Shown: one piece after another, positions 1 to 64,000 of the stretch
Layout of the letters: each line of letters begins with the position of its first letter
How positions within the stretch are numbered: the first letter of the stretch is position 1
Source of the DNA: Selaginella moellendorffii
Lineage: Eukaryota; Plantae; Lycopodiophyta
Assembly (NCBI RefSeq): GCF_000143415.4
Contig: NW_003314271.1
Span: 682,001 to 746,000 of the forward strand
Direction: 5' to 3'
Length of the DNA stretch: 64,000 bases
Translations under genes and position numbers: made by a program
The notes under the pieces: model-generated
Told to the model about the DNA's origin: nothing
The model's database searches: none
Seen by the model: the letters and a program-made list of their open reading frames with translations, nothing else

Positions 1-59
1 TTTTTAGGGCACCAGGGAGAGAGGTAGATTCATGGTTTTAATATTAGATTTTTTAGGGA

Positions 60-2506
60 ATGGAGATATGGAGGCTCGACGCCGCGGAGCCAATCGTCGA
101 GCAGGTACTAGCGGCACAGCCATGGGAGGCGCTTCAGCGGCGTAAGCTATTCCTCCTCAATCACGTCGATGGCGAGATCGAGGACGAGGACGGCGACTGC
201 GCCAATGGCTTCATCCTCGCCGATCCAATACCCTCGCCCTACCTCGGATCGCTGTACGTCGGCGCTTGCAGCGGCCGCAAGCACAAGCGCGAGATCGAGG
301 TCGCCGATCGCCAGCCGGAGCACCAGATTCACGCCAGCGATGCGTGGTTCTGGTGTAATCTCTGCAACAAGGAGGTTTCTTTGGAATCCCTGGCGCTCGC
401 GAGCTCCTCCGGGTGTTCTTGCCTCTTTTGCCGCGGCTGCCTGGAATCGGTGGTGTCCAGCGCGATCAAGGACGTTCTTCGCAGGAATCCTCCCCAGGTT
501 TTGGATCCCGGCCCCAGCAGCAAGTCTCAATCGAAATGCCCCAAGCTGATGATCGATCTCACGAAGGATGACGACGATGGCGACGACGATTGTAGCATCG
601 TTGGCGAGGTAGCGTCTTCTTCTTCGTTTTCTTCTTTGTGGGACTATCTCCCATGTCCGTCACCATTCTGCCGGGGGAAGTTCCGGCTTACAGACATCCA
701 GTCCGTCTCTCCGGATTGTTTCGCCCAGTGGGAGGCAGCAGCGAGCGATGCTCTCGTCAAGAACAGTGGCTCCTTCGTCAAGTGTCCGGGTTGCCAGGTC
801 GTGATCGAGAAAGTCGAGAGTGATTTGCCTCCGGGGCTGGCTCTTTCCGGGGTGCCGGAGTTTGACAGAACGGTTCCTTTCACCGAGCTCGACGACGATG
901 GCAATCGTCTCTCTCGCCGCGCCATGGTGGACAAGGCCGTGAATCGCTTCCGGTGCGTGGTTTGCAGCATGGACTTTTGTGCTGCGTGCTTGCAACGCCC
1001 CTACCACCTGGGAAAGACTTGCGAGGAGTTCTCGCTCGAGAAGAAGGCTCTGCGGTGCATCTACTGCCATCAAGTGTGTCGGCACGAGATCAAGTCGCTC
1101 GTCGGTGGGAATGATGTTGAGAGTTCTTCGGTGAAGGATATACGAAGTCGGCTTGAGCAGGAAGGGGTGGACAGTGGATGGTGCGTGGAGAAAAGTGATC
1201 TTGTCGCGGTGGAGAGGTTGTGCGATCGTGTCTGCCAGGAAATGGAGTGTAGGCAACGGTTGAAACAAGCTTGCACGCGCAACTTACACTGCGGACACCA
1301 CTGCTGTGGAGTGAGAGGTGAACGAAATTGCCTACCTTGTCTAGAGGTACCTTGTTAGGATTGCCTTGTGTCCTTGTGTGTTCTTCCTCGGTTTTATGCT
1401 TTTGGTGGTGGTGGATGCTTCCTTCTTGACGTTCATTTTTCTTCGTGTTTGTTTCCTTGCTTCGAGTTCGTTGAGCTCCTGATTTTGTTTTGTGCTGATG
1501 TAAACGACTGTTTTTTCTTCGTTTATCTCCTCGTCTCCAGTTTTTCATGAATCTATTTCACTTTCTTTTTTGGCAAAATAGTTCACACTCTCTACTTCTT
1601 CCTATACAGGAGGAATGCCAGAAGCAGAAGCTCTCGGGAAAGGCATTGGCGTCTGCTGATGACTTTTGTGGCATTTGCTTGGTGGAGGCGCTTCGTTCGG
1701 CCCCTTCAATTCTGCTTCAGTGTGGCCACATTGTGCACTTGCATTGTGCCAAGCGACAAATCCAGCAGGGATGTCCTGGCCCTCAAATCTCATTCGGGTA
1801 TTTAAAGTGCCCCCAGTGCAAGCTTCTTATGAAGCACAGTAAGCTGGACGCGGACATGCACAAGCATTTGACGACAATGGGCCAGGTAAGCAACACGCTG
1901 GTTTTAAACTTCTTGGAACTCTTTCATTGTTGCGTTTGCAGATCAAAGCCAGAGCAATCAAACGTTTGAAACTGGAAGGAGTTTATGACAAGCTCAAGGC
2001 TAGTTGCAGCTCTGATGACAAACTGACTTCCTTGGCCTTGGAGCAGTACCAGTATTATATGTGCAGCAAGTGCAAGAACCCGTACTACGGTGGGAAGCGG
2101 AACTGCGGCCCAAACTTGGCGTAAGAGTTTTCTTTGTTTGCGCATTGCATAAGTTCTCAGAGCGTGGATTCTTGACAGGGAGGACCAAGGACGGCAATAC
2201 GATCCCTCGGAGCTCGTTTGCGGTGGATGCAGTGCTGGTGCCGATGGCAAGTGCAAGCTTGGTCACGGTAACCAGTTCGTCGAGTTTAAGTGTCGGTTTT
2301 GCTGCTCCATAGCGACGTTTTTCTGCTTTGGAACCATCCACTTCTGTGACAGTTGTCACGGGATCTGGCCTCAGCAGCACTCGAGCTCGTACGTGCTTCC
2401 TCAGTGCAAAGGGCCCCAACACTGTCCACTGGGAATAGCTCACGCTCCAAACGGTAAGGAGCATTGTTTGGGTTGTTCTATGTGTAGAAGCCAAGAGCAG
2501 CTATAG
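60..2506 (+). CDS. RING1-IBR + MYCBP2/Highwire/RPM-1-type RING-Cys-Relay (RCR) E3 ubiquitin ligase; 4 exons (60-1346, 1610-1885, 1942-2120, 2179-2506)
   Basis: GT-AG splicing joins the ORFs in frame. C-terminal half reads ACTRNLHCGHHCCGV...DDFCGICLVEALRSAPSILLQCGHIVHLHC...GPQISFGYLKCPQC...YYMCSKCKNPYYGGKRNC...YDPSELVCGGCS...EFKCRFCCSIATFFCFGTIHFCDSCH...CPLGIAHAPNGKEHCLGCSMCR, colinear with the MYCBP2 C-terminus. N-terminal half has a RING-like CNLC..CSCLFCRGC..CPSPFC and an IBR-like KCPGC..RCVVCSMDFCAAC..YHLGKTC. Confidence 0.85.
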
Positions 2507-2630
2507 AGCAACAAGCCGTACAGATTTTTCCAAAGGCGAAGTTCTGTTCTTTTGTCTCGTTTATTTATTTTGGAGTTTACGCACAGAGGTAAATGTTTTC
2601 TTAAGTATTATTTTAATTTTTTTCTTCTGC

Positions 2631-3342
2631 TTAAACTGGTCCTGGTGCTGGCGCTGGTGCTGGTGCTGGTGGTTTTGCAGGACGAGTGCAACACTCGAGC
2701 GTTCCATCATCGTTGGTTGCGAGAGTAGCAATTTCCACGGCTTCCCCGCTGCCATACTTGCAACTCAGCTTGGTTTCCTCCAACGAGCAGCTGCTTCTTG
2801 GATCTGAGGTACACGTCTTGACATTCAGGGAGGCTTTGTAATTCTCTGTACTGTCGACTCTCTTGCAGGAAGCCAGCAGCATCCCGGTGGTGTCGTTGTA
2901 AGACGTAGCAGTGCAACTATCGAGAAATCCACCGCAGGAGCCGGAGCCAGAGCCGTCGCTGGTCCTGCAACACACCAAGCTTCCATCGTTGTTGCTGGCG
3001 TACGTCTCCAGGTCGACGGGGAAGGAATCGTTGTTGGTGCAAGTGAAGATCGCGTTTGGTGCTAGCGAGGAGGTCCGGAGCTGGCAATCGGCGACTCCAC
3101 CGCACTTTTCTATGCTCAAGCTCGAGTTGTGCATGGAGCCATTAACCGCTCGGCAGCTGGCTTCTAGGACTTTGTTTGTGTAGGAGAGGGGTGTACAGCT
3201 CCTCAGGAAGCCTCCACATTGATCGCAGCTCTACAAAAGAAAAAAAAAAAAGTCAAGTGTTTTGGAGTCTATTTACTATGCTTACCACAAGCAGTAATGT
3301 GTTGATTACAACCACCAGCAAGATGCATACAAGCTTATCCAT
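2631..3342 (-). CDS. Secreted Cys-rich cyanovirin-N-homology (CVNH)-like protein, paralog 1; exons 3342-3286, 3230-2631
   Basis: Signal peptide MDKLVCILLVVVINTLLLV|SC across a phase-0 GT-AG intron; two internal repeats CGGFLxSCT...LxASC...DLxxxAxNxDGxLxCC resembling CVNH F.xSC/L.A.C/DL...N.DG.L motifs; Pro-Ala tail. Confidence 0.7.
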
Positions 3343-4407
3343 TGTGTATGGCTAACACTGACGAGTGGTTTGTTAAAGTACCTTCGTTAGGTCCGGAATG
3401 TATGTTAAAGGACAGAATGGCACCGAAGACAGCCATGTATGTTGTATGTGTATGCTAGGGGCGTATGATACTATGCATGTAAAAGTCTGATGAAAAACAT
3501 TTAATAATAGGATTTTAAGCTTAGTCTATTGTAATTAGTTAAATGACAATAAGCTAAACTAGACCATTTGTTTCTTATAATTAATATTATTGGATAGAAT
3601 GGACTTTGCTCAACTAACAAAAACCTGCTAAAGTAGAATCAAAACAAAGGGAAAGAGGATACCTGAGTGCATTCCAAGTAATGAGTTGCATGTTCTTCAT
3701 ATTCCAAGCTGTTGATTCTATAAAACTTCACATCCTTGGAATTCCGGGGAGACTCGCGTGCGCTCAGTCCAGAATGCAACGACAATTTCCTTAATTCGGT
3801 GTCTGATATTTCTTCCGAGCTGTGCGTCCGAGCCTACCATTGCTTCGGGCCTCCTCTGCCTTTGCTTCATAGCAGCGTCATTAACTCTGTTTTGCCCAGC
3901 AAAGACAGATAAATTTCTTGATTGAACTCCTTTATTTTGTTGGCGAGCTTAATTTGCGTTTTGAGAGCAGATTTCCAAGACCTTTGAGAACAAGAAAACA
4001 AAAGGAACAAGCCTTTAGGTAGTTTAGGAAGAGGTTAAGAATCTCAAGCTTATTGTACTTGCGCGTCTCTCAGCGAAAAAGGAACTGATTTTCTTCGCCG
4101 TAGCTCGTTTGGCGTTCATGGGACGAGCTCTCAAACGGCTATCCGACCTAGAAGACAAACCTGACTGGGACGAAACCATCGCTGCTTCGGCTCGTTTTAT
4201 CCAGCCGTAATCTAGGATGTATTGCTCTGCCCTAAATGCTCTCTCCTCTTCCCCCACCACGAGCGTGACGAGATTCTTTGGCTCGCTTGCCCTCACCGCT
4301 CAGCCTAGAATCCATTGAAAAACTTGGCCATTAAAGTGGTTCATAAACCGGTTGGTTACTAAAACATTTAACCAGTTTATGATACACCGTTCTGTGCTTA
4401 ATACCGG

Positions 4408-4550
4408 AGCAGCTCCACTCGTGGTGAGCGTCATCGGAGAGAATGATCCTCGAGTGGATGCACGCGAGCGTTGGCTCATCTCTGGAGCTCCCCGCACGAT
4501 CACATTCTCTTGCTCGAAGCGCATACACGTGGATGACAGTGTGGATTTTT
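4408..4550 (-). pseudogene. Degenerate fragment homologous to the 5' end of the PPR gene (~18517-18705)
   Basis: Reverse complement aligns with deletions, e.g. GGAGCTCCAGAGATGAGCCAACGCTCGCG vs GGAGCTCCGGAGGTGAGCCAACGCTCGCG; shared CGTGTATGCG. Confidence 0.7.
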
Positions 4551-4580
4551 CTTTGACGTGGCATCACAACTCTTCAACCT

Positions 4581-5272
4581 TTATTCTTGGAGAACGCAGC
4601 ACAAGAGCACTCCTTCGAGGTTGCCGGCGACGCGACCCAGATCGATCGGCGCGCCGTTCCCCTCCTGGCAGCTCAGCTTACCTTGGTCCAGTTTGCAATT
4701 TGTGCTGGCGCTCCTGGTACAAGTCTTGAGATCGATGTAGGCCTCTTCGTTGGGCGGCTTGTCATGGCCCCTCTCGCAGCTCGCGACGAGCAATCCAGAG
4801 GCCTGATCGTAGCCCATGGGCGTGCACGAGTCGAGGAAATCGCCGCAAGCCTCGATCTTGGGATTGTTGCAGCAAACGATGGATCCGTCGTCGTTCCCGG
4901 CATAGGTGTTCATGTCGATTGCTGCCTCGCGGGCATCGACGCAGACGAGTGGAATCGATGGTTCGACGTGGACTTCGCAGCTGGAGACTCCATTCCCGCA
5001 GCTTCTCACGTCGAAGTCTGTGGTGTGGGGGGTACCCTTGATTGTGCTGCACTCGACTTTGAGGACAAAATTCTCATACGAGAGAGGTGTGCAGCTTTTC
5101 ATGAATCCTCCACAAGGTTCAGCGCAACTCTAAGCAAATATCAGGACAAAAGAAGAAAATTTAGCGACAATCAAGATGGAAATTCTAGAATACTTACAGC
5201 AAAGAACTTGCATTTTGCAAAAGAGATGATCGCCAAGGTCCAAATCCAGCTAGCTCTAATTGCTTGCTTCAT
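4581..5272 (-). CDS. Secreted Cys-rich CVNH-like protein, paralog 2; exons 5272-5198, 5129-4581
   Basis: Signal peptide MKQAIRASWIWTLAIISFAKCKFFA|SC with the same intron position and phase as paralog 1; repeats CGGFMKSCTP..IDMNTYAGNDDGSIVCC and CGDFLDSCTP..IDLGRVAGNLEGVLLCC. Confidence 0.7.
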
Positions 5273-5647
5273 TTCTTTGTGTCAATGTTAGTAACACAGA
5301 AGTATGTGTGTTTATAGGTTTACGAGAATGTGACATTTGCATGAACATAGTAAAATTCGTTTGACAAAGAGAATTCATGAGGCCTCCCCACGTTTTGTAT
5401 GGAAGATTAAAGATGGTATGTCCTTTTGTTTCTTTGTTGCCACCTGGCCAAATAAAATGGTGTTCAATTAGCAATGATCCAGATTTTATTATTATTTTTT
5501 TAATGGATGGGCTAATAGCTTTTGACTTTCACACCAGGAATTGAAATTAATAAATCTAAAAATAATAAACAATCATTATAATAACATTTTTCTAACCAAT
5601 AAAATTAAACTAAAGCTAAAATCCTATACAAAATACAAAACTAAAAC

Positions 5648-5807
5648 TATGAGTGCATGGAATATGGGAAGGGAATATAAAAAATATGTATATCAATTAA
5701 CTAAAAAACCTTAGCTTATATACAGGAGCGAATGGTCTGAATTGAAACCAATCTAATAGCTACCAAAATCCCACTACACTAATATTAATATAAAGCAAGA
5801 CCTCACA
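5648..5807 (-). repeat. 3' LTR of the gypsy element
   Basis: Homologous to 11002-11167; adjacent polypurine tract. Confidence 0.85.
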
Positions 5808-8615
5808 TCATCCCCTCCTTTCAGAATAATAGAAGACCATAGTCTCTTATAAATGGGCCGAGATCTGGTGGAACATCAGGAGGAGCCATTGGTGGATTTG
5901 TAAGTAATATTAGTTGTTCCTAATCCTTTTGTACAAAGCATTTCAATTGCTACACATGCACAATTTCTAGAGGATTTGCCTGTTGGATGTCATGCCAAAC
6001 TTTATAAACTTGTGGTCCAACTTGCCATAACACCTGATACAGTCTTTTTCATTAAGCAAGGAGCCCCTTAAATAAACCATGTACCATAAGATGGAAAAAA
6101 TAAACTAACACTGAGTCATCCACTTTGTGCTCTGTAAGTGGATGATGATGGGAATTATAGCATCTTTGTTGTCCCATTTGTACGTAGCCTAGGTGTTTGG
6201 TAGACTCTACTTAGACAAGTGAAAGAATGTTTATCAAATATTGATCCCATAACTTAGCATTGACAGCTTGTGGCAATCCCAAAGGTAAAATTAGCTCTGT
6301 TAATAATATTGGATCATGACCATATAAGAGTTTATATGGTGAAAAACCAATAGAACTTTGCACCCTTGTGATATATGCATACTGAAGAGATAGCAAATAA
6401 CCATCATAATCCGAATGCTAAAAGTTAACATACTTTGTAATCATCCCTTTGAATGTCTGAATAAGTTGTTCCATTAAACCATCTGACTGTAGATGATAAG
6501 CACTTGTGAAAGTGTGGCATATCCCTAACCAAGACATCAAAACATAAAATACCTCAGCCATAAATGTAGGGCCATTATTATAAAGAATCTGCTTTAGACA
6601 AGAATGGAACATTACTCGATTGAGAAGGAAGTATCTAATAGCAATTGTAGAGGCATTAGCAAGAGCATCAACTTCCACCTAACAAATCAAGTAGTTAAAA
6701 GCAATAATAACATATTCATTGCTAACAGTCGATCATGGAAAAGATCCCATAAAATCAAATGCCACAAACTCAAATGGACGAGAAACTGCAATTAACTTCA
6801 ACTGTCCTTTCGTAGCATGAAAGGGAGTATTATGAGCTTGACACTAAACATAGCTACACACATACCGAATAACATCACATTGCATCTCCGGTCAATAAAA
6901 AGATTTGTGCAGCTTCTCGGTCAAACGACAATGTTCTATATGCCCACCTAAAATAGGAGAATCATGGTACGCCTAGAGAAACCGTGGAATAAAGATTGAA
7001 AGTATCACCAATTGTAAATAATTATCAAGATTCATCCCCACAAAATAAATAAGGCTGTCTTCAAGGCAATATTAAAAATGTAAATGCCAGAATGGCAAAT
7101 TATCAGTGATACAAGATTCTCAAACCCTTCTTGAAGCCTTTGAATTCACGACTCAATCTTTTGAGCCTCATAAACCTTATTAAGAGAAGGTAGGCCTTGC
7201 TCTATACTTTGTGGACACAAAACGTTAAATACAACAATTGCCAATGGCATAGAATCCTCGTTTAGAAAATCCATAAATACTGAAACAATAGGCTTGTCAA
7301 AAACATGAAAAGAGAGTGAAAAAGGAAGAGGAGCTTGAGAAAGGGCATTAACATCACTATAGAACTCCCCAAGTGATGAATAATATCAAAATCATATATT
7401 TGAAGCTTCAAAGCCCACCGAATAGTACGACCAACCAGGTTTTTTCGCTTCAATAATAAAGTAATGGCAATATAATCACCTTCTAGTAACATTCGAGAAC
7501 TATGTAGATATGCATACAGTTTTTTGAAACCCTAGACTGTTACTAAACACTCCTCTATCGTAGAGTGGTTCACATCCGTTGGTTGTAATATATGGCTGAT
7601 ATATGCAATGGGATGGTGTTAACTAGACACACTCAGGCTTTCTTGCATTAACACACTTTCAAGACCAATATTAAAAGCATCCACGCACAAAATGAAAGGT
7701 CAAGTATAGTCAGGATACGCTAAAACCGGAGGAGTCATTAATAGCTCTTTGAGATATATGAACGCCCGCTCACAGTCTAAAAACCAAATGAAAAACAATG
7801 TTGATGACTTTAGCAATGCTCACAACAGTGTAGTGCGATCAGAAAGATGATTCACAAAACAATTGAGATACTGCACCTTGCCCAAGAAGCGCTACACATC
7901 ATTCACACACTTCAGAGTAGGAAATTTTAGAACAGCCACAAGCTTATCAGAATCAACTTGCAAACCCTTACGAGAAATATAGTACCCAAGATAAATTGTG
8001 TCTTTGGACCCAAACACACACTTCGACCGCTTCAGCTTTAAACCAACATCTTATAGCTGATCCAACCTTTATAAAGATTATAGATGTGTTCCTTTCATGT
8101 CCCCTTCGAATGGATCAAGACATAGTCAACAGTCACTTCCCGCATATTGTAAAGAATTTCATCCATCATCTACTAGAAATTCATTGAAGCATTGTTCAAA
8201 TTAAATGACATCACCAAGAACTCGTACAAACCAAATGGTGTATAAAAAACAGTCTTGGGAATATCTTTTTCAACTATTAATACTTGCCAGTACCCAAAAG
8301 CAAGATGTAGCTTCATGAACTAACAACTTCTCCCTAGACAATCCAAGAGATTAGTAGTGTGAGGAAGAAGGTACACATTCTGAATCGTCACTTTGTTTAA
8401 CAAATAATAATCGATGTAAAAGCAAATACTCCCATTAAGCTTCATCACAAGGTGAGGTTCACATGCCCAGGAACTCTATGACTTTTGAATAACACCCATT
8501 TCTAATATTTCCTTGACGTTTGCATGTAAAATCTTGATCTCTTTGGATGACTAATGATGAGTGGAACAAGACAGAAACATAGGAGGAAGTAATCGGAAGA
8601 TAAAAGTAAAGGTAG

Positions 8616-9213
8616 TGTAAGCAACCAAAATGAACGACTCGAAAGACGATCCATAGGGGTTCAAATATAGAGGGAAAGGGCCCATGAATAAGAGTGCACC
8701 CCCTTTTCCAATTGGTTAAGGGTCTTGGGATATTTGGGGTTAAACGTCCTTGGGTTTGAATAGTACTGGGTTGGATGACCTCCTGGGAAGTCTAAACTCA
8801 AGTCACTTACATTTGGTATCAGAGGGGGTCTCGAGTCCGACTCTGTTGGTTGGCTAGGGGAATCGCACCACATGTTAATTGACATCTGGCTGGTCCAGTT
8901 TGCTCCCGCTGGGCTCGACCTGAGGGGTAGGGTGTCAAGAGAGCGGGGCTCTCGGGAGAGTTGCGGCTCTCAGCTTCCGTTCACGAGGGCGTGAACTTGT
9001 AGGGAAGCGTGGTAGATTGTAAGCAACCAAAGGGAACGATTCGAAAGACGATCCATAGGGGTTCAAATATAGAGGGAAAGGGCCCATGAATAAGAGTGCA
9101 CCCCCTTTTCCAATCGGTTAAGGGTCTTGGGATAATTGGGGTTAAGCGTCCTTGGGTTTGAAAAGTACTGGGCTGGGTGACCTCTCGGGAAGTCCAAATT
9201 TAAGGAGCTTACA
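8616..9213 (+). mobile_element. Complete Cassandra-type TRIM (non-autonomous LTR element with 5S rRNA-like sequence in its LTRs), nested in the gypsy element
   Basis: LTRs 8616-8811 and 9018-9213 (TGTAAG...CTTACA); PBS TGGTATCAGAG (initiator tRNA-Met) at 8814-8824; purine-rich tract before LTR2; perfect 5-bp TSD GGTAG; LTR core GTTAAGCGTCCTTGGG..AGTACTGGGCTGGGTGACCTCTCGGGAAGTCC matches the 5S rRNA internal control region. Confidence 0.92.
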
Positions 9214-10351
9214 GGTAGAAGTAATGGGACAAAGAGGTACAAAAGTGAAAGGAATGGATGAAATATAAAGAAGTATGAGATAAGGGGGAGAAACCTCAAA
9301 GTTATACTTGGCATGATTGTACTGTAACCAATCTATACCAAGGATGAAGTCAAAAGCTTGACTTGGCACCACCTGCAATAACTGCAACCCAAGCTTGAGA
9401 TCACCCATAAGTATAATTAGATCCACCTCGTCCCATGCACATGCATGTGTATGGCTGTTGCTATAAAGAATGAAAACTGGCTCCGCCACACAACACAAGT
9501 ATAGACAGCAATGTGTGGTAATAGGTCGAGCAATAGAAGATAAATTATATCAACCAACATGGAAAGAATAATAGAAGACCTTTTGTTATACAAACGAGAT
9601 TGAAAAGTAAACACTGGATGAACTGGTGTCAAGTGAACCCCTTGATAATACTCTCAAAAGAAAGATGGAAGGGTCATTAATAAGTTCTTTCCATTACTCG
9701 TGTGACTCCTCGTTTTTTGGATGCATCTTGGTATCCAGACCTTCCACTGCAACAGCACCAACAGGATGTTGTTGACGCTAATGTCTCCACCCAAGAAATG
9801 GAGGTTGCCAATCTGAAAAATGCCAATAATGCTAATAGATGTGACCAATTTCATCACACACCTAGTAGCAAACATCACGGCCACGACCACATCCTCGCCC
9901 TTGTCCTTGGACTCGAACAGCAGCAGCATTAACCTCCATTAGAAGAGGACCATCACCCATAGAAAGTGGAGTTGAAGAATGTGCAACAAGAAGTGGAAGA
10001 GGCAACATCTCATAATGTTGTGCCAAACGAAGAGCATCGTCAAGGGTGGCTAGAGCAAGTGCATGCACAAGTCCGACAAAATCTTGATAAAGTGCTAGCC
10101 ACAACATTCTTAGTTTGATCTGCTCTGACATATTTGACTCCGCATGAAGCAAGAGGCTTCAGAAACAAATTCCAAATTGTTTCACTAACTTAGATGGCCT
10201 TTGACAAAGACAATACAACTATTAGAGGCATTATCACAATTGTCGGCATGTCTGAATGCACATTTGAAGATGTCCAAAAGAACACTTTAATCCCCACGAG
10301 TGGTTGCGCTCAAACCATTATACCACTACAATGACATTCTTTGGAGACATA

Positions 10352-10537
10352 TGGGAAACTCCTTCCCGGGAGGTCACCCAGCCCAATACTATTCAAACAC
10401 CCAAGGACGCTTAACTCCAAATATCCCAAGACCCTTAACCGATTGGAAAAGGGGGTGCACTCTTGTTCATGGGCCCTTTCCCTCTATATTTGAACCCCAT
10501 GGATCGTCTCTCGAGTCGTTCCCTTTGGTTGCTTACA
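10352..10537 (-). mobile_element. Cassandra solo LTR (slightly deleted) in the gypsy gag region
   Basis: Reverse complement of the 8616/9018 LTR including the 5S-like core; no internal domain. Confidence 0.85.
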
Positions 10538-11001
10538 GGTAATCACTGTGAAGTGATCGAATAAATGGTACACATTATCCCTAGGATTCCCACAAAAGAA
10601 CTCTAGTTGAATGTGAGGATTGGCACCAAGAGCAAGAGAAATTGTACCACATGCCATGAATGTTACCATCAACTGAGTTTGGTTGTTTAATTGCAATCAT
10701 ATAGCATCAAGCAATTGCACCAACTACTGCTCCAAAGTCAAAAGAGGAGGAGAGTGTTGCTTTGCCATGAAGATGAATGAAAAGAAAAGAGCAAAAAAAG
10801 AGGAATGAAAAAAAAAACTAGAAGGAAAGGGAAATTTAGACAATGGAAAAGCTAGATCTAAACCAAAATCCTGAAAGAAAAGAACAAAAGAAAGGAAATG
10901 GAAAAAGCTAGATCTAGATGATGCAAAAGGTAGATCTAAATTAAAATCCCAAATTCAAGCACTCATTAGAGACAATTAAAGGTGCCTCTTATTTCCACCA
11001 A

Positions 11002-11167
11002 TGTGAGTGCATGGAATAATATAGAAAATGTGCATATCAATTAGCCCAAAAACCCTAGTTTATATACAGGAACTAGTGGTATGGGTTGAAACCAATCTGA
11101 CAGTTACCAAAATCCCACTACACTATTATTAGTATATAGCATTATAGCCGTACACTTAGACCTTACA
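11002..11167 (-). repeat. 5' LTR of the gypsy element
   Basis: TG...CA ends; homologous to 5648-5807; adjacent PBS. Confidence 0.85.
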
Positions 11168-11831
11168 AAACAAGTTAATTGTCCTAGTTAGTCACCATTA
11201 TGTCATGATTGATTACTCTCAATCAGTTGTCCTGAATGATTGCTTTAATCAGTTGCCCTGATTGATCGAATTAATTGCCTGATTGATTTCTTACCCTGAT
11301 TGATCAACTTTACTCAGTGTTATTAGGTGTTCAGTTTTACTTGTTTTCATTTACTGGTTTCTGGTTTCTTTATTACATGTTATTATAACTGTGGCTGGTT
11401 TTTCCAAGTTGAATTGTACCGACAATTTTTTCACCTGATATTCAGATAGGCTTAATGAAGTTTGAGAGCTTGAAGCCATACTTTGTTAGGCCAACAACAC
11501 AATACAACATTTGCTGCTGTCAATATCACATGTGTGAAGAGGTGTACACACCAGACTTCTAAATGCCTGGTTTGTAGAGATGGTGACTAGTGTGAAGTGG
11601 AAACCCAAACACCAAATTACTTGCATGAGTTATAAAGGAATGTAGTTTGTGTGGTTGAAGAACCAATCAAGTGGCATTTGTGAGATTGTATTGAAGGACT
11701 ATGTAGCAGCTGTAAAGTAGAGAAGTTTCTTATTTGGTTGAGATCAAGAGTAATAAAGTCACTTGGTGAAAGTTTGAGAATGTGGACAAACCATCAACTG
11801 CTAGGCAAAGGCTACTATGTCAACAAACAGG

Positions 11832-11910
11832 AAACTAGCCAGGAAAGAAACAAGTATTGAGCCCAGTGGAAACCAGCCAGGAAAGAAGTAAGTATTGAGC
11901 CCAATGGAAA
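11832..11910. repeat. Two-copy tandem repeat (~38 bp)
   Basis: AGCCAGGAAAGAA..AAGTATTGAGCCCA.TGGAAA occurs twice head to tail. Confidence 0.75.
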
Positions 11911-12169
11911 TGAACCCATGCGAGCTTTTAGGAACTTTAATGGATAAACTCCCAAAGTTTCTCATTTATAACTTTCAAGCAAAATTATGGCAAGTCTTTA
12001 AAAATAAATATGGAATGAAAAATATTTGGTTGAATCTCCCATGTTTACTCCCCCTAGCCTAATACAATATACCCATCACATGGCTATCTCACATATCTGA
12101 ATAACATGTGTATAGTATAAGTATAAATTTCCAACTGTTGGATTCGAAAAGCATATGTTAGCATATATT

Positions 12170-13080
12170 CTTAATCCAATAACTAGGAGTGATCTGTCAG
12201 ATCCCATTGGGAATATTCCTTATTATGGAATAGTTGATGTTGAATTACATTCTAGTTTGAGTTTGCAATCCTTCAAAATTAGCCATGTCAAACAATCCTT
12301 CCCCAATAGAATGGAATTTTTGACAACATGCTAGAATGAGAAAATTTCCCTTCATATAGATTGTCACTATCACTTGAGGCAAAAGTGTAAGCTCTTGAGG
12401 GGTTTTAGGTCCGACTCTGTTGGTTGGCTAGGGGAATCACACCACATGTTGATTGACATTTAGCAGATTCAATTTACTCCAGGCTAAGCTTGACCCGAAA
12501 AGTAGGGTGTCAAGAGAGTGGGGCTCTCAAGAGAGCTACGGCTTTCAGCTTCCATTCACAAGGGCGTGAACTTGTAGGGAAGTGTAGTGGATTGTAAACA
12601 ACCAAAGAAAACAAATTGAAAGATGGTCTATAGGGTTCAAATATAGAGTGAAAGGGCCTATGAATAAGAATGCACCCCTTTTTTCAATCAGTTAAGGGTT
12701 TTGGGATATTTGGGGTTAAACGTCCTTGGGTTTGAATAATACTATGCTAGGTGATATCTCGGGAAGTCTAAACTCAAGAGCTTACAAAAAATTGCAACTT
12801 CAACTCTTACAAAGAGAACCTTGGGTTAAATAATAAGTTTGTTGAGCTTAGACATTTTCAAGCCTTGGATGCTCTGCACCTCTATATGCAATTTGATCCA
12901 CTCAACATTGCATATAGATGGTGAGAGCTCCATATGGGGCACAACATTGATGAGCAACCAGTAAAGTTTGGGTAGCTTCCACTTTGGATGTGATGTGCTA
13001 TTCAATGCTTGGCTACTCTTAAAGTTTGTGATAGTAGAGTGAACTATAGTCTTAATAAGCATTGTTATTGATAAATGTGT
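12170..13080 (-). pseudogene. Possible decayed LRR-type gene interrupted by the Cassandra copy
   Basis: Fragmentary LRR-like peptides (WKLPKLYWLLI..ELSPSICNV; CLTWLILKDCKL) with stops; weak. Confidence 0.25.
12386..12786 (+). mobile_element. Aberrant Cassandra copy: internal domain + one LTR (12593-12786); the 5' LTR is replaced by an inverted 14-bp LTR end
   Basis: Internal sequence matches 8825-9017; ends TGTAAGCTCTTGAG ... CTCAAGAGCTTACA are perfect inverted repeats; flanks AAAAG / AAAAA. Confidence 0.85.
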
Positions 13081-16000
13081 TTGTTTAGAAATTTAGCGTT
13101 TGCAAATGCATTTTTCATGTTATTACTAGAATCTTTAACTAAATTAAAGAATATTCCTTTCTTTTACCTTTTTTCACTTTCACTGTTCTTGGGCTAAGCA
13201 ATAGAAGATGGGTGAGAGAAAACAAATTGTAGAGGATTGGGGTAAGGACACCATCCTTGGCAAAGCATATACTAATGCTTAGTATTGCTAGATTTGTAAG
13301 TATTGCAATAAAGCGTCATTAGGCACATTTGGGGTGAATCCTAAATGCTATACTAACTTGAAGCTAATCTGGCTTATAGAGACTAAGGGCACCCCTTGTA
13401 AGGAGATTGATCCTAATGATTTAGATTTAGAAGTCACTTAGGAGAGGCTTTTGAAGGTGACAATTATGATCTGAGTGAACCTGTTTGAGGTCACGCAACA
13501 GAATATTTAAATATTTAAAAGATTCTTTTAATATCTTTTTCATTTTTTAGGTTTTTAATGACAAATGCATTTGAAAAATAATTTAACATTTGTAAATGCT
13601 CAATAAGTATGCTAGTACATATGATAGGGATCAAATCTCTAGCTTCGGTCTTAGTGTCAAAGATAGGATACAGAATGATCAACTCATATGAAAGGAGCTA
13701 GACCAAATCTGGGACATAGATAAGGTGGATGCAATGTGGTAGCATTGTCATAAAATGAAGAAAGATTTCTTTTCCTACAAAATTGGTGATTGCTTTCGAG
13801 ATACTTTACTTGAAATTTATAAATGAGTTTTTTATAGGTGTCATTAATAATAAAGTGGGTATAGGCTTTACAAAAGCTTTTACATAGAAGCTTTTGGATA
13901 AAGGCCTGGTCAATTAGAAGGAATACTTGGAACAATGTGTAAAGCCCTCACAAAAGATTCCAAAGTGAAGAGTTTGGCAAGCAAAATGCTAAACTTAGGC
14001 AACTGCTAGTAATAATAAACTTGACATGATGAGCTTGTGGAAAACAATATTTTTATCAATCTATCATTATTTGAGAGGAAGTGAAGGTGTCTTTAGACAA
14101 AGCAAAATTGGTGGTTGAAGAAAAGCATTAAATTATAATTGAAGCAAAAGGAACATTTTATAAGGAATCAAAGCTTTTCAAGATGAAATAAGATAATGTT
14201 TTAGCAAAGTAAGTAACAGTTAGAAGAAGCAAGTAAAAAATTGGAACCAATTGACAAATGTCAAAGCAAGCTAAGCAATTGATCAAGGATTGTGAGCCTA
14301 TGCTTTAGTTTTGTTATGCATTTTGGAGTATAACTCCAGCAAAAGATATGTGAGTTATAATTTTGATTGTAATTATTTCATTGGTTTTGAATTTTGATTA
14401 CAAGCCATTTAACACTAGATTACTAGTTCCTTTTCCTATTTTTTTAGTTTTTAGTTTCCATTTTTAAGTTTTCTACTTTTAACATCTTCTACTCTTTCTT
14501 ACTCTCAAATACCTCATAAATTAATAGCCCCTGAAACAAATAAAAACAATACTTGTGCAAAACAAAGGTATCTCCACCAAATGACTTCCAACTCCTACAT
14601 ATAATTATTAGTCATCTATGTCATAAATAATTATATAATCTATTATTGTAGAATCTTTGTGATAAATATAATAAAATATATAAGGATGCTATGTTGGACA
14701 TCTAAAGATTTGACTAATACTTTTGAGTACATTTGAGTCTCACCATTAAGTGTGTTGTTACTAAATAATAAAATTGCACATTAGAAGAGAATGTGGCTCA
14801 TGTGTTGGTAAACAACAAAGATTGCAAAAAGACATGCACTATATTACTTAATTCAAATTTATAAACAATTTAGTAATCAATTTTTTCTTCTCTATGATAT
14901 TGGTGATGGCTAATGTAGCTTAGACAAGACTGCATATTACCATTGCAAAACAACTTCTCCATGTGAAGAATTAGAGGTAAAAGTCAAGTAAAGGTCGGGT
15001 ATTGTGGTAATTATTGATGTAATTAAGATAAAAGGTCATGACTTTAGATGATGTCAAAGTTGTAGCAATTATATCAATTTTGATTAGTATCTACTCTTGC
15101 ATAAATTTCTTAGCTTCCTCCATTGAATTGAGCCCTTTCAACTCTAGATTAAGATATGTGTCAATTGACAACATAAAATGCTAAAGAAGTTAGTGAAGAT
15201 CAAGAAAAAGATGTATTCTAACTTGTGCATTTATATTTAGCTAGCATGAGTAAATTTTTGGAATACATCCCTTCCTTACTCCATAGTATTTACAACTTGT
15301 GTTACTCTTGAGATCACAACTTGTGGGTTTATAAAAAGTTAACAATCTTCAAATAATACTCTAATCAAGTTTTAAGATTGCTAAAAGCATCTTTGACACT
15401 CGTTTATACCATTTATGAGTGAAATAACCTTTAATTGATCTGACAGTTAAATCCCACGAGTAAATTTTCTAAGGTCAAAATATTTTGGCCAGTCAAAAAT
15501 TTTCTTTCAACAGAGTTCCCATTGGGAATAATTGCTACTCAATGGACACTATTTTTCCTATTGAAGCACCCATGAGCACCTCCTAATAGGTCTAAATTTC
15601 TTTTTATTTCCTGTTGGCGGAAATTCTTTTGACAGATATTATTAATGGGATAAAGTTCATAACATAAATCAAATATACTCTTAATAGGATGTTTTTTCAA
15701 AGTTTCTTCCCTCTAGGCTAAATGCTATAGGAAATAAATTGGTCATATTTTTTGGTTAATAAGAAAGATGCCATTCCTAATGTGTGTTTGGTCAATTTGA
15801 AAAATATATTTGAGTCTATAGGGCCTTCAAATCTAAATAATAAAATTATTGGTTATGTTTTGTTTTTGTGAGTTGCAAATTCATTTGCAATTGATTTTAG
15901 TTTCTCTTACTAATTTACAAAACTTGCACATGGTTATGGCCAAACAGGTTGTGGAGCTTATCAGGATGCCTGTTTGTGGGGCAATACTTCATCATGATGC

Positions 16001-16310
16001 TGCTTTTAACATTTGAATTTTTTGAAGGTTTCTCCTTTATCTTTTTTATCTCTACTATTTTAGGCAAATTTCATGGCAAGGATGCTATGTCGAATCTAAT
16101 TTGAGGTTGTGCACTCTAGTAGCAATTGGGGATCCAACTTTCTTCTAAATTTTTTCTTATAGCAAGAATTAATTTTAAGGAACTTTGATATCTATCTTTA
16201 TCAATTTTTTTTTGACTTTTTACTTTCTAAAGAGTACAGCTCGATTAAATATTAGCCATTAGAAATTGAGAATATTAATACATCTCAATATATATATTTT
16301 ATATATATAC

Positions 16311-16392
16311 TCCATAAAGTCATAAGACCATGTATAGGGCTAGTGCATCGGTGAAGGATGGTGATTTGATGATAAGAAAACTAGCAACTGAA

Positions 16393-16437
<45 letters not shown>

Positions 16438-16561
16438 CATATATATACAATCATTCACTAGGCTTCAATTGGTAGCTTTCTTGTAAACAGATCACCATCC
16501 TTCACCTCCCTACACTAGGTAGGCATCACTAGTCCCATTCACGGTCTTACAACTTTGTGGA
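16311..16561. mobile_element. MITE-like long inverted repeat around a (TA)n microsatellite
   Basis: Left arm TCCATAAAGTCATAAGACC..GGTGAAGGATGGTGAT..TGAAGC pairs with right arm GCTTCA..ATCACCATCCTTCACC..GGTCTTACAACTTTGTGGA; TA runs in the centre and on both flanks. Confidence 0.7.
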
Positions 16562-17083
16562 ATATATATTTATATACTATAAGCTTATACACAATTATAG
16601 CAAAATAAAATGTGGGGAAATAAAAATACACTAACTAATAGAATGCCTTTTATTAAATAAAACTTCTCTCAATCATTATTCTAGTGATCGATAAAAAAAG
16701 ATATTTATATTTTAAGGATATTTAATAAAACTTTCTTAGTAAAAATAGGTATTATACAGTTGAAGCAAGAGCTTGAATATTCGTATAACAATAATATTTA
16801 AATTTTTGGACTAACAAATAAAAATTACAAATCTTTTATTTAATATAGTTAACTCAATATTATACAAGTTACTATTACAAAATAATTAAAATAAAAAAAT
16901 CTTAAATCGATTTTTTATTTAGTTTCTTTTTTTGTTTTTATATTTTTCCTAATTTGGTACACTGTACATGTGAAAAATTCATCTATAATATAAATTTTAT
17001 TTTTATTTTATAATAAATAATATAAATAATAGTAATATAAATAACAAGTCCTTATAATATAAGTTAAATATCAATAATTGTTT

Positions 17084-17998
17084 TTATATACAATTCATTG
17101 AATTTGAAGACCATGAAGCAGTTATAGAGTCATACTATGAAACAGGTAAAACATAAAGTACGATATTACAATCGTTTTGAATTGATAAAAATGATGGTAC
17201 TATACATCCTTCCACTCCACAATATGTATTAGTATGCCAAATACTTTGTACTTCATTATAGATTACCAAATTTCCATCTGATTGTAATATAATTTTACAA
17301 AGTAACCCTTTACCATTTGTTCTTGATGACCATTTTGCAATATTACCATAATAAAGTACTAAATTACAATCATTTTGCATTATAAGCTTGTAAATAGTAT
17401 TTGGTGAATATAAAGATTGTCTTATATCTTTTGATGAATGAGAGTTATGTGGAAACCAACTAAATAAAGTAGTTTGACTTATTGAACCACAAAAGATATC
17501 TTCTCCATCTATGTTATTGTTTGAGGTTTTTATTATATAGTTTTTAAGATTTTTTAATTCATCTCTTCTGTTTTGAACTGTATACTCTAACGAGTAACCA
17601 ACCGAACTTGATTTAAAATAGCCTGCACAAGCTGTTAATAATACACTCATAGAATTTGCCAAAAGTCTTTGAAAACCAAGTCTTGCAGATCCTCCAGATA
17701 CAGTATTTAAAACTACAGGATTTCCTCCACACAAATTTCCTTGATTATGATTGTGAATATGAAAAACAACCAAAACTCTTTGATTATTTGGAATAGGAAA
17801 GATAGCACTGCATGGGAGACCACGTGAGTATCTTTCTGATAAAGCAAATACTACTGGAATAATTTCTTGAATCCTAGATATTATGAATTGAGCAGTGACA
17901 ACTGTTAATGTTGATTCATCACTAGCTTCATATCCAAAAATGCTTAAACAAAATTCAAGATATAATGCAAAAAATAATAAGTATATCCAAAATTTCAT
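17084..17998 (-). CDS. Secreted protein: unknown N-terminal domain + C-terminal bulb-type (GNA) mannose-binding lectin domain; probable premature TAG at 17135-17137
   Basis: Hydrophobic signal peptide; three QxDxNxVxY motifs (QNDCNLVLY, QSDGNLVIY, QNDCNIVLY) plus WSSRT and WHTNT; the frame continues after TAG as YDSITASWSSNSMNCI* (stop 17084-17086). Confidence 0.8.
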
Positions 17999-18575
17999 TT
18001 CTTGATTGCAATTTTAGAATTTATTTCTACTTCTCTAGCTTTCATATAGTTTATAAAGTCAACCAATCATTTTTCTTACAGTTGGATAGATAGAGATTTA
18101 ATATAATATCAGTATTTAATTAGATAAATCATTATAATGTTTGACTTTTGATATGATAATTTGAAATGTACTTTGTAAACGATTTTTTAAAACTTGTGAT
18201 TCTTGGTTCTTGTAAAACTTGTGCTACTTGGTAGTACGTGTCACGCCTAGCTCAGTCAATAGATGAGTTGACTTCGATTGTATTTAAAGCTTCGTAAAAT
18301 GCAGTAGAAATCTGTCCGTCTAAAGTTGTTTTTGGTGCTAGATTTGCGCATGAAGTAAATTATAATAGACTAAAGTTGTTCAACTTCATAGGTGGTTATC
18401 CAACTTTTTACTATGTCACATTCTCGTACATAAAATCGCAACAAAGAGGCCTAGACTTGTACAGCACAAATCGCAAACTGGATCAAGGTGAGCTTGCTCC
18501 AAGAACAAAGGTTGAAGAAAACTCCATGCTGTCGTCCAGGTCAGCGCCACGCTAGCCCTAGATGCTGCCGCGTGT

Positions 18576-20555
18576 ATGCGTTGTGTCGCTCTCGAGGAGC
18601 CAGAGAATGCGATCGCGCGCGTTGTTCTTCACTGCCGGAGCTCCGGAGGTGAGCCAACGCTCGCGCGTCTCTCCGATGATCCTCGCCACCGGTGGAGCTG
18701 CTACCTGGGCAATCAGGCCTATGGCCGGTGTGACCGCCCCAATCGATCCTGGGGCGCGTTTGCGGCCATGGAGCAGCGCAATCTCTTCTCCTGGACGATT
18801 GCAATGGCGGCGCTGTCCCAGAATGGGGAGATCCATTGCGCCAAGGCGGTGTTTGATCTCATGCCAATGAGGGATCTCTACGCCTGGAACGTGATGCTCT
18901 CTGCTATCCACGAGAACGATTCGCTGGATGCCCTGGTGGATGCTTTCACGAGAATGCCGGAGAGAGATCCAGTCTCGTGGAACGTAATGGTTGCAGCATT
19001 TGCCCAGAACGGGCAAATGCTCCAAGCCATGGACTTGTTCTTGCGGATGCCTCGCAGGAATGTGATCTCCTGGACAACTATGATTGGAGCTTTGAGCGAT
19101 TGCGAGGCCGGACGCCACGATCTAAAACTCGATGCAATCGTGTTCTTCGATCGAATGCCGCAGAGGAACATTGTGTCTTGGACAGCCATGGTCCATGCCA
19201 GCGCCTCGGCGGATCGGCTGGAAGAGGCGAGAATTCTCTTCGATTCAATGCCTGCGCGCAATCTCGTTTCTTGGAACGTCTTTCTGGCTGGATCGAAGGA
19301 CCTCTCGATCGAGACGCTCGAGAAGATCCCGGCCAAGGACTCTGTGACGCTCAAGACGATCATGAATTGGTACTGCCAGACTGGAAGAACCGCCGACGCT
19401 AAAGCCCTCTTCGATCGATTGCCCGAGAGGGATGTCATGTCATGGACGTGTATGATCCAAGCGAATTCTTGTCAGCTCGATCGAGCCAAGTTTGCCTTCG
19501 ATCTAATGCCGGCATGGAGCGTGGTCTCCATGAATTCCATGGCGGCGGTGTTTGTGAGCCATGGAGAACTTGCTAAAGCAAAAAAGCACTTTGATGTTGG
19601 ACTGGAGAGGAACGTCGTGAGCTGGACCGCGATGATCCAGGCGTTCGATCGAGCCGGAGAGGTGGAAGCAGCGCAGAGAGCTTTCGATCTAATGCCCTCC
19701 TGGGACGAGATCTGCTGGCTGGCGATCCTGGCCGCGAATTCCTCGGATCCGGAAGCGGTCCAGCGCCTGTTCTTCCGTGCGCCGGCTAGATCCGTCCTGG
19801 CATGGAACGCTCTCCTCTCAGCCATCGCACACAGCGGCGGAGCACCGATCGAGGAAACAAAGAGGGTCTTCGATCTGATGCCGGAGCACGACGCCGGATC
19901 GTGGAATGTCTTGATCGCGATCGAGGCAGAGGAGATCGGATCCAGCAAAGTTTTCTCCCACTCTTCTCCTGAGAGAAACGCTCTCTCCTGGGAAGCGCTC
20001 TTGCAAGGTACGGCAAAGTACGGGGACCTCTACGGCACAATGTCCGTACTGGAAAAGATGCCGGCGTGGAGCCTCCTCTCGTGGAATCTAGCTCTTGCAG
20101 CAAATGCCCGCTCCGGGCATTTGGCTAGCCTACGGAGAATATTCTCTACAATGCCGGAACGAGACACGGTATCTTTTGGCACCGCGCTCGCGGCATTTGC
20201 CCACAGCGGGCACGGCACCGACGGCATCCTCCTCTTCCACATCATGCTCCTCGAGGGTATGGCGCCCAGCGATATTTGCTTCGTCCACCTCTTGGTAGCC
20301 TGCAACCACGTCGGCCTCCTTCACGAGGGATTGTGTGTGTTCTCGGGCATGGCCGGCGATCACGGGGTGGCACCCGGGCTCGAGCACTTTTGCTGCGTGG
20401 TGGACATCATGGGAAAGGCCGGGAGGCTGGAATATGCCCGCTGCCTGCTGGAGAATATGCCGTTCGTACCCGATGACGTGGCGTGGGGGAGCTTGTACGG
20501 CGCGTGTGTCGTTCACGGTGACGTGGAGGGTGCCAGGGCACCATCGAACTGGTGA
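18576..20555 (+). CDS. PLS-class pentatricopeptide repeat protein with partial E domain
   Basis: Repeated F..MP.R..VSW..M motifs; C-terminal HFCCVVDIMGKAGRLEYA..MPFVPDDVAWGSLYGAC; intronless. Confidence 0.92.
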   Translation: MRCVALEEPENAIARVVLHCRSSGGEPTLARLSDDPRHRWSCYLGNQAYGRCDRPNRSWGAFAAMEQRNLFSWTIAMAALSQNGEIHCAKAVFDLMPMRDLYAWNVMLSAIHENDSLDALVDAFTRMPERDPVSWNVMVAAFAQNGQMLQAMDLFLRMPRRNVISWTTMIGALSDCEAGRHDLKLDAIVFFDRMPQRNIVSWTAMVHASASADRLEEARILFDSMPARNLVSWNVFLAGSKDLSIETLEKIPAKDSVTLKTIMNWYCQTGRTADAKALFDRLPERDVMSWTCMIQANSCQLDRAKFAFDLMPAWSVVSMNSMAAVFVSHGELAKAKKHFDVGLERNVVSWTAMIQAFDRAGEVEAAQRAFDLMPSWDEICWLAILAANSSDPEAVQRLFFRAPARSVLAWNALLSAIAHSGGAPIEETKRVFDLMPEHDAGSWNVLIAIEAEEIGSSKVFSHSSPERNALSWEALLQGTAKYGDLYGTMSVLEKMPAWSLLSWNLALAANARSGHLASLRRIFSTMPERDTVSFGTALAAFAHSGHGTDGILLFHIMLLEGMAPSDICFVHLLVACNHVGLLHEGLCVFSGMAGDHGVAPGLEHFCCVVDIMGKAGRLEYARCLLENMPFVPDDVAWGSLYGACVVHGDVEGARAPSNW

Positions 20556-21445
20556 CGTGGATGCTGACGTGTTTGTTACAAGTCAGCATTATTGTGCCAG
20601 GTCAGCATTCGCTGCGAGGTTGGACTCCAACTCAGCAGTGGCGTGGAGGCCGGCATTCAACGCGGTCAGCTTTGACTCTAATCAAATCGAAGAGATCATG
20701 TTGTGATGTTTCCCATGACGCCGCCGCTACACACTTGATTTAAATTTCTTTCTCTTGATAGCCTACAATCCTTTCACGTGTAGGATTTTTTCCATGTATT
20801 TCATTTGATACCCCGGCGCGCGGCGATGGATGGATCACACAAGTCAATCAGTGGGCAATAGAAAATCCGGGGCATGTTAGCGTTAGCTGTTGCTTTGGCT
20901 TGTTCCATCCCCACGTGGATATTCCCTCCCGGCCATCTCCCGCCGTTGGATGGGATCCCGCCACCGTTGGATCTAGGGCTCTTGGTGGTGCACGGTCTTT
21001 GAGAATGGAGGGGCAAACCACGCGTATTCATTCTCTCATTCATTCGTCGCAGAGGAAAGATGGGAAAACGGAACGATTGCCGGCTCGAATCCTGTGAAAA
21101 TTCCCCACTTTTTTGCCTGGCTTTCCCTTTTTTTGCTTTTTTTTTCTATCGCTCTGTTCTTGGCTACTCACGACACGGATCGCGACCCCTAAATTCAGTT
21201 GAGTCAGAGAGGCGAAAGAGGTGCTCCATCAATGTGGGCTTCCGTGCTTCCAATCCAAAAATCTCCTCCATTTCCTCTTCCAATTTTCCAATTTCAATCT
21301 CTCTCTCGTTTTCGCGTACTTTGGAGCGATGATTGATGGGGCACAGCGAGCAGAGAAGTCCCTGTCGGAGATTGATTGAGAGGTTTGACTGATTCGGGAG
21401 GGAAGATTTGGAAAAATTCCCATTCCTTCCACGAATCGATCGAGA

Positions 21446-24400
21446 ATGGGTGCTTTGGGGGTGGGAGGAGCGATGCATTCGATCTTCTCCAGCTGCACCG
21501 GGAGTGTTTGCGTGACCGTGGACGATCGCCAGGAGCGTGCGTTATCGAATCGCCATCAGTCTAGGAGCAGTGGCGTGGGATGTCCTTCGTCGCGATCGGG
21601 CAATGTGGTTCTCGTGGCGATGGATGCGCTGAGCGGCGATGGCGGCGCCGTCGTGCTCCAGGAGCACGCGCTGCGATGGGCGGCGAGGAATGTGGTTCGA
21701 TCGGGCGATTGGCTCTACGTCGTGGCTATCTATCGCCGGGATCAGGGATTTGGGCGCAAGCTCTGGCATTGCGATGATTCTCGCAGTGGCGACGGGGAAT
21801 TCGTGGGCTGCCGCCATCGCCCTCGCCCTCCTCGCCATCGCGATCCGAGGGAGCAAAGGATCAAGGATTCGTGCACGCTTCTGGCTAGCAGGCTCTGTGA
21901 CACCTCCAAGGTGAATCCAATCGAGCGATTGATCTCCAATCCATTCTGACCTGCGCTTGTTTTGCTCGCTGTTCCAGATCAATCTCAAGGTGAAGACGAC
22001 CCCATGGTGGAGAGGGATTGTGGTCGAAGAGGCCAACAAGCTCCAAGCTTCGTGGGTTGTTCTTGAGAGGTGCGTATATTCTGTGACCGTTTGAGCATAT
22101 TCTGTGAGAAGAATATGCTTGTTTTAAAACCTTGGGATTTTGAAGAACCCTAGCTCTTCCAGGTCTTTGCGAAAGGAGGGCAAATGGTGCGCCCGCGGCT
22201 GCCGATCCAACGTTGTCGTGGTCAGCCAGGTCGGTTTCCGGGTGCTGTGCCTGAATCTCAAGAATGCCGCGGCGGCGATCGCTTCCTCGTCGTCGTCCTC
22301 GATGCTCGGATTGCCGTCGTCGAAGAAGCGAGTGATATTCTCGACTGGCGATGGCGCGGCTGCCGCGGATTTCGAAGGGAATGAGGAAGAGGCGAGCAGT
22401 AGCCCAGAGATCGAGACGCCGTTCAGCGTGACCGAGCGCGGAAGCAGCAGCTCATCGTCGACCTCGAGCTCAGAGCACGATCGTGCTGTCGGATTCTCTT
22501 GCACTGGCGGGGCCAAGAAGAAGATCGCTACTGCTGCCGCAACCGATAGCGTGATTTCATCCGACACCAAGAAAAATTGCCTAGGTGAGTCTTCCTTATT
22601 TCTTCGTGATTTATAGCGATCAAGAACTTTCCATATGTTTTAGACGAGCGGTTGTTCTCCCAGACGAGATCCATACTCTCCGACGCTGAGAACTACATCA
22701 AATGCAGGCCCGGGCTTGACAGCGCCACAACTCCAGACATTTCAGAGCGCTTCTCCGCGTTACAAGTCGAGAGCTATGGGAAGAGTCCCAGGAAGAACGC
22801 CAGGCACGTCTCCCAGCGATCGTCCGAGGGCTTGCTTCCAATCGAGGAAGCGGAGGCTCCGTCGGTGTCAAACCAGCACCGCAACCAACAAGCAGACGAT
22901 CATCGACTACTGGAGAGAACTTCGAGCGTCCGACAGGCGGTCGCTTTACCACTGAAACGCTCGCTAGCCGGTTCGCCGCCTTTGTGTTCTATCTGCCAAC
23001 ATGCCTCTCCAGTCTTCGGCAGGCCTCCTCGTCGATTCAGCTACAGCGAGCTCGAGTTCGCTACCGGGGGATTTTGCAAGGCAAACTTTCTCGCGGAGGG
23101 TGGCTATGGCTCGGTCCACAGGGGTGTTCTTGGGGACGGGATTCCCGTGGCTGTGAAGCAGTACAAACTGGCTAGCTCGCAAGGTGACTTGGAGTTTTGC
23201 TCCGAGGTGGAAGTCCTGAGCTGCGCGCAGCACCGAAACGTGGTGATGCTGATCGGATACTGCATCGAGAGAAAGCGAAGGTTGCTTGTCTACGAGTTTA
23301 TCTGCAATGGCTCGCTCGATTCTCATATCTATGGTATGTCCTTTTTTATGTGGTCGCTGTTTCGTGAGCTTGATGTTTTTTGCTTTTGTGGATTGCTTAG
23401 GTGTGACCAAGCCCCCGCTGAAATGGTCATCGAGGCACAAGATAGCCGTTGGAGCTGCTCGGGGATTGCGTTACTTGCACGAAGAATGCCGTGTTGGTTG
23501 CATCGTCCACAGGGACATGCGTCCAAACAATATTCTTCTGACACACGACTTTGAGCCCATGGTTAGTGCTTTGTCTACGTTTGCGTGTCTGCCGTCGTGC
23601 GTTACGTTTATCTGATACGTGAGATTAAACAGGTCGGCGACTTTGGACTCGCGAGGTGGCAGCCAGACGGTGATCTGGGCGTAGAAACGCGAGTAATTGG
23701 CACGTTTGGGTACGTAGACCACATTGTTTTAAAAACTCTCCTCGTGTTCATGGGAGCGAGAATGGTGTTGCAGTTACTTGGCCCCAGAGTACGCGCAAAC
23801 GGGCCACATAACGGAAAAAGCTGATGTATTCTCGTTTGGCGTTGTTCTTTTGGAGCTTGTCACCGGCCGCAAAGCCATTGATATCTCACGACCAAGGGGA
23901 CAGCAATGTCTCACAGAGTGGGTAAGCTAAGATTGGTTCTAGTTGGCAGCTCTTTAATCTGACTATACAGGCACGTCCATTGCTAGAAGAACAGTCTCAT
24001 CACGAGCTCATCGATCCGGCGCTAGTGAATGAGCTTAACCAGTACGAGGCTTACTGCACGTTGTTTGCGGCCTCCTTGTGTATCCAACGCGACGCACACT
24101 TGAGACCTCGCATGTCACAGGTAAGTCAAGTCTTCTCCGAGGAAAACTGATATTCTCTCGCAAATGCGCAGGTGCTACGAATGCTCGAAGGCGATCTAAA
24201 TCTCAGCCGAAACTCGTCCCCGATGCGATCACGCCTGACTTACTCCCCGCACTCCTCGTCCAAGAACAGCGTGAGATCGATGAGCCCCGCGAAGAGTAGG
24301 CTCTTCCCGGGAGCTCTAGACAGCGTTGTCAACAGCTTCATGTCCGCCCACCCCATCGTCGTTTGCAACACAAAGCTCTCCCACGAAGCTCTCAAGGCCG

Positions 24401-24447
24401 CGTACAAAGACAAGCTCGACTCGCAGAGGCCATCGCTCGAAGAGTAG
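21446..24447 (+). CDS. Receptor-like cytoplasmic kinase with N-terminal USP-like domain (PERK-related family); about 9 exons
   Basis: [21 protein letters not shown] (USP-like); [72 protein letters not shown] across GT-AG introns. Confidence 0.88.
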
Positions 24448-24669
24448 AAATCTCTTCGCTCAAATCTCTGCCAACTTCACAGTCACAAAAACAAAGAGAG
24501 AAGATGAAGAGAAGAGAAGAAAAACAAAAAATTCTTACTAACAATGTAGCTGCCGTACGTAGCCTTTCCCATGTACAAATGGTCGAGAAAAATCATCACC
24601 TAATAGAAGAAGAAACCCTGTGTTGTCCCTCCCTTGTTCCCTCTTTATAAAAATTTCTATCTCCCACCA

Positions 24670-27657
24670 CTACCTGTGACCCTGTCCCGGTATCGTGAAA
24701 GAACTAGTGTCGCCATAGTTGGATTCCTCGTGATGCATCCACAAGCCGGCTCTCATCTCCTCCTCACACTTTAAGATCTGCTGTACATACTCGAGCGCCC
24801 CCGACACTGCCTGCTGCTCCTGCGCGTTTAGCTGCAGCGTGTAAACTCTCCTCCCATCCAGGAACCTCTTGTACTTGTGAACCACGTACATGTAGGCCTG
24901 CTGGACCTGGCTCGAGTGCGACGATCCAACCGGGCTGTAGTCCGAGAACCACTCGCAGGTGGTGAGAGGGATCCCTTTGGTCACCTTCTCCTCAAACCTG
25001 TCGTACTTGTTGAGGAGCAGCACCAGCGGGGTGTCTTGGAAGCACGGGTAGCCCACGATCTTGAAGAAGAGGTCCCGGCTGAAGATGAGCTTGTTGTGCA
25101 ACGCTCCCGTTAAATCTGTCCACTGCTGGTCGTAATCGCTGACGGCTACGCAGTAGACCAAAATCTTTACGTCCTCGAACATGTCGAGCCATTTCCTAAA
25201 CTCGTTTGTAGCTAAGCCGCCGATGCTAATCAGCTGGTACCTGTGAACCAGAAAAAAAAAAAGAAAAGAAGAAGACCAAGTAAGAATCCAAGAAGTCTCG
25301 AGTCTAAGCGTGTGGACCTGCGACGGTTAGATTCGTGGTCGTTGCTATCGGACAAGTCTTTGTCCTCGAGAGAAAATTGTACCTCTGCAAGACCGGTTCC
25401 TTGCTCAAGTCCCTCGGCAGATAAGATATCCGTGACCGATGGGACGTAATCCTGTATTTGTAACACCTGAAGCAGCCAAGACACACTTTGTAAGACGAAG
25501 GCAAAATGCACAGGGCACTTACTCTATTCAAAATATCGGCAGTCACTTCAGGAAGCTGTAGTTCATCCTTTCGACTGTATGTTTGTTGTATCACAGGGTC
25601 GTTCCAAATCTTAGAAAGATTAGAGCGCGTGTTTTTTGAGATGCTCCGTTCCAGATGACCCGCAGCCATGCTCGCCATGAACTTGTCAGCCGCATCCTTG
25701 AGCTGGTCATTCAAGGTATAAAGGTCTCCTGCAGAGGAAGTCAGTCAGATATGACGTTATGAAAGACTATGTCTCAAACCTGACTCTTCTTCGAATCTTT
25801 CTCGTGCTTCAAGCAGAACATTGAGAAACTGGTATGCCTTTCCCAGTATCATTTCCTTGTACTTTTGCAACTCCTCCGGCGAAAATTGGCCATTGTGAAG
25901 AATTTTCGTCTGATATTGCACTAGCGTCAGTAACACTTTTTCCGTAAAAAAGAAGGGAACATACCTGCTTGAAGATGGTACTCCTGCCCGACCCATCGTG
26001 CCCCAGTAGAAGAATTTTTGATGCGTCTTTAACTTCAATAGAAGTTGGAGAAACTTTTCTAGAGGCCGCCACTGCATCCGCCTTCACTAGTTGGTTGCTT
26101 GACCGTGGAGTTGGGAAAGAAAAAAATGGGTACAAAAGCCTCATCATGGGCTGCAAAGCGCACAAGATAGAGTTAGTGATCTTTAAAGCATAACAAACAT
26201 TATGTTTCTCACTTTGTTCCACAGGTTACCCTTGATCTCCTTCTGACCTTCGTCTCCATATCTACCATCAGGATACAAAACAAGGTACGTTTGAGGAGTG
26301 CATTGAACGCCAAGAGCCTGTTCAGAAAAGATAAAAGTAAATCAACTTCTGGACTTTACAAACTGTACTCACGTACTTTGAGCATTTTAAACTCCGATTT
26401 CGTGATCTCCCGACAGTTTAGGAACACTTGCGTCGTTCCATTGCTGGCATTTTGCTGCAGAGGTCCTCCTACTTTCAACTCAGGAGTGATAAACATGTGT
26501 GGTTTTTCTCCTTCCTGAAACAACAAATCAGTCCCAAAACATAAAGACGACTTCGAAACACATACCCTGCCCCAGAGTCCCGAGGCCTTGTCATACCAGT
26601 ATTTCCCGGGCTTCAGTCGCACACATTCTTGTTGTAACAAAATCAGCTCTTCAAAAATCAGCCTCCTTCCGTTCACAATCACTTGCTCTGGCTGCAGCTG
26701 GTTTGAAAAGCACTCCCTTTCAGACTTCATGCACTGTTGGATCTCCAAGGGACTCAGCAGCCTCTTCAACAGTCTCGAAGGCTTTCCCAAAAACGGACGG
26801 CGATCCTCCAAAACGGGGCGTCCAACACATTCTTCACACTTCCTCCCTTCTGGCATGGATCCCATCACTACCAGCACGCAGTTGGAGCAAAACTTCGAGC
26901 CGCAAGCCAAACACACCTCCTTCTCCGTCAGCCTGTTACCTCTCAGACAGCGGTAGCACTGTCCCCGTTTCCTGTGAATGTTTCCGCCTTTCCCAGACGG
27001 AGAGGGATCCAATCCATACCGCCGACTATCAAAGTTTCCACTGGGATCTTCCGACTCTCCCGGGGAGAACTCTTCCGAATACTGCAGCGCCGAAGAGTCC
27101 GTGACAATGCCCTCCGACGATGGTGTTCTCCCGAAAAGCTGTGGCGAAGGCGACGTAGCCAGCTCCTCAATCTCCGACGGACAGGACTTTCGAGTGGCGG
27201 CGGCAGCACTGCTGGCAGCATCCCGCTCGACAGTAGCAGCGGCGACAGCCATCGCCGAGGATGATTCCGAGAACGAGGAGCCCGACGTCGATCGAAAGAA
27301 CTGGCGAGCAGCGGGGACCGAAGAAGCAGCAACGTTCCCAGAGCCTCTCCACAGCTGAGCCACCGGAAGAATGGTGGCGAGTTTTGGAGGCGTGGTCTTG
27401 TTAGTCCCCCAAGAAGGAGCCATGGGAGCCTTTGGGAGTGGAAACTCTACCGGAGGCCCGTTGTAAGGGGTGGCGAACGAATACTCGATGTTGTCCAAGT
27501 CTATGGCTGCTCCTGGAGGAAACAAACCTCTGAGAAGATCGTGCTTGGCCGACCCATTGCCATTGGGCAACGCCGAGGAGGCCATGGTGAAGCTCTCCTC
27601 CTCCAAAGCCTCGGCCTTTTGGCGCTGGCTAGTCGTAGAAGAATTCTTTCTCGTCAT
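24670..27657 (-). CDS. XLG: Extra-large GTP-binding protein (multi-exon)
   Basis: EYSFATPYNGPP N-terminal motif; Cys-rich CYRCLRGNRLTEKEVCLACGSKFCSNCV..MGSMPEGRKC; NASNGTTQVFLNCREITK; G-alpha motifs LLLGHDGSGRSTIFKQ, WLDMFEDV, LLLNKYD. Confidence 0.93.
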
Positions 27658-28367
27658 GGAAATCCCCTACACAAACCAAGCAATGATCAAGCACAAGAAG
27701 AGAGAGCGAAAGAATGAAGAAAAACAAACGAGGTAGACGAGGAAAAAATTCCACTGACCAAGTCTCTTGCTCCGATCTCGCATTTCGCTCGATTCCAGCG
27801 ATTCCCGCTAGCTCCGAGACGATCCTCCTCCCGCGCGCTACATTCTCCGCGGATTGCTAAACCCTAAGCCGCCCCGGATTGCTCTGTCTGCCCCGGAGAT
27901 TCGCGAGGAGCTCACCTTGCTCGCGCAGCTGGGACGACGATCGAGGGAGCTCGCGGGGGGCGATCGACAGACACCAGCTGCGACGACGCGGGCGCTCAAA
28001 ATCTCCGCGCTAATGTTCTTCGACCTATTCCTACCACACACCGCCGTACACGGAATTCGGCCAGGGGTCCTCCGTACGCACACGTCAGCAGAATGCGTCA
28101 GCCAGTTTTGTGTGTGTGTGAGGTATTCCATATTCGCTGGACTGCTCGTGCGCGGTAAGAAAAAAAAATCCATCTCTTCTCTTTTTCGCCAGTTCCAATG
28201 ACGCAATGTGCTTGATCACGAATTTTTATGATGTCTCTAGTAGAAAAGTCGTGATTTTCACTTGGAGGACTTTTACCGTTGTGACGAATCGTAAAAGCTC
28301 TGTTCCAATCCAAGCCGTGAGAAAAGTTCGTGAGAAAAGAAACGATGCTTACCTCCAAGCTCCAAAA

Positions 28368-30884
28368 TCACCAAAAGTCTCCGCAAGAACACACTCCATC
28401 CCTGAAAACATGGAATCGACTCGCGTCTCGGCAAACCACGACTCGCTGCTCGATCCGGGAGATGATCGAGGTGGCTCTGTGGCAGTCGTCGCAAGCGCGG
28501 AGATTCTTGGCGATGTGTATGCTCGTCCCCGGCTTCGTGTTCACCAAAGCACACCCAATGGCCAGCTTCTCGCTATGGCCGCACAGAGCATTCTCTTTCT
28601 CCTCGTCTGCGATGTCAAACAGAGCACCGTCCCAGTCAGGCACGTATCCGGCTTGTTTCAAGCTTACCATCACTTCCTTGAGCTTGGCGAGTATCTGGGA
28701 GCTCTGGGGATGGCTCGTGTCCCCGGCGCAAAACCTGTGAACTCTCCCGGATTCATCAATCCACCAGCTTTGTCCCGGCTTCTTGAAAGCCCGAGCTTTG
28801 TTCCTCATCGTCCGGATGCTCAAGCTCTCCTCAAACATCCCGGCGGCGGCGTAGATGGTGGCCATCACCGAGTACGCTGCAGCATCCCTCTCGTCAGCTC
28901 TTACAATGGAATCGAAAGCAAGCCTACCGGTTTCCACGTTTCTCCATTTCCTGCTCGCCGCCAAGATGGCTCTCCAGATCGTTAAGTTGGGCTGGAAAGG
29001 CATGGTTTTGATCATCGCCATCGCCTCGTCGAGATAGTTTCCTCGGGCTAGAGTGTCCACCAGGCAGCTGTAGTGTTCGATCGTCGCAGCAATCCCGTGA
29101 TCCGAGATCATTGTATCGAAAACCTCCTTGCCTTTCTCGACTAGCCCGGCGTGGCTGCAAGCTGTGAGAATGCAGAGAAACGTGATCCTGTTTGGCTGGA
29201 GACGTTCTTCTTGCATCCTCTGGAAGAGATAGATTGCCTGCTTCGCATGTCCATGGTGACTATATCCTGCGATCAGCGAGTTCCATGTTACAAGTCCCCT
29301 CGTCGTCAAAGAATCAAATACCTCTTGAGCTTCTTGCATATCCGCGCACTTGCCGTAGAAACTAATCAAAGAGCTCGCCACGGCCTCGTCGTGCTCCAGT
29401 CCAGCACTCCGGATGTGCGAGTGGATTGACTTCCCAGTCTGCAAGTCTGCCAAAGATCCGCAGGCTTTGAGCGCAGAAACAAAAGTTTGAGAAACGGGCA
29501 CGATACCTTCGTCGCGCATTCGAGCGTAGAAACGCAAAGCCACCTCCGCTTCACCGGACTGGGAGTAGCCCCGGATCATGGCGTTCCACAGCAGAAGATC
29601 GCGAGGCCGCGTCCTCTCAAAAACCTCTCGTGCCTCGGCCATGCTTCCACACTTGGAGTACATATCCACGAGAGTGCTCGCGACCAAGCTGTGTGCTTCG
29701 TGTCCCTGCTTCACGAGCTGGAAGTGCAAACCCGCGGCTTTCTCCAAGCACACCTTCCTGTCGAGTTGGTCTCTCGAGAGATCTTCCCTGGTGGCGATGC
29801 TTATACAGGCCTCGAGAGCACCGACGTAAGTTAGAGCGTTTGGCACGCATCCTTCCTCTTGCATGCGTGAGAAGAGCTCGAGAGCCAAGTCTCCCTCTCC
29901 ACTTTGAGCGTGTCCCATGATCAAAGCAGTCCAGGAGACAACGTCGTGGCGAGGCATCCGGTCGAAGATCCAGCGCGCCTCTATCATGCTCCCACACTTG
30001 ACATACATATCCACGAGAGCGCTCTCGAGATATATATCCCAAGTCTCTCCAGCGTTCTTGAGCTGGGAGTGTACCGCATTTCCTTTCTCCAACGCCGAGA
30101 CCTTGACAAGCTTCCCCTCGATCTTAGTCCCATCTTCTCGAATCGCCAGTGCCGTGCAAGCAGCAAGCGCGGCGGTGAAAGTTCTCACGTTTGGAACGAA
30201 GCCTCTGTCTTGCATGTGGGAGAAGAGCTCGAGAGCCGTCTCGCCATCGCCACTGTCAACGTATCCCAGGATCAAAGAGTTCCACAAAACCACGTCGTGA
30301 TGGACCATGGCATCAAACACCACCTTTGCGTTCTCCATGTCCCCACACTTGGAGTACATATCCACAAGGCTGCTCGCGACGAAGAGGTTTGATCCAAGAC
30401 CGGTGCTCGCAACCTGGGAGTGAAGAGCCTTTCCCCGATCTAAGCAATCCATAGCTCCTTCCACCGCGAGAGCGGCACAAGCCTTCAAGGCCGCGACGTA
30501 AGTAGCGGCATTTGGCTTGAATCCCCGGCACTTCATCGCGGAGAAGAGATCCAGTGCGACCTCTCCCTGGCCGCGCTGTGCATACCCTTTGATGATCGCG
30601 TTCCACGACACGACGCTGTGCTGCCGGATGCTGTCAAAGGCGCGCCTCGCCTCGACCATGCTCCCGCATTTGGCGTACATGTCGACGATGGTATTGGCGA
30701 CGAAGATATTGGCCCCATCCCCGATGTGGCCGTGGATCCTCGCCCCGGCCTGCAAATCCCGCAGGCTGATGCACGCCTTGAGCGCCGCGAGCTGTGCCGC
30801 AACGCTGGGCGCCACCGATTCCTCCCGCATTCGATCGAACGCCCTGATCGCCTCCCTGGCCTCCTTGGCGCCCACCGCTCGCAT
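28368..30884 (-). CDS. PLS-class PPR protein with E and DYW deaminase domains (organellar C-to-U editing factor type)
   Basis: PLS repeats (LVDMYSKCG); KKPGQSW; HSEKLA and CDDCH zinc motifs; ends HVFRDGVCSCGDFW; likely ATG at 30884. Confidence 0.95.
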   Translation of the reverse strand: MRAVGAKEAREAIRAFDRMREESVAPSVAAQLAALKACISLRDLQAGARIHGHIGDGANIFVANTIVDMYAKCGSMVEARRAFDSIRQHSVVSWNAIIKGYAQRGQGEVALDLFSAMKCRGFKPNAATYVAALKACAALAVEGAMDCLDRGKALHSQVASTGLGSNLFVASSLVDMYSKCGDMENAKVVFDAMVHHDVVLWNSLILGYVDSGDGETALELFSHMQDRGFVPNVRTFTAALAACTALAIREDGTKIEGKLVKVSALEKGNAVHSQLKNAGETWDIYLESALVDMYVKCGSMIEARWIFDRMPRHDVVSWTALIMGHAQSGEGDLALELFSRMQEEGCVPNALTYVGALEACISIATREDLSRDQLDRKVCLEKAAGLHFQLVKQGHEAHSLVASTLVDMYSKCGSMAEAREVFERTRPRDLLLWNAMIRGYSQSGEAEVALRFYARMRDEGIVPVSQTFVSALKACGSLADLQTGKSIHSHIRSAGLEHDEAVASSLISFYGKCADMQEAQEVFDSLTTRGLVTWNSLIAGYSHHGHAKQAIYLFQRMQEERLQPNRITFLCILTACSHAGLVEKGKEVFDTMISDHGIAATIEHYSCLVDTLARGNYLDEAMAMIKTMPFQPNLTIWRAILAASRKWRNVETGRLAFDSIVRADERDAAAYSVMATIYAAAGMFEESLSIRTMRNKARAFKKPGQSWWIDESGRVHRFCAGDTSHPQSSQILAKLKEVMVSLKQAGYVPDWDGALFDIADEEKENALCGHSEKLAIGCALVNTKPGTSIHIAKNLRACDDCHRATSIISRIEQRVVVCRDASRFHVFRDGVCSCGDFW

Positions 30885-32214
30885 TTTCCATAAGAACCCT
30901 AAAACTAAAAACCGAGCTGGACCATCGGTCAAACTCGAAGAATTAAGTATGAGATCGCCTATGCATCCAGCACACTGCGAGATAGAGAATATCTGAGAAA
31001 TCGAATCGATCAAGGATAGGAGATGCCCGAAGTCTTGAGGCACACATCCAAACCAACCAAGAAATTGCCAGAGTGAGATTCAAATTCCAGGACTCTATGG
31101 TTTTGACGAGGAGGAAGTGGGATTGCTATAAAATCTTGACCACTTTAAATTATAGGTTTGTTTTGGCCGGATAAAGAAAGGGCTGACCTTGACTTGACTT
31201 GGACTTCGTTGACTCGACATGGACTCCAGCGTGTCCAACCTTTAAAAACACAACTCTTCTGTTGCAATAGGTGCTCATGGACGAGGACGGTCCATGCTTA
31301 CACTTACTTAAGTGAATACGCTTACTTAAGTCCATGCTTTCGATCACCCCCAGTAGAGTATCATGGGCCTCCTTCAAGTCATCCATCCCATCCAATCTAG
31401 CCAATGTAGAATATTTATTAAAGAAAGCCATGGAGAGCAATCGCCCGAGCACCAGCAACCGTCCTCCTGCTCCTTGGTTCCAATTTCTCTAGCTTCCATC
31501 GTCAGGACTTGAAAGTCCTCGAAGCCGACTTGGTGGATTAACTTTTGGACCTGAGCCTGGGAACCCCTTCCCCAGCCCCTGAATCTCACTGCATCCCAGT
31601 TCTCGACGCCACGGCTTTGTTCGATCCGGTCTCATCCACTTCCTATGTTTCATGATCGGGATCCTCTTGCCACTACACCATCTTGTACGGCCGTGACTTC
31701 CCTTCCGCTGGTTACTTGGCCAAAGATTTCGTTTCCAAGGATAACTCAACGGTGAAATTTGGATGCGGTCGAGACAGCACCGGCCTGCTTGGGCGCCTTG
31801 AGAGCTCGGGCATCTCTTGAGTCGGTAGGAGGGCAACTGCGGAGCTCAGGGTACATGGGCAAGTTTTGGACTCTAGGCATGGTTTACACCCTGATGATCA
31901 AAAACCTCTTTACTACATGAGTATAGCATCCAGACAAAAGCTTAAACTAGTGTTAAAGCTGATGACACTCTCACCAGCATATCAGTGTGACAACATTCTT
32001 AACCTACTTCATTCCCCATCTCTCATCCGAATGATCGGACATTATACACAAAGTTGCAGACGTTCTTGGCACGGAACTTTGCTAATCACCAGAAACTCTG
32101 ACGTACAGTTTCCAGGGTGTTCAGGTCGTTGTGTTAACAAGGATTGGATTTGGAACGGGATGTGATGTGTAGCAAGCCTTCTGGCTTGTGCTACTATTTA
32201 GTATTGTTTGTAGT

Positions 32215-32808
32215 TTAATCTATTAAAGGTATAGCAATTGTTTGAAACGATGTCCTTAAATTGTTATGCACCAGTTGGATCGACGTATTCCAAGAGATCA
32301 AAAAGTTCCACAAAACCACGTCGCAATGGACGGCATCAAACACAACCTTGGCGTTCTCCAGGCTGCTCGCGACGAAGAGGTTTGATCCATGACCGCTGCT
32401 CGCAACCTGGGAGTGAAGAGCCTTTCCCCGATCTAAGCATTCCATCTTCGAGAGAGCTCCTTCCACGGCGAGAGCGGCACAAGCCTTCAAGGCCGCGACG
32501 TAAGTAGCGGCATTTGGCTTCAATCCGGCGTTTTTCGCGGAGAAGAGATCCAGTGCGGCCTCTCCCTGGCCGCGCTGCGCATACCCTTTCCACGACAGGA
32601 CGCAGTCAAGGGCGCGCCTCGCCTCCACCATGCTCCCGCATTTGGCGACGATGGCATTGGCCCCATCCCCGATCCTTGCCCCGGCCTGCAACTTCCGCAG
32701 GCTGATGCACGCCTTGAGCTGTGCCGCGACGCTGGGCGTTACCGATTCCTCCCGAATTCGATCGAACGCCCTGATTCGCCTCCAAGAAAAACAATATGCT
32801 TCTTTCAT
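32215..32808 (-). pseudogene. Partial duplicate of the 5' part of the DYW-PPR gene with many small deletions
   Basis: High identity to ~30260-30850; about ten indels relative to the parent; truncated after VVLWN. Confidence 0.88.
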
Positions 32809-33087
32809 CCTTAGGAAATTTCTGGAAGCCGCCACGGTAGCCTGGTGGAGGCGCTCACCGAGTATCTCCACCAGTCGCGGCAGCCTCGTCTTACAAATTA
32901 CCAAAGAGTTCCATTTGGAAGCGCCGCCTCCGAAGGGAAACACCCGAGCAACACTTTGTCCGGTGGGCTGCTGGAGGCGTGGGAAATCTAGTCGAGCTCT
33001 TCGCCTTCTTCTTTTTTTCTTTGCGGCAAGGAGGAGAAAGAAAGCAGAGAAGCAAGAAAGTCAGCTCCACACACAGCCAGAAGCACA

Positions 33088-33232
33088 TGAAAACAACCGA
33101 GCAAGAAGATTTAATCACTCACCATGGGCGCCATCCAGATCCAGCTCCATCTACGTCACAGCCAAAGCAACTCGTTAGAAGTAAGAAGAGCGTGCACACA
33201 CAAGCAATCCTCCCGAGCCCAACCGCCAGAGG
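33088..33232. repeat. ~140-bp dispersed direct repeat, copy 1 (copy 2 at ~38826-38955)
   Basis: GCAAGAAGAT.TAATCACTC..CCATCCAG.TCCAGCT..CACACAAGCAATCCTCCCGAGC.CAACCGCCAGAGGC at both sites. Confidence 0.8.
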
Positions 33233-35404
33233 CCTGCTCTTTGAATGGTTTGTGTCTGGCCAATCTTTGAAAGAGTTTTGGAAAGGTTAGCGTTTTCCTC
33301 CTCTGTCAATCAATCAATCAATCCAATCCAGCGAAGAATCAAGGCGCTGGCCGGCAGCGAAAAAAAGAACAGAAAAACTCATGACTATGTAAAGCTACAA
33401 CATAATCAAACTTTAGTTTGGCATCTTCTATAGAAAATCCAAGTGCTATACAGATTTTAAAAACAGGACTAGTAAGATTGCAATAGCATTGTGAGAAAAT
33501 TTCCCACGCGTACAGCTGCACAAGTTCGAGCAGTAGTTCCAGCGTTTTCAGATCTACAAAATGTTATAGCCCTGATAGAAATTAGAAAGGTATAGCACAG
33601 TTACTGCAGAGAAAGTAGAACTATATGCAATAGTCGCTATGAAAGCTTGGGATTCTTCTTCTGTGCTTGAGTTTCTAGTGAAATCTTCAGAAAGCACAAT
33701 GAAGATCGATAGTCGGAAGGAGTCGTCGTACTTGGTGATAGCCAACATCTACGCCAGCTCGATGAGAGCTCCAAGGTTCTGGAGATCAAGGATGCAGTGA
33801 CGCGTAGACAAGCTCAAGTCAGCTGCTAGTGCGGAGAAGATGGTCTTGTGTCTGGAGTACTGGTGGGGCGACATTCACTTCATCACGGATGAAAAGAGAT
33901 TAAGCACAGAAATCTGATCGTACCACCACCACCTTTTTGTAGCTAAGGTGGTGGAGTATCTTAGACAGAAGCTGTAAACTCGATGTTCGTACATGATCCC
34001 AGTACTGTGCGCTTACTTGCTCGATCCAATTCAGACTTGTGAAACTGTAAGAAAAGAATTCTTCTTTTGCGGTAAGGAGGTGTTGGACCAGAATCACCGT
34101 AATCAAAGGCAGAGATGGAGGAGCACAAGTTGTATGTCTTGGAGTTGTAATAGCCAAGCATGCAAGTATTTTTTCCATATGCAGGAATGTTATCGGAGGT
34201 TTATGTTAGCTGGGCGGTGGATTGTGGCATGACAATGAATGGATCGGTGGAAGCAACAATAGGGCAGGGACAGTAAGCAGTAGGCATAGCAATAGCAAAA
34301 GTATAGATCAAATTAGATTGCATTAGATTGGAGATGAGGAAGGGAGAAAACTCAAGTTTCAAGATTCATTTGGTTGGTTTTCTATTCTAGAAGCCAAGCT
34401 TTCGAAGAAGAAGCTACTACCATACGTCCCCATACTTCTCTTTCTAGAGGATGTAGTGTAGTGTGTATGACAGTGGAGCAGTGGCAAGCATATGAGGACT
34501 ATGAGCAAAACAACATCTCAGCAAAAGTAATGTTGATCAAGTGAGTTCAGTTAGAAAATATTCTCAAGGTGGAGAACTTTCCAACTATTGCAGAGGCATG
34601 GTGGATTCTTCAACACCACTATTGTGAGCAAACTCTAGAACATGAAGTCCACTTTTTCTAATGCCATTGGCATTTTGATGATCCTGGGACGCAATGAGAA
34701 ATATCAGAAGGCAAAGGTAGAGCTTCAGACTAACAGTGTACATCCTGGTGTAGATCAGGTGATTGCAAACATACATCACTGTAGAAGTGTCAATGACATC
34801 TTTGGGGAAAAGAACATAGTAGGACTTTAAGCATAATGAATTTGTTGCTCTGGACTTTTAAGTAAGCAATTCTCCAACAAATGCCCATGAAAACCAGTTG
34901 AACAGAACGCAGTGGAATAAGCTCATGTCAAGTTGTTTTTCCAAAAAATAATTCTTGGTTTCTGTAAGTACAGCTAGTGGTGAGGCATTGAGAATAATTG
35001 CATTCGGCACAATTTTCTTTTCAAATTTACACCTTGAAATTACTAATGTGCTATACATTCCAAAGCTAGTGAAACATCTTTTGTTCATTTCTAAACTGGT
35101 AGAGGATGGAGTGTACACATTCTTTCATTGCTCAATAGCAAAATTTGTATATAATCATACACAAATTGCTCAAACTTTTCTCAAAAACATGCTTTATTTC
35201 ATCTCAATATCACTCTCGTTTGTAAATACTATTTTAGCCACTAACAAAGCAAAGCTACAGTTATGGTACTGGTGCATGTGAGTTTTTGCAGGATAGGCAA
35301 TACATTCATGTTATCCTATAGTGTACCAGATCTTCCAGGATCATGTGAAAATTTTTGTAATGACTATCTACACATGAAAATGAAAAAAAATGAGCCACTT
35401 CTTA

Positions 35405-36250
35405 AATAATTTGTTGTGCATCATGTAGCAAAGCTTGGTTTTATTAATAGTAGTCATTCTTATTTAGCAATTTTGAATAATCCAATTGATCAATAATTAT
35501 AAATATGTTTATAATTTATATATCAAGATTAATCTTATTGCATATTAACTATTAGATAGTAAAATAAAAAAGAATATACTAGAAAGTGTTTAGGAAAGTT
35601 TATAAATAATAATTACAAGATTAATTTAAATGAATAACAACCATTAGATTAGTAGAATATCCTAAAATATCCAAGAATATTCTAGGTATATTCACTACCA
35701 TCTATAGGTATTGCTTAAGAAAACTAATAATTTATGCTTAATATGCTTAATAGTAGTCATTCTTATTTAGTATTTTTGGTTTGTTTGAGCAAAATTTATA
35801 GGGGTGGTAGTGGATATACCTAGAATAAGCTTGGATATTCTAGGATATTCTACTAATCTAACGGTTGTTATTCATTTAGATTAATCTTGTATTTATTATT
35901 TATAAACTTTCTTAAACACTTTCTAGTATACTCTTTTTTATTTTACTATCTAATAGTTAATATAAAATAAAATTGATTTATAAATTATAAACATATTTAT
36001 AATTATTGATCAATTGAATTATTTAATGACACTACCTTTAAGTAAACCAAGCATTGTTGCATGCAACACACAGCAAATAATTGAATAATCCAATTGATTA
36101 ATAATTATAAATATATTTATAATTTATATATCAAGATTAATCTTATTCATATCAAAAAAAAAATATATATACTAGGAAATGTTTAGGAAAGTTTATAAAT
36201 TATAAATATAATATTAATCTTAGATGGTAGAATATCCTAAAATATCCAAA
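35405..36250. mobile_element. AT-rich foldback insertion with ~280-300-bp inverted arms inside the copia
   Basis: 35405-35700 is the reverse complement of ~35806-36082; a partial third direct copy lies at 36083-36250. Confidence 0.75.
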
Positions 36251-38271
36251 CATGAACCATCAATTGATATTTGGGGACCCTCTTTGCTTAAGATTTAAAT
36301 GGAGCTAAACATTTCTTGCTAATTGTGGATGACTTTAACAGCAATTTGTTTTCTCAAATAAAAATCTGAAACACCACAAGCTTTTTTGGATTGGATTCAT
36401 CTCTTAGAATCTTCACAAGCTCCTAGGAATTCCTTTTCATAGATTTTTGCACCATTTTACCTTTGCATAATTGCACAATAAATTGTAGTCCAAATCTTGG
36501 CACTATATGAATATGGCCAGAATGGAGTTATCAAAATGAAAATGCTTATAGTCTTGGATGCATCCTATACAATGCTTAAGGCCATGCACATTCCAACTTT
36601 CTTTTGGGCTGAGGCTATGATCCATGTACAGAATGTTCTCCCAACTAAGGTGGTACCTTGCAGGACACCATTTGAATTATGGACATGTATAAAACCAACA
36701 CTTTCTTACTTAAGCATGTTTGGTTGTGTTGGTTTTTTATATGTCTTCAATGAAGAATGATCAATCCACATGTTGTATGATGTTGGGATTCAGTGCGTTT
36801 TTAAAGAGACAACACTTGTATATTCACTATTGTCTATCAGCAAAAACATAGATTCTAGGTATTTTTTATCTTCAGAATTAAGCATTTGTTTGGATGTTCT
36901 CAATATCTCTCCAGTTAACATGGAAGTAGCACCACCACCCTTACTTGTCGGCCCTCCTCTTGAGAATCCACTGCTACCAATGGAAGATCCACTAGTAGTT
37001 CCCATGGAAGAACACGAATATAACGTTCTTGAAGAAGGTATCAATCTACAATGGAAATACAGATTAAGATGACAATAGAAGTATAGAGTTTTCTGAGCAT
37101 ATCACACATCAATCTCACCACCACAACGATCATCACGAACTTGGAAGTCAGTGCTGGAAATTTTCCAGTATGATGCTCACACAGCACAACAGCTACACTT
37201 TAGGAGGCAATAAAATGACCTTAATGGCAAGCTATGATGCAGGCGGAGTACACTAATCAACTGGAGAACAACTCATGGATCTTGGTTTCTCCAGAACACG
37301 TACAAATGGGGTTATTAATTGTTCCATGCAAGAAATTAAGGAAATTGAGAGGTACAAAGCACAGCTAGTAGCTAAACTTCTCACCTATAGTCAAGATGAT
37401 TTCTATTCATTTATCTCGGCAATTGCTAAGGATCAAGACATAGAGCAAATGGACATTAAGAATGTGTTTCTCAATGGAGAGCTTGAACAACTTGTTTATA
37501 TGCAGCAACCAGCTGGTTTTATATGGTAAAGAACACTACACATGCAAATGCTATTTAAAATAGTTAACAAGAATATGGATAATATTCTTAATACAGTTTT
37601 TCTAAGTTTTTGTTTTTCTAGGTGGAATCTATACCATTGCATTAAAGGTTATGATATGTGTTTATGTTAAGGATTTTGGTTTGGCTCAAAGTGACTGACT
37701 TATGTAAGTCTTTTTTTTTTTTTCTAGGTTTACAGGTCTCTCATGACATACTCAAAGAACAAAGTAATACAACTTGTTACAAAATAATGTCTCAAACCAA
37801 AAATAAATTAAATAAAATAGAAAACCTGAAATACGTATTGAGTTCATCAACACATGTATATACCTTCTTTCTTAACAGACTATCAATACTTTTTTACATC
37901 ATGCTCAGCTCTAACTCTAGCTCTACAATCCTACAAACTCTTGAAAGCAGACGAACCACATTTTGAGGGGGAGAAAAGGAAAATGGCAGCTCTACCTTAT
38001 CAGAACATGGTTGGTGCATTTATGTATATTGCCACAGTTGACAGACTTGATATATCAACAAGAGTCATGCGAGTTTGCCAATTCATGCAGAATCCAGGCA
38101 AGAGACATTGGTAGATATTCAATTATCTGGAAGGGACATCTTTGTTATTCATCAAATACCAGATCACCAAATCAAGGAACATTGGATCAAGAGCAATAGT
38201 ATCATATGGAATGGTGGATGTAAATTCAGTCAAAGACTTAAACAATAGGTGATCTACAACAGGGTATGTTT

Positions 38272-38719
38272 AATAGGTCTTCTAATGCTGTTGTTGCTCC
38301 TATGATGCTTTCTTTCTCCTATGATGGAATGAATACTCGCATATGGAAAAAATACTTGTTTATTAAAACCCCAAGACATTTATACGGTGATTTTGGTCTA
38401 ACACCTCCCCTCTATATGATCCTGGAGATTAAATTGAAGAATCACCTTACTCCCCCTTAGTTGTTGTAAAACTGAGCTTATATCGAAGCTTTCTAAATTG
38501 CTGGATAGTGAGTGTCATCTTTTGTGAGCAAATCTGCGATCATGTTGACTGTTGAAATGTGTTTGAGCTTGATATCTTAGATCCTTTCCCAAATGAAGGA
38601 ATGGAACATATCAAAGTGCTTGTTCCTCCCATGGTGAACCGGATTCAAGATGGATTGCAAACGCACTGTGTTATCATTATAGACATACGTATGGTGGTGC
38701 TCTTGATGTGCAAAGCTGA
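38272..38719 (-). mobile_element. Inverted copia 3' end (RNase H C-terminus, PPT, LTR-like sequence)
   Basis: Minus-strand YNDN..NPVHHGRNKHFD..KHISTVNMIADLLTK followed by TAAGGGGGAGTA. Confidence 0.75.
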
Positions 38720-39399
38720 GTGACAAAAACAGTCAAGGAAGGACTCTGGATTCGAAGAAACTTTCAAGACAGCGGCTTTGGAATTCAATCTCATATGTTA
38801 AGGTTCCACGCTTCACAGCAAGCAAGCAAGCAAGAAGATCTAATCACTCCATGGGTGCCATCCAGGTCCAGCTTCATCTATGCCACAGCCAAGAGAAATT
38901 GTTAGAGAAGAGCGCACACACACAAGCAATCCTCCCGAGCTCAACCGCCAGAGGCAACCAGTGCCGCCAGGGTCTTGCAGTTATATACCAATGGCAAACT
39001 GTTACTGCCTTTGACCAGCTGAGCAGGCGCCTTGACCATGGTCAATTGACAGCACAGGGGTAGAAAGAGCTCTGGATCAGAGAATCAAATCCCAGTCCTC
39101 CTTGTCATCCTCCACTTCTCTAGAAAAGCAACTTACAGAACTTGAAGGTCTCAGCTGCTACTTCCGAATCCACAGATTTTGACGAAATGGTGATAATAGT
39201 AGCTTAAAATATTTATTGTTAAAACTATCAAAAGCCTTCTAAATGCACAGTCAAATCCTAACAAGAAGTTGAATCATCTGTGTTATATACACGCTCATCT
39301 TCTTCTTTGATCCCAATTAAGCCCTCTTGGAACTCAGAGCTAACCTTGGGTGACCTGGTGAGAAGGTACAACAGGCGTTTCAGCTTGTTTCCTGATAAT

Positions 39400-40180
39400 C
39401 AAAATTACAGACATAAAACAATGAGTGCATGTTTTGAACGAGCTCTAGTCATACCTTCTTTGTGAGCTTGACAATGTAAGTGAACAAGGTTAGTTGCAAA
39501 TCGCAGTGAGTACCATCTCACAAATCTCACCAATTGTTTTGCCCTGGACATCAATTACATCAGAACATATGAGTGACCTATAGATATTTATTACCTGCTT
39601 CAATCCATCGTCCAGTAGTGTCACCCATTGGGCAGTCCTCTCTACTGCACATCCCCTTCATGAAGATGTAAGTGGCCTCTTTACCATGGAACATCGTCCC
39701 AGCAACGTCTCAATAACAGGCTCTCCAAAATCGCGACATCGCTTCTCCTGCCGAAGCTCTTGGGTGATAGAAGCCATTGCCACTTCTGAGTACTGGAACA
39801 CCTCTGCCCAGTGGCCAGCGCCTTTCCTTTGCACCACCGAGGAGAGCGCGAGGCATCGGCCACCCAGAAAATGCTCAGCGCAAACACCCCGCCTCCCGGC
39901 TTAAGAACCCCCCGTGACTGGCATCCAAGGTGCTCGTAAACGAATCACAACCGAGAACAAATTCCACCTCGAAATTGTTCCTACTCAACGATGTCCCTTG
40001 ATCGCGGATGTAGACTGTGGGATGGTGTACAAACCCGTTTCTGACTAGGTCCTTTGAGTGGCCGAGCAACCCATTCACGGCACCCCCAAAGAATATCGAA
40101 TGCCCACGGTGAAAAATCTTGATCTCTTCGAACACTTCGAGGTTGGTCGCAACAGTGAATTCCACCGTATGCATATGTCA
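39400..40180 (-). pseudogene. Possible F-box-family pseudogene fragment
   Basis: CIRWNSLL, ASHGGFL and TQKWQWLLSP occur in different frames; weak. Confidence 0.3.
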
Positions 40181-40462
40181 TGGGGTGTTTCTCCCTTCAG
40201 AAGCCCTAATTCCATTTAGAATCTTCGAATCAAAAGCCCTAGTTATAATAGCATATTCCTGGAATAATTTCCTTTTGATTCTTTGCGTGTTTTCCGGGGA
40301 TCCAACGGCCGTCCTGCGCAGCCCTCGCCAGCCCGGATTCTGCCACGTCACCCACGTCTGTGACTGTAGCAACAGGGTTAAGCGCAATGGAGCTGCTGCT
40401 GGGATCGCCTTGCTCGATGCCGGGATACTCCGTCTAGGTATGATATTTCGATCGAAGTGGCG

Positions 40463-43400
40463 ATGGCGGTGGAGAGCGGCGATCCACGTCCTGCCCGGAT
40501 TCGATGGCGCGTTGCCTCCGCCGCGGCAGTGGCGGCGGCCGCGCTGCTGCTCGGGATCTCGGGCCTGATGAAGGCGCTCCCCAATGCGTGCGTCATGACC
40601 TACATGTATCCCACGTATGTGCCCGTTCCATCGGGGCCTGGCTCGCCATCGGGGAAGTATGGATTGTTCCTCTATCACGAGGGGTGGAAGAAGATCGATT
40701 TTGAGCAGCATTTACGTCGCCTCGCCGGTGTTCCAGTTCTCTTCATCCCTGGCAACGGCGGCAGCTACAAACAGGTAATTTGATCTGTCTGGTCGACTTC
40801 CTAGAATTTTTTTTCCTCCATTCTCCTCCATTTTTTTGGTTCGATGTGTCCTTTGTTTTAGTTGCTTGGTCGATGGTTCTTCCTTCCACGGCTAAATTTT
40901 TTTTTTTTTTTTTTTTCTGTAGGTGCGATCACTTGGAGCCGAGTCGGATAGAGCATACAATGCTGGGCCTCAGGACAAAGCATACTACCAGCAATCATTT
41001 TTCACTCCCGACGAGGCCGGGATGAGCAACGTTGAGAACTTGTGGGGGCGAGAGTCGTGGGACTCTCCGGACCATGTACGAGATCTCTTGGCAGACGTGG
41101 GGCATCAAGAGGAGTACGTGAACCGGCTGGACTGGTTTGCCGTTGATCTCGAGGGAGAGCATTCGGCTTTGGACGGAAGAATTCTCGAAGAGCATACGGA
41201 GTATGTTGTCCAAGCTATTCACAGGGTAACAAGGTGTCAGTTCTTCTTTGATGTTTCTGCGCTTCTAACTTGTACTTGTGTGGTTTTTTTTTTTTCTCTG
41301 TAGATTTTGGATCAATACAGGGAATCCTTAAGAGCCAGATCTGGAGGGAAGAGAGGAAATGAGGACGCATTACCGACCAGCGTTATTGTCGTTGGACATT
41401 CCATGGGGGGATTTGTCGCAAGAGCTGCCGTCGTCCATCCGGAGCTGAGGAAAGGAACAGTACAGACTGTTGTGACGATTTCTAGCCCGCACTTGTGAGT
41501 TTCTAGCGTCGTACTTGGTGTTTTCAGCTGACAGTAAATGTTTTCTTCAGGCTACCTCCCTTGGCACTTCAGCCATCGCTTGGTCATTTTTTCTCGAGAA
41601 TAAACAAAGCATGGCGGATGGGTTATAGCAGTCCAAGGTCAAGGTCTGGAAGGCCGAGGCCTAGTAGCGAGGCCCCACTCTCAGATGTTATAGTGATATC
41701 TTTGCCGGGTGGGATTTACGATTACCAGGTAATCCAGAATTGAGTCAGTATAATAACTCTACCTTGTTATTCAGGTTCGTTCTAGAATGGCTTCACTTGA
41801 TACTATTGTTCCAGCAACAAATTCACTTACCGTTGGGGCGCCTGAAATGCTGAATGCATGGCTTTCTACCGAGCACCAGACGATATTGTGGTGCAATCAA
41901 CTCGTTGTTCAGGTGTGCACGACCAAAAAACTTTCGGTTCTCACTCTAAAATACTTATAAACCTTTTGTAGCTTGCACACACACTCCTAAACGTTGTTGA
42001 CAGGCAAACTGGTCAGGTGATATCAAGTCCTCGTACGAGACTGGCAGTTTTTATTGCAAGACTAAGAAGTGCCATTCCGCAAACCTTTGGCTGGCTCGCA
42101 ACAGCTGATTTAATGGATGACAAGGAATCAGCATCTGGCAGAAACGGTATTCATCTATTGCCTCTTCAATGATCGATTATGATATTTGGCTGCAGATAAA
42201 AGCACAGCGGCGAAACCGAAGTACGTGGGTCGCTATGCATGCCCGAGAACGTTTCAGTGGGAAGGTGATAGGGACTTTCATGTTGACACTTCTTTAGTGA
42301 CAGTTTTGGCCATGGACGGTAGAAGGCGTTGGCTGGATATTCAAAAGCAGGTGACGGGTATGTCTTAAGCTAGAACAACAGTCTAAAATGTTTTGCAGGC
42401 AGTACATGGCAGATCAAACTTTGTTCTAGTGACAAACTTTGCACCATGTTTGGGAATTCGAGTTCACTTATGGCATGGAAAAAGCAAGAAAGCCAATCAC
42501 AACGCTGTCGAAGTTACGGCAAAGATGGTTCAATTGCCTTCAGCACCGGCACCCCGTCAGGTTGTACACGATTAAGACTTTTTTCTCTTAAATCTTTCAT
42601 CTTGCAGGCTGAGCCTGGAGGACAATCCGAGCAGGCTTCTCCATCAGGAATCTTGAGACTAAGCGCAGACGATCTGGAGGGATTTCGCTACATAACTATT
42701 TCTGTGGCACCTCGTCCAGTATGTTCTTGTTATTTCCTGTCTTGTTGTTTTATCTGCAATCTGCCTTCTAGACCGTGGTAGGACGGCCTCCACCAGCAGC
42801 ATCCATGGCTGTAGGCCAGTTTATAGACCCGAGAGATGGGAGTGCATTTTTGTCGGCTTGGTCAATCCTTTCTTCTACTTACAGATCTCAGGTAAGTTCG
42901 TAACTGTATTCAAAGGGATGAAATGACGGCTTCTTTCTGCAGAGTCTACATCTAAACGAGAAGCATCCTTTGGTGATGAACTTTTCGGTCTCTGTCGGCT
43001 TTGGAGTTTTGCCACTCTTAATGGAAGTAAAAACGGCAAGCTGTGGCATTTCGGATAGGCAACAGGCAGGCGATAGTGAAGTTGCAAGTAAGTTTTAACT
43101 AGTAAAGAACTCGAAGCTCCGTTCTAAAACAACTTACAGACCTTTGCAAGCTTCGCTGTTTTCCACCGCTGGCAATGCTTTGGGACCCTTATGCGGGTCT
43201 TCAAATACTTCCTAATCTGCGCGTGGAAACTATTGTATCCGACTCTTCTACTGTCTTACCTGGCCTCAAGTATGGTTCTCAAGAAGCATCCATGGTTCTA
43301 TTGGTAAGATAAATATTGCCTGAGCTTCTAGTTTATTTTTGCGTTTTTTATTGCAGGCTGACCCGCATTGTGGTTATAACATTACATTTAAATTGGCGAA

Positions 43401-44834
43401 ATCCATCACTGTTAACAGGTTTCTATTAACGCATGCGTCACAGGTACATTCAGTGCGAGCTCGTATCTGTTTTCTAATTCCACTGTTTATTTACAGATTG
43501 GAGGATTCATGGTAGCGGTTTTGCTGTATGCCTTAAGTCGACAAGCTCGTGCATGGGAACTTGATACCTCCTTTCCCTCGCTTTATGCTTGCCTGGAACG
43601 AAATTTTATGTTTCCAGTGCCGTTTCTTCCGCTGTGTTTTGGCCCCTTATTTATTTATTTTTTCCGTACGACAATTGGAGGCGATATTCCACCTCCATAT
43701 GTGCAAACATCGGTTGTGGCTGCTATTTGCTACGTAATTGCCAATGGGATTATGGCCGTCCTTGCTGTAGGGAGCATGCTCACCTTTCATGCGACTGCAT
43801 CTCTTCAAGTGTTCTTGCGGTCCAGGTAAGAAACTCTTGCAGTTTTCTCGCGTGCTAATAGTATATGTTTTGATTAAATCAGGTGGCAGTCGAAATGGAA
43901 CAGTAGATGGCTACGGCGTCTGTTTGATCAAGTCTCTGTTTGCTTCAATCTCCAGGTTTGTTTTCTCTTTTCTAAACGTTGTCGCTGATGCTGTGAAAAC
44001 GCAGATGGTGAGGAAGGTCAGAGCGGTGCCAAGACTGACCACGGGGATAGTGGCAACTGTTCTTGTGTTTTTTGTTCATCCTGTCTTGGGACTCTCAGTG
44101 CTACTTCTAGCGCATACATGGTCGTGCCATCTTGCGCTTTGCAGGTACGTTCATTTGCGTGTGTTGTTTTCCTGATTAATCAAAGTGGAATGAATCCTCC
44201 GCAGCTATCGCGAGACGAGAGCGACTGCAGATAGGCCACAAGCAGACGCTAACTCCCGAAGAAACGGGCATCACAACGGCGGCAAAGATGATCTAGACGA
44301 GAGCAGCGTCGTCGACACAAAATCCGTGGCGCTTGTTCACCTCGAGTCCTTCAAATTCTTCCAGGGCTTGCTCCTCCTACACTTCACAGCCACAGCCATG
44401 CTCCTCCCCTCTTTCATCGCGTGGACACAGGTACTATACTTTTCTCCTCCTCTTTCGTAGTAATAGTAATACTAACACTCAAAAAACTCTTTCATCTCCA
44501 GAGACCCAAAGTCGATCGGACACTTCCATGGTTTCTGGACTCGCTACTGTGCTTCGGCGTCCTTCTCCACGGCCTCTACGCGAGCAGCGGCGGCGCAGAC
44601 ACCATCTCCTCTTTCAGCCGCTTCGAAGCACTGAGAAGCTACGGATTGAGCGTGGTTTTTGCGGTGAGTGGATTGTATACTTACTGGGCAGGGCTGTGCT
44701 TGGCTCCCTATCGAGCGTTCTACGCTTTCGCGGCCATTGGTTTGATCACTTCAGTGATGAGATACACAGACAAGAACAAGGGAGATTGCTGCTCCTTGTA
44801 CAAGAGTAAAAGGCGGCATTTTCACGGGCATTAA
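40463..44834 (+). CDS. PGAP1: PGAP1-like GPI inositol-deacylase (alpha/beta hydrolase), many short introns
   Basis: N-terminal TM; CVMTYMYPTY; PVLFIPGNGGSYKQVRS; lipase motif VGHSMGG; SPH; DYQVRS; EHQTILWCNQ; C-terminal TM segments. Confidence 0.9.
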
Positions 44835-45048
44835 GTTTTAACCACTGTACTTTTTCTGAGGTGAAAATAGTTTGCCTTGAGGATTTACCGGAATCTATGG
44901 CCGTCCGATGTAGATGGATTCTCCTAGAATCCATGCCATGTAAATGCCACGTGGGTTTAAAATTAACCCTTTACGTGGGCAAATAAAAGGACATACATTT
45001 CACTCGAAAGTATAGGGCTAGGGTTTTTTGGCGGGGGGCGCCGTCTCC

Positions 45049-46846
45049 ATGGCGGGCGGCGAGTGGCGGGGAGATTTCGTGAGTAGTGGGAGGATTCTAG
45101 CGATAGCGTCGATGGTTCTAACTCCTGATTCGGTCGATCGTGCAGAGATTTGGCGGTAGAGCTGATGCGGTCAAATTCGAGAGCAAAAGCAAGCAGGATT
45201 GCCTGAGGCGGCGCCAGGTGATCAGTGAATTGCTCAAGAACAAGGAGAAGGAGAAGGAGAAAGAGAAGGAGCGATTGAATGGTAAGGAGAGCGGCCGTGA
45301 TCGGGATCGCGGTTTCTTTGGCCCCAGCAGCAGCTCAAAACCTATACAAAGACCGCTCAAGCCTGTCAGACCTATCCCAAAGGTACGTTCTTGCATTGGC
45401 AGTGGGAACAATTTTTCTGGATTTGCTTTTCAGGCGAAACAAGAGTGTGTGAAGAAACTCAAGGATGCTCGCGATTTTACCTTCCTGTTTAACGAGGGTG
45501 GCAGTCCAGCGGCGCAGAAGCCTACCTCCAACGGGAGCTCTGGTACTTAAAGCTTTCCTTACCTTTCTACTGTGTTTTATAAGAGTGCTTAGTTCACAAT
45601 GTCAGGAGTAAAGCAAGCGAGGAACGTAAAGCTAGCGAACCTCGCAAAGCCGTGCAGAAGCCTCAGGAGCGTAAGGTGACGGAGGTGAAGGCTGGAAAAC
45701 TTGCGCAGGAGATTTTGAAGAGCAATTCCTTGAAGCCGCCTGTTAAACTGGCTGGACCTACAGCTCCAAGGCCTTCGAGTGCTCCTCCAAGTACATCAAA
45801 ACCTACAGTGAAAGCATCCAAGCCAAGCAGACCGCCGGTAAAGGTAGACATCTATGGTTTTCTAGTTTTTCCTCTTCAATCTTACGGATCCATTACGCAT
45901 TTGCAGCCGAAAGTAAATCCTCAGGAGGCAAAGAAGCTAAAAGAAGGGCGAGACTACAGTTTTTTGTTTGACGATGGCGGCGATTCAAAGCCTCGGAACG
46001 AGAGGCCCAATGGTATGTTTCACAAGCAATGTAACTGAAGATACTGATGGTGGATTTTTTCAGGAAGCAAGGACATGCCACCGAGATCTTCGGAAAAAAA
46101 GGTTGTCAGTTCGAGTACAAAAATGTCCTCGAAGCCTGTACAGCCATCAGTTAAACCTCCATCAAGACCCGCAACGGCAGTGACAAAGACCACCGCGAAA
46201 CCAGTCGATAGACGGCCTTTACCTGACAAAAGAGTACCAGATAAAAGGCCACTGCCAGAGAAAAGACCAAATCAGCAACAAGGTGTGAAGCGCAAGCACG
46301 AAAGCGAGCCACCGGGACCTTCGAAACAGGTACCACGAATCCTGGTTTTCTACTTCGCTAAAACCTTTTTGAAACAGAGTAAGCCTCTTGTAAGCCATTC
46401 CAAGCCACAGCCGAAGACCGCGATCACGAAAAATAAGTCGCTGATCGACCGCAGACATGCGTTTCGAGACCTTTCTAGCGACAGTGACGAGGATGAGGAG
46501 AGGGGCATCGTCAAATTGCCAAAACAATTCCGGTATGCGAAGCTAACTTTCGTGGATTCCTTGCCACAAGTGATGTCTCTTCTGTTTGTTTTCAGGCTTT
46601 CAAGGCGTTACCGGGACGATGGATATGATTCCTCGGATTCTTCCAACATGGAAGTCGGGTTTAGTGCGATCCAAGCGGAGGAAGCGCGAAGGTATGTATT
46701 CTTTGCTCTCGAGAAGAAGCGGTACTAAACTCCTCCTCCTTGTGTGAATCAGTGCTCGAATTGCTCGCCAGGAGGACGAAGAACAGCTCAAGTTAATCGA
46801 GGAGGAAGAACGGCAAGAAAGATTGCGTAAGAGAAGGAAAGCGTGA
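45049..46846 (+). CDS. SPT2: SPT2 chromatin protein family
   Basis: GFFGPS, KKLKDARDFTFL repeats, Lys/Pro-rich middle, C-terminal MEVGFSAIQAEEARSARIARQEDEEQ. Confidence 0.8.
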
Positions 46847-46945
46847 AACGAGCCATGTACATTTGATTCATTGAAGGTATGCTTCGACATAAAGGATATT
46901 CTTTTTTTAAACGTAAAGGATGTTTATCCTTAACCTGGTAGATGC

Positions 46946-47037
46946 CACGTGCCCTTAGAATATTCTCTTGACACTTAGGAGGTTTGACTTAAACCTGGTA
47001 ATTTTAACGGACGGTTTTAGTAGGATTTTGCCACGTG
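46946..47037 (+). promoter_or_regulatory. Two G-box (CACGTG) elements upstream of the Pro-rich gene
   Basis: GCCACGTG at 46944-46951 and 47030-47037; AACCTGGTA duplicated nearby. Confidence 0.4.
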
Positions 47038-47059
47038 TTTTTCTTTCTCGAGCTCGGCT

Positions 47060-47371
47060 ATGTCGATCGCGAGGATTGTGGCCAAGTTCCAGTGCTCGAG
47101 GGGGGCGGCGACGGCGGCGCTAGCGTCGCCAGGAGTTCCAATTCCATCGCCAGGCTCCCCGCCGCCTCGCCCATCGGAGGCTCCGACTCCGAGCCCGCCA
47201 GTTCCAGAGATTCCGCGCGTTCCTCCGGGATACCCAGGCACCGATCCGCCCCAGGATGTTCCTCCCATTCCTCCCACGCCGGATCTCTATCCGCCAGGCC
47301 CGGAGATCCCAAATCCATCGCCGCCAAGGCCAGAGATGCCTGGGAACTTCCCGCCCCCGGCATACTGTTGA
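47060..47371 (+). CDS. Small proline-rich protein with transit-peptide-like N-terminus
   Basis: 103-aa ORF with basic/Ala/Ser N-terminus followed by PEIP/PPP repeats. Confidence 0.55.
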   Translation: MSIARIVAKFQCSRGAATAALASPGVPIPSPGSPPPRPSEAPTPSPPVPEIPRVPPGYPGTDPPQDVPPIPPTPDLYPPGPEIPNPSPPRPEMPGNFPPPAYC

Positions 47372-47540
47372 GTGCTAGGTCCTAGCGAAGAAGTTTCCTC
47401 TTGTAAAAATCACCACCATTTCCAGAAATCCAAAGCTTTGCCTGTGAGTCTTAGAACTTCGAGTCGATGATCAGCCAAGGGGTTTCATACGTACCAATTA
47501 TGTACATTGAATGGATCAGTGTGTAGTTTTGTACAAGAGT

Positions 47541-48563
47541 TTAGAAGAAGGTCCAACTGTAGTAAGCTTTCTCGACGATGCCACCGCCGCAGCGAATTGC
47601 CTGGTTGAGATTTTCCAGGCCAGGCGGTACTCCCCACAGCAATGGAATCGCTACTGTCATCTTGAGCTTCTCGTGGAGATCGCTGGACGTGAGCTTGGCA
47701 GCGATAACAACCTGTGACAAAACAAACAAAGATCATCGCAAGAAGTTCACGCCATTTTCGATCCATACCTCTCCGCCTTGTTCTAAAACCGTGTCTTCGA
47801 CAACGTCGCTGAGCATCTCCACGGAGCGGCAAAAGCCAAAGACGCAGAACCGGCGGCCTAAATCCAAACCCTGCATCGAAAGTTCCGTTGGATCTATAAT
47901 CTAGGAGAAGATCACACGAGAAGCTTACGTTTGTAGCAGCGATATCAAAGACGGCACCGAGGCAGAGCTCCTGCTTGGGATCCATGTACTGCTCTTCGCG
48001 AAAGCGCCGTAGTCTTTGTTTCTTCTATCCAAAAAGAAAAAAAGAAAAAGTGAAGAGAACACTGTCGAAAGGAAAAATCCACTATTCATACCCTCGAAGA
48101 ACTCACGGGACGTGCAAATCTGGAGCCCCCAATTCGCACAAGCCCTTCGCTAGTGAAGAGAGTGATGGTGTCTCCTTGCATCCATTCGACAGCTGCCATA
48201 AACAATCGAACTGGTTTGAGTGCCTGTTGATCCGATAGAAGAGCATTACACACAAATTCCACGGGGGTAAAACAAGGAAATCCAAAGAAGAAAAAACTCA
48301 CCATCGGAGTTTTGCCACGAAGAATCCCATGGATACGGCCCATACGAATCTTCCGAGCTGAGATTATCGTCGCTGGAAGCACACGGGCGCGCCGACCTCC
48401 TGCCACTCGCGCTGCCTAGCATGAGATTGGACCCGTCAAACCTGGCGTGAAGGGGCGATCTTCGTGTAGAGCTGTGATGAATCCACGGGCCTTGAAATCC
48501 AGCGCCTAGATTGAATGGCTGCGAGAGCGCTAGAACATCCATAGGGCTTCCCAATGGCCGCAT
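47541..48563 (-). CDS. Conserved plant uncharacterised protein, probably plastid-targeted (multi-exon)
   Basis: Transit-peptide-like start; spliced YGPYPWD..ITLFTSEGLVRIGG..FREEQYMDPKQELCLGAVFDIAATN..GLDLGRRFCVFGFCRSVEMLSDVVEDTVLEQGGE..VAIPLLWGVPP..GGGIVEK. Confidence 0.75.
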
Positions 48564-49009
48564 TCTCTTTCCCTGGAATCACAGACCATACCAAGGAGAA
48601 GCCCTAGGACTATCGCTTTGGAAATCTGACGGTTTGATTTCCTTATTACGATCTCGCCACGTGTTATAGAATTTTCGTGGAAGACTGTTCCGTGCTTGCG
48701 CGTTCTTCGCACGTCCAATACTGCGAAAAATCCCGGCCGCCCAAGTGATTATACTCATACCAAAATGCTCGAAAGAGTTCAAGATATAAGGATTTTCACT
48801 ACACTTTAAGTAAAGATCAATTGTAAAAGCTTAATCTTTGGCAATAGACATAAATAAAAGCAATGATCTTCTTCAGCTTGATCTTTCTAATGAGAAGAGC
48901 TCTCAGCACTGAAGCACAGCAGTATTAGCAACAGAACACTATACCATGGTCATGGATTCCAAAAGCAGTAAAGGTTGTAAATTTTCAGTTTAAGAACCCT
49001 AAAATTTCA

Positions 49010-52000
49010 AACTTGTTTCGCGCGCATTGGTTTCATGCACTCACTTATTCCTACGATTTTGTGGTGACACCCTGGAGCAAATGGGATCTTCCAGCCCCTT
49101 CTAGAACAAATATAAGCCCAGGCCCCTTCTCAATTCTGTATCCCATTCCCAACCCTTCTCCACAGTAGCACTGAACGCCCGAGCTTTTGAATCCCCTCTC
49201 ACATTTGTCTTCTGTTTCTCTTTTGTGTTTTACAGATGACCTTCTTGGCTGCAAGGTGCCGCGTCGGGAATTTCATCGGCATGCCTGGTGTATCCTGATT
49301 AAGCACCACACCGATATTGCACAATATCACCAACAATGGCGTGGTGCTTAATCAGGATCCCGTTCGGAAAGTCGTTGTTTCTCACGGAAATAGAATATCT
49401 AGATCTAACGGCAGCTGTAACACCTCTGAGAGCACCACGAATGGAGATGGCTCCGTCTTTGTCTAGTGGGTACACACTAACGAGCGCTCTACAGAGTCCT
49501 GGTCCTGCTCATTGCGATACTGGTCAGCTCTTCCATCAAATCGGGTAGGACTAGGAACATGATTGGCGGCTCGCAGCTAAAGAGCATCATGGACATCAGC
49601 CGTGGTCGTGGACATGGAGTGCTTCACGAGCGAGGTGAGAGGCTACGCGTGCAGTAGTCGCAAGAATCTCTTTGGCGTTGAGGAGTCTTCTGGTGTGACC
49701 ATAAGGGTGATCCATGATTTCCACAATCTCAAACTGATATTGCTTGAGGGATAATAGGCTAGAGGCTAGACCATCCCAAAGAGAACTTTCTAAATGCTCG
49801 TCTCCCTCCTTTCAAAACCTCTGTGTGTAGATGTCCTACGTGTTGAAGGCCTCTACGTGTTGCAACTCCCTAGAGTTCTCGGCACCGGTGATGATCTCGA
49901 GCATGGAGATTGCTTCCTGCGGCATGAGGACAGTGAGAGGCTTGCCACTGGACGAGCATGCCCCTGCAACCTGCATCTCCAACATGTTGCGCTTGGTTGA
50001 AATGCCCGAGTCGAGCTGCTTTATCGTGACGTGATGCTTTCTTTCTGAATGCGAAGAACAATCCTTTAGAGACGAAAACGTAAAAAGAGTATCGCAAAGG
50101 TACCTGAGCGGAGCTGTCTGCTTCTACCATCCCTGAGTTTCGCCCTCTTCTCCTTGGACTGATCCGACTTCGCTTGGAGGTGGAGGATGGCGGTGGTGGT
50201 GGCATACTTTATATGGTATGTCTTCTCTGCTGAATTGCTTAGAACGATCTTCCATCTCCAGTGCGTCCATCTTCGAGGACTTCACTCTCACGTCACTCTC
50301 CAACCTGCCTCTGGCCACCACTTTGTTCTTGAGCTCTTTCACAAGGTTGTCCTTCTCTGCCGTGATGCTTGGACAAGTTTTGAGCCTTCAATGGTAGGCA
50401 CTACTGCTAGTGACTTCTTTCCTTCTGCAATGTCAAGTCTGTGATTTTCTTCGTGATGCTCTACTGCCACCAGACTTTCTTTCTCGTGCTGATTTCTTTC
50501 TCAAGCCTTTCTTTGTCTATGAGCCTGCTCACCGACGTTCCTCGCAATTGATAGAGCTCTCGAAAAATCGGGTCCGCTAAGACCTAAATTTCAAACTCGC
50601 ACTTCGTTTGTCTTCGTTTGTTTTAGTTTGATTTCATTTGAATTCATTTGTTTTTGTTAGACTGTATTTGAATTTGTTTGTTCTTGTTTGACTTCGTTTG
50701 ATTTTGTTTGACTTCTTTTGTAATCTGGTTATAGCTTCATTTACGAATTCCGTTGGTTATGGCGGACATGTTAAGGCCAATGCGTTGGCGGGGACTGTAA
50801 GAGGGAGCGAAGCGGCACCCTGCTGCCAAGAAGGAGCGCAGATGATTCATCTGTAAAACACAGAAGACAAATGTGAGAGGGCGCCCATTCGACTCAAAAG
50901 CCCCGCCTGGAGAAGGGATGGGAATAAGGTACAGGTTTGAGAAGGGGCATTTCTCAAGAGGATGCTCTTGGAAGCTCCCATTTTCACCAAAAAACCGTAA
51001 GAGTAAGACAAACAGACACATGGCATGCGATTGACTAAAAAAATTATTTAAGATTCCAGAATATTCATCTACATCTTTACACCATGGAATGGCCAGATGG
51101 GGCATCAATGCTGACCCTGGCCACTTGGAGCCCAGCCTAGGCCAAAATTTTCTTCAAGGTAGCGGGAAGTCCAAGCATGATAGCTGGCAGGGCAGCCACC
51201 AATCGGAGGGCTGCAATGGTGGTAGGGCAGCGAGCAAGTTTAGTCAACACTGTGTGGGCAACACCAGACACTAATAGTGGTGATCAGGGCATTGGATGTG
51301 TGATAAGGCATGTAGCTAAGAGCAAGGTGACACTGGACTCTACTGTAGAATAATGGTGAGTAGGGCATTGGATGCACAGTGTTTAGTGCAGTGGTATACC
51401 AGAGAGCTATTGAAGTTTGCGATAGCCTTCCTTTTATTTCTTTTTTTCTTGAGGCTTTTTTATTTACACAATATCTAGATACCATTTGCAAAATGGGCAA
51501 AAGGCGACAGACAATTCCAAATATTGAAGAGCCATTAGAACTGCATGTGAAAGTTGTGGCAATTCAAGGCACCTCACCCATGGAGCTTTCTGAGTGCACA
51601 TACATGAGTTTTTTTACAGCAATAAATCGCTATTTAAATATTATCTGAAGCCGGTGTTGAAGCTGGTGTTATGACATCATTATTTAGCACAATAGCTTCT
51701 TCATCCACCGTAGCTCGTCAAGACTTTCCCACGCCATCTCAAGCTACAAACAAGGTTCCTAGTGGTTCCAAGTATTGTGCGCTTTAGGCATTTACAGAGT
51801 CTAGAGACTCCCTTTGCTCAGGTACTTCCAAAATTTTAGTTTTATTTGCATGGAGTCATGCATTGTGTTATGTAGCATTAGTTGCTTCTGTCCATGCAGC
51901 AGCAAAATCTAACATGCATCAACACAAGACAAAATGTAAGAGAGCTTTAGCATACAATACCAATCAAAGTGGTTGTAAACGAAATGCCAATATGAACTTC

Positions 52001-55000
52001 CAAGGAATGTCTAGAGCTCCTATCAACACAATGGTCACCAAGTGGATTATGATTCCAAAAATGTTTGAAGCTGGCACCTTCTTCCATGATGGTGTCCTTA
52101 ATGTCTGCCTCCTTTCTTTGGCTTTAATCTCTATTTTCTTACCAAAAAATCTACTATAGACTCCCTCAATGGTGCATACAATCTTGATATTGTGCAAGAA
52201 CATGTATTACCAACACTCAGCTTTGGAGTTCTGATGGAGTGTGCAAACAAGCTTGGCTTGTTTGTGAGGCAAGCTAGGAAGGCAAAGACTGCTGCTACCA
52301 ATGTAGAGAGGTATGGTTTAGGGAGTATATTACCAGATTACCACCTAGCAACAACTTTGTTAAAGGGCATTAGTTATCTATCTTTATAATCCAAATAAGC
52401 ATTGGATGCTAAATGATAGAACAAGCTATGGTGATGTCTTTTTTTTTCATGCTTTACTTTACATTGAACTATGTTTTGCAAGAGGAGCTTAATGCATGTC
52501 TAGTGACATTGTTTTAAATGATATATGCATTAGGGAGGGGCAACACGAACAAGAGCAAGAGAGCCAATTTAACAATACCAACAGCTTTTTTGCAATTAGA
52601 AAATTACCTATTTTCATTTAAAAATTTTGGTTTGTTAATATTGACTTAAGTGTCTAAAGCTAAGCAAGTACTATAATATAAAAACCTACAACTTATATGT
52701 CCCAATAACAGATGCCTACCTTATTCCCTGTGGAGGAAAAAAAAAGAATTACCTCTTCCAAATCAAAAAGGAAGGGATTTATCTTCAGCAACTCCCATCA
52801 TTATTTGCCATATCAGCCCCGATCAGATCTCCTACCAAGGAAAAAGAAGAGATGCACCAAAGCATCTTACTAGCTCGTACATTTAATCCTACTCTCACTC
52901 CTACCAAGATCAATGTGCATCCAATGCCCTGCTCACCACTATCCTATAGTAGTGTAAGGCATTAATTCTCCCTAGAGCAAAGGAGAATATGCCCTCTTGA
53001 GGCCAAGGGGCATTTTCAAAGGCTTAATCGATTTGCTAATGGGCTGGCTTTGAGCACACAAAGGCAGCCTCAATCCTTTTCAGTGAATATTGGGTGTCAA
53101 TTGTGGCTGGAAGCGCTCTTGCATGCTTGATAAATGGAAACTATGATATGTTCATGTGGAACAAGGTCAGGCTATGTCGCCTTGGAGTACTCTATCAGAA
53201 AAAAAAAGAAAAAAAACCTAAAACAAATTCCCAATACACATGCTCTTCTATCTACAGCAATCATCAAGGTAGTAACATGTTTGGAGTTCTCGGTGATGAT
53301 CCCAGCTGCCATTGGACGAGCATGCCCATGCAACCTGCACCTCCAACATGTTGCGCTTGGTTGAAATGCTCGAGTCGAGCTACTTGATCATCGACGCGTC
53401 TTTCTGGATACATTTGAACCTCTCTCAAGTATGTCATGACAAACCTTTAGAGATGAAAACATAAAAGAGGTACCTGAGTGAAGCTGCTTGTACTCCTTAG
53501 GGAACTCAGAGATGGTAGAAGCAGACTTAATCTGGATTTGCAACGACTGCTTCTAGGTTGATTAACTTCGCTTCGAGGCAGAGGATGGCAGCAGTGGCGA
53601 ACCTAATTTCTTCTTCCTTGGATCCCTGCTGAATTGCTTAGAACGATCTTCCATCTTCTCCAATGCGTTGATCTTCAGGGGTGCCACCACTTTCTCCTTG
53701 GAGCTCTTTCACAACTCTACTGTGATGGCTTTAGACAAGTTCTCCTTCACCGGGAAGAAATGCTAATGACTTCTGTCCTTCTGTGACGTCAAGTCTGTGG
53801 CTATGCTCTACCATAGACTTTCTTCTTCGGCCTGATTTCTTTCTCAAACCTTTCTTTGTCTGTGAGCCTCCTCACCGACATTGTCCTCCCAGTTGATGAC
53901 CTGAGCAGCATGACAATACAGTTTGCCATGGCCCACAAGCCCTGTTCTTGCTACACTCTCAGGAGATCGGATGCTGGGAATCTTCTAAAGCCTTAGATTG
54001 TTTTGAATCTTATTTCTTGCTGTTCTCTGCTCTTACCACAAGGCATGCGATAGCTTGGCATAGAATAGAGGCCAATGAATTACCTTTTGTTCCATTGTCG
54101 CTTGCCATTAGGGTAACACTAGTTTACCATTTGTTAATAGAGAATATTTCCTAACTATTTAAATTACCCTGGAAACCAACTTTTTAGGGTTCTTGCAATG
54201 GACAATCCAAGGGGCTGCAATGAAACTTATGAGCAAGTTGTCCATGATATGGTTGTCCAGGCTTTCTATCGGCAAACACGAGCGAGATGAATTCCACCTG
54301 TATTTATAATTTTGTAACTGAATATAACTCTAAAGGGATTCACCTGGATTTGACTGGAGGGGGGCAGCTTCTTTTGGGGGGTTCAAACTACCATGGCGAG
54401 GGTAACATCATTCACATGGAATTGCATAGTAATGTGATATGGCATGTTTAAATAAGTACAATACACCACTTGGTTGGAGACATGGGTCTGCCATAGTCTT
54501 CCATCGTCTCCTTGGTCTTTATATTTCTTGACCATGTTCCAAACATTTAACAAAACCATCAAAACATTATATTGTTTGAGCCAAAACAATCGAATGAGAA
54601 GCATGCTCCAGAGATAATGCTAAGTAGCACAACTGTGACAGTGCCAGCACTACTCTTTATGTACTTGCAGTATATATATTTAAATTAGTGAGAACAAAAG
54701 TTCATGGTCATCCATGACATTGGAAGTCTTTGGCATTTGCCATGTAGAAAGGTGTCGACCCACGATTGAAATTTGGCTAAATGTTGGGGCTGTGGCCACG
54801 TGGAAATAATTAGGGCGCACGCTGGGGCGGGAGGAGCCGCGACAGACGGGAGAGGGAGTGCTGGAGAAAAAACAAAAAGAAGGTATAATGCCACGTCACT
54901 GCCAGGTAAGTGGAGAGAGTGAATCATGTTTTTTTGGGCCGTCCGTCTAAAGATTCTCCAGTATAGTCCGGTTCCTAAGCTTTCGAACTTGTTTCGCGCG

Positions 55001-56090
55001 CATTATTCTTCTCACACAAACTCAAGGCACGAACTTATTCTTGCGATTTTTTGGTGACACCCTGGAGCAAATGGAAGCTTCCAGCCCCTTCTAGAGCATG
55101 CCCTCAGGCCATATAAGCCCATGCTCCTTCTCAATTCTGTATCCCATCACTTCTCCGGAACACCTTCTCCTTTCTCCACAATACCTGAGAGGTAGGTTAT
55201 GGCGTTCTCTTGATTTTGGGGTTTTTGAAGCGAGTGGGCGTCCTCTCTCACATTCGTCTTCTGTCCCTCTTTTGTGATGCATCTTGTGCACTCCCTCTTG
55301 GCAGCAGCCCTGTTTCACCACGCCATTGGTGATGGAGGTGTCGTTGCCAAGGAAACTTTCCTTGGCTTTCCTTGGCGACGACACTTCCGCCATCACCAAT
55401 GGCATGGTGCTCAAAAATAGTTTGGAATACTGCCAGCCAAGGAAAATCATTTGCATCAACCACAAGCAACAAAGGAAGTAAGAGAGGAGGAAGAGGAGGA
55501 AGCAAGAGAACATTTTGGCACTCTCAGTGTGTTGCTCAGGCAAGTTTAATGTTGTTCCTCCTCTGTTGGCCTCCTTTGTTGATTGTGATTAGTGCGGTCC
55601 TCCATCTTCTCCAGTGCATCGATCTTCAAGGGCTTCATTTCACGCCACTCTCAAGCCTGCCTTTCGCCACAATTTTCTCCTTGAGCTCTTTCACAAGGTT
55701 GTGCTTCTTTGGCTGTGATGGCTTTCAGTTGCTTCGACAAGTTCTTCTTCACTGGGAAGAAATGCTAGTGACTTCTTTCCTTCTGCGACGTCAAGCCTGT
55801 GGCCACTACCGCAGACTTCCTTTCTCGGCCACAGAGCTGCTGATTTCTTTCTCAAACCTTTCTTTGTCTGTGAGCCTCCTCACTGACGTTGTCCCGACCT
55901 CCGCATGCACAGAGAATACATTGCCACCAGCGTGTTTGCCACGGCCCACAAGCTCTGTTCTTGCTACACTCTTAGGAAGTACAGAAGACTCCACCGCGAG
56001 ATCGGATGCTTGAATCCCTTTAGTGATATTAAGTTTCGGCGATCCTGATTCCATGGGCTTTGAAATCCAGCGCCCAAAATGAATGGAGCG
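49010..56090. repeat. Triplicated degenerate module of gene fragments
   Basis: 49010-49250 ~ 54980-55290 (inverted copy 50846-51007); 49870-50540 ~ 53280-53880, with its 3' part again at 55595-55890; 53920-53975 ~ 55935-56010; 56051-56086 ~ 48483-48518. Confidence 0.8.
51338..52954. mobile_element. Non-autonomous DNA transposon with ~44-bp TIRs (CACTA-like terminus)
   Basis: CTCTACTGTAGAATAATGGTGAGTAGGGCATTGGATGCACAGTG vs reverse complement of CAATGTGCATCCAATGCCCTGCTCACCACTATCCTATAGTAGTG; extra left-end copy near 51270; no clear TSD. Confidence 0.6.
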
Positions 56091-56195
56091 ATCCTCTTTC
56101 CGCTAAACAAAAAACAATCTTAAGTTAAATGTTTAAATACAAAACTAATCTAAACATAGTAACTTTAATGCCGAGAGTTAGGGTTCTTGGCAGCT

Positions 56196-57461
56196 ATGGA
56201 GGCTGTGATATTTGGCGACGAGGCGGTGCCTCAGATGCTTCTTCTCCTCTCCCAGGCCGCGCGGGATATCGGCGCTCTGGACCTCTCGTCTCCGCCTGCG
56301 AGGAACAAGAACCCGGTCTCCGCGCCATCGAAATCCAGGTATCATCGCGCATTGCTCCGAGAAGCGCCAAGATCCAGCAACAATGCCCTGGAAGCTAGGC
56401 TTCTCCAGGGGGCCTGCTCGGTCTCTCTTAGCAGCAGGGCGGCCCAAGATCGACCAGAGAGGGAGATGGATCCATCTCCATCGGCAAGGTCAAATTCGAA
56501 TTTCGAGAAGTACAGGGTCTCTGGCCAGGCTAGAATCCTCATGAACAATCTCACAGTTCTAGAGCGAGCGGCGATCGGCGCTGCTGCCGGAGGAATCGCT
56601 GGCGCTTTTACCTACGCTTGCCTGCATCCGCTAGACACGATCAAGACGCGGCTCCAGACGCGAGGAGCGGCAGAGGCGTACAAAGGCTCGATCGACGCAG
56701 CGGTGAAAATCCTCCAGAGCAAAGGCCTGGCGGGGTTTTACAGCGGGATCTCGGCCGTGATCGTCGGCTCCATGGTCTCCTCCGCGATCTACTTTGGAAC
56801 TTGCGAGTTTGGGAAGTCCTTCCTCTCGAAGGTGGCGAAGTTCCCGCCACTGCTCGTGCCGCCGGTGGCCGGAGCCATGGGAAACATCGTCTCGTCGGCC
56901 ATCCTCGTTCCAAAGGAGGTGATCACGCAGAGGATGCAAGCCGGTGCCAAGGGAAGATCCTGGAACGTCTTAATGAGAACTCTGGAGAGGGATGGACTGA
57001 AGGGGCTCTACGTCGGCTACTCGGCAGCTCTGCTCAGGAATCTACCGTCGGGGGTGATCAACTTCTCCACCTTCGAGTACCTGAGAGTGGCGTGGCTGCG
57101 AGTCTCGGGCCAGGATAGCTTGGAGCCATGGCAGAGCGTGAGCTCGGGAGCTCTGGCCGGTGCCATCGCTGCGGCGCTGACGACCCCGATGGACGTCGTC
57201 AAGACGAGGCTGATGACGCAATCGAGAGAGAGGGCGGCGGCGTTCACGTACGAGGGCGTGACGAGAACGCTGGAGAGGATCTGGATCGAGGAAGGATGGG
57301 CCGGGGTGACCAGAGGCATGGGTCCACGGCTGCTCCACAGCGCTTGCTTCTCGGCGATTGGGTTCTTTGCGTTTGAGACGGCGAGGTTTGAGATTCTCAA
57401 GCGCCATGTCGCCAACAAGCAAGCGGAGGTGTTGGAAGTGGAAGTCGACGAAAAGAAGTGA
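56196..57461 (+). CDS. MFL1: Mitochondrial carrier family protein, MITOFERRIN-LIKE 1 (plastid) type
   Basis: Three carrier motifs (PLDTIKTRLQ, PKEVITQRMQ, PMDVVKTRLM); SSAIYFGTCEFGKS and AGAMGNIVSSAI as recalled for MFL1; N-terminal extension; intronless. Confidence 0.85.
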   Translation: MEAVIFGDEAVPQMLLLLSQAARDIGALDLSSPPARNKNPVSAPSKSRYHRALLREAPRSSNNALEARLLQGACSVSLSSRAAQDRPEREMDPSPSARSNSNFEKYRVSGQARILMNNLTVLERAAIGAAAGGIAGAFTYACLHPLDTIKTRLQTRGAAEAYKGSIDAAVKILQSKGLAGFYSGISAVIVGSMVSSAIYFGTCEFGKSFLSKVAKFPPLLVPPVAGAMGNIVSSAILVPKEVITQRMQAGAKGRSWNVLMRTLERDGLKGLYVGYSAALLRNLPSGVINFSTFEYLRVAWLRVSGQDSLEPWQSVSSGALAGAIAAALTTPMDVVKTRLMTQSRERAAAFTYEGVTRTLERIWIEEGWAGVTRGMGPRLLHSACFSAIGFFAFETARFEILKRHVANKQAEVLEVEVDEKK

Positions 57462-57569
57462 AACAAAGTTTTGAGCTCGAGCCTCAGAAAAACTAAATGG
57501 TCAACGGTCAATGAAATACTGCTCTTTGGTCAATGGTCGCTAGGCTTCTTGGTTTAGGGTTTGATCGCA

Positions 57570-58157
57570 ATGCCGGAGAGTCAGATGGCTGTGGTGGCTG
57601 TGGCGGCGGTGGCCGCGATCGCCGTGGGTGGAGCTGCGATCGCATTCATGTACCATTGCTGCCAAGATCAGGTGAAGCGGCAAAAGAAGGAGAAGGTTGA
57701 GAGAATCAATTCGCAATTGGGGATTCGCGACGAGGATGCGCACCACCGCTACGAGCGGCGGGAGGAAGTGGATGTGGTGGAGATCGGGAAGGCCAAGCGC
57801 CCGGCGGTGAGGACCGTGGAAGAAATCAAGGCGTACTATGGCCGGCCTTCGAGGAAGGTGAGTTTTTTTTTTCTAGATCTGAGCAATGGTGTGATTGGAA
57901 AATCTCAAATCGCAGGACGCGTCATCCACCGCTGGAATCGCCACAGAGGCCAAGAACAAGCTCATGGAGCGCGGGGAGAAGCTTCAGGTTTTAAAAATCC
58001 CTTGTGCTTTCCATATCAATGTTTCCATTCTTTGTGTGCTTCTATGTAGGCTGTCAACGACAAGACGCAAGAGCTTGAATCAGAGGCCGAGAGCTTCGCA
58101 TCGCTGGCGGAAGAACTCGCCAAGAAAATGAAGGCTAGAAAATGGTGGGAGTTGTAA
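57570..58157 (+). CDS. 155-aa protein: N-terminal TM helix + tomosyn-type R-SNARE domain; exons 57570-57857, 57916-57987, 58050-58157
   Basis: Two phase-0 GT-AG introns give RTVEEIKAYYG..DASSTAGIATEAKNKLMERGEKLQAVNDKTQELESEAESFASLAEELAKKMKARKWWEL; hydrophobic AVVAVAAVAAIAVGGAAIAFMY at the N-terminus. Confidence 0.8.
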
Positions 58158-58218
58158 ACTTTGTAAATGAATTCCTCTTGTGTAAGTAAGAACAGGGAGA
58201 TTGTATATCGGATTGAAT

Positions 58219-59160
58219 CTATTTCGACCCTTTCCGCGACCGCGCGAACAATCCTTCGACCATTTCCAATCTCTTGAACAGGACGAGCGACAAGATGAGC
58301 AATCCCAGCGACGCTCCCGTGCAAATCACGATGATCTTCCCGAAGTACATGTTATCGTCGGTTTCGTGGCCATTGGGCACATTCATGCCAAACAATCCAG
58401 TGATGGAGTTGAACACGCTGGTGATACAAAAGGTGGCGGCCGCGATCACGAGCATGGAAGTCTCCCTCTTGGCGCTCGCCTCTGCCATTCGCGACTTAGC
58501 AACCTCCTCCACGCACTCGATCGTGGATTTCTTGCAGTGCTTCAATCCCTGGTTGATCCCCGCTAGGAGTGGCTTGTACGCGCAGAGAGCCCTCGCGAGA
58601 TCTTGGTTGCCACCATCGTCATTCTCGTAGAGGGCGGATTGAATGTTCCTCGCGATCGCGTATGTGGATGAGATCTCTTGCTTCAACTGTGCTGTCGCGA
58701 TTCTAACTGTGGGGAGATCACCCACGCAGCAATTTGATGCCTGGCACCGCAATACCTCCGCGCGACCCACAAGATTGGCCACCCGAGGGCCTAGAAATCG
58801 CCACACCTCGTCAATCCCACTCGCCAGAGCTAGAGACTGGAAAGCAGTGGGAGTTCTCCTATCGATCGACGAGTTTTCGCTAGAATTGTTGATAGATCGA
58901 AGCTTGGACCCGAGATCCTCGATGTAGGCATTGGCGAGGCCACTATCTAGCACAAAGACCTCGCTCCCGGCGATGATACAGCACAGATACTCGAGATTCA
59001 TGACGATCACCCCCCAGTAATTCGCGACTGTCACCATCGAGCTTTGGGACACAACAAAAGGAGGCACTAGAGGGAATCGCTGGTTGATATCGTTGGTGTC
59101 GAGTGGCCACGCCTGGATCTTTCCTGCCGAATCCATCCTCTTCCACGCTCTGGCAGACAT
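58219..59160 (-). CDS. Divergent intronless MRS2/CorA-family Mg2+ transporter-like protein
   Basis: GLFGMNVP between two C-terminal TM helices; N-terminal WKRMDSAG..IVMNLEYLCCII..EVFVLD matches the MRS2 layout. Confidence 0.75.
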   Translation of the reverse strand: MSARAWKRMDSAGKIQAWPLDTNDINQRFPLVPPFVVSQSSMVTVANYWGVIVMNLEYLCCIIAGSEVFVLDSGLANAYIEDLGSKLRSINNSSENSSIDRRTPTAFQSLALASGIDEVWRFLGPRVANLVGRAEVLRCQASNCCVGDLPTVRIATAQLKQEISSTYAIARNIQSALYENDDGGNQDLARALCAYKPLLAGINQGLKHCKKSTIECVEEVAKSRMAEASAKRETSMLVIAAATFCITSVFNSITGLFGMNVPNGHETDDNMYFGKIIVICTGASLGLLILSLVLFKRLEMVEGLFARSRKGSK

Positions 59161-62100
59161 TGCGATCGCAAAAAGGCTCCACCATTTATCAATCCTTTGT
59201 GCCTGCCCTATTTTAGATTCCGCGCCGTATTTTAAATTCAATTTGATCCCGATCCAACGGCCTCGATTCGAGCTAGGGCTAATCTATTTTTCCTGTTAAT
59301 ATATTTGCTTGTGTAATCGTAAACATAATTATAGAAAATTTTAAAGGAAATTTTACCTTTTATATCATTTTTTTATTCTATAAAGCAGTTTTCAGATTTT
59401 CAAGTTCCAGGATGCCTCAGTCTTCAGGTTGTTAGCGGCTTCACCGCTCAGTGATGGAAACCTATTTAGCACTACAGCGTGTGAGCCAAAAGAGATATTT
59501 TTTAATGTGGAGCGAAGAGAGATCCCTACCAGCCAATTGCACCTGGAACTCCCCACACAATTTTGAGGCACACAGGATGTGCATAGATTGTGGATGTCTC
59601 CTCTAGATTCCTCTCTTGCCTGTGGATGTCTCCTCAAAAGTTCCTCTCCTTGCTGCATTGTGATGCCTCCCGTTAAACACCTCCCATTAAACACCATCCT
59701 GTTTCAGTGTCTCTCCACGTAGCTGGCAATGATGTGGCATGATTACATGGCACTTCTCTCTTTCCACTCCCGTCCGACTCTCTCTCGAGTGCTGCCACAC
59801 AACAATACTTCTAATCACTTAACTTGGACCAAAGTCTATTTCAGAGGACAGAAAAAAGGGTTCTTTTCCTTTGCACCCAATGCCAACCAGTGTGTAAATA
59901 TCTCTTTGCTTTGCTCTTCAGGATTGGTGGACTTTGGGATACCCTCTTCTGTAGGGGGTTTTAAGTTCTTCTTTGGAATGGAAATGCTCAGCAGCAGCAG
60001 TAGCTCGATTAGAAGTGCTCTTTTTTTTTGCTCTCCAAGGGGCAAGCAATAATGATAAAGCACATGATTTTATTTCTAACACACTGGGCGAGATTCCAAA
60101 CATGGTGGATTTGATGCTGAGACTGGATATATGAAGCGCCTCCCGTTAAGTCGGAGACCTTTCAGGCACCTTATAAAACTTTGTCTCTATGTATAACTTT
60201 GTTTTAGACATTTGTATAATGATTACAAACTTGGTAATGGATATATCTAGAATATGCTCCAATGGTAAATATGCATATTTTTATAAATTAAAAACATGTT
60301 TAAAATTTATAATCATTCTTAAACATCTAAGAAATATACCATGAATATCCAGGTATATCCTAATATATATTTTTTTTCTCTTAAACTTTTAATTCTCTAA
60401 TTCGTTTGTAATCAGTGTTTAAATTTATTTTTCTACTTTATATTTAATATAAACCATGTTTAAATTCATAACTGTTACTGAAATCTTTCAAAGAAAAGAA
60501 AAAGAAAAGGAAATGTGCATTACTACCACTTGATTTGCTTGTAATATGAGAATTTAACTTATCAGGACATCTTTTTAATGTATTTCTTCACAATTCTTCC
60601 CATTGGAAGTGGTGAATTTAAATCTTTGCACTTGAATGTATCTAAGAATTAGAGGAACCTACTATTAAAGCTACTAAGGGCTGCAAGATCATCACCACCA
60701 TTGTTTATGATAGGACTAAGGTTTCCAAGTCTTAGATCACCTAAAAAATGAAGGCCTTCCCACCACCTTCCCACCAATGATGATATTGATATAAGAAATT
60801 TTCAATTGCATTTTATCTAACCATCAAGTAGAGATTGAGAACTTCCATGCCACCTCTACCACTAACACAGCCTAAATCAAGAGGATGTACTCATATATGA
60901 CTACTCCAAATTCAAGACTTTATTTCAGCAAATCCCATGATTTGGTTGTGTTCTTCAAACCTAGTGACTCTTGCTATATTTCTAGAAGAATCTAGGGATG
61001 TAAGAGATTATAATCAAAATTTATAGATAAATAATAATAATAATACCTATTGCATCATTAAATATTGAAACTTTAATTAGAAAGATGTTTTTTTTCATGT
61101 TTTAGGAAAAGAAAATATCAAAATTATCTTTTAATTAATATAAAATTAGACTTTATGTTTTGTTGCAATTTCCTTGGTATAATAGTTTAGCTTGACCATG
61201 GAGTGGTAATTGATTCATCACAAAATAGGAGAACTTAAATTCATGCACCAATTTTTAATGCATGTTTTTATATGAAATTTAATCTAACTAGTGGATTTTG
61301 ATTTATAATTTTGTTATATCTTTCCTTCTGGCACTAAAGAAAAGTATGTAAAATTCAGAAAAAAAAACTCTTAGATTTTTAATGCAAAGACAATGGGGAA
61401 TAATTGTATAAAAGATAATTTTATGTTAAAGCTAATTCCAGAAACTAATTATAGTATTACATATTATCATAAATAAAATTTTATTACAGAAATTTAATAT
61501 GTATAAATTAAAATATGAATGTGATACTAACTAATATTTATAAGGTTTAGAAAAATATAAGTTTATTTTTTTATTAAAAGCACAATTTTGATAGTATAGT
61601 TTAACCAATTTAATATAAAAGTGATGGTAAAATGTAAAATTAAACTTTAACTAAGAAAAATATTAAATTTAACTTAAATTTCTGCATAACTTATAATTTG
61701 TTATAAAAATTCAATTATAGCATTTCTTAAACAACTAAAAATAAAAATAAATTTTTTATTTATGATAGATATTTGAGTCTTATTGGATATGAATTTATTT
61801 ATTATCTATAGTTTAAGTAAAATTTTTGAGTACTTAATACATCATAATTAAGCATAATTTTTCATAAAATAAATCATTATTAAATATTTAATTTATATAA
61901 ATGTATATGATAATTAGAAAAACTTGTACTTGAAGGAAACAGATTTAAATTAGATACTAAAATTCATTGATAAAACATAATATATTCCAAAATATTTAAA
62001 TTTATATGAGAGTCATTTTTATAATTTTAAATTGACTTAATACTGATCAAACCATTACTAAAGTTGAGGTATTTTACTCAATTTCATTAAGGTTGGTAAT

Positions 62101-62864
62101 GTTTTTTTGGCGTTTAAGGAACTCCCAATATAAATCTAATAATAATCTTTATGAAGATTATGTTGAATTTAAAATTTGTGATTAAAATATTAGATTTATT
62201 TAAACATATAATGTTTCTATTTTATATTTCTAAATTGATGTTTTTTTAAAAAAATATATTTTGTTTAGTTATAAAATACATTTTTAACAATATAATTAAA
62301 TATAATTAAATGTTAATTTTTGTGAAAAATTTATGGTACTTATGTTAGGGTTAGGCTTAATAAATAAGCACAACAGAGCAAAATTTCTTCATAAACATTG
62401 GCAACTCTGGAAAATATGAAGTCACATAAATATTTATTTATATTCATATCTATGTGTTTATTTAGTTTTTTTAAAATATTATTTTAATAGTATTAGTATC
62501 TCTTAAAAACATTTGAGAAGAAGTTTATTTTTAAATTCTAAATATAAAGAGTATTTTTACATAGTTTTTTCTAAAATTTAGTCTATGTAATCATGAAATA
62601 TATAAATTAAAATATTAAAGTGTCAAATAGTAAAACTAATTCAGATGTGAAATTTATCGCTTGATCTAAAGAGTAATAAAAATGTTATAAATAATAATTT
62701 TATAGAATTTATTTAGAAATATTATAAATTCACTATTGTTTATTCTTCCATTAAAATTTTTTTTCTTAATTGACTTTAAGAAAATGTTTTTGACATATAT
62801 AATCTAAGTTTATATTTATGAGCTTTTACCAATTTAATTATAGTTTTTAAGTTGCAGAAAATAT

Positions 62865-64000
62865 TTAACCGGAGTTCTCTGCATAGATGTTAGACAGGAG
62901 CGTGTAGGGAGTATCAAGAGCTTGGCGATGGAGGAGCACAAACTTGGAGGCCCTCTCAGCTCTAGCACGGTCACTGTGCGTCTTACATGCGCTCAGCAAG
63001 ATCGTCCAGGACACAAGATCAGGAAGAAACGGCATGCCAAGTATGAGCTCCTCGGCCTCCTCGAGCCTCCCGGCCCGCCCCAGCGCGTCCAGCACGCAAT
63101 GGTAGTGCTCCACCACCGGGACGATGGCGTGATCCTGGATCATCGCTCGAAACTGGCGCACCCCCTGCGCCATCTTCCCGACGTGGCTGGCCGACGTGAG
63201 GATCGAAACCATCGTCACCGCGTCCGCCTCCATGCCCTCCAGCTCCATCACCCGGAACAGCTCCAGCGACTCCTTGTAGCGAGCGGTGCGAGCATACGCC
63301 GCGATCATCCCGTTCCACGACACCGTGTCGCGCACCGGCATGGCATCGAACAGCTCCTTGCCTCGATCCACAAGCCCGTGCTGGCAGAAGATCGCGATCA
63401 TGGCGTTCCAAGGCAGTACCAAGCTCTTGTGATGAACCGGCATCGTCTCAAAGAGCTCCACTGCCACCGAGAGCTGCCGGTTGTGCGCGTAGGCCAGGAT
63501 CATCGCTGTCCAGGTGACCGCGTCCCTGTCCGCCACCCCGTCGAAGATCTTCTTGGCTCGATCCAGCTCGCCGTGCTGCGCGAACGCCGTCAGCATCGCG
63601 GTCTTGGCAACCGACGTTGGCTCCGGCATCCTCTCGAAAAGAAGCTTGGCCGACTCAAGCTCCCCGGCCTGAGCATACGCCTGGATCATGGTCGTCCACG
63701 AGATCCTGTCACTCTCCGGCATCGCCTCGAAAAGCCCACGAGCCTGGCTCAAGCACCCGGCCTCGGCATTCGCAGAAACCATCGCGTTCCACGACACCAC
63801 GTCCCTCCCCGGCATCAGACCGAAGAGCTCCCTGGCTTGATCCAGCTGCCCGTTGCTGGAGAAGGCTGCGATCACTGCGTTCCACGACACCACGTCCGGC
63901 TCTGGGATCCGGTCGAAGAGCTCTTTGGCCTGGACCACCCTCTTGCTCACTGCGTATGCCTGGATCATCGAGTTGAGGCACACCACGTCCCACTCAGGCA
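62865..64000 (-). CDS. PLS-class PPR protein with E domain, 5' end outside the window
   Basis: PLS/SS repeats; HYHCVLDALGRAGRLEEA..MPFLPDLVSWTILLSAC..PYTLLSNIYA. Confidence 0.93.
   Translation of the reverse strand, partial: PEWDVVCLNSMIQAYAVSKRVVQAKELFDRIPEPDVVSWNAVIAAFSSNGQLDQARELFGLMPGRDVVSWNAMVSANAEAGCLSQARGLFEAMPESDRISWTTMIQAYAQAGELESAKLLFERMPEPTSVAKTAMLTAFAQHGELDRAKKIFDGVADRDAVTWTAMILAYAHNRQLSVAVELFETMPVHHKSLVLPWNAMIAIFCQHGLVDRGKELFDAMPVRDTVSWNGMIAAYARTARYKESLELFRVMELEGMEADAVTMVSILTSASHVGKMAQGVRQFRAMIQDHAIVPVVEHYHCVLDALGRAGRLEEAEELILGMPFLPDLVSWTILLSACKTHSDRARAERASKFVLLHRQALDTPYTLLSNIYAENSG

What the first reader, a model, noticed from the sequence alone, without database searches (positions are those of the whole stretch)
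1260..2506. MYCBP2-type RING-Cys-Relay (RCR) E3 ligase with intact catalytic residues in a land plant
Seen: once spliced, exons 2-4 encode a RING-H2 and a tandem-cysteine domain colinear with the C-terminus of MYCBP2/Highwire/RPM-1. The ORF track misses the last exon in this frame. Established: MYCBP2 relays ubiquitin through C4520 and C4572 and esterifies threonine, using H4583 and an aromatic pocket (F4573/F4578/F4586). Here the upstream Cys (GGKRNC, codon 2104-2106), the downstream Cys (FFCFG, codon 2324-2326) and the His (FCDSCH) are conserved; the pocket reads F/F/W. Inference: an active non-lysine ubiquitin ligase of a class characterised in animals and not known to me from flowering plants.
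Basis: partly seen in the sequence, partly recalled or inferred. Interest (0 to 1): 0.9.

Follow-up and report, generated by a model that had tools for sequence, protein, structure and literature searches.

The report
Small plant RING-Cys-Relay ubiquitin ligase gene
This spikemoss (Selaginella) gene encodes a 689-residue protein whose tail is a complete copy of the two-cysteine "relay" ubiquitin-ligase module so far studied only in the giant animal protein MYCBP2, giving a small and so far unstudied plant version of that enzyme class.

Summary
Window 60-2506 (+) is a four-exon gene, Selaginella moellendorffii LOC9631788, encoding 689 aa. All three introns appear in transcript contigs from four studies.

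Exons 2-4, plus the end of exon 1, align colinearly with the last ~307 residues of vertebrate MYCBP2 (38% identity, E 1e-72) and with the solved RCR structure 5O6C. C576, C630, H641 and E592 sit exactly at C4520, C4572, H4583 and E4534. The predicted fold matches 5O6C (Z 17.5).

The protein is not a MYCBP2 orthologue. Its N-terminal half is an RBR-type RING1-IBR module with a SAP-like domain, and it has no RING2.

The same architecture occurs in streptophyte algae, mosses, lycophytes, ferns and many protists. No seed plant turned up, but the searches cannot prove absence. The module family has at least 742 clusters at E<1e-30.

Both cysteines and the histidine are essentially invariant in 162 representatives. 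The third "threonine-pocket" aromatic (W644) is not conserved, so acceptor preference is open.

About half of the transcripts in three of four runs use a frameshifting alternative donor that removes the RCR module.

Databases already auto-name relatives "highwire-like", "MYCBP2" or "RCR-type E3". I found no paper on a plant RCR. Activity is inferred, not shown.

The parts
60..2506 (+). Coding region of the gene (S. moellendorffii LOC9631788 allele), 4 exons, 689 aa
   Evidence: The spliced translation has the same length as P0001 with 9 substitutions. Transcript contigs cover 100-2589 with all junctions.
60..1346 (+). Exon 1 (residues 1-429): N-terminal acidic motif, RBR-type RING1, IBR, SAP-like domain, and the start of the pre-RING zinc finger
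   Evidence: ORF 60-1358. It is 44% identical over 98% of its length to the moss protein. Alignment A2.
354..671 (+). RBR-type RING1 (C99, C102, C119, C121, C124, C127 ... C199, C204) with a long low-confidence insert
   Evidence: The A2 profile matches RNF144A RING1 (1wim/6l99, E 3e-5) and HOIP RING1. The AF2 model matches 1wim at Z 10.0 and HOIP RING1 at Z 7.7.
783..1022 (+). IBR domain (C242-C321) with an insert (GVPEFDRT... motif)
   Evidence: Pfam IBR_1 E 0.008, below cutoff. The model aligns with RING1-IBR of ARIH2 (Z 8.7), HOIL-1 (Z 8.4) and parkin (Z 6.9), and with the RNF31 IBR (Z 5.1). Foldseek gives RNF216 and HOIP RBR at E 2e-4.
1095..1241 (+). SAP-like helical domain (residues ~346-394)
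   Evidence: Model residues 262-310 align with the SAP domains of MANF and CDNF (Z 4.1-4.6) and with the Rho N-terminal domain. These are weak matches, and there is no Pfam hit.
1233..1346 (+). Pre-RING zinc finger (C392...C427, continuing to C432 in exon 2 at 1610-1618), shared with MYCBP2
   Evidence: The BLASTP alignment with python MYCBP2 starts here. A2 profile positions 345-395 also hit the giant MYCBP2-type proteins.
1317..1318 (+). Alternative 5' splice site (exon ends at 1317). Joined to 1610 it shifts the frame and stops after residue 435, so no RCR module is made.
   Evidence: A joint skipping 292 nt is present in X1-X3, at depth equal to or above the canonical joint. Translation.
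1347..1609 (+). Intron 1 (263 bp, GT-AG, phase 0)
   Evidence: The joint is seen in 4 of 4 runs. Position and phase are shared with Physcomitrium and Ceratopteris.
1610..1885 (+). Exon 2 (residues 430-521): RING-H2 (C449, C452, C467, H469, H472, C475, C496, C499; codons 1667-1819)
   Evidence: Matches 5O6C chain 8-72 at E 1e-16. Pfam zf-RING_2 E 8e-6. All eight ligands are invariant in 162 representatives.
1886..1941 (+). Intron 2 (56 bp, GT-AG, phase 0)
   Evidence: The joint is seen in 4 of 4 runs. Conserved in moss and fern.
1942..2120 (+). Exon 3 (residues 522-581): linker helices, the first TC-domain zinc pair (C562, C565), and the upstream catalytic Cys C576 (codon 2104-2106)
   Evidence: Matches 5O6C chain 87-144, with C576 at chain 143, which is C4520. 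Cys in 161 of 162 representatives.
2121..2178 (+). Intron 3 (58 bp, GT-AG, phase 2), splitting the mediator-loop region
   Evidence: The joint is seen in 4 of 4 runs. Moss and fern have an intron of the same phase within 11 alignment columns.
2179..2506 (+). Exon 4 (residues 581-689 plus stop): the rest of the tandem-cysteine domain. It holds E592, the downstream catalytic Cys C630 (2324-2326), F631, F636, H641 (2357-2359) and W644.
   Evidence: Matches 5O6C chain 149-259 at E 1e-25. C630 and H641 are invariant in 162 representatives. AF2 model against 5O6C gives Z 17.5.
2589..2680 (+). Intron in the 3' UTR (about 92 bp, GT-AG)
   Evidence: Contigs in all four runs end their match at 2589 and continue with the sequence that starts at 2681 (table 7).

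Best explanation
The gene encodes an active RING-Cys-Relay (RCR) type E3 ubiquitin ligase.

Proposed mechanism, inferred from the MYCBP2 paradigm:
1. The RING-H2 domain (C449-C499) binds a ubiquitin-charged E2.
2. Ubiquitin is transthiolated to C576, which lies in a flexible mediator loop.
3. Ubiquitin is relayed within the molecule to C630.
4. The C630/H641/E592 triad discharges ubiquitin onto a substrate nucleophile, most probably a Ser/Thr hydroxyl, giving an ester-linked ubiquitin.

The N-terminal half has an RBR-type RING1, an IBR and a SAP-like domain, but no RING2. It most likely provides substrate, ubiquitin or second-E2 binding, in place of the huge scaffold of animal MYCBP2.

The gene was inherited vertically within streptophytes from an old eukaryotic family of short RING1-IBR-RCR proteins.

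Shown: the gene structure, expression, homology, residue conservation and predicted fold. Inferred: transthiolation, relay, acceptor chemistry and the role of the N-terminus.
For: Homology to MYCBP2:
- Colinear matches to the MYCBP2 RCR chains 5O6C and 6T7F at E 1e-16, 9e-4 and 1e-25.
- 38% identity and E 1e-72 over 299 residues, running to the very C-terminus of vertebrate MYCBP2.
- The AF2 model (pLDDT 82) matches 5O6C with Foldseek E 2e-20 and VIA Z 17.5 over 227 residues. The next unrelated hit is Z 7.7.
- The loop after C576 has low confidence, as expected for a mobile mediator loop.

Residue conservation:
- All 8 RING ligands, both catalytic Cys and the His are invariant or nearly so in 162 representative modules. 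The Glu is E or D in 140 of 162.
- These residues are invariant in 22 plant and protist sequences.

Expression: spliced transcripts occur in four studies.

Vertical descent:
- Land-plant sequences form a clade (support 96), and land plants plus streptophyte algae form a clade (support 100).
- Two intron positions and phases are identical in moss, lycophyte and fern; the third has the same phase within a gappy stretch of the alignment.

Mechanism of the reference enzyme: review PMC9527308 and PMC9120709.
Against: - No biochemical data exist for this or any short RCR protein that I could find.
- The third residue of the threonine pocket (F4586 in MYCBP2, W644 here) is Arg in most plant orthologues and variable in short forms.
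- The Glu is replaced by His, Gln or Thr in some family members.
- In three of four runs, about half or more of the transcripts use a frameshifting donor that removes the RCR module.
- The predicted RING/TC domain arrangement differs from the crystal structure (rmsd 6.5 A, TM 0.61).
Confidence: 0.75

Rival explanations
1. It is an active two-cysteine relay E3, but its acceptor preference differs from MYCBP2's. It might target lysine, serine rather than threonine, or a non-protein hydroxyl or amine.
For: The third pocket position is not conserved. It is W in Selaginella, R in most plant orthologues, and Q/A/R/P in short forms. Position 631 is W rather than F in most short forms. The Glu varies.
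Against: F631, F636, H641 and E592 of this particular protein match MYCBP2, and W644 keeps an aromatic at the third site.
Confidence: 0.17
2. The tandem-cysteine domain is only a structural zinc module. The protein then acts as a plain RING (or RING1) E3, or as a non-catalytic adaptor, without relay.
For: No assay exists. Abundant transcripts lack the RCR module.
Against: The two non-zinc-ligand cysteines and the His are invariant across 162 clusters spanning plants, protists and animals. That is hard to explain without catalysis.
Confidence: 0.06
3. The gene is an artefact: a contaminant, a pseudogene or a wrong gene model.
For: None found.
Against: - GT-AG introns are supported by transcripts in four studies.
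- The model has the same length as the independent NCBI model on a 2.76-Mb contig.
- Neighbouring genes are PPR-DYW and mitochondrial-carrier genes typical of a plant nucleus.
- The sequence is nested in a streptophyte clade, and the three intron positions are shared with moss and fern: two identical, the third of the same phase within a gappy region.
Confidence: 0.01

Closest known systems
MYCBP2 / Phr1 / Highwire / RPM-1 (animal RCR E3, EC 2.3.2.33; structures 5O6C, 6T7F)
   Same: - The pre-RING zinc finger, RING-H2, linker helices and tandem-cysteine domain are colinear to the C-terminus (38% identity, E 1e-72).
- C4520, C4572, H4583, E4534, F4573 and F4578 are identical, and F4586 is W here.
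- The predicted fold matches at Z 17.5.
   Different: - This protein is 689 aa against about 4,600 aa.
- No sequence equivalent to the long N-terminal scaffold of MYCBP2 (RCC1-like, PHR, FBXO45-binding and Myc-binding regions, listed in PMC9120709) can be present.
- The N-terminus is instead RBR-type RING1-IBR plus a SAP-like domain.
- The giant forms make their own clade, separate from the plant clade.
RBR E3 ligases (RNF144A, HOIL-1, HOIP, ARIH1/2, parkin, RNF216)
   Same: The N-terminal half has an RBR-type RING1, including the C-x-C variant seen in RNF144A and HOIP, followed by an IBR. Support: profile E 3e-5; Z 10.0 for 1wim and 8.4-8.7 for RING1-IBR of HOIL-1 and ARIH2.
   Different: There is no RING2/Rcat domain with its catalytic cysteine. 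Structural alignments stop at the IBR. The catalytic module is an RCR instead.
Short RCR proteins of protists that databases auto-name 'RCR-type E3 ubiquitin transferase' (Cavenderia fasciculata F4PV64, Anaeramoeba flamelloides), and Physcomitrium patens XP_024395653.1, 'highwire-like'
   Same: They share the RING1-IBR-zinc finger-RING-TC architecture. 67 of about 159 short representatives carry all three N-terminal parts. The catalytic residues are the same.
   Different: These are only automated names. I found no experimental or descriptive paper on any of them.

Membership tests
RCR (RING-Cys-Relay) E3 module | RING-H2 (C3H2C3) domain directly upstream of the TC domain | tested here: met
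   Matches 5O6C chain 8-72 at E 1e-16. The eight ligands are invariant. Pfam zf-RING_2 scores 26.4 bits, just under the 27.3 cutoff.
RCR (RING-Cys-Relay) E3 module | Tandem-cysteine domain fold with its zinc ligands | tested here: met
   Exons 3 and 4 align to chain 87-259. 16 Cys/His ligand positions are invariant or nearly so in the alignments. The AF2 model matches 5O6C at Z 17.5 over 227 residues.
RCR (RING-Cys-Relay) E3 module | Upstream catalytic Cys (C4520) in a mobile loop | tested here: met
   C576 aligns with chain position 143, which is C4520. Cys in 161 of 162 representatives. The adjacent loop has pLDDT <50.
RCR (RING-Cys-Relay) E3 module | Downstream catalytic Cys (C4572) with the His (H4583) and Glu (E4534) triad | tested here: met
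   C630, H641 and E592 align exactly. Cys and His are present in 162 of 162 representatives, and Glu/Asp in 140 of 162. The triad is described in PMC9527308.
RCR (RING-Cys-Relay) E3 module | Hydrophobic threonine pocket (F4573/F4578/F4586) | tested here: inconclusive
   This protein has F631, F636 and W644. The third position is R in most plant orthologues and variable in short forms.
RCR (RING-Cys-Relay) E3 module | E2-to-Cys transthiolation, Cys-to-Cys relay, and esterification activity | not testable with these tools
   This needs biochemistry.
PHR proteins (full-length MYCBP2 orthologues) | Giant scaffold with RCC1-like, PHR, FBXO45-binding and Myc-binding regions | tested here: not met
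   The protein has 689 aa. Its N-terminal 390 residues are RING1-IBR-SAP-like. The giants form a separate clade.
RBR E3 ligases | RING1 followed by an IBR | tested here: met
   The Pfam IBR_1 hit is only E 0.008.
RBR E3 ligases | RING2/Rcat domain with a catalytic Cys | tested here: not met
   Nothing between the IBR and the pre-RING zinc finger matches an Rcat. RBR structural alignments end at model residue ~246.

The most novel reading that the evidence does not exclude
Short RING1-IBR-RCR proteins are the ancestral, pan-eukaryotic form of the RCR ligase class. On this reading, animal MYCBP2 is a derived giant. The RBR-type RING1-IBR works together with the RCR module as a hybrid two-headed transthiolating E3, for example as a second E2~Ub or allosteric ubiquitin site. 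Streptophytes kept this ester-forming ligase up to ferns and lost it in seed plants. In Selaginella, its output is gated by an alternative splice that removes the catalytic module.
Probability: 0.3. Interest if true: 0.75.

Novelty: new variant of a known kind. Interest (0 to 1): 0.58.

Why it matters
RCR ligases are treated in the literature as a one-protein class. The known example is MYCBP2, a 0.5-MDa neuronal protein that is hard to handle.

A 689-residue plant protein with the complete catalytic module would be useful in three ways:
- It is a tractable model for the relay mechanism and for ester-linked ubiquitination.
- It would be the first candidate dedicated hydroxyl-directed E3 in plants. 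The moss orthologue lies in Physcomitrium, where gene targeting is routine.
- It links RBR and RCR ligases in one polypeptide, which bears on how transthiolating E3s evolved.

The apparent restriction to non-seed plants, if confirmed, poses a clear question: which function was lost or replaced in seed plants?

Tried and rejected
- Pfam has no tandem-cysteine-domain model, so exon 4 gives no Pfam hit. The PDB sequence search was needed instead.
- Pao et al. 2018 and Mabbitt et al. 2020 are not held in the library. I could not check whether they mention non-animal homologues.
- The third word-based protein search, with a full-length plant profile, was saturated by candidates and returned only 7 proteins. 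It adds little on the seed-plant question.
- The representatives search shows only the best 150 of 2,870 hits and carries no taxonomy. Absence from seed plants, liverworts and hornworts therefore rests on non-detection. It is not proven.
- The ESM Atlas look-up gave only animal MYCBP2 fragments and ciliate clusters.
- I considered a link to flagellated sperm, because the plant distribution matches lineages with motile sperm. I set it aside because a dictyostelid (Cavenderia), which I know to lack flagella, has the gene. The gene is also found in transcript assemblies from many Selaginella and Physcomitrium runs.
- Contamination or horizontal transfer is rejected.

Full report
**What is in the sequence.**
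Reading 1-3600 and the ORF list gives a four-exon gene on the + strand. The exons are 60-1346, 1610-1885, 1942-2120 and 2179-2506. The introns are GT-AG and 263, 56 and 58 bp long. The product is 689 aa.

A protein search with exon 1 returned a 689-aa NCBI protein, 'uncharacterized protein LOC9631788 [Selaginella moellendorffii]', on a 2.76-Mb contig. My spliced model has the same length and differs at 9 residues.

The window also carries PPR-DYW and mitochondrial-carrier genes, so this is ordinary plant nuclear DNA. The organism is a lycophyte: a land plant, but not a flowering plant.

**Transcript support.**
Contigs of four runs from four studies were laid on 1-2700. All carry the joints 1346|1610, 1885|1942 and 2120|2179. 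One 2530-nt contig (run X6) spans the whole coding region.

Run X1 reads T at 2120, which gives the A581V difference seen in P0001. Both alleles are therefore expressed.

Two further observations came out of this:
- An alternative donor at 1317|1318, joined to the same acceptor, is present in X1, X2 and X3. Its contig depth is equal to or above the canonical joint (277 vs 156, 50 vs 38, 10 vs 5.6). It shifts the frame and stops after residue 435, before the RING-H2. Contig depths are rough, but a large share of the mRNA cannot encode the RCR module.
- A further GT-AG intron lies in the 3' UTR (2589-2680).

**Is it an RCR module?**
Each exon translated on its own hits the MYCBP2 RCR chains 5O6C and 6T7F colinearly:

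| Exon | 5O6C chain residues | E-value |
|---|---|---|
| 2 | 8-72 | 1e-16 |
| 3 | 87-144 | 9e-4 |
| 4 | 149-259 | 1e-25 |

Chain index + 4377 gives human numbering. The key residues then map as follows:

| This protein | Motif / codon | MYCBP2 |
|---|---|---|
| C576 | GGKRNC, 2104-2106 | C4520 |
| C630 | FFCFG, 2324-2326 | C4572 |
| H641 | DSCH, 2357-2359 | H4583 |
| E592 | | E4534 |
| F631 / F636 / W644 | | F4573 / F4578 / F4586 |

Against a full-length vertebrate MYCBP2 the alignment runs from residue 391 to the last residue of both proteins (38% identity, E 1e-72). It includes a pre-RING zinc finger that lies upstream of the crystallised construct.

An AlphaFold2 model of residues 430-689 has mean pLDDT 82. 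It finds only 5O6C and 6T7F at significance: Foldseek E 2e-20, and VIA Z 17.5 over 227 residues against Z 7.7 for the next, RING-only, hit. The stretch right after C576 is predicted with pLDDT <50. That fits the mobile upstream site described for MYCBP2 (PMC9120709).

The reference mechanism comes from reviews PMC9527308 and PMC9120709:
- ubiquitin passes from the E2 to an upstream Cys;
- it is relayed about 24 A to a downstream Cys;
- a Cys-His-Glu triad then acts, and a hydrophobic pocket selects threonine.

**The rest of the protein.**
The N-terminal 390 residues are conserved in plant orthologues.
- A profile of this region hits the RING1 domains of the RBR ligases RNF144A (E 3e-5) and HOIP.
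- An AlphaFold2 model of residues 85-448 (pLDDT 81.5) aligns with RING1, or RING1-IBR, of RNF144A (Z 10.0), ARIH2 (8.7), HOIL-1 (8.4), HOIP and parkin.
- Foldseek also matches it to the RNF216 and HOIP RBR structures (E about 2e-4).
- Residues ~346-394 resemble SAP domains weakly (Z 4-4.6).
- No RING2/Rcat is present.

The architecture is therefore RING1-IBR-SAP-like-zinc finger-RING-H2-TC. It is an RBR front end joined to an RCR catalytic end, which agrees with two first-stage notes on this stretch. It is not a MYCBP2 orthologue in the full-length sense.

**Relatives.**
- Word-based searches found orthologues in mosses (Ceratodon, Physcomitrium), lycophytes (Diphasiastrum) and ferns (Adiantum, Ceratopteris, Psilotum, Pteridium). 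They also found homologues in protists (Physarum, Anaeramoeba, Protocruzia, Rhizomastix).
- An exhaustive profile search of 1.84 billion representatives found 742 clusters at E<1e-30 and 1,830 at E<1e-10. Most are 500-800 aa with the module at the C-terminus, and a minority are giants of 2,000-4,700 aa.
- The representatives closest to the plant N-terminus are the streptophyte algae Mesostigma, Chara and Chlorokybus. Others are amoebozoans (Cavenderia, Ceratiomyxa, Protostelium) and the stramenopile Platysulcus.
- 67 of about 159 short representatives carry RING1, IBR and the pre-RING finger.
- In a FastTree of 165 modules, land plants form a clade (96), land plants plus streptophyte algae form a clade (100), and the giants form one separate clade (100).
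- The three introns of the RCR region sit at the same alignment columns and phases in Selaginella, Physcomitrium and Ceratopteris. Two are identical, and the third has the same phase within a gappy region.

Together these results argue for old, vertical inheritance. No seed-plant, liverwort or hornwort protein appeared in any search. The tools cannot prove absence.

**Residue census.**
In 162 representative modules:
- the eight RING ligands, C630 and H641 are invariant;
- C576 is Cys in 161;
- E592 is E or D in 140;
- position 631 is W or F, and position 636 is F;
- position 644 is variable in short forms, and is R in most plant orthologues.

The relay chemistry is thus under strong constraint, while the threonine pocket is only partly conserved. 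I commit to 'active two-cysteine relay E3' with good confidence, and to 'esterifies Ser/Thr' with less.

**What is known.**
Automated pipelines already name relatives:
- 'E3 ubiquitin-protein ligase highwire-like' (Physcomitrium, NCBI);
- 'E3 ubiquitin-protein ligase MYCBP2' (JGI);
- 'RCR-type E3 ubiquitin transferase' (UniRef, Cavenderia and Anaeramoeba).

Full-text searches found no paper that describes an RCR ligase in plants or analyses the short family. Reviews present MYCBP2 as the RCR example. The two primary RCR papers are not held, so a remark there cannot be excluded.

**Verdict.**
- It is a new variant of a known kind: a small RING1-IBR-RCR ligase of non-seed plants and protists.
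- Enzyme activity, acceptor chemistry, the role of the RBR-like half and the seed-plant loss remain to be tested.

Noticed in passing
window 1317-1318 / 1610: An alternative 5' splice site lies 29 nt upstream of the canonical one. It is used in three of four runs at a contig depth equal to or above the canonical joint. It frameshifts and truncates the protein at residue 435, leaving RING1-IBR-SAP-like only, or it makes an NMD target.
   Followed up: partly
window 2589-2680: A GT-AG intron lies in the 3' UTR, more than 80 nt downstream of the stop codon. The transcript continues past 2681, antisense to the neighbouring minus-strand gene.
   Followed up: partly
window 2631-3134 (-), with a probable signal-peptide exon near 3253-3342 (-): A convergent neighbour encodes a Cys-rich protein with a CVNH (cyanovirin-N homology) lectin domain (Pfam 24.6 bits against a cutoff of 24.5) and a (PA)n tail. 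It overlaps the 3' UTR of the RCR gene in antisense.
   Followed up: partly
window 18576-20555 (+), 28368-31043 (-), 62865-63986 (-): Three pentatricopeptide-repeat genes, one with E, E+ and DYW deaminase domains (an organelle RNA-editing factor type).
   Followed up: no
window 56187-57461 (+): A mitochondrial carrier family gene (Pfam Mito_carr, E 9e-58).
   Followed up: no
L003 (Ceratopteris richardii CM035417.1) 3001-43816: The fern orthologue keeps the same three intron positions, but two of its introns are 13 kb and 26 kb long, against 263 and 56 bp in Selaginella.
   Followed up: partly
P0001 residues 30-50 (window ~150-210): A strongly conserved acidic N-terminal motif (HVxGEFEDEDGDxATxFILADP) is present in all plant orthologues. 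It matches no known domain.
   Followed up: no

Follow-up and report, generated by a model that had tools for sequence, protein, structure and literature searches.

According to a 2022 review (PMC9120709), the RCR class of ubiquitin ligases has MYCBP2 as its only member, a protein whose conservation extends from C. elegans to mammals. In our full-text literature search, no paper dealt with RCR proteins of organisms other than animals, or with RCR proteins that carry an RBR-type front end. Here we describe a gene in a window of 64,000 nucleotides from the lycophyte Selaginella moellendorffii (contig NW_003314271.1, positions 682,001 to 746,000). Its product has 689 amino acids, compared with about 4,600 for animal MYCBP2, and is without the RCC1-like, PHR or other large animal-specific regions of that protein. 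We consider it likely that this product is a ubiquitin ligase built from an RBR-type RING1-helix-IBR front end (residues 94-330), a zinc-rich connector and a MYCBP2-type RCR unit, in which the RCR unit would catalyse ubiquitin transfer and the front end may dock ubiquitin.

Gene structure and transcripts

The gene has four exons on the + strand (60-2506). The spliced 689-residue protein differs at 9 residues from NCBI LOC9631788 (S. moellendorffii) and shows 99% identity to P0001.

60..1346, + strand: exon 1, residues 1-429, defined by an open reading frame and a donor GT at 1347; it encodes an N-terminal acidic motif, RING1, the IBR, a Cys4 knuckle with a SAP-like insert and most of a pre-RING finger
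1318..1346, + strand: alternative-donor segment, 29 nt that are lost, with a frameshift, when the donor 1317/1318 is used
1610..1885, + strand: exon 2, residues 430-521, covering the RCR RING (C449 to C499) and the first part of the linker helix
1942..2120, + strand: exon 3, residues 522-581, with the linker helices, the start of the TC domain and the upstream relay cysteine C576 (2104-2106)
2179..2506, + strand: exon 4, residues 581-689 and the stop codon, with the TC domain, the downstream relay cysteine C630 (2324-2326) and H641

The original prediction, made from the DNA letters, placed exon 1 in one transcript with exons 2-4 and named separate transcription as the finding that would speak against it. 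RNA contigs from four studies contain exon 1 spliced to exons 2-4. The in-frame joint from 1346 to 1610 was present in contigs of three of the four runs, and introns 2 and 3 were removed within single long contigs in all four. The contigs start at position 100, which was attributed to a haplotype difference at position 99; the ATG at 60 is the predicted start. Transcriptomes of further species, Psilotum (P0005) among them, also contain full-length open reading frames.

The contigs additionally revealed an alternative intron-1 donor at 1317/1318, 29 nt upstream of the in-frame donor. Its joint, recorded as 1315 to 1608 (cut +2), occurred in each of the four runs and was covered at least as deeply as the in-frame joint. 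This out-of-frame donor accounts for about half of the intron-1 junction depth, contig depth being a poor measure, so that part of the RNA is unable to encode the RCR unit. By translation, the resulting product would be 435 amino acids long, ending at a stop codon at 1657-1659, without the RING and TC domains. Exon 1 might then serve mostly as a separate product, either a 435-residue RING1-IBR-SAP protein acting as a decoy or regulator without the RCR unit, or an RNA that is simply degraded. The recurrence and depth of the 1317/1318 joint, together with two junctions lying 3′ of the stop codon, agree with such a product. However, a short-form RNA with its stop codon at this position is likely to undergo nonsense-mediated decay, contig depth measures such ratios poorly, the in-frame joint is seen in most runs, and the fused open reading frame is conserved across eukaryotes. 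We therefore regard a mostly separate product as unlikely.

An RBR-type front end and a zinc-rich connector

The following features make up the front end:

354..671, + strand: RING1 (C99 to C204), RBR type, a C4C4 variant like that of RNF144A, ending in C7-P-x3-C8
507..623, + strand: disordered, partly acidic insertion in RING1, residues 150-188, between zinc ligands 6 and 7, pLDDT <50
711..767, + strand: predicted RING1-to-IBR helix, residues 218-236
783..1022, + strand: IBR domain (C242 to C321, C6HC), with a 53-residue loop holding a conserved helix

A RING-like finger split by an acidic insertion had been proposed at the start of this region, and the finger is recognizable as an RBR-type RING1 with the pattern C99-x2-C102 ... 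C119-x-C121-x2-C124-x2-C127 ... C199-P-x3-C204. Across 78 relatives none of the eight ligand positions is lost; at ligand 4 the residue is histidine in 66 of them and cysteine in the other 12. The insertion, disordered and partly acidic, brings the spacing between ligands 6 and 7 to 71 residues in Selaginella, compared with 10-29 in 66 of the 78 relatives. A family profile matched RNF144A RING1 (E 1.1e-5) and the HOIP RBR (E 0.005), with RING1 followed by IBR in the order found in HOIP. Other traits of the finger are the RBR-like C7-x4-C8 spacing (51/78), a proline directly after C7 (57/78) and, as in RBR ligases, the absence across the 78 relatives of a conserved basic residue after C8. The E2-contact position is L, V or I in 50 of 78 relatives, and Selaginella RING1 has L101 and P200. 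A hydrophobic residue stands at this position in no more than about two thirds of the relatives, compared with 97% for the RCR RING, which leaves E2 binding by RING1 uncertain.

The second finger follows the pattern C242-P-x-C245 ... C299-x2-C302-x4-C307-x2-C310-x5-H316-x4-C321, and all eight ligands are kept in at least 77 of 78 relatives. The original prediction called for a Pfam scan of the N-terminal fingers, which returned an IBR match just below the cut-off (E 5e-5, 23.7 bits, 0.6 under the cut-off of 24.3); six of eight close relatives match, and the family profile aligned the HOIP IBR. Together with the conserved C6HC ligands, these matches bear out the predicted IBR-like finger.

Structural comparison connected the two fingers. 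Residues 4-239 of an AlphaFold model were aligned to RBR ligases by VIA-align with Z scores from 9.9 to 8.0, the partners being RNF144A (1WIM, Z 9.9), RNF216, ARIH2, HOIL-1, parkin and HHARI. RING1-IBR aligned as one unit with RNF216 (Z 8.5, rmsd 3.7 over 125 residues) and HOIL-1 (Z 8.0), and the intervening helix aligned within the RING1-IBR unit of RNF216, HOIL-1, ARIH2, parkin and HHARI. The IBR also matched isolated IBRs (RNF31, Z 5.2; RNF216, Z 5.0). In a Foldseek search with the model, the top 47 rows, and nearly all of the top 50, were RBR ligases or isolated RING1 or IBR domains.

These comparisons bear on the view that the exon 1 fingers are generic zinc fingers without RBR ancestry that share a cysteine pattern by chance. 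Single-sequence scores are indeed weak (IBR_1, E 0.008; RNF144A, E 0.095), and the Pfam IBR match lies slightly below its cut-off. However, the profile scores rise once relatives are added, RING1 and IBR are matched in the correct order and as a single structural unit, and the leading structural matches all fall among RBR ligases or isolated RING1 and IBR domains. A chance resemblance is thus very hard to credit, and residues 94-330 are, as judged by profiles and predicted structure, a true RBR-type RING1-helix-IBR unit.

The front end is joined to the RCR unit by a connector with the following elements:

1056..1250, + strand: Cys4 knuckle (C333-x2-C336 ... C392-x4-C397), columns invariant in 76-78 sequences
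1122..1226, + strand: SAP-like helix-loop-helix, residues 355-389, an insertion within the Cys4 knuckle loop
1272..1346, + strand: first part of the pre-RING finger (C405, C411-G-H413-x-C415, C424-L-P-C427), invariant columns
1610..1618, + strand: start of exon 2, with C432, at which the pre-RING finger ends

The Cys4 knuckle is kept in animal MYCBP2 (e.g. P0151, residues 4350-4380), and the pre-RING finger was matched there with E values from 1e-15 to 1e-17 in a search covering eight proteins. Since both parts are kept in animal MYCBP2, the connector was assigned to the RCR side. The loop of the knuckle varies in length, 48 of the 78 relatives having 10-29 residues and 23 having at least 50. 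In Selaginella this loop holds the SAP-like motif, an insertion seen mainly in the green lineage. The predicted motif stood as a shape, with helices at residues 358-368 and 378-389 modelled at high pLDDT, whereas family membership did not: across 76 relatives no profile match exceeded threshold, and the two sub-threshold Pfam matches (RNF34/RFFL SAP, E 0.072; ARMET_C, E 0.11) came from one relative each. We treat the motif as a resemblance to SAP in shape, not as a SAP domain.

The C-x2-C ... C-x4-C spacing of the knuckle is that of the first zinc site of an Rcat domain, and a vestigial Rcat after the IBR was considered. A profile of the post-IBR stretch from 76 relatives found no Rcat or IBR family in Pfam or the PDB, its comparison with the family's own IBR gave only 2-6% probability (hhalign), and the IBR-less animal MYCBP2 keeps the knuckle; this candidate was rejected. 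Furthermore, the family alignment contains no conserved cysteine at the RBR catalytic position in the knuckle loop. Lacking Rcat, the Selaginella protein is strictly speaking no RBR ligase, and the missing domain and cysteine together make RBR catalysis by the front end alone impossible.

The RCR unit and its probable mechanism

In the place that Rcat occupies in RBR ligases, the gene encodes what is, by sequence and model comparison, a complete MYCBP2-type RCR unit (RING, linker and TC). The RING (residues 443-508) matched MYCBP2 structures 5O6C and 6T7F with E 1e-16, with invariant ligands, and Pfam zf-RING_2 with E 8e-6; the TC domain matched 5O6C with E 1e-25. A Foldseek comparison of the full-length model with 5O6C gave E 1.6e-18, a TM score of 0.66 and 38% identity. 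The relay cysteines C576 and C630 and the histidine H641 are each present in 78 of 78 relatives, and the acidic residue at position 592 is kept. An RCR unit substituting for Rcat in a protein of about 690 residues had been predicted, and both the domain order and the length of 689 residues agree with this.

The full-length model (pTM 0.69) has pLDDT >90 over most of residues 321-570, with 10-residue blocks at 69 and 80, which suggests a fixed connection between the front end and the RCR unit. C576 lies in a loop of lower confidence that is probably mobile. In 76 of 78 relatives the RCR RING has I or V at its E2-contact position, compared with 50 of 78 in which RING1 has L, V or I at its own, and hence the main E2 site looks like the RCR RING.

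On this basis, and by analogy with the solved MYCBP2 mechanism, the chemistry would belong to the RCR unit. E2~Ub would be held by the RCR RING, and ubiquitin would pass to C576 on its flexible loop, then to C630 and then to substrate, probably at a hydroxyl group. The position of MYCBP2 F4586 is not conserved across the 78 relatives, so the threonine preference may differ. The Cys4 knuckle and the CGHxC...CLPC finger may, judging from the model, act as a rigid zinc-rich link. Animal MYCBP2 relays ubiquitin without RING1-IBR, so this module is dispensable for the core chemistry; it is also the only folded domain beside the RCR unit in the small family proteins. By analogy with RBR ligases the front end would dock ubiquitin, a role to which we give roughly even odds. 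The docked form could be E2~Ub bound to RING1, or ubiquitin, free or attached, bound to the face formed by helix and IBR, and such docking could feed or regulate the relay.

Two more specific roles for the front end were weighed. The original prediction had suggested two E2-binding RINGs, with two-E2 or priming/extension chemistry. Such a two-entry ligase, in which RING1-bound E2~Ub loads C576 directly, as RING1 loads Rcat, or extends a chain on RCR-attached ubiquitin, draws on the complete set of RING1 ligands, L101 and P200 in Selaginella, the common RBR-like C7-x4-C8 spacing, the probable mobility of the C576 loop and the superposition of RING1-IBR, which is best on the E2-Ub/Ub transthiolation complexes of RNF216 and HOIL-1. 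However, the E2-contact position is far less conserved in RING1 than in the RCR RING, and the RCR unit is active in animals without RING1; we consider two entry points possible but rather doubtful.

Slightly less doubtful, though still tentative, is a regulatory sensor, in which the helix-IBR face of the module takes up free ubiquitin, ubiquitin chains or a ubiquitin-like protein and no E2 is bound. Such a sensor could switch the RCR unit on or off or hold a ubiquitinated substrate, for which HOIP, HOIL-1, RNF216, parkin and ARIH1 provide models. The weak E2 signature of RING1, the conservation of RING1-helix-IBR as a single rigid piece, the IBR motif as the best-conserved part of the front end and the position of RING1-IBR as sole candidate recognition domain in proteins of 500-800 residues are all consistent with this role, whereas solved RBRs contain nothing comparable to the long conserved insertion of the IBR loop. 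The broader reading, with catalysis by the RCR unit and ubiquitin docking by the front end, is the one we prefer.

Distribution, origin and comparison with known systems

A family search returned 657 representatives at E <= 1e-30, and the hits number 2,923 in all. IBR and RCR occur together in 142 of the 155 top representative proteins, and 92 of those 142 have a recognizable RING1 motif. The original prediction called for an architecture search in protists and algae; the members that could be named come from green algae, Amoebozoa, a ciliate and a metamonad, alongside streptophytes, ferns, mosses and a stramenopile. The taxa include Chara, Chlorokybus, Closterium, Cymbomonas, Myrmecia, Ceratodon, Diphasiastrum, Psilotum, Ceratopteris, Adiantum, Platysulcus, Protostelium, Cavenderia, Balamuthia, Clastostelium, Physarum, Protocruzia and Anaeramoeba, and the proteins typically have 500-800 amino acids. 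The hybrid RBR/RCR architecture proposed for this locus is therefore upheld in that RING1-IBR is joined to RCR, but it is not a one-off, being the common layout of RCR proteins outside animals.

All IBR-less proteins with enough upstream sequence fall in a single animal MYCBP2 clade (support 98; unrooted tree), so that one change of state suffices. Based on the species tree and assumed vertical descent, with the gene tree unrooted, the IBR and RCR layout is probably ancestral for eukaryotic RCR ligases, and animals probably replaced RING1-IBR. Relaxed searches for an IBR remnant in animal MYCBP2 gave scores near zero, on the B-box-like finger only, and the remnant was rejected. The family gene is absent from seed plants among the best matches listed, and seed plants appear to have lost it.

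It is conceivable, though improbable, that RCR ligases are derived RBR ligases, with a second RING and relay loop inserted between RING1-IBR and a cysteine-bearing zinc ribbon. This reading places RING1-IBR and the ribbon in the last eukaryotic common ancestor, makes the C-terminal half of TC (C619-x2-C622 ... C630 ... C637-x2-C640) the counterpart of Rcat, with C630 catalytic, and has animals drop RING1-IBR later. As a direct assignment, TC as Rcat was rejected, hhalign against the family IBR giving only 6-9% probability, and it is kept solely within this reading. If the derivation were true, both RING-dependent thioester classes would go back to a single origin, and loading of the relay by an E2 on RING1 may persist.

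The distribution makes the RCR class a large pan-eukaryotic family, not an animal invention, whose usual form carries RING1-IBR. Its members of 500-800 residues offer small expressible enzymes for studies of the relay and of non-lysine ubiquitination, and some of them occur in genetically tractable organisms, among them mosses, Ceratopteris and dictyostelids. The layout forms a link between two thioester-forming classes, RBR and RCR. It poses the question of whether the relay is loaded or gated by RING1-IBR, and that of why the gene was given up in seed plants and the module in animals.

Among known systems, SAP proteins (PIAS, RNF34/RFFL, the C-terminal domain of MANF) share with the Selaginella motif two short helices and a loop, about 35 residues, beside a ligase RING, while the Selaginella motif lies within a zinc-knuckle loop, occurs mainly in the green lineage and has sub-threshold Pfam matches in 2 of 76 relatives. 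The RBR ligases (RNF144A, RNF216, HOIL-1, HOIP, ARIH1/2, parkin) share the order and relative arrangement of RING1, helix and IBR, the CP-x3-C last loop and the lack of a conserved basic residue past the last ligand, with RNF144A also sharing the C4C4 RING1. In contrast to them, the Selaginella protein has a disordered RING1 insertion and a 53-residue IBR loop, and after the IBR it has a second RING and a relay domain in place of Rcat or a catalytic cysteine. With MYCBP2/Highwire/RPM-1 (5O6C, 6T7F), the alignment runs the whole way from the RING through the linker helix to the end of the tandem-cysteine domain, and both relay cysteines, the histidine, the acidic residue, the Cys4 knuckle and the CGHxC...CLPC finger are shared; before the knuckle, animal MYCBP2 has a B-box-like finger whereas the Selaginella protein has RING1-IBR.

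Gene model and transcripts

Joining four exons gives a protein of 689 amino acids, to which residue numbers refer; use of an alternative donor within exon 1 removes a further 29 nt.

60-1346, + strand, exon 1 (splice model)
1610-1885, + strand, exon 2 (splice model)
1942-2120, + strand, exon 3 (splice model)
2179-2506, + strand, exon 4 (splice model)
1318-1346, + strand, 29 nt lost upstream of the in-frame donor, frame shifted (RNA contigs)

The top database match of exon 1, at 99% identity, was LOC9631788 of Selaginella moellendorffii, which is uncharacterised and likewise 689 aa long. The spliced product differs from it at 9 residues, consistent with the other haplotype.

RNA contigs from four runs, each from a different study, were aligned to positions 1-2700. 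In each run, introns 2 and 3 were seen spliced out within individual long contigs. For intron 1, two donors share one acceptor (1609|1610). One, 1346|1347, keeps the frame and occurs in three of the four runs; the other, an alternative 5′ splice site at 1317|1318, occurs in every run at a contig depth (a poor measure) at least equal to that of the in-frame joint. The in-frame joint indicates that exon 1 belongs with exons 2-4, as the original prediction of a fused protein held, rather than to a separate transcription unit. Full-length fused reading frames were also found in transcriptome assemblies of other species, e.g. Psilotum nudum (P0005). Translation from the 1317|1318 donor ends at a stop in exon 2 (1657-1659), giving a 435-aa form that includes RING1, IBR and the SAP-like piece and lacks the RING-Cys-Relay (RCR) unit; nonsense-mediated decay might act on this RNA.

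Other features were observed in and near the gene. Residues 34-58 (window 159-233) form an acidic motif, VDGE.EDEDGD ... ADP.P, conserved in land plants and some green algae, predicted at low confidence and without known family. Contigs of all four runs skip from 2589 to about 2682, across a 3′ UTR intron, and those of two runs (X1, X2) continue for some hundreds of bases beyond that point, on the strand opposite to the first of two cyanovirin-N homology (CVNH) reading frames.

2589-2680, + strand, 3′ UTR intron, GT..AG, 92 nt
2634-3134, - strand, CVNH reading frame (Pfam E 4.5e-5), Pro-Ala repeat at its end
4584-5102, - strand, CVNH reading frame (Pfam E 4e-8)

An RBR-type front end joined to an RCR

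The C-terminal half is an RCR of the MYCBP2 type, with exon 2 matching its RING (5O6C, 6T7F; E 1e-16) and exon 4 its tandem-cysteine domain (TC; E 1e-25). The AlphaFold model of the full-length protein (pLDDT 80.8, pTM 0.69) matched 5O6C in Foldseek (E 1.6e-18, TM 0.66, 38% identity). C576 and C630, which by chain numbering correspond to the relay cysteines C4520 and C4572 of MYCBP2, are invariant in all 78 aligned relatives, as is H641; an acidic residue (E or D) occupies position 592 in 65 of the 78.

At the N-terminus, a Pfam scan of the single sequence returned only IBR_1 (E 0.008), and a PDB search returned RNF144A RING1 at E 0.095. Adding relatives strengthened the signal: an eight-sequence profile matched RNF144A RING1 (E 1.1e-5) and the HOIP RBR (E 0.005), aligning RING1 and IBR in the same order, and Pfam IBR matched the isolated region at E 5e-5 (23.7 bits; cut-off 24.3) and six of eight relatives. 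Residues 91-440 were modelled with AlphaFold from an input of 78 relatives (pLDDT 84.3, pTM 0.69), and the Foldseek matches of this model are almost exclusively RBR ligases. In VIA-align, model residues 4-239 (protein 94-329) superposed on the RING1-helix-IBR of RNF144A (Z 9.9), RNF216 512-646 (Z 8.5, rmsd 3.7 over 125 residues) and HOIL-1 277-419 (Z 8.0), with further matches to ARIH2, parkin 233-378, HHARI 184-325 and CUL9; thus RING1 and IBR match RBRs as one unit, beyond separate fingers. The IBR-like finger of the original prediction is borne out by these profile and fold matches, and its RING-like finger, split by an acidic insertion, is an RBR-type RING1.

All eight RING1 zinc ligands are present. 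In the streptophyte group ligand 4 is Cys, as it is in RNF144A; 66/78 relatives have His there. The last two ligands lie four residues apart in 51/78, a spacing that corresponds to the lengthened loop characteristic of RING1 in RBR ligases; no conserved basic residue follows the last ligand among the 78 relatives. The acidic stretch consists of disordered sequence inserted between ligands 6 and 7, which are 71 residues apart in Selaginella versus 10-29 in 66/78 relatives.

The connector and a proposed relay

The next family-conserved element after the IBR is a Cys4 knuckle (C333-x2-C336 ... C392-x4-C397), then a finger (C405, C411-G-H-x-C415, C424-L-P-C427, C432) leading directly into the RCR RING. 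A PDB profile search with this stretch gave no match, Pfam found no IBR or Rcat family after the IBR in 76 relatives, hhalign against the family's own IBR gave a probability of just 2-6%, and no cysteine in the knuckle loop is conserved across the family alignment. There is therefore no Rcat and, as predicted, the RCR takes its place.

Animal MYCBP2 retains the knuckle and finger just upstream of its RING (e.g. P0151 residues 4350-4412), indicating that the connector belongs to an extended RCR unit; the crystallised MYCBP2 fragment starts near the RING, leaving the connector outside. Upstream of the knuckle, P0151 has a B-box-like finger (residues about 4251-4295), not RING1-IBR, on which the family IBR profile scored near zero. 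The connection from IBR to TC is predicted with high confidence in the model. Separately, the pre-RING finger and RCR-type RING are repeated three times in tandem in a 744-aa sponge protein (P0045, Sycon ciliatum), in which family profiles detect no TC domain.

The knuckle loop spans 10-29 residues in 48/78 relatives; in 23, chiefly from the green lineage, it reaches at least 50. In Selaginella it holds residues 355-389, the predicted SAP-like motif: the full-length model supports the shape, a confident helix-loop-helix, while Pfam gave only a sub-threshold SAP match, leaving family membership unsupported.

By analogy with the solved MYCBP2 mechanism, and given the invariant residues, the RCR would carry out the cysteine relay. 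The E2-contact position is I or V in 76/78 relatives in the RCR RING and L, V or I in 50/78 in RING1, so the RCR RING appears to carry the stronger E2 signature. Because of this, and because animal MYCBP2 does without RING1-IBR, we propose that RING1-IBR may be an accessory docking platform for ubiquitin or E2~Ub. A second E2 recruited through RING1 may instead load the relay directly or extend the chain, although animal MYCBP2 manages without RING1-IBR; RING1-IBR may also act allosterically, as a sensor of ubiquitin or of a ubiquitin-like protein.

Distribution, history and relation to MYCBP2

A profile search over 1.84 billion representatives found 2,923 proteins with E <= 0.001, of which 657 reached E <= 1e-30. 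The IBR precedes the RCR in 142 of the 155 top representative proteins, and in 92 of these 142 a C-x2-C ... C-x-[CH]-x2-C-x2-C motif lies upstream of it; many of those without this motif look N-terminally cut. The layout is therefore more general than first supposed.

Named members of the family by group
Streptophyte algae: Chara, Chlorokybus, Closterium
Green algae: Cymbomonas, Myrmecia
Land plants: moss Ceratodon; lycophytes Selaginella, Diphasiastrum; ferns Psilotum, Ceratopteris, Adiantum
Amoebozoa: Protostelium, Cavenderia, Balamuthia, Clastostelium, Physarum
Other eukaryotes: stramenopile Platysulcus, ciliate Protocruzia, metamonad Anaeramoeba

RING1 and IBR are both present in Ceratopteris, Protocruzia and Anaeramoeba; in Physarum and Adiantum (a partial entry) the IBR is visible without RING1. 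Seed plants, though expected to outscore Chara, are missing from the matches listed, suggesting that they may have lost the gene.

In an unrooted tree of 134 RCR units, all IBR-less proteins with >250 upstream residues fell in one clade (support 98), whose named members are all animal MYCBP2/Highwire, and a single change of state is enough to account for where the IBR occurs. Since Amoebozoa are nearer to animals than plants are, the simplest history, assuming vertical descent, is a fused RING1-IBR and RCR ancestor with a single replacement on the animal line.

Automatic database names include 'RCR-type E3 ubiquitin transferase' (Cavenderia, Anaeramoeba) and 'highwire' (Balamuthia); no description of an RBR-type front end or of non-animal RCR members was found in the searchable literature, where the RCR class is taken to consist of MYCBP2 alone, an animal protein (PMC9120709). 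The hybrid RBR/RCR protein of ~690 residues originally predicted corresponds to a 689-aa gene product with RING1-IBR, no Rcat, and a complete RCR, and this architecture is real and more general than one hybrid gene.

Follow-up and report, generated by a model that had tools for sequence, protein, structure and literature searches.

R-SNAREs that drive membrane fusion (VAMP/synaptobrevin, the brevins and the longins) are anchored at the C-terminus, with a transmembrane domain (TMD) right after layer +8 of the SNARE motif. Decoy R-SNAREs are known too: tomosyn and amisyn, which are either soluble or only peripheral. Amisyn (STXBP6) of vertebrates, which is regarded as a competitor of synaptobrevin, is a small protein that combines an N-terminal membrane-binding module with a C-terminal tomosyn-like R-SNARE motif lacking a TMD, and it binds membranes peripherally and reversibly via its PH domain and PI(4,5)P2. 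In the yeast Qc-SNARE Vam7, which is peripheral and fusogenic, an N-terminal PX domain is present and the SNARE helix is held to the membrane via its N-terminal side. Chlamydial IncA likewise holds a SNARE-like helix on a membrane from the N-terminal side: its hydrophobic segments come first, and the cytosolic SNARE-like coils after them inhibit fusion. Tomosyn's R-SNARE motif assembles into a four-helix complex with Qa and Qbc SNAREs, and is non-fusogenic for want of an anchor (PMC8377282). Arabidopsis tomosyn binds Qa-SNAREs through its R-SNARE motif, and its overexpression blocks secretion (PMC8964185).

Here, we analyzed a window of 64,000 nucleotides from Selaginella moellendorffii (contig NW_003314271.1, positions 682,001 to 746,000 of the forward strand); all coordinates below are positions in this window. 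A three-exon gene at 57570-58157 (+) encodes a 155-aa protein that joins a tomosyn-type R-SNARE tail to a predicted N-terminal membrane anchor. Whereas plant tomosyns, such as LOC9636559 of S. moellendorffii, MpTOMOSYN11 of Marchantia and AtTMS of Arabidopsis, are about 1100 aa long and contain a WD40/Lgl double propeller, the 155-aa protein is without it. Its Pfam family, its zero-layer Arg and its matches to the cores of VAMP8, Snc1 and VAMP4 are those of fusogenic R-SNAREs, but its predicted anchor lies at the opposite end of the motif, behind a linker of about 65 residues. The overall layout resembles that of amisyn, in size, in the N-terminal position of the putative membrane-binding module and in the tomosyn-like R-SNARE motif without TMD; unlike amisyn, however, the Selaginella protein has a predicted integral helix, no PH domain and an independent origin. 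Vam7 and IncA have no sequence kinship with it, Vam7 being a Q-SNARE and IncA a bacterial protein.

Results

Gene structure and splicing

The spliced reading frame is 468 nt long and encodes 155 aa, the length that had been predicted from the DNA. Its product is identical, letter for letter, to the NCBI protein P0001, named 'syntaxin-binding protein 5-like [Selaginella moellendorffii]'. The gene is already annotated in public databases, and two independent annotations both place the translation start at 57570. Exon 1 (57570-57857, +) encodes aa 1-96, that is, a new N-terminal part (aa 1-57) and the start of the tomosyn-homologous region (aa 58-96), which includes KRPAVRTVEEIKAYYG. Exon 2 (57916-57987, +) encodes aa 97-120 and holds the zero-layer residue Arg115 (codon 57970-57972) in MERGEKLQ, and exon 3 (58050-58157, +) encodes aa 121-155 and the stop codon, contributing layers +2 to +8 as well as the RKWWEL terminus of tomosyn type. 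Intron 1 (57858-57915, +, 58 nt) and intron 2 (57988-58049, +, 62 nt) are both GT..AG introns in phase 0. The frame is closed by an in-frame TAG stop codon (57555-57557, +), whose first base precedes the ATG by 15 nt, so that 12 nt separate the two codons; the open reading frame (57561-58049, +) begins just past the TAG.

We compared contigs of public sequencing runs with the interval 56900-58700. Contigs from four runs in four studies, one each, skip exactly 57858-57915 and 57988-58049, and no contig in this interval covers the introns. These runs are only presumed to be RNA; since intron-less contigs recur in four independent data sets, spliced mRNA is the best explanation. Transcription, on which the original prediction had been made to depend, is supported by these correctly spliced contigs.

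The upstream neighbour (called MFL1 in the original prediction) belongs to the mitochondrial-carrier family. Its last long ORF (56187-57461, +) matches Pfam Mito_carr with 192 bits over three repeats, and its stop codon (57459-57461) ends 108 bp before the ATG of the 155-aa gene; RNA contigs of the carrier gene end at 57507-57524. The closed frame and the short distance to the carrier gene leave no space for propeller exons, in line with the earlier argument from an estimated spacing of about 110 bp. Missed upstream WD40 exons are ruled out by the in-frame stop, by this spacing and by an RNA contig that is collinear with the genome 5' of exon 1. On the other side, the 3' UTR, as far as RNA contigs reach (58158-58253, +, with contig ends at 58195-58253), overlaps the 3' end of a convergent CorA/MRS2-like ORF with a GMN motif (58219-59241, −), whose Pfam CorA match of 21.6 bits is below the cut-off of 27. 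A near-copy of 153 aa (P0002, SELMODRAFT_411303) is found on another scaffold, flanked by the same two neighbours, and is most simply taken as the other haplotype of this assembly.

Origin from the tail of a tomosyn gene

We searched 1.84 billion representatives exhaustively with HMMER and obtained 232 matches. The best were the C-termini of plant tomosyns of 1000-1500 aa, with 50-58% identity over about aa 58-155, and they include the Selaginella tomosyn LOC9636559 (1139 aa, 54%), MpTOMOSYN11 of Marchantia, and proteins of Sphagnum and Diphasiastrum. The predicted homology to the tomosyn tail is real, but it extends over about 98 aa and not only over the C-terminal 80 aa or so that had been proposed. 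Among the matches of word-based searches, P0026 proved to be the 3' end of the full-length tomosyn gene of another plant, read through an intron, and P0175 to be part of a full-length tomosyn from a metagenome or metatranscriptome. By word-based searches, using exon 1 or the entire protein, and by HMMER, aa 1-57, including the anchor, have no relative except the haplotype copy P0002.

The likeness to plant tomosyns takes in the zero-layer Arg, layers +1 to +8, the RKWW(E/Q)x end without a C-terminal TMD, and the gene structure. Both introns lie at the same alignment positions as the last two of the Selaginella tomosyn gene, after ..AYG-x5 and ..E(K/R)LQ, and the tomosyn gene of another plant has introns at the same two positions. 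Because both introns sit at the parental positions, the gene is, by its sequence, a DNA-level partial duplicate of the tomosyn tail (the last three exons) with a new 5' coding extension. An origin as a retrocopy is ruled out by the same retained introns.

A tree built from the C-terminal 100 residues places the protein within the clade of land-plant tomosyns (99/97 support), where its stem is long, at 1.22 changes per column. Neither of two placements that we compared on these 100 columns was rejected. When the protein was constrained to a clade with Selaginella's own tomosyn, the cost was 4.9 in lnL (p-AU 0.38, 100 columns). A constrained clade with the short forms of bryophytes, which the protein did not join in the free tree, cost 17.0 (p-AU 0.11, 100 columns).

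Stand-alone tomosyn tails in land plants

Short tomosyn tails without propellers were also found elsewhere. Marchantia has an isolated gene, MpTOMOSYN12 (253 aa), with relatives in the liverworts Riccia and Calypogeia, and the moss Ceratodon has a tail of 231 aa. Among the Malpighiales, Populus has a full-length tomosyn gene that is followed, 720 bp downstream, by a gene for a tail of 104 aa, and Linum and Erythroxylum have tails of about 105 aa. Selaginella itself encodes a micro-tomosyn of 110 aa (P0134), arranged tail-to-tail with its tomosyn gene at a distance of 190 bp. Whereas the Populus gene and P0134 adjoin the parent tomosyn gene, the 155-aa gene is at a separate locus. In the tree, the short forms fall in separate clades, which suggests that the tail has been duplicated recurrently in land plants, probably with independent origins.

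These proteins resemble the 155-aa protein in being short R-SNARE tails without propellers, but they differ from it in having no N-terminal hydrophobic helix. None convincing was seen among the short matches screened from the exhaustive search; the hydrophobic starts of P0053, P0104 and a few others look like gene-model artefacts. A search for the anchored architecture in other seedless plants, which had been suggested with the original prediction, was negative for Diphasiastrum and bryophytes, and the database search did not find it in seed plants either. The stand-alone, propeller-less tail that had been proposed is thus real but not unique, as it has counterparts in Marchantia, mosses, Populus and Selaginella itself. 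Judged by sequence among the relatives found, the N-terminal anchor is the only new element, and it is carried only by the 155-aa protein and its haplotype copy.

A control search turned up no tomosyn of a further Selaginella species in the database; we therefore do not claim that the gene is restricted to S. moellendorffii, and the negative result covers Diphasiastrum, bryophytes and seed plants. The gene is known from one species only. No paper in the literature set that we searched describes the 155-aa gene, MpTOMOSYN12 or an R-SNARE with an N-terminal transmembrane anchor.

The R-SNARE motif

The whole protein matches the Pfam family Synaptobrevin (PF00957) on aa 97-152 (57916-58145, +, split by intron 2), with 37.5 bits against a cut-off of 26.4. 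The match spans profile positions 11-66 of 89, and positions 67-89, the transmembrane part, are unmatched. Exon 3 is the sole exon to give a match on its own, a weak one to the same family (E = 6.6e-4). Neither a WD40/Lgl domain, whose absence had been predicted, nor a PH domain (at E <= 1) was matched by Pfam in the 155-aa protein.

The zero layer is Arg115 in ERGEKL, as originally read; in the alignment, VAMP8, Snc1 and every tomosyn tail have the R of ..ER(G/D/Q).. at this position. From -1 to +8, the layers read L, R, L, V, T, L, A, F, A, L, and those from +1 onwards are intact. Small residues (A, A, T, A, S, G) occupy layers -2 to -7, and other plant tomosyn tails are Ala-rich there too. 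In comparison with plant tomosyns, a 3-residue insertion in the N-terminal half of the motif is private to the 155-aa protein. Given these small layers and the insertion, zippering of the motif over its full length appears uncertain. The protein ends in RKWWEL, 12 residues past layer +8, and has no C-terminal transmembrane anchor.

Sequence matches in the PDB were limited to R-SNARE core helices, namely those of VAMP8, Snc1, VAMP4, endobrevin and m-tomosyn (1URQ). AlphaFold2, run on the single sequence, predicted a helix at aa 95-154, with block-mean pLDDT of 85-95 over aa 101-150. The ESM Atlas feature search was blank, and a comparison of structures brought up long helices of a generic kind, for the most part with TM-scores below 0.5, which were uninformative. 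By profile score and zero layer, the 155-aa protein is a member of the R-SNARE family. Its sequence marks it as tomosyn-derived by descent, yet it is no tomosyn, as it has no propellers.

The N-terminal helix and its predicted topology

Hydropathy predicts an N-terminal membrane anchor in the form of an Ala/Val/Gly-rich helix at aa 6-28 (57585-57653, +). Within this stretch, the Kyte-Doolittle mean over 19 aa is 2.5. The sum on the Hessa scale is -0.6 kcal/mol, only marginal, and the Wimley-White mean, calculated by hand, is about 0. As the helix is strong on the first scale, marginal on the second and near zero on the third, its insertion into a membrane is not certain. The hydrophobic stretch is followed by Y28-H29-C30-C31, in agreement with the original description of a transmembrane helix followed by YHCC, and then by a basic cluster, KRQKKEK (K36-K42; 57675-57695, +), at the C-terminal flank of the helix, with five basic residues (K36, R37, K39, K40 and K42). 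Cys30 and Cys31 (57657-57662, +), right after the helix, are the only cysteines in the protein and a candidate S-acylation site; their S-acylation is plausible. The anchor, the Cys pair and the basic cluster are all three missing from plant tomosyns. AlphaFold2 predicted a helix at aa 6-50, with pLDDT of 47-71 in its first 30 residues, and then a poorly ordered linker. There are no N-glycosylation sites in the 155-aa protein.

The net charge is -1 in the five residues before the helix and +3 in the 15 residues after it (+3/+4). Because the N-terminal flank carries -1 and the C-terminal flank +3/+4, the positive-inside rule favours the orientation with the N-terminus out and the C-terminus in the cytosol. 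We therefore consider the helix most likely to be an uncleaved signal anchor, with the N-terminus predicted across the membrane and the SNARE motif predicted in the cytosol. A luminal motif, which would have spoken against the original prediction, is thus not what the charge distribution predicts.

The identity of the membrane is a further point. Signal-anchored proteins of plants are reported to go to the plastid or mitochondrial outer membrane if the Wimley-White value of the TMD is below 0.4 and at least three basic residues follow, and to the ER if the value is above 0.4 (PMC4010795). By this rule, an anchor that is marginal and has a basic flank, as here with a Wimley-White mean of about 0, a Hessa sum of -0.6 and five basic residues within K36-K42, would be expected on plastids or mitochondria, in their outer membrane, and not in the secretory pathway. 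The rule is statistical, as it fits about 85-89% of the proteins tested, and it was derived in Arabidopsis (PMC4010795). Were the same protein anchored there with its SNARE motif in the cytosol, it might act as a tether or sink for Q-SNAREs or vesicles at the organelle and not at the plasma membrane, a reading that we consider unlikely though worth keeping in mind. Juxtamembrane Cys pairs such as Cys30-Cys31 are more typical of S-acylated proteins of endomembranes or the plasma membrane, and we know of no SNARE partner at organelle outer membranes. The secretory pathway and the plastid or mitochondrial outer membrane are thus both candidate targets, and the SNARE motif is predicted to be cytosolic either way.

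Constraint between haplotypes

The coding sequences of the two haplotypes differ by five synonymous and two non-synonymous changes (P2L and E132Q) and by one in-frame 6-nt deletion. The resulting pN/pS for these two copies is 0.11 (one-sided binomial p = 0.007). Divergence between the haplotypes is about 4% in the introns and about 4-5% in introns and flanks together. In the alignment, the residues that are invariant across tomosyn tails are all kept in the 155-aa protein. These results support purifying selection on the gene, that is, its selective maintenance.

They also bear on the view that the gene is a young, transcribed but functionally idle by-product of recurrent tail duplication, the N-terminus of which arose by chance from GC-rich simple sequence. 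Such a view would suit the recurrence of tail duplications in plants, the fact that the gene is known from one species, the low complexity of the N-terminal part and its want of relatives, and the long branch of 1.22 changes per column. The low pN/pS and the retention of family-invariant residues argue against an idle gene fragment, as does expression in four studies. In addition, although identity to the parent has fallen to about 54%, frame, splice sites and invariant residues have all been kept, as would be expected of a gene that has long survived under constraint. We therefore regard an idle gene as improbable.

Transcripts and the start of the protein

In three of the four runs, the contig starts at 57603-57609, where the anchor is encoded. 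With the contigs of the upstream gene ending at 57507-57524, positions 57525-57602 are uncovered in these three runs. If the mRNA began near 57600, within exon 1, and Met27 served as the translation start, the product would be a soluble tail of 129 aa (MYHCC...) without the helix, comparable to the other anchorless micro-tomosyns. However, allelic differences at 57574, 57599 and 57608 fall in the same place as these contig starts; they are spaced closer than an assembly word and would break contigs. In the fourth run, a single contig runs from the carrier gene through the whole anchor-coding part into the spliced exons; its 6-nt deletion and a G>C at 58083 identify it as the haplotype-2 allele. 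RNA covering the anchor-coding part therefore exists. It may result from read-through from the upstream carrier gene. The anchor codons differ between haplotypes by two synonymous changes (Ala10 and Ala13) and no non-synonymous change, against a difference of 12%, indels included, in the 108-bp spacer upstream, and both annotations start at 57570 and not at Met27. Taken together, translation from Met27 is very improbable.

The least probable reading, that the hydrophobic stretch is a cleaved signal peptide and the remainder lies in the ER lumen or is secreted without any role in SNARE regulation, draws on an n/h/c-like layout (MPESQ, the hydrophobic run and Gly20-Gly21, with Ala23-Ile24-Ala25 fitting the -3/-1 rule before Phe26), but the n-region has a net charge of -1 and the basic flank of +3/+4 follows the helix, the opposite of what a signal peptide needs, the run of about 21-23 residues is long for one, and selection on SNARE layers and invariant residues would be pointless in the lumen.

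Discussion

We found a transcribed, spliced and selectively maintained gene that descends from the tail of a tomosyn gene, and on balance we lean towards reading its product as a membrane-resident, non-fusogenic decoy R-SNARE, a reading whose descriptive parts are much firmer than its functional ones. In the arrangement that we propose, the five residues of the N-terminus would lie across the membrane, and its cytosolic face would bear Cys30/Cys31 and the basic cluster. From there, about 65 residues of flexible linker would lead to the tomosyn-type R-SNARE helix (aa 95-154) in the cytosol. This helix would be free at its C-terminal end and tied to the membrane only via its N-terminal end and the long linker. 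With the motif tied in this way, its zippering with Qa and Qbc SNAREs could not pull two bilayers together; flexible linkers between motif and anchor are known to abolish fusion. The protein may thus occupy acceptor complexes of the SYP1/SNAP33 type and compete locally with VAMP72-type R-SNAREs on its own membrane. Alternatively, it may hold Q-SNARE-bearing membranes at a distance without fusion. Among the known systems, by analogy, the proposed action would be most like that of amisyn.

The original prediction was that of an inversely anchored, possibly S-acylated decoy SNARE regulating exocytosis. Its architecture, transcription with splicing, purifying selection and a cytosolic motif predicted from charge all speak in favour of the decoy reading. 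Exocytosis is only one among the processes that such a protein may regulate, and the anchor is marginal, with a basic flank. A more specific proposal, which we put forward tentatively and with some doubt, is that of an integral, N-terminally ('inversely') anchored R-SNARE, possibly on the outer envelope of plastids or mitochondria, that would act there as a resident brake or a non-fusogenic Q-SNARE tether.

If the protein acts as proposed, it would amount to an experiment of nature on the rule that SNARE force has to pass through a C-terminal anchor, and would offer the cell a way to forbid or hold fusion at one particular membrane. A selected R-SNARE anchored at the opposite end would show that a SNARE brake or tether can be placed permanently on one membrane. 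The 155-aa protein would also be a simple tool for relating the position of the anchor to fusion or inhibition. Its practical weight is limited, as the gene is known from one species and the proposed function is read from sequence. As to the origin of the gene, three duplicated terminal exons and a new coding 5' extension make it a clear case of gene birth, and it is part of a wider pattern, as land plants have derived small genes from the tomosyn tail time and again.

Haplotype differences and expression of both alleles

When the mini-SNARE gene was compared with its other haplotype copy (locus L003), the linker was found to differ by one in-frame 6-nt deletion, through which Val-Asp is lost. 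The flanks differ by an 8-nt insertion, a 1-nt deletion and a 10-nt deletion. Together, these indels are located at window positions 57479, 57514, 57768-57773 and 58196-58205. Both alleles are represented among the RNA contigs, in different runs.

Gene packing around the mini-SNARE

Genes are very tightly spaced on both sides of the mini-SNARE (57462-57569 and 58158-58253), with 108 bp between the stop codon of the upstream mitochondrial-carrier family gene and the mini-SNARE ATG, and 61 bp between the mini-SNARE stop codon and that of a convergent CorA-like ORF. The mini-SNARE RNA contigs extend to 58253 and thus overlap the 3' end of this ORF. In one run, the carrier gene and the mini-SNARE are joined in a single contig, pointing to either read-through or an overlap of untranslated regions.

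The convergent ORF (58219-59241, minus strand) contains a GMN motif and resembles CorA at its C-terminus; its Pfam CorA score is 21.6 bits, below the cut-off of 27. It probably represents the final exon of a magnesium transporter gene of the MRS2/MGT type.

Other stand-alone tomosyn tails

Selaginella has a second stand-alone tomosyn-tail gene, encoding the 110-aa protein P0134 (L004:6400-6939, scaffold GL377585.1, minus strand). It is arranged tail-to-tail with the full-length tomosyn gene, 190 bp downstream of it. P0134 scores 26.0 bits against Pfam Synaptobrevin, slightly below the cut-off, and its N-terminus is hydrophobic and basic rather than a TM helix.

In Populus trichocarpa, a conserved tomosyn-tail gene of 104 aa (L006:8001-8757, CM009305.2, plus strand) lies 720 bp downstream of a 1115-aa propeller-bearing tomosyn-like gene on the same strand. 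The 104-aa form may have arisen by tandem duplication, or it may represent an alternative 3' end of the long gene. Two tomosyn tails occur in series within P0008, a 281-aa model of another plant.

The liverwort short tomosyns (entries P0020, P0009 and P0161) include MpTOMOSYN12 (L005:8001-9854, Marchantia polymorpha KZ772874.1, plus strand) and Calypogeia proteins of 403-406 aa. Their genes are isolated, with no propeller gene in the neighbourhood. The first two residues of the proteins are Met-Cys (MCLTG.., MCFTSG..), and basic stretches come next; together they could form a lipid or electrostatic membrane-binding N-terminus.
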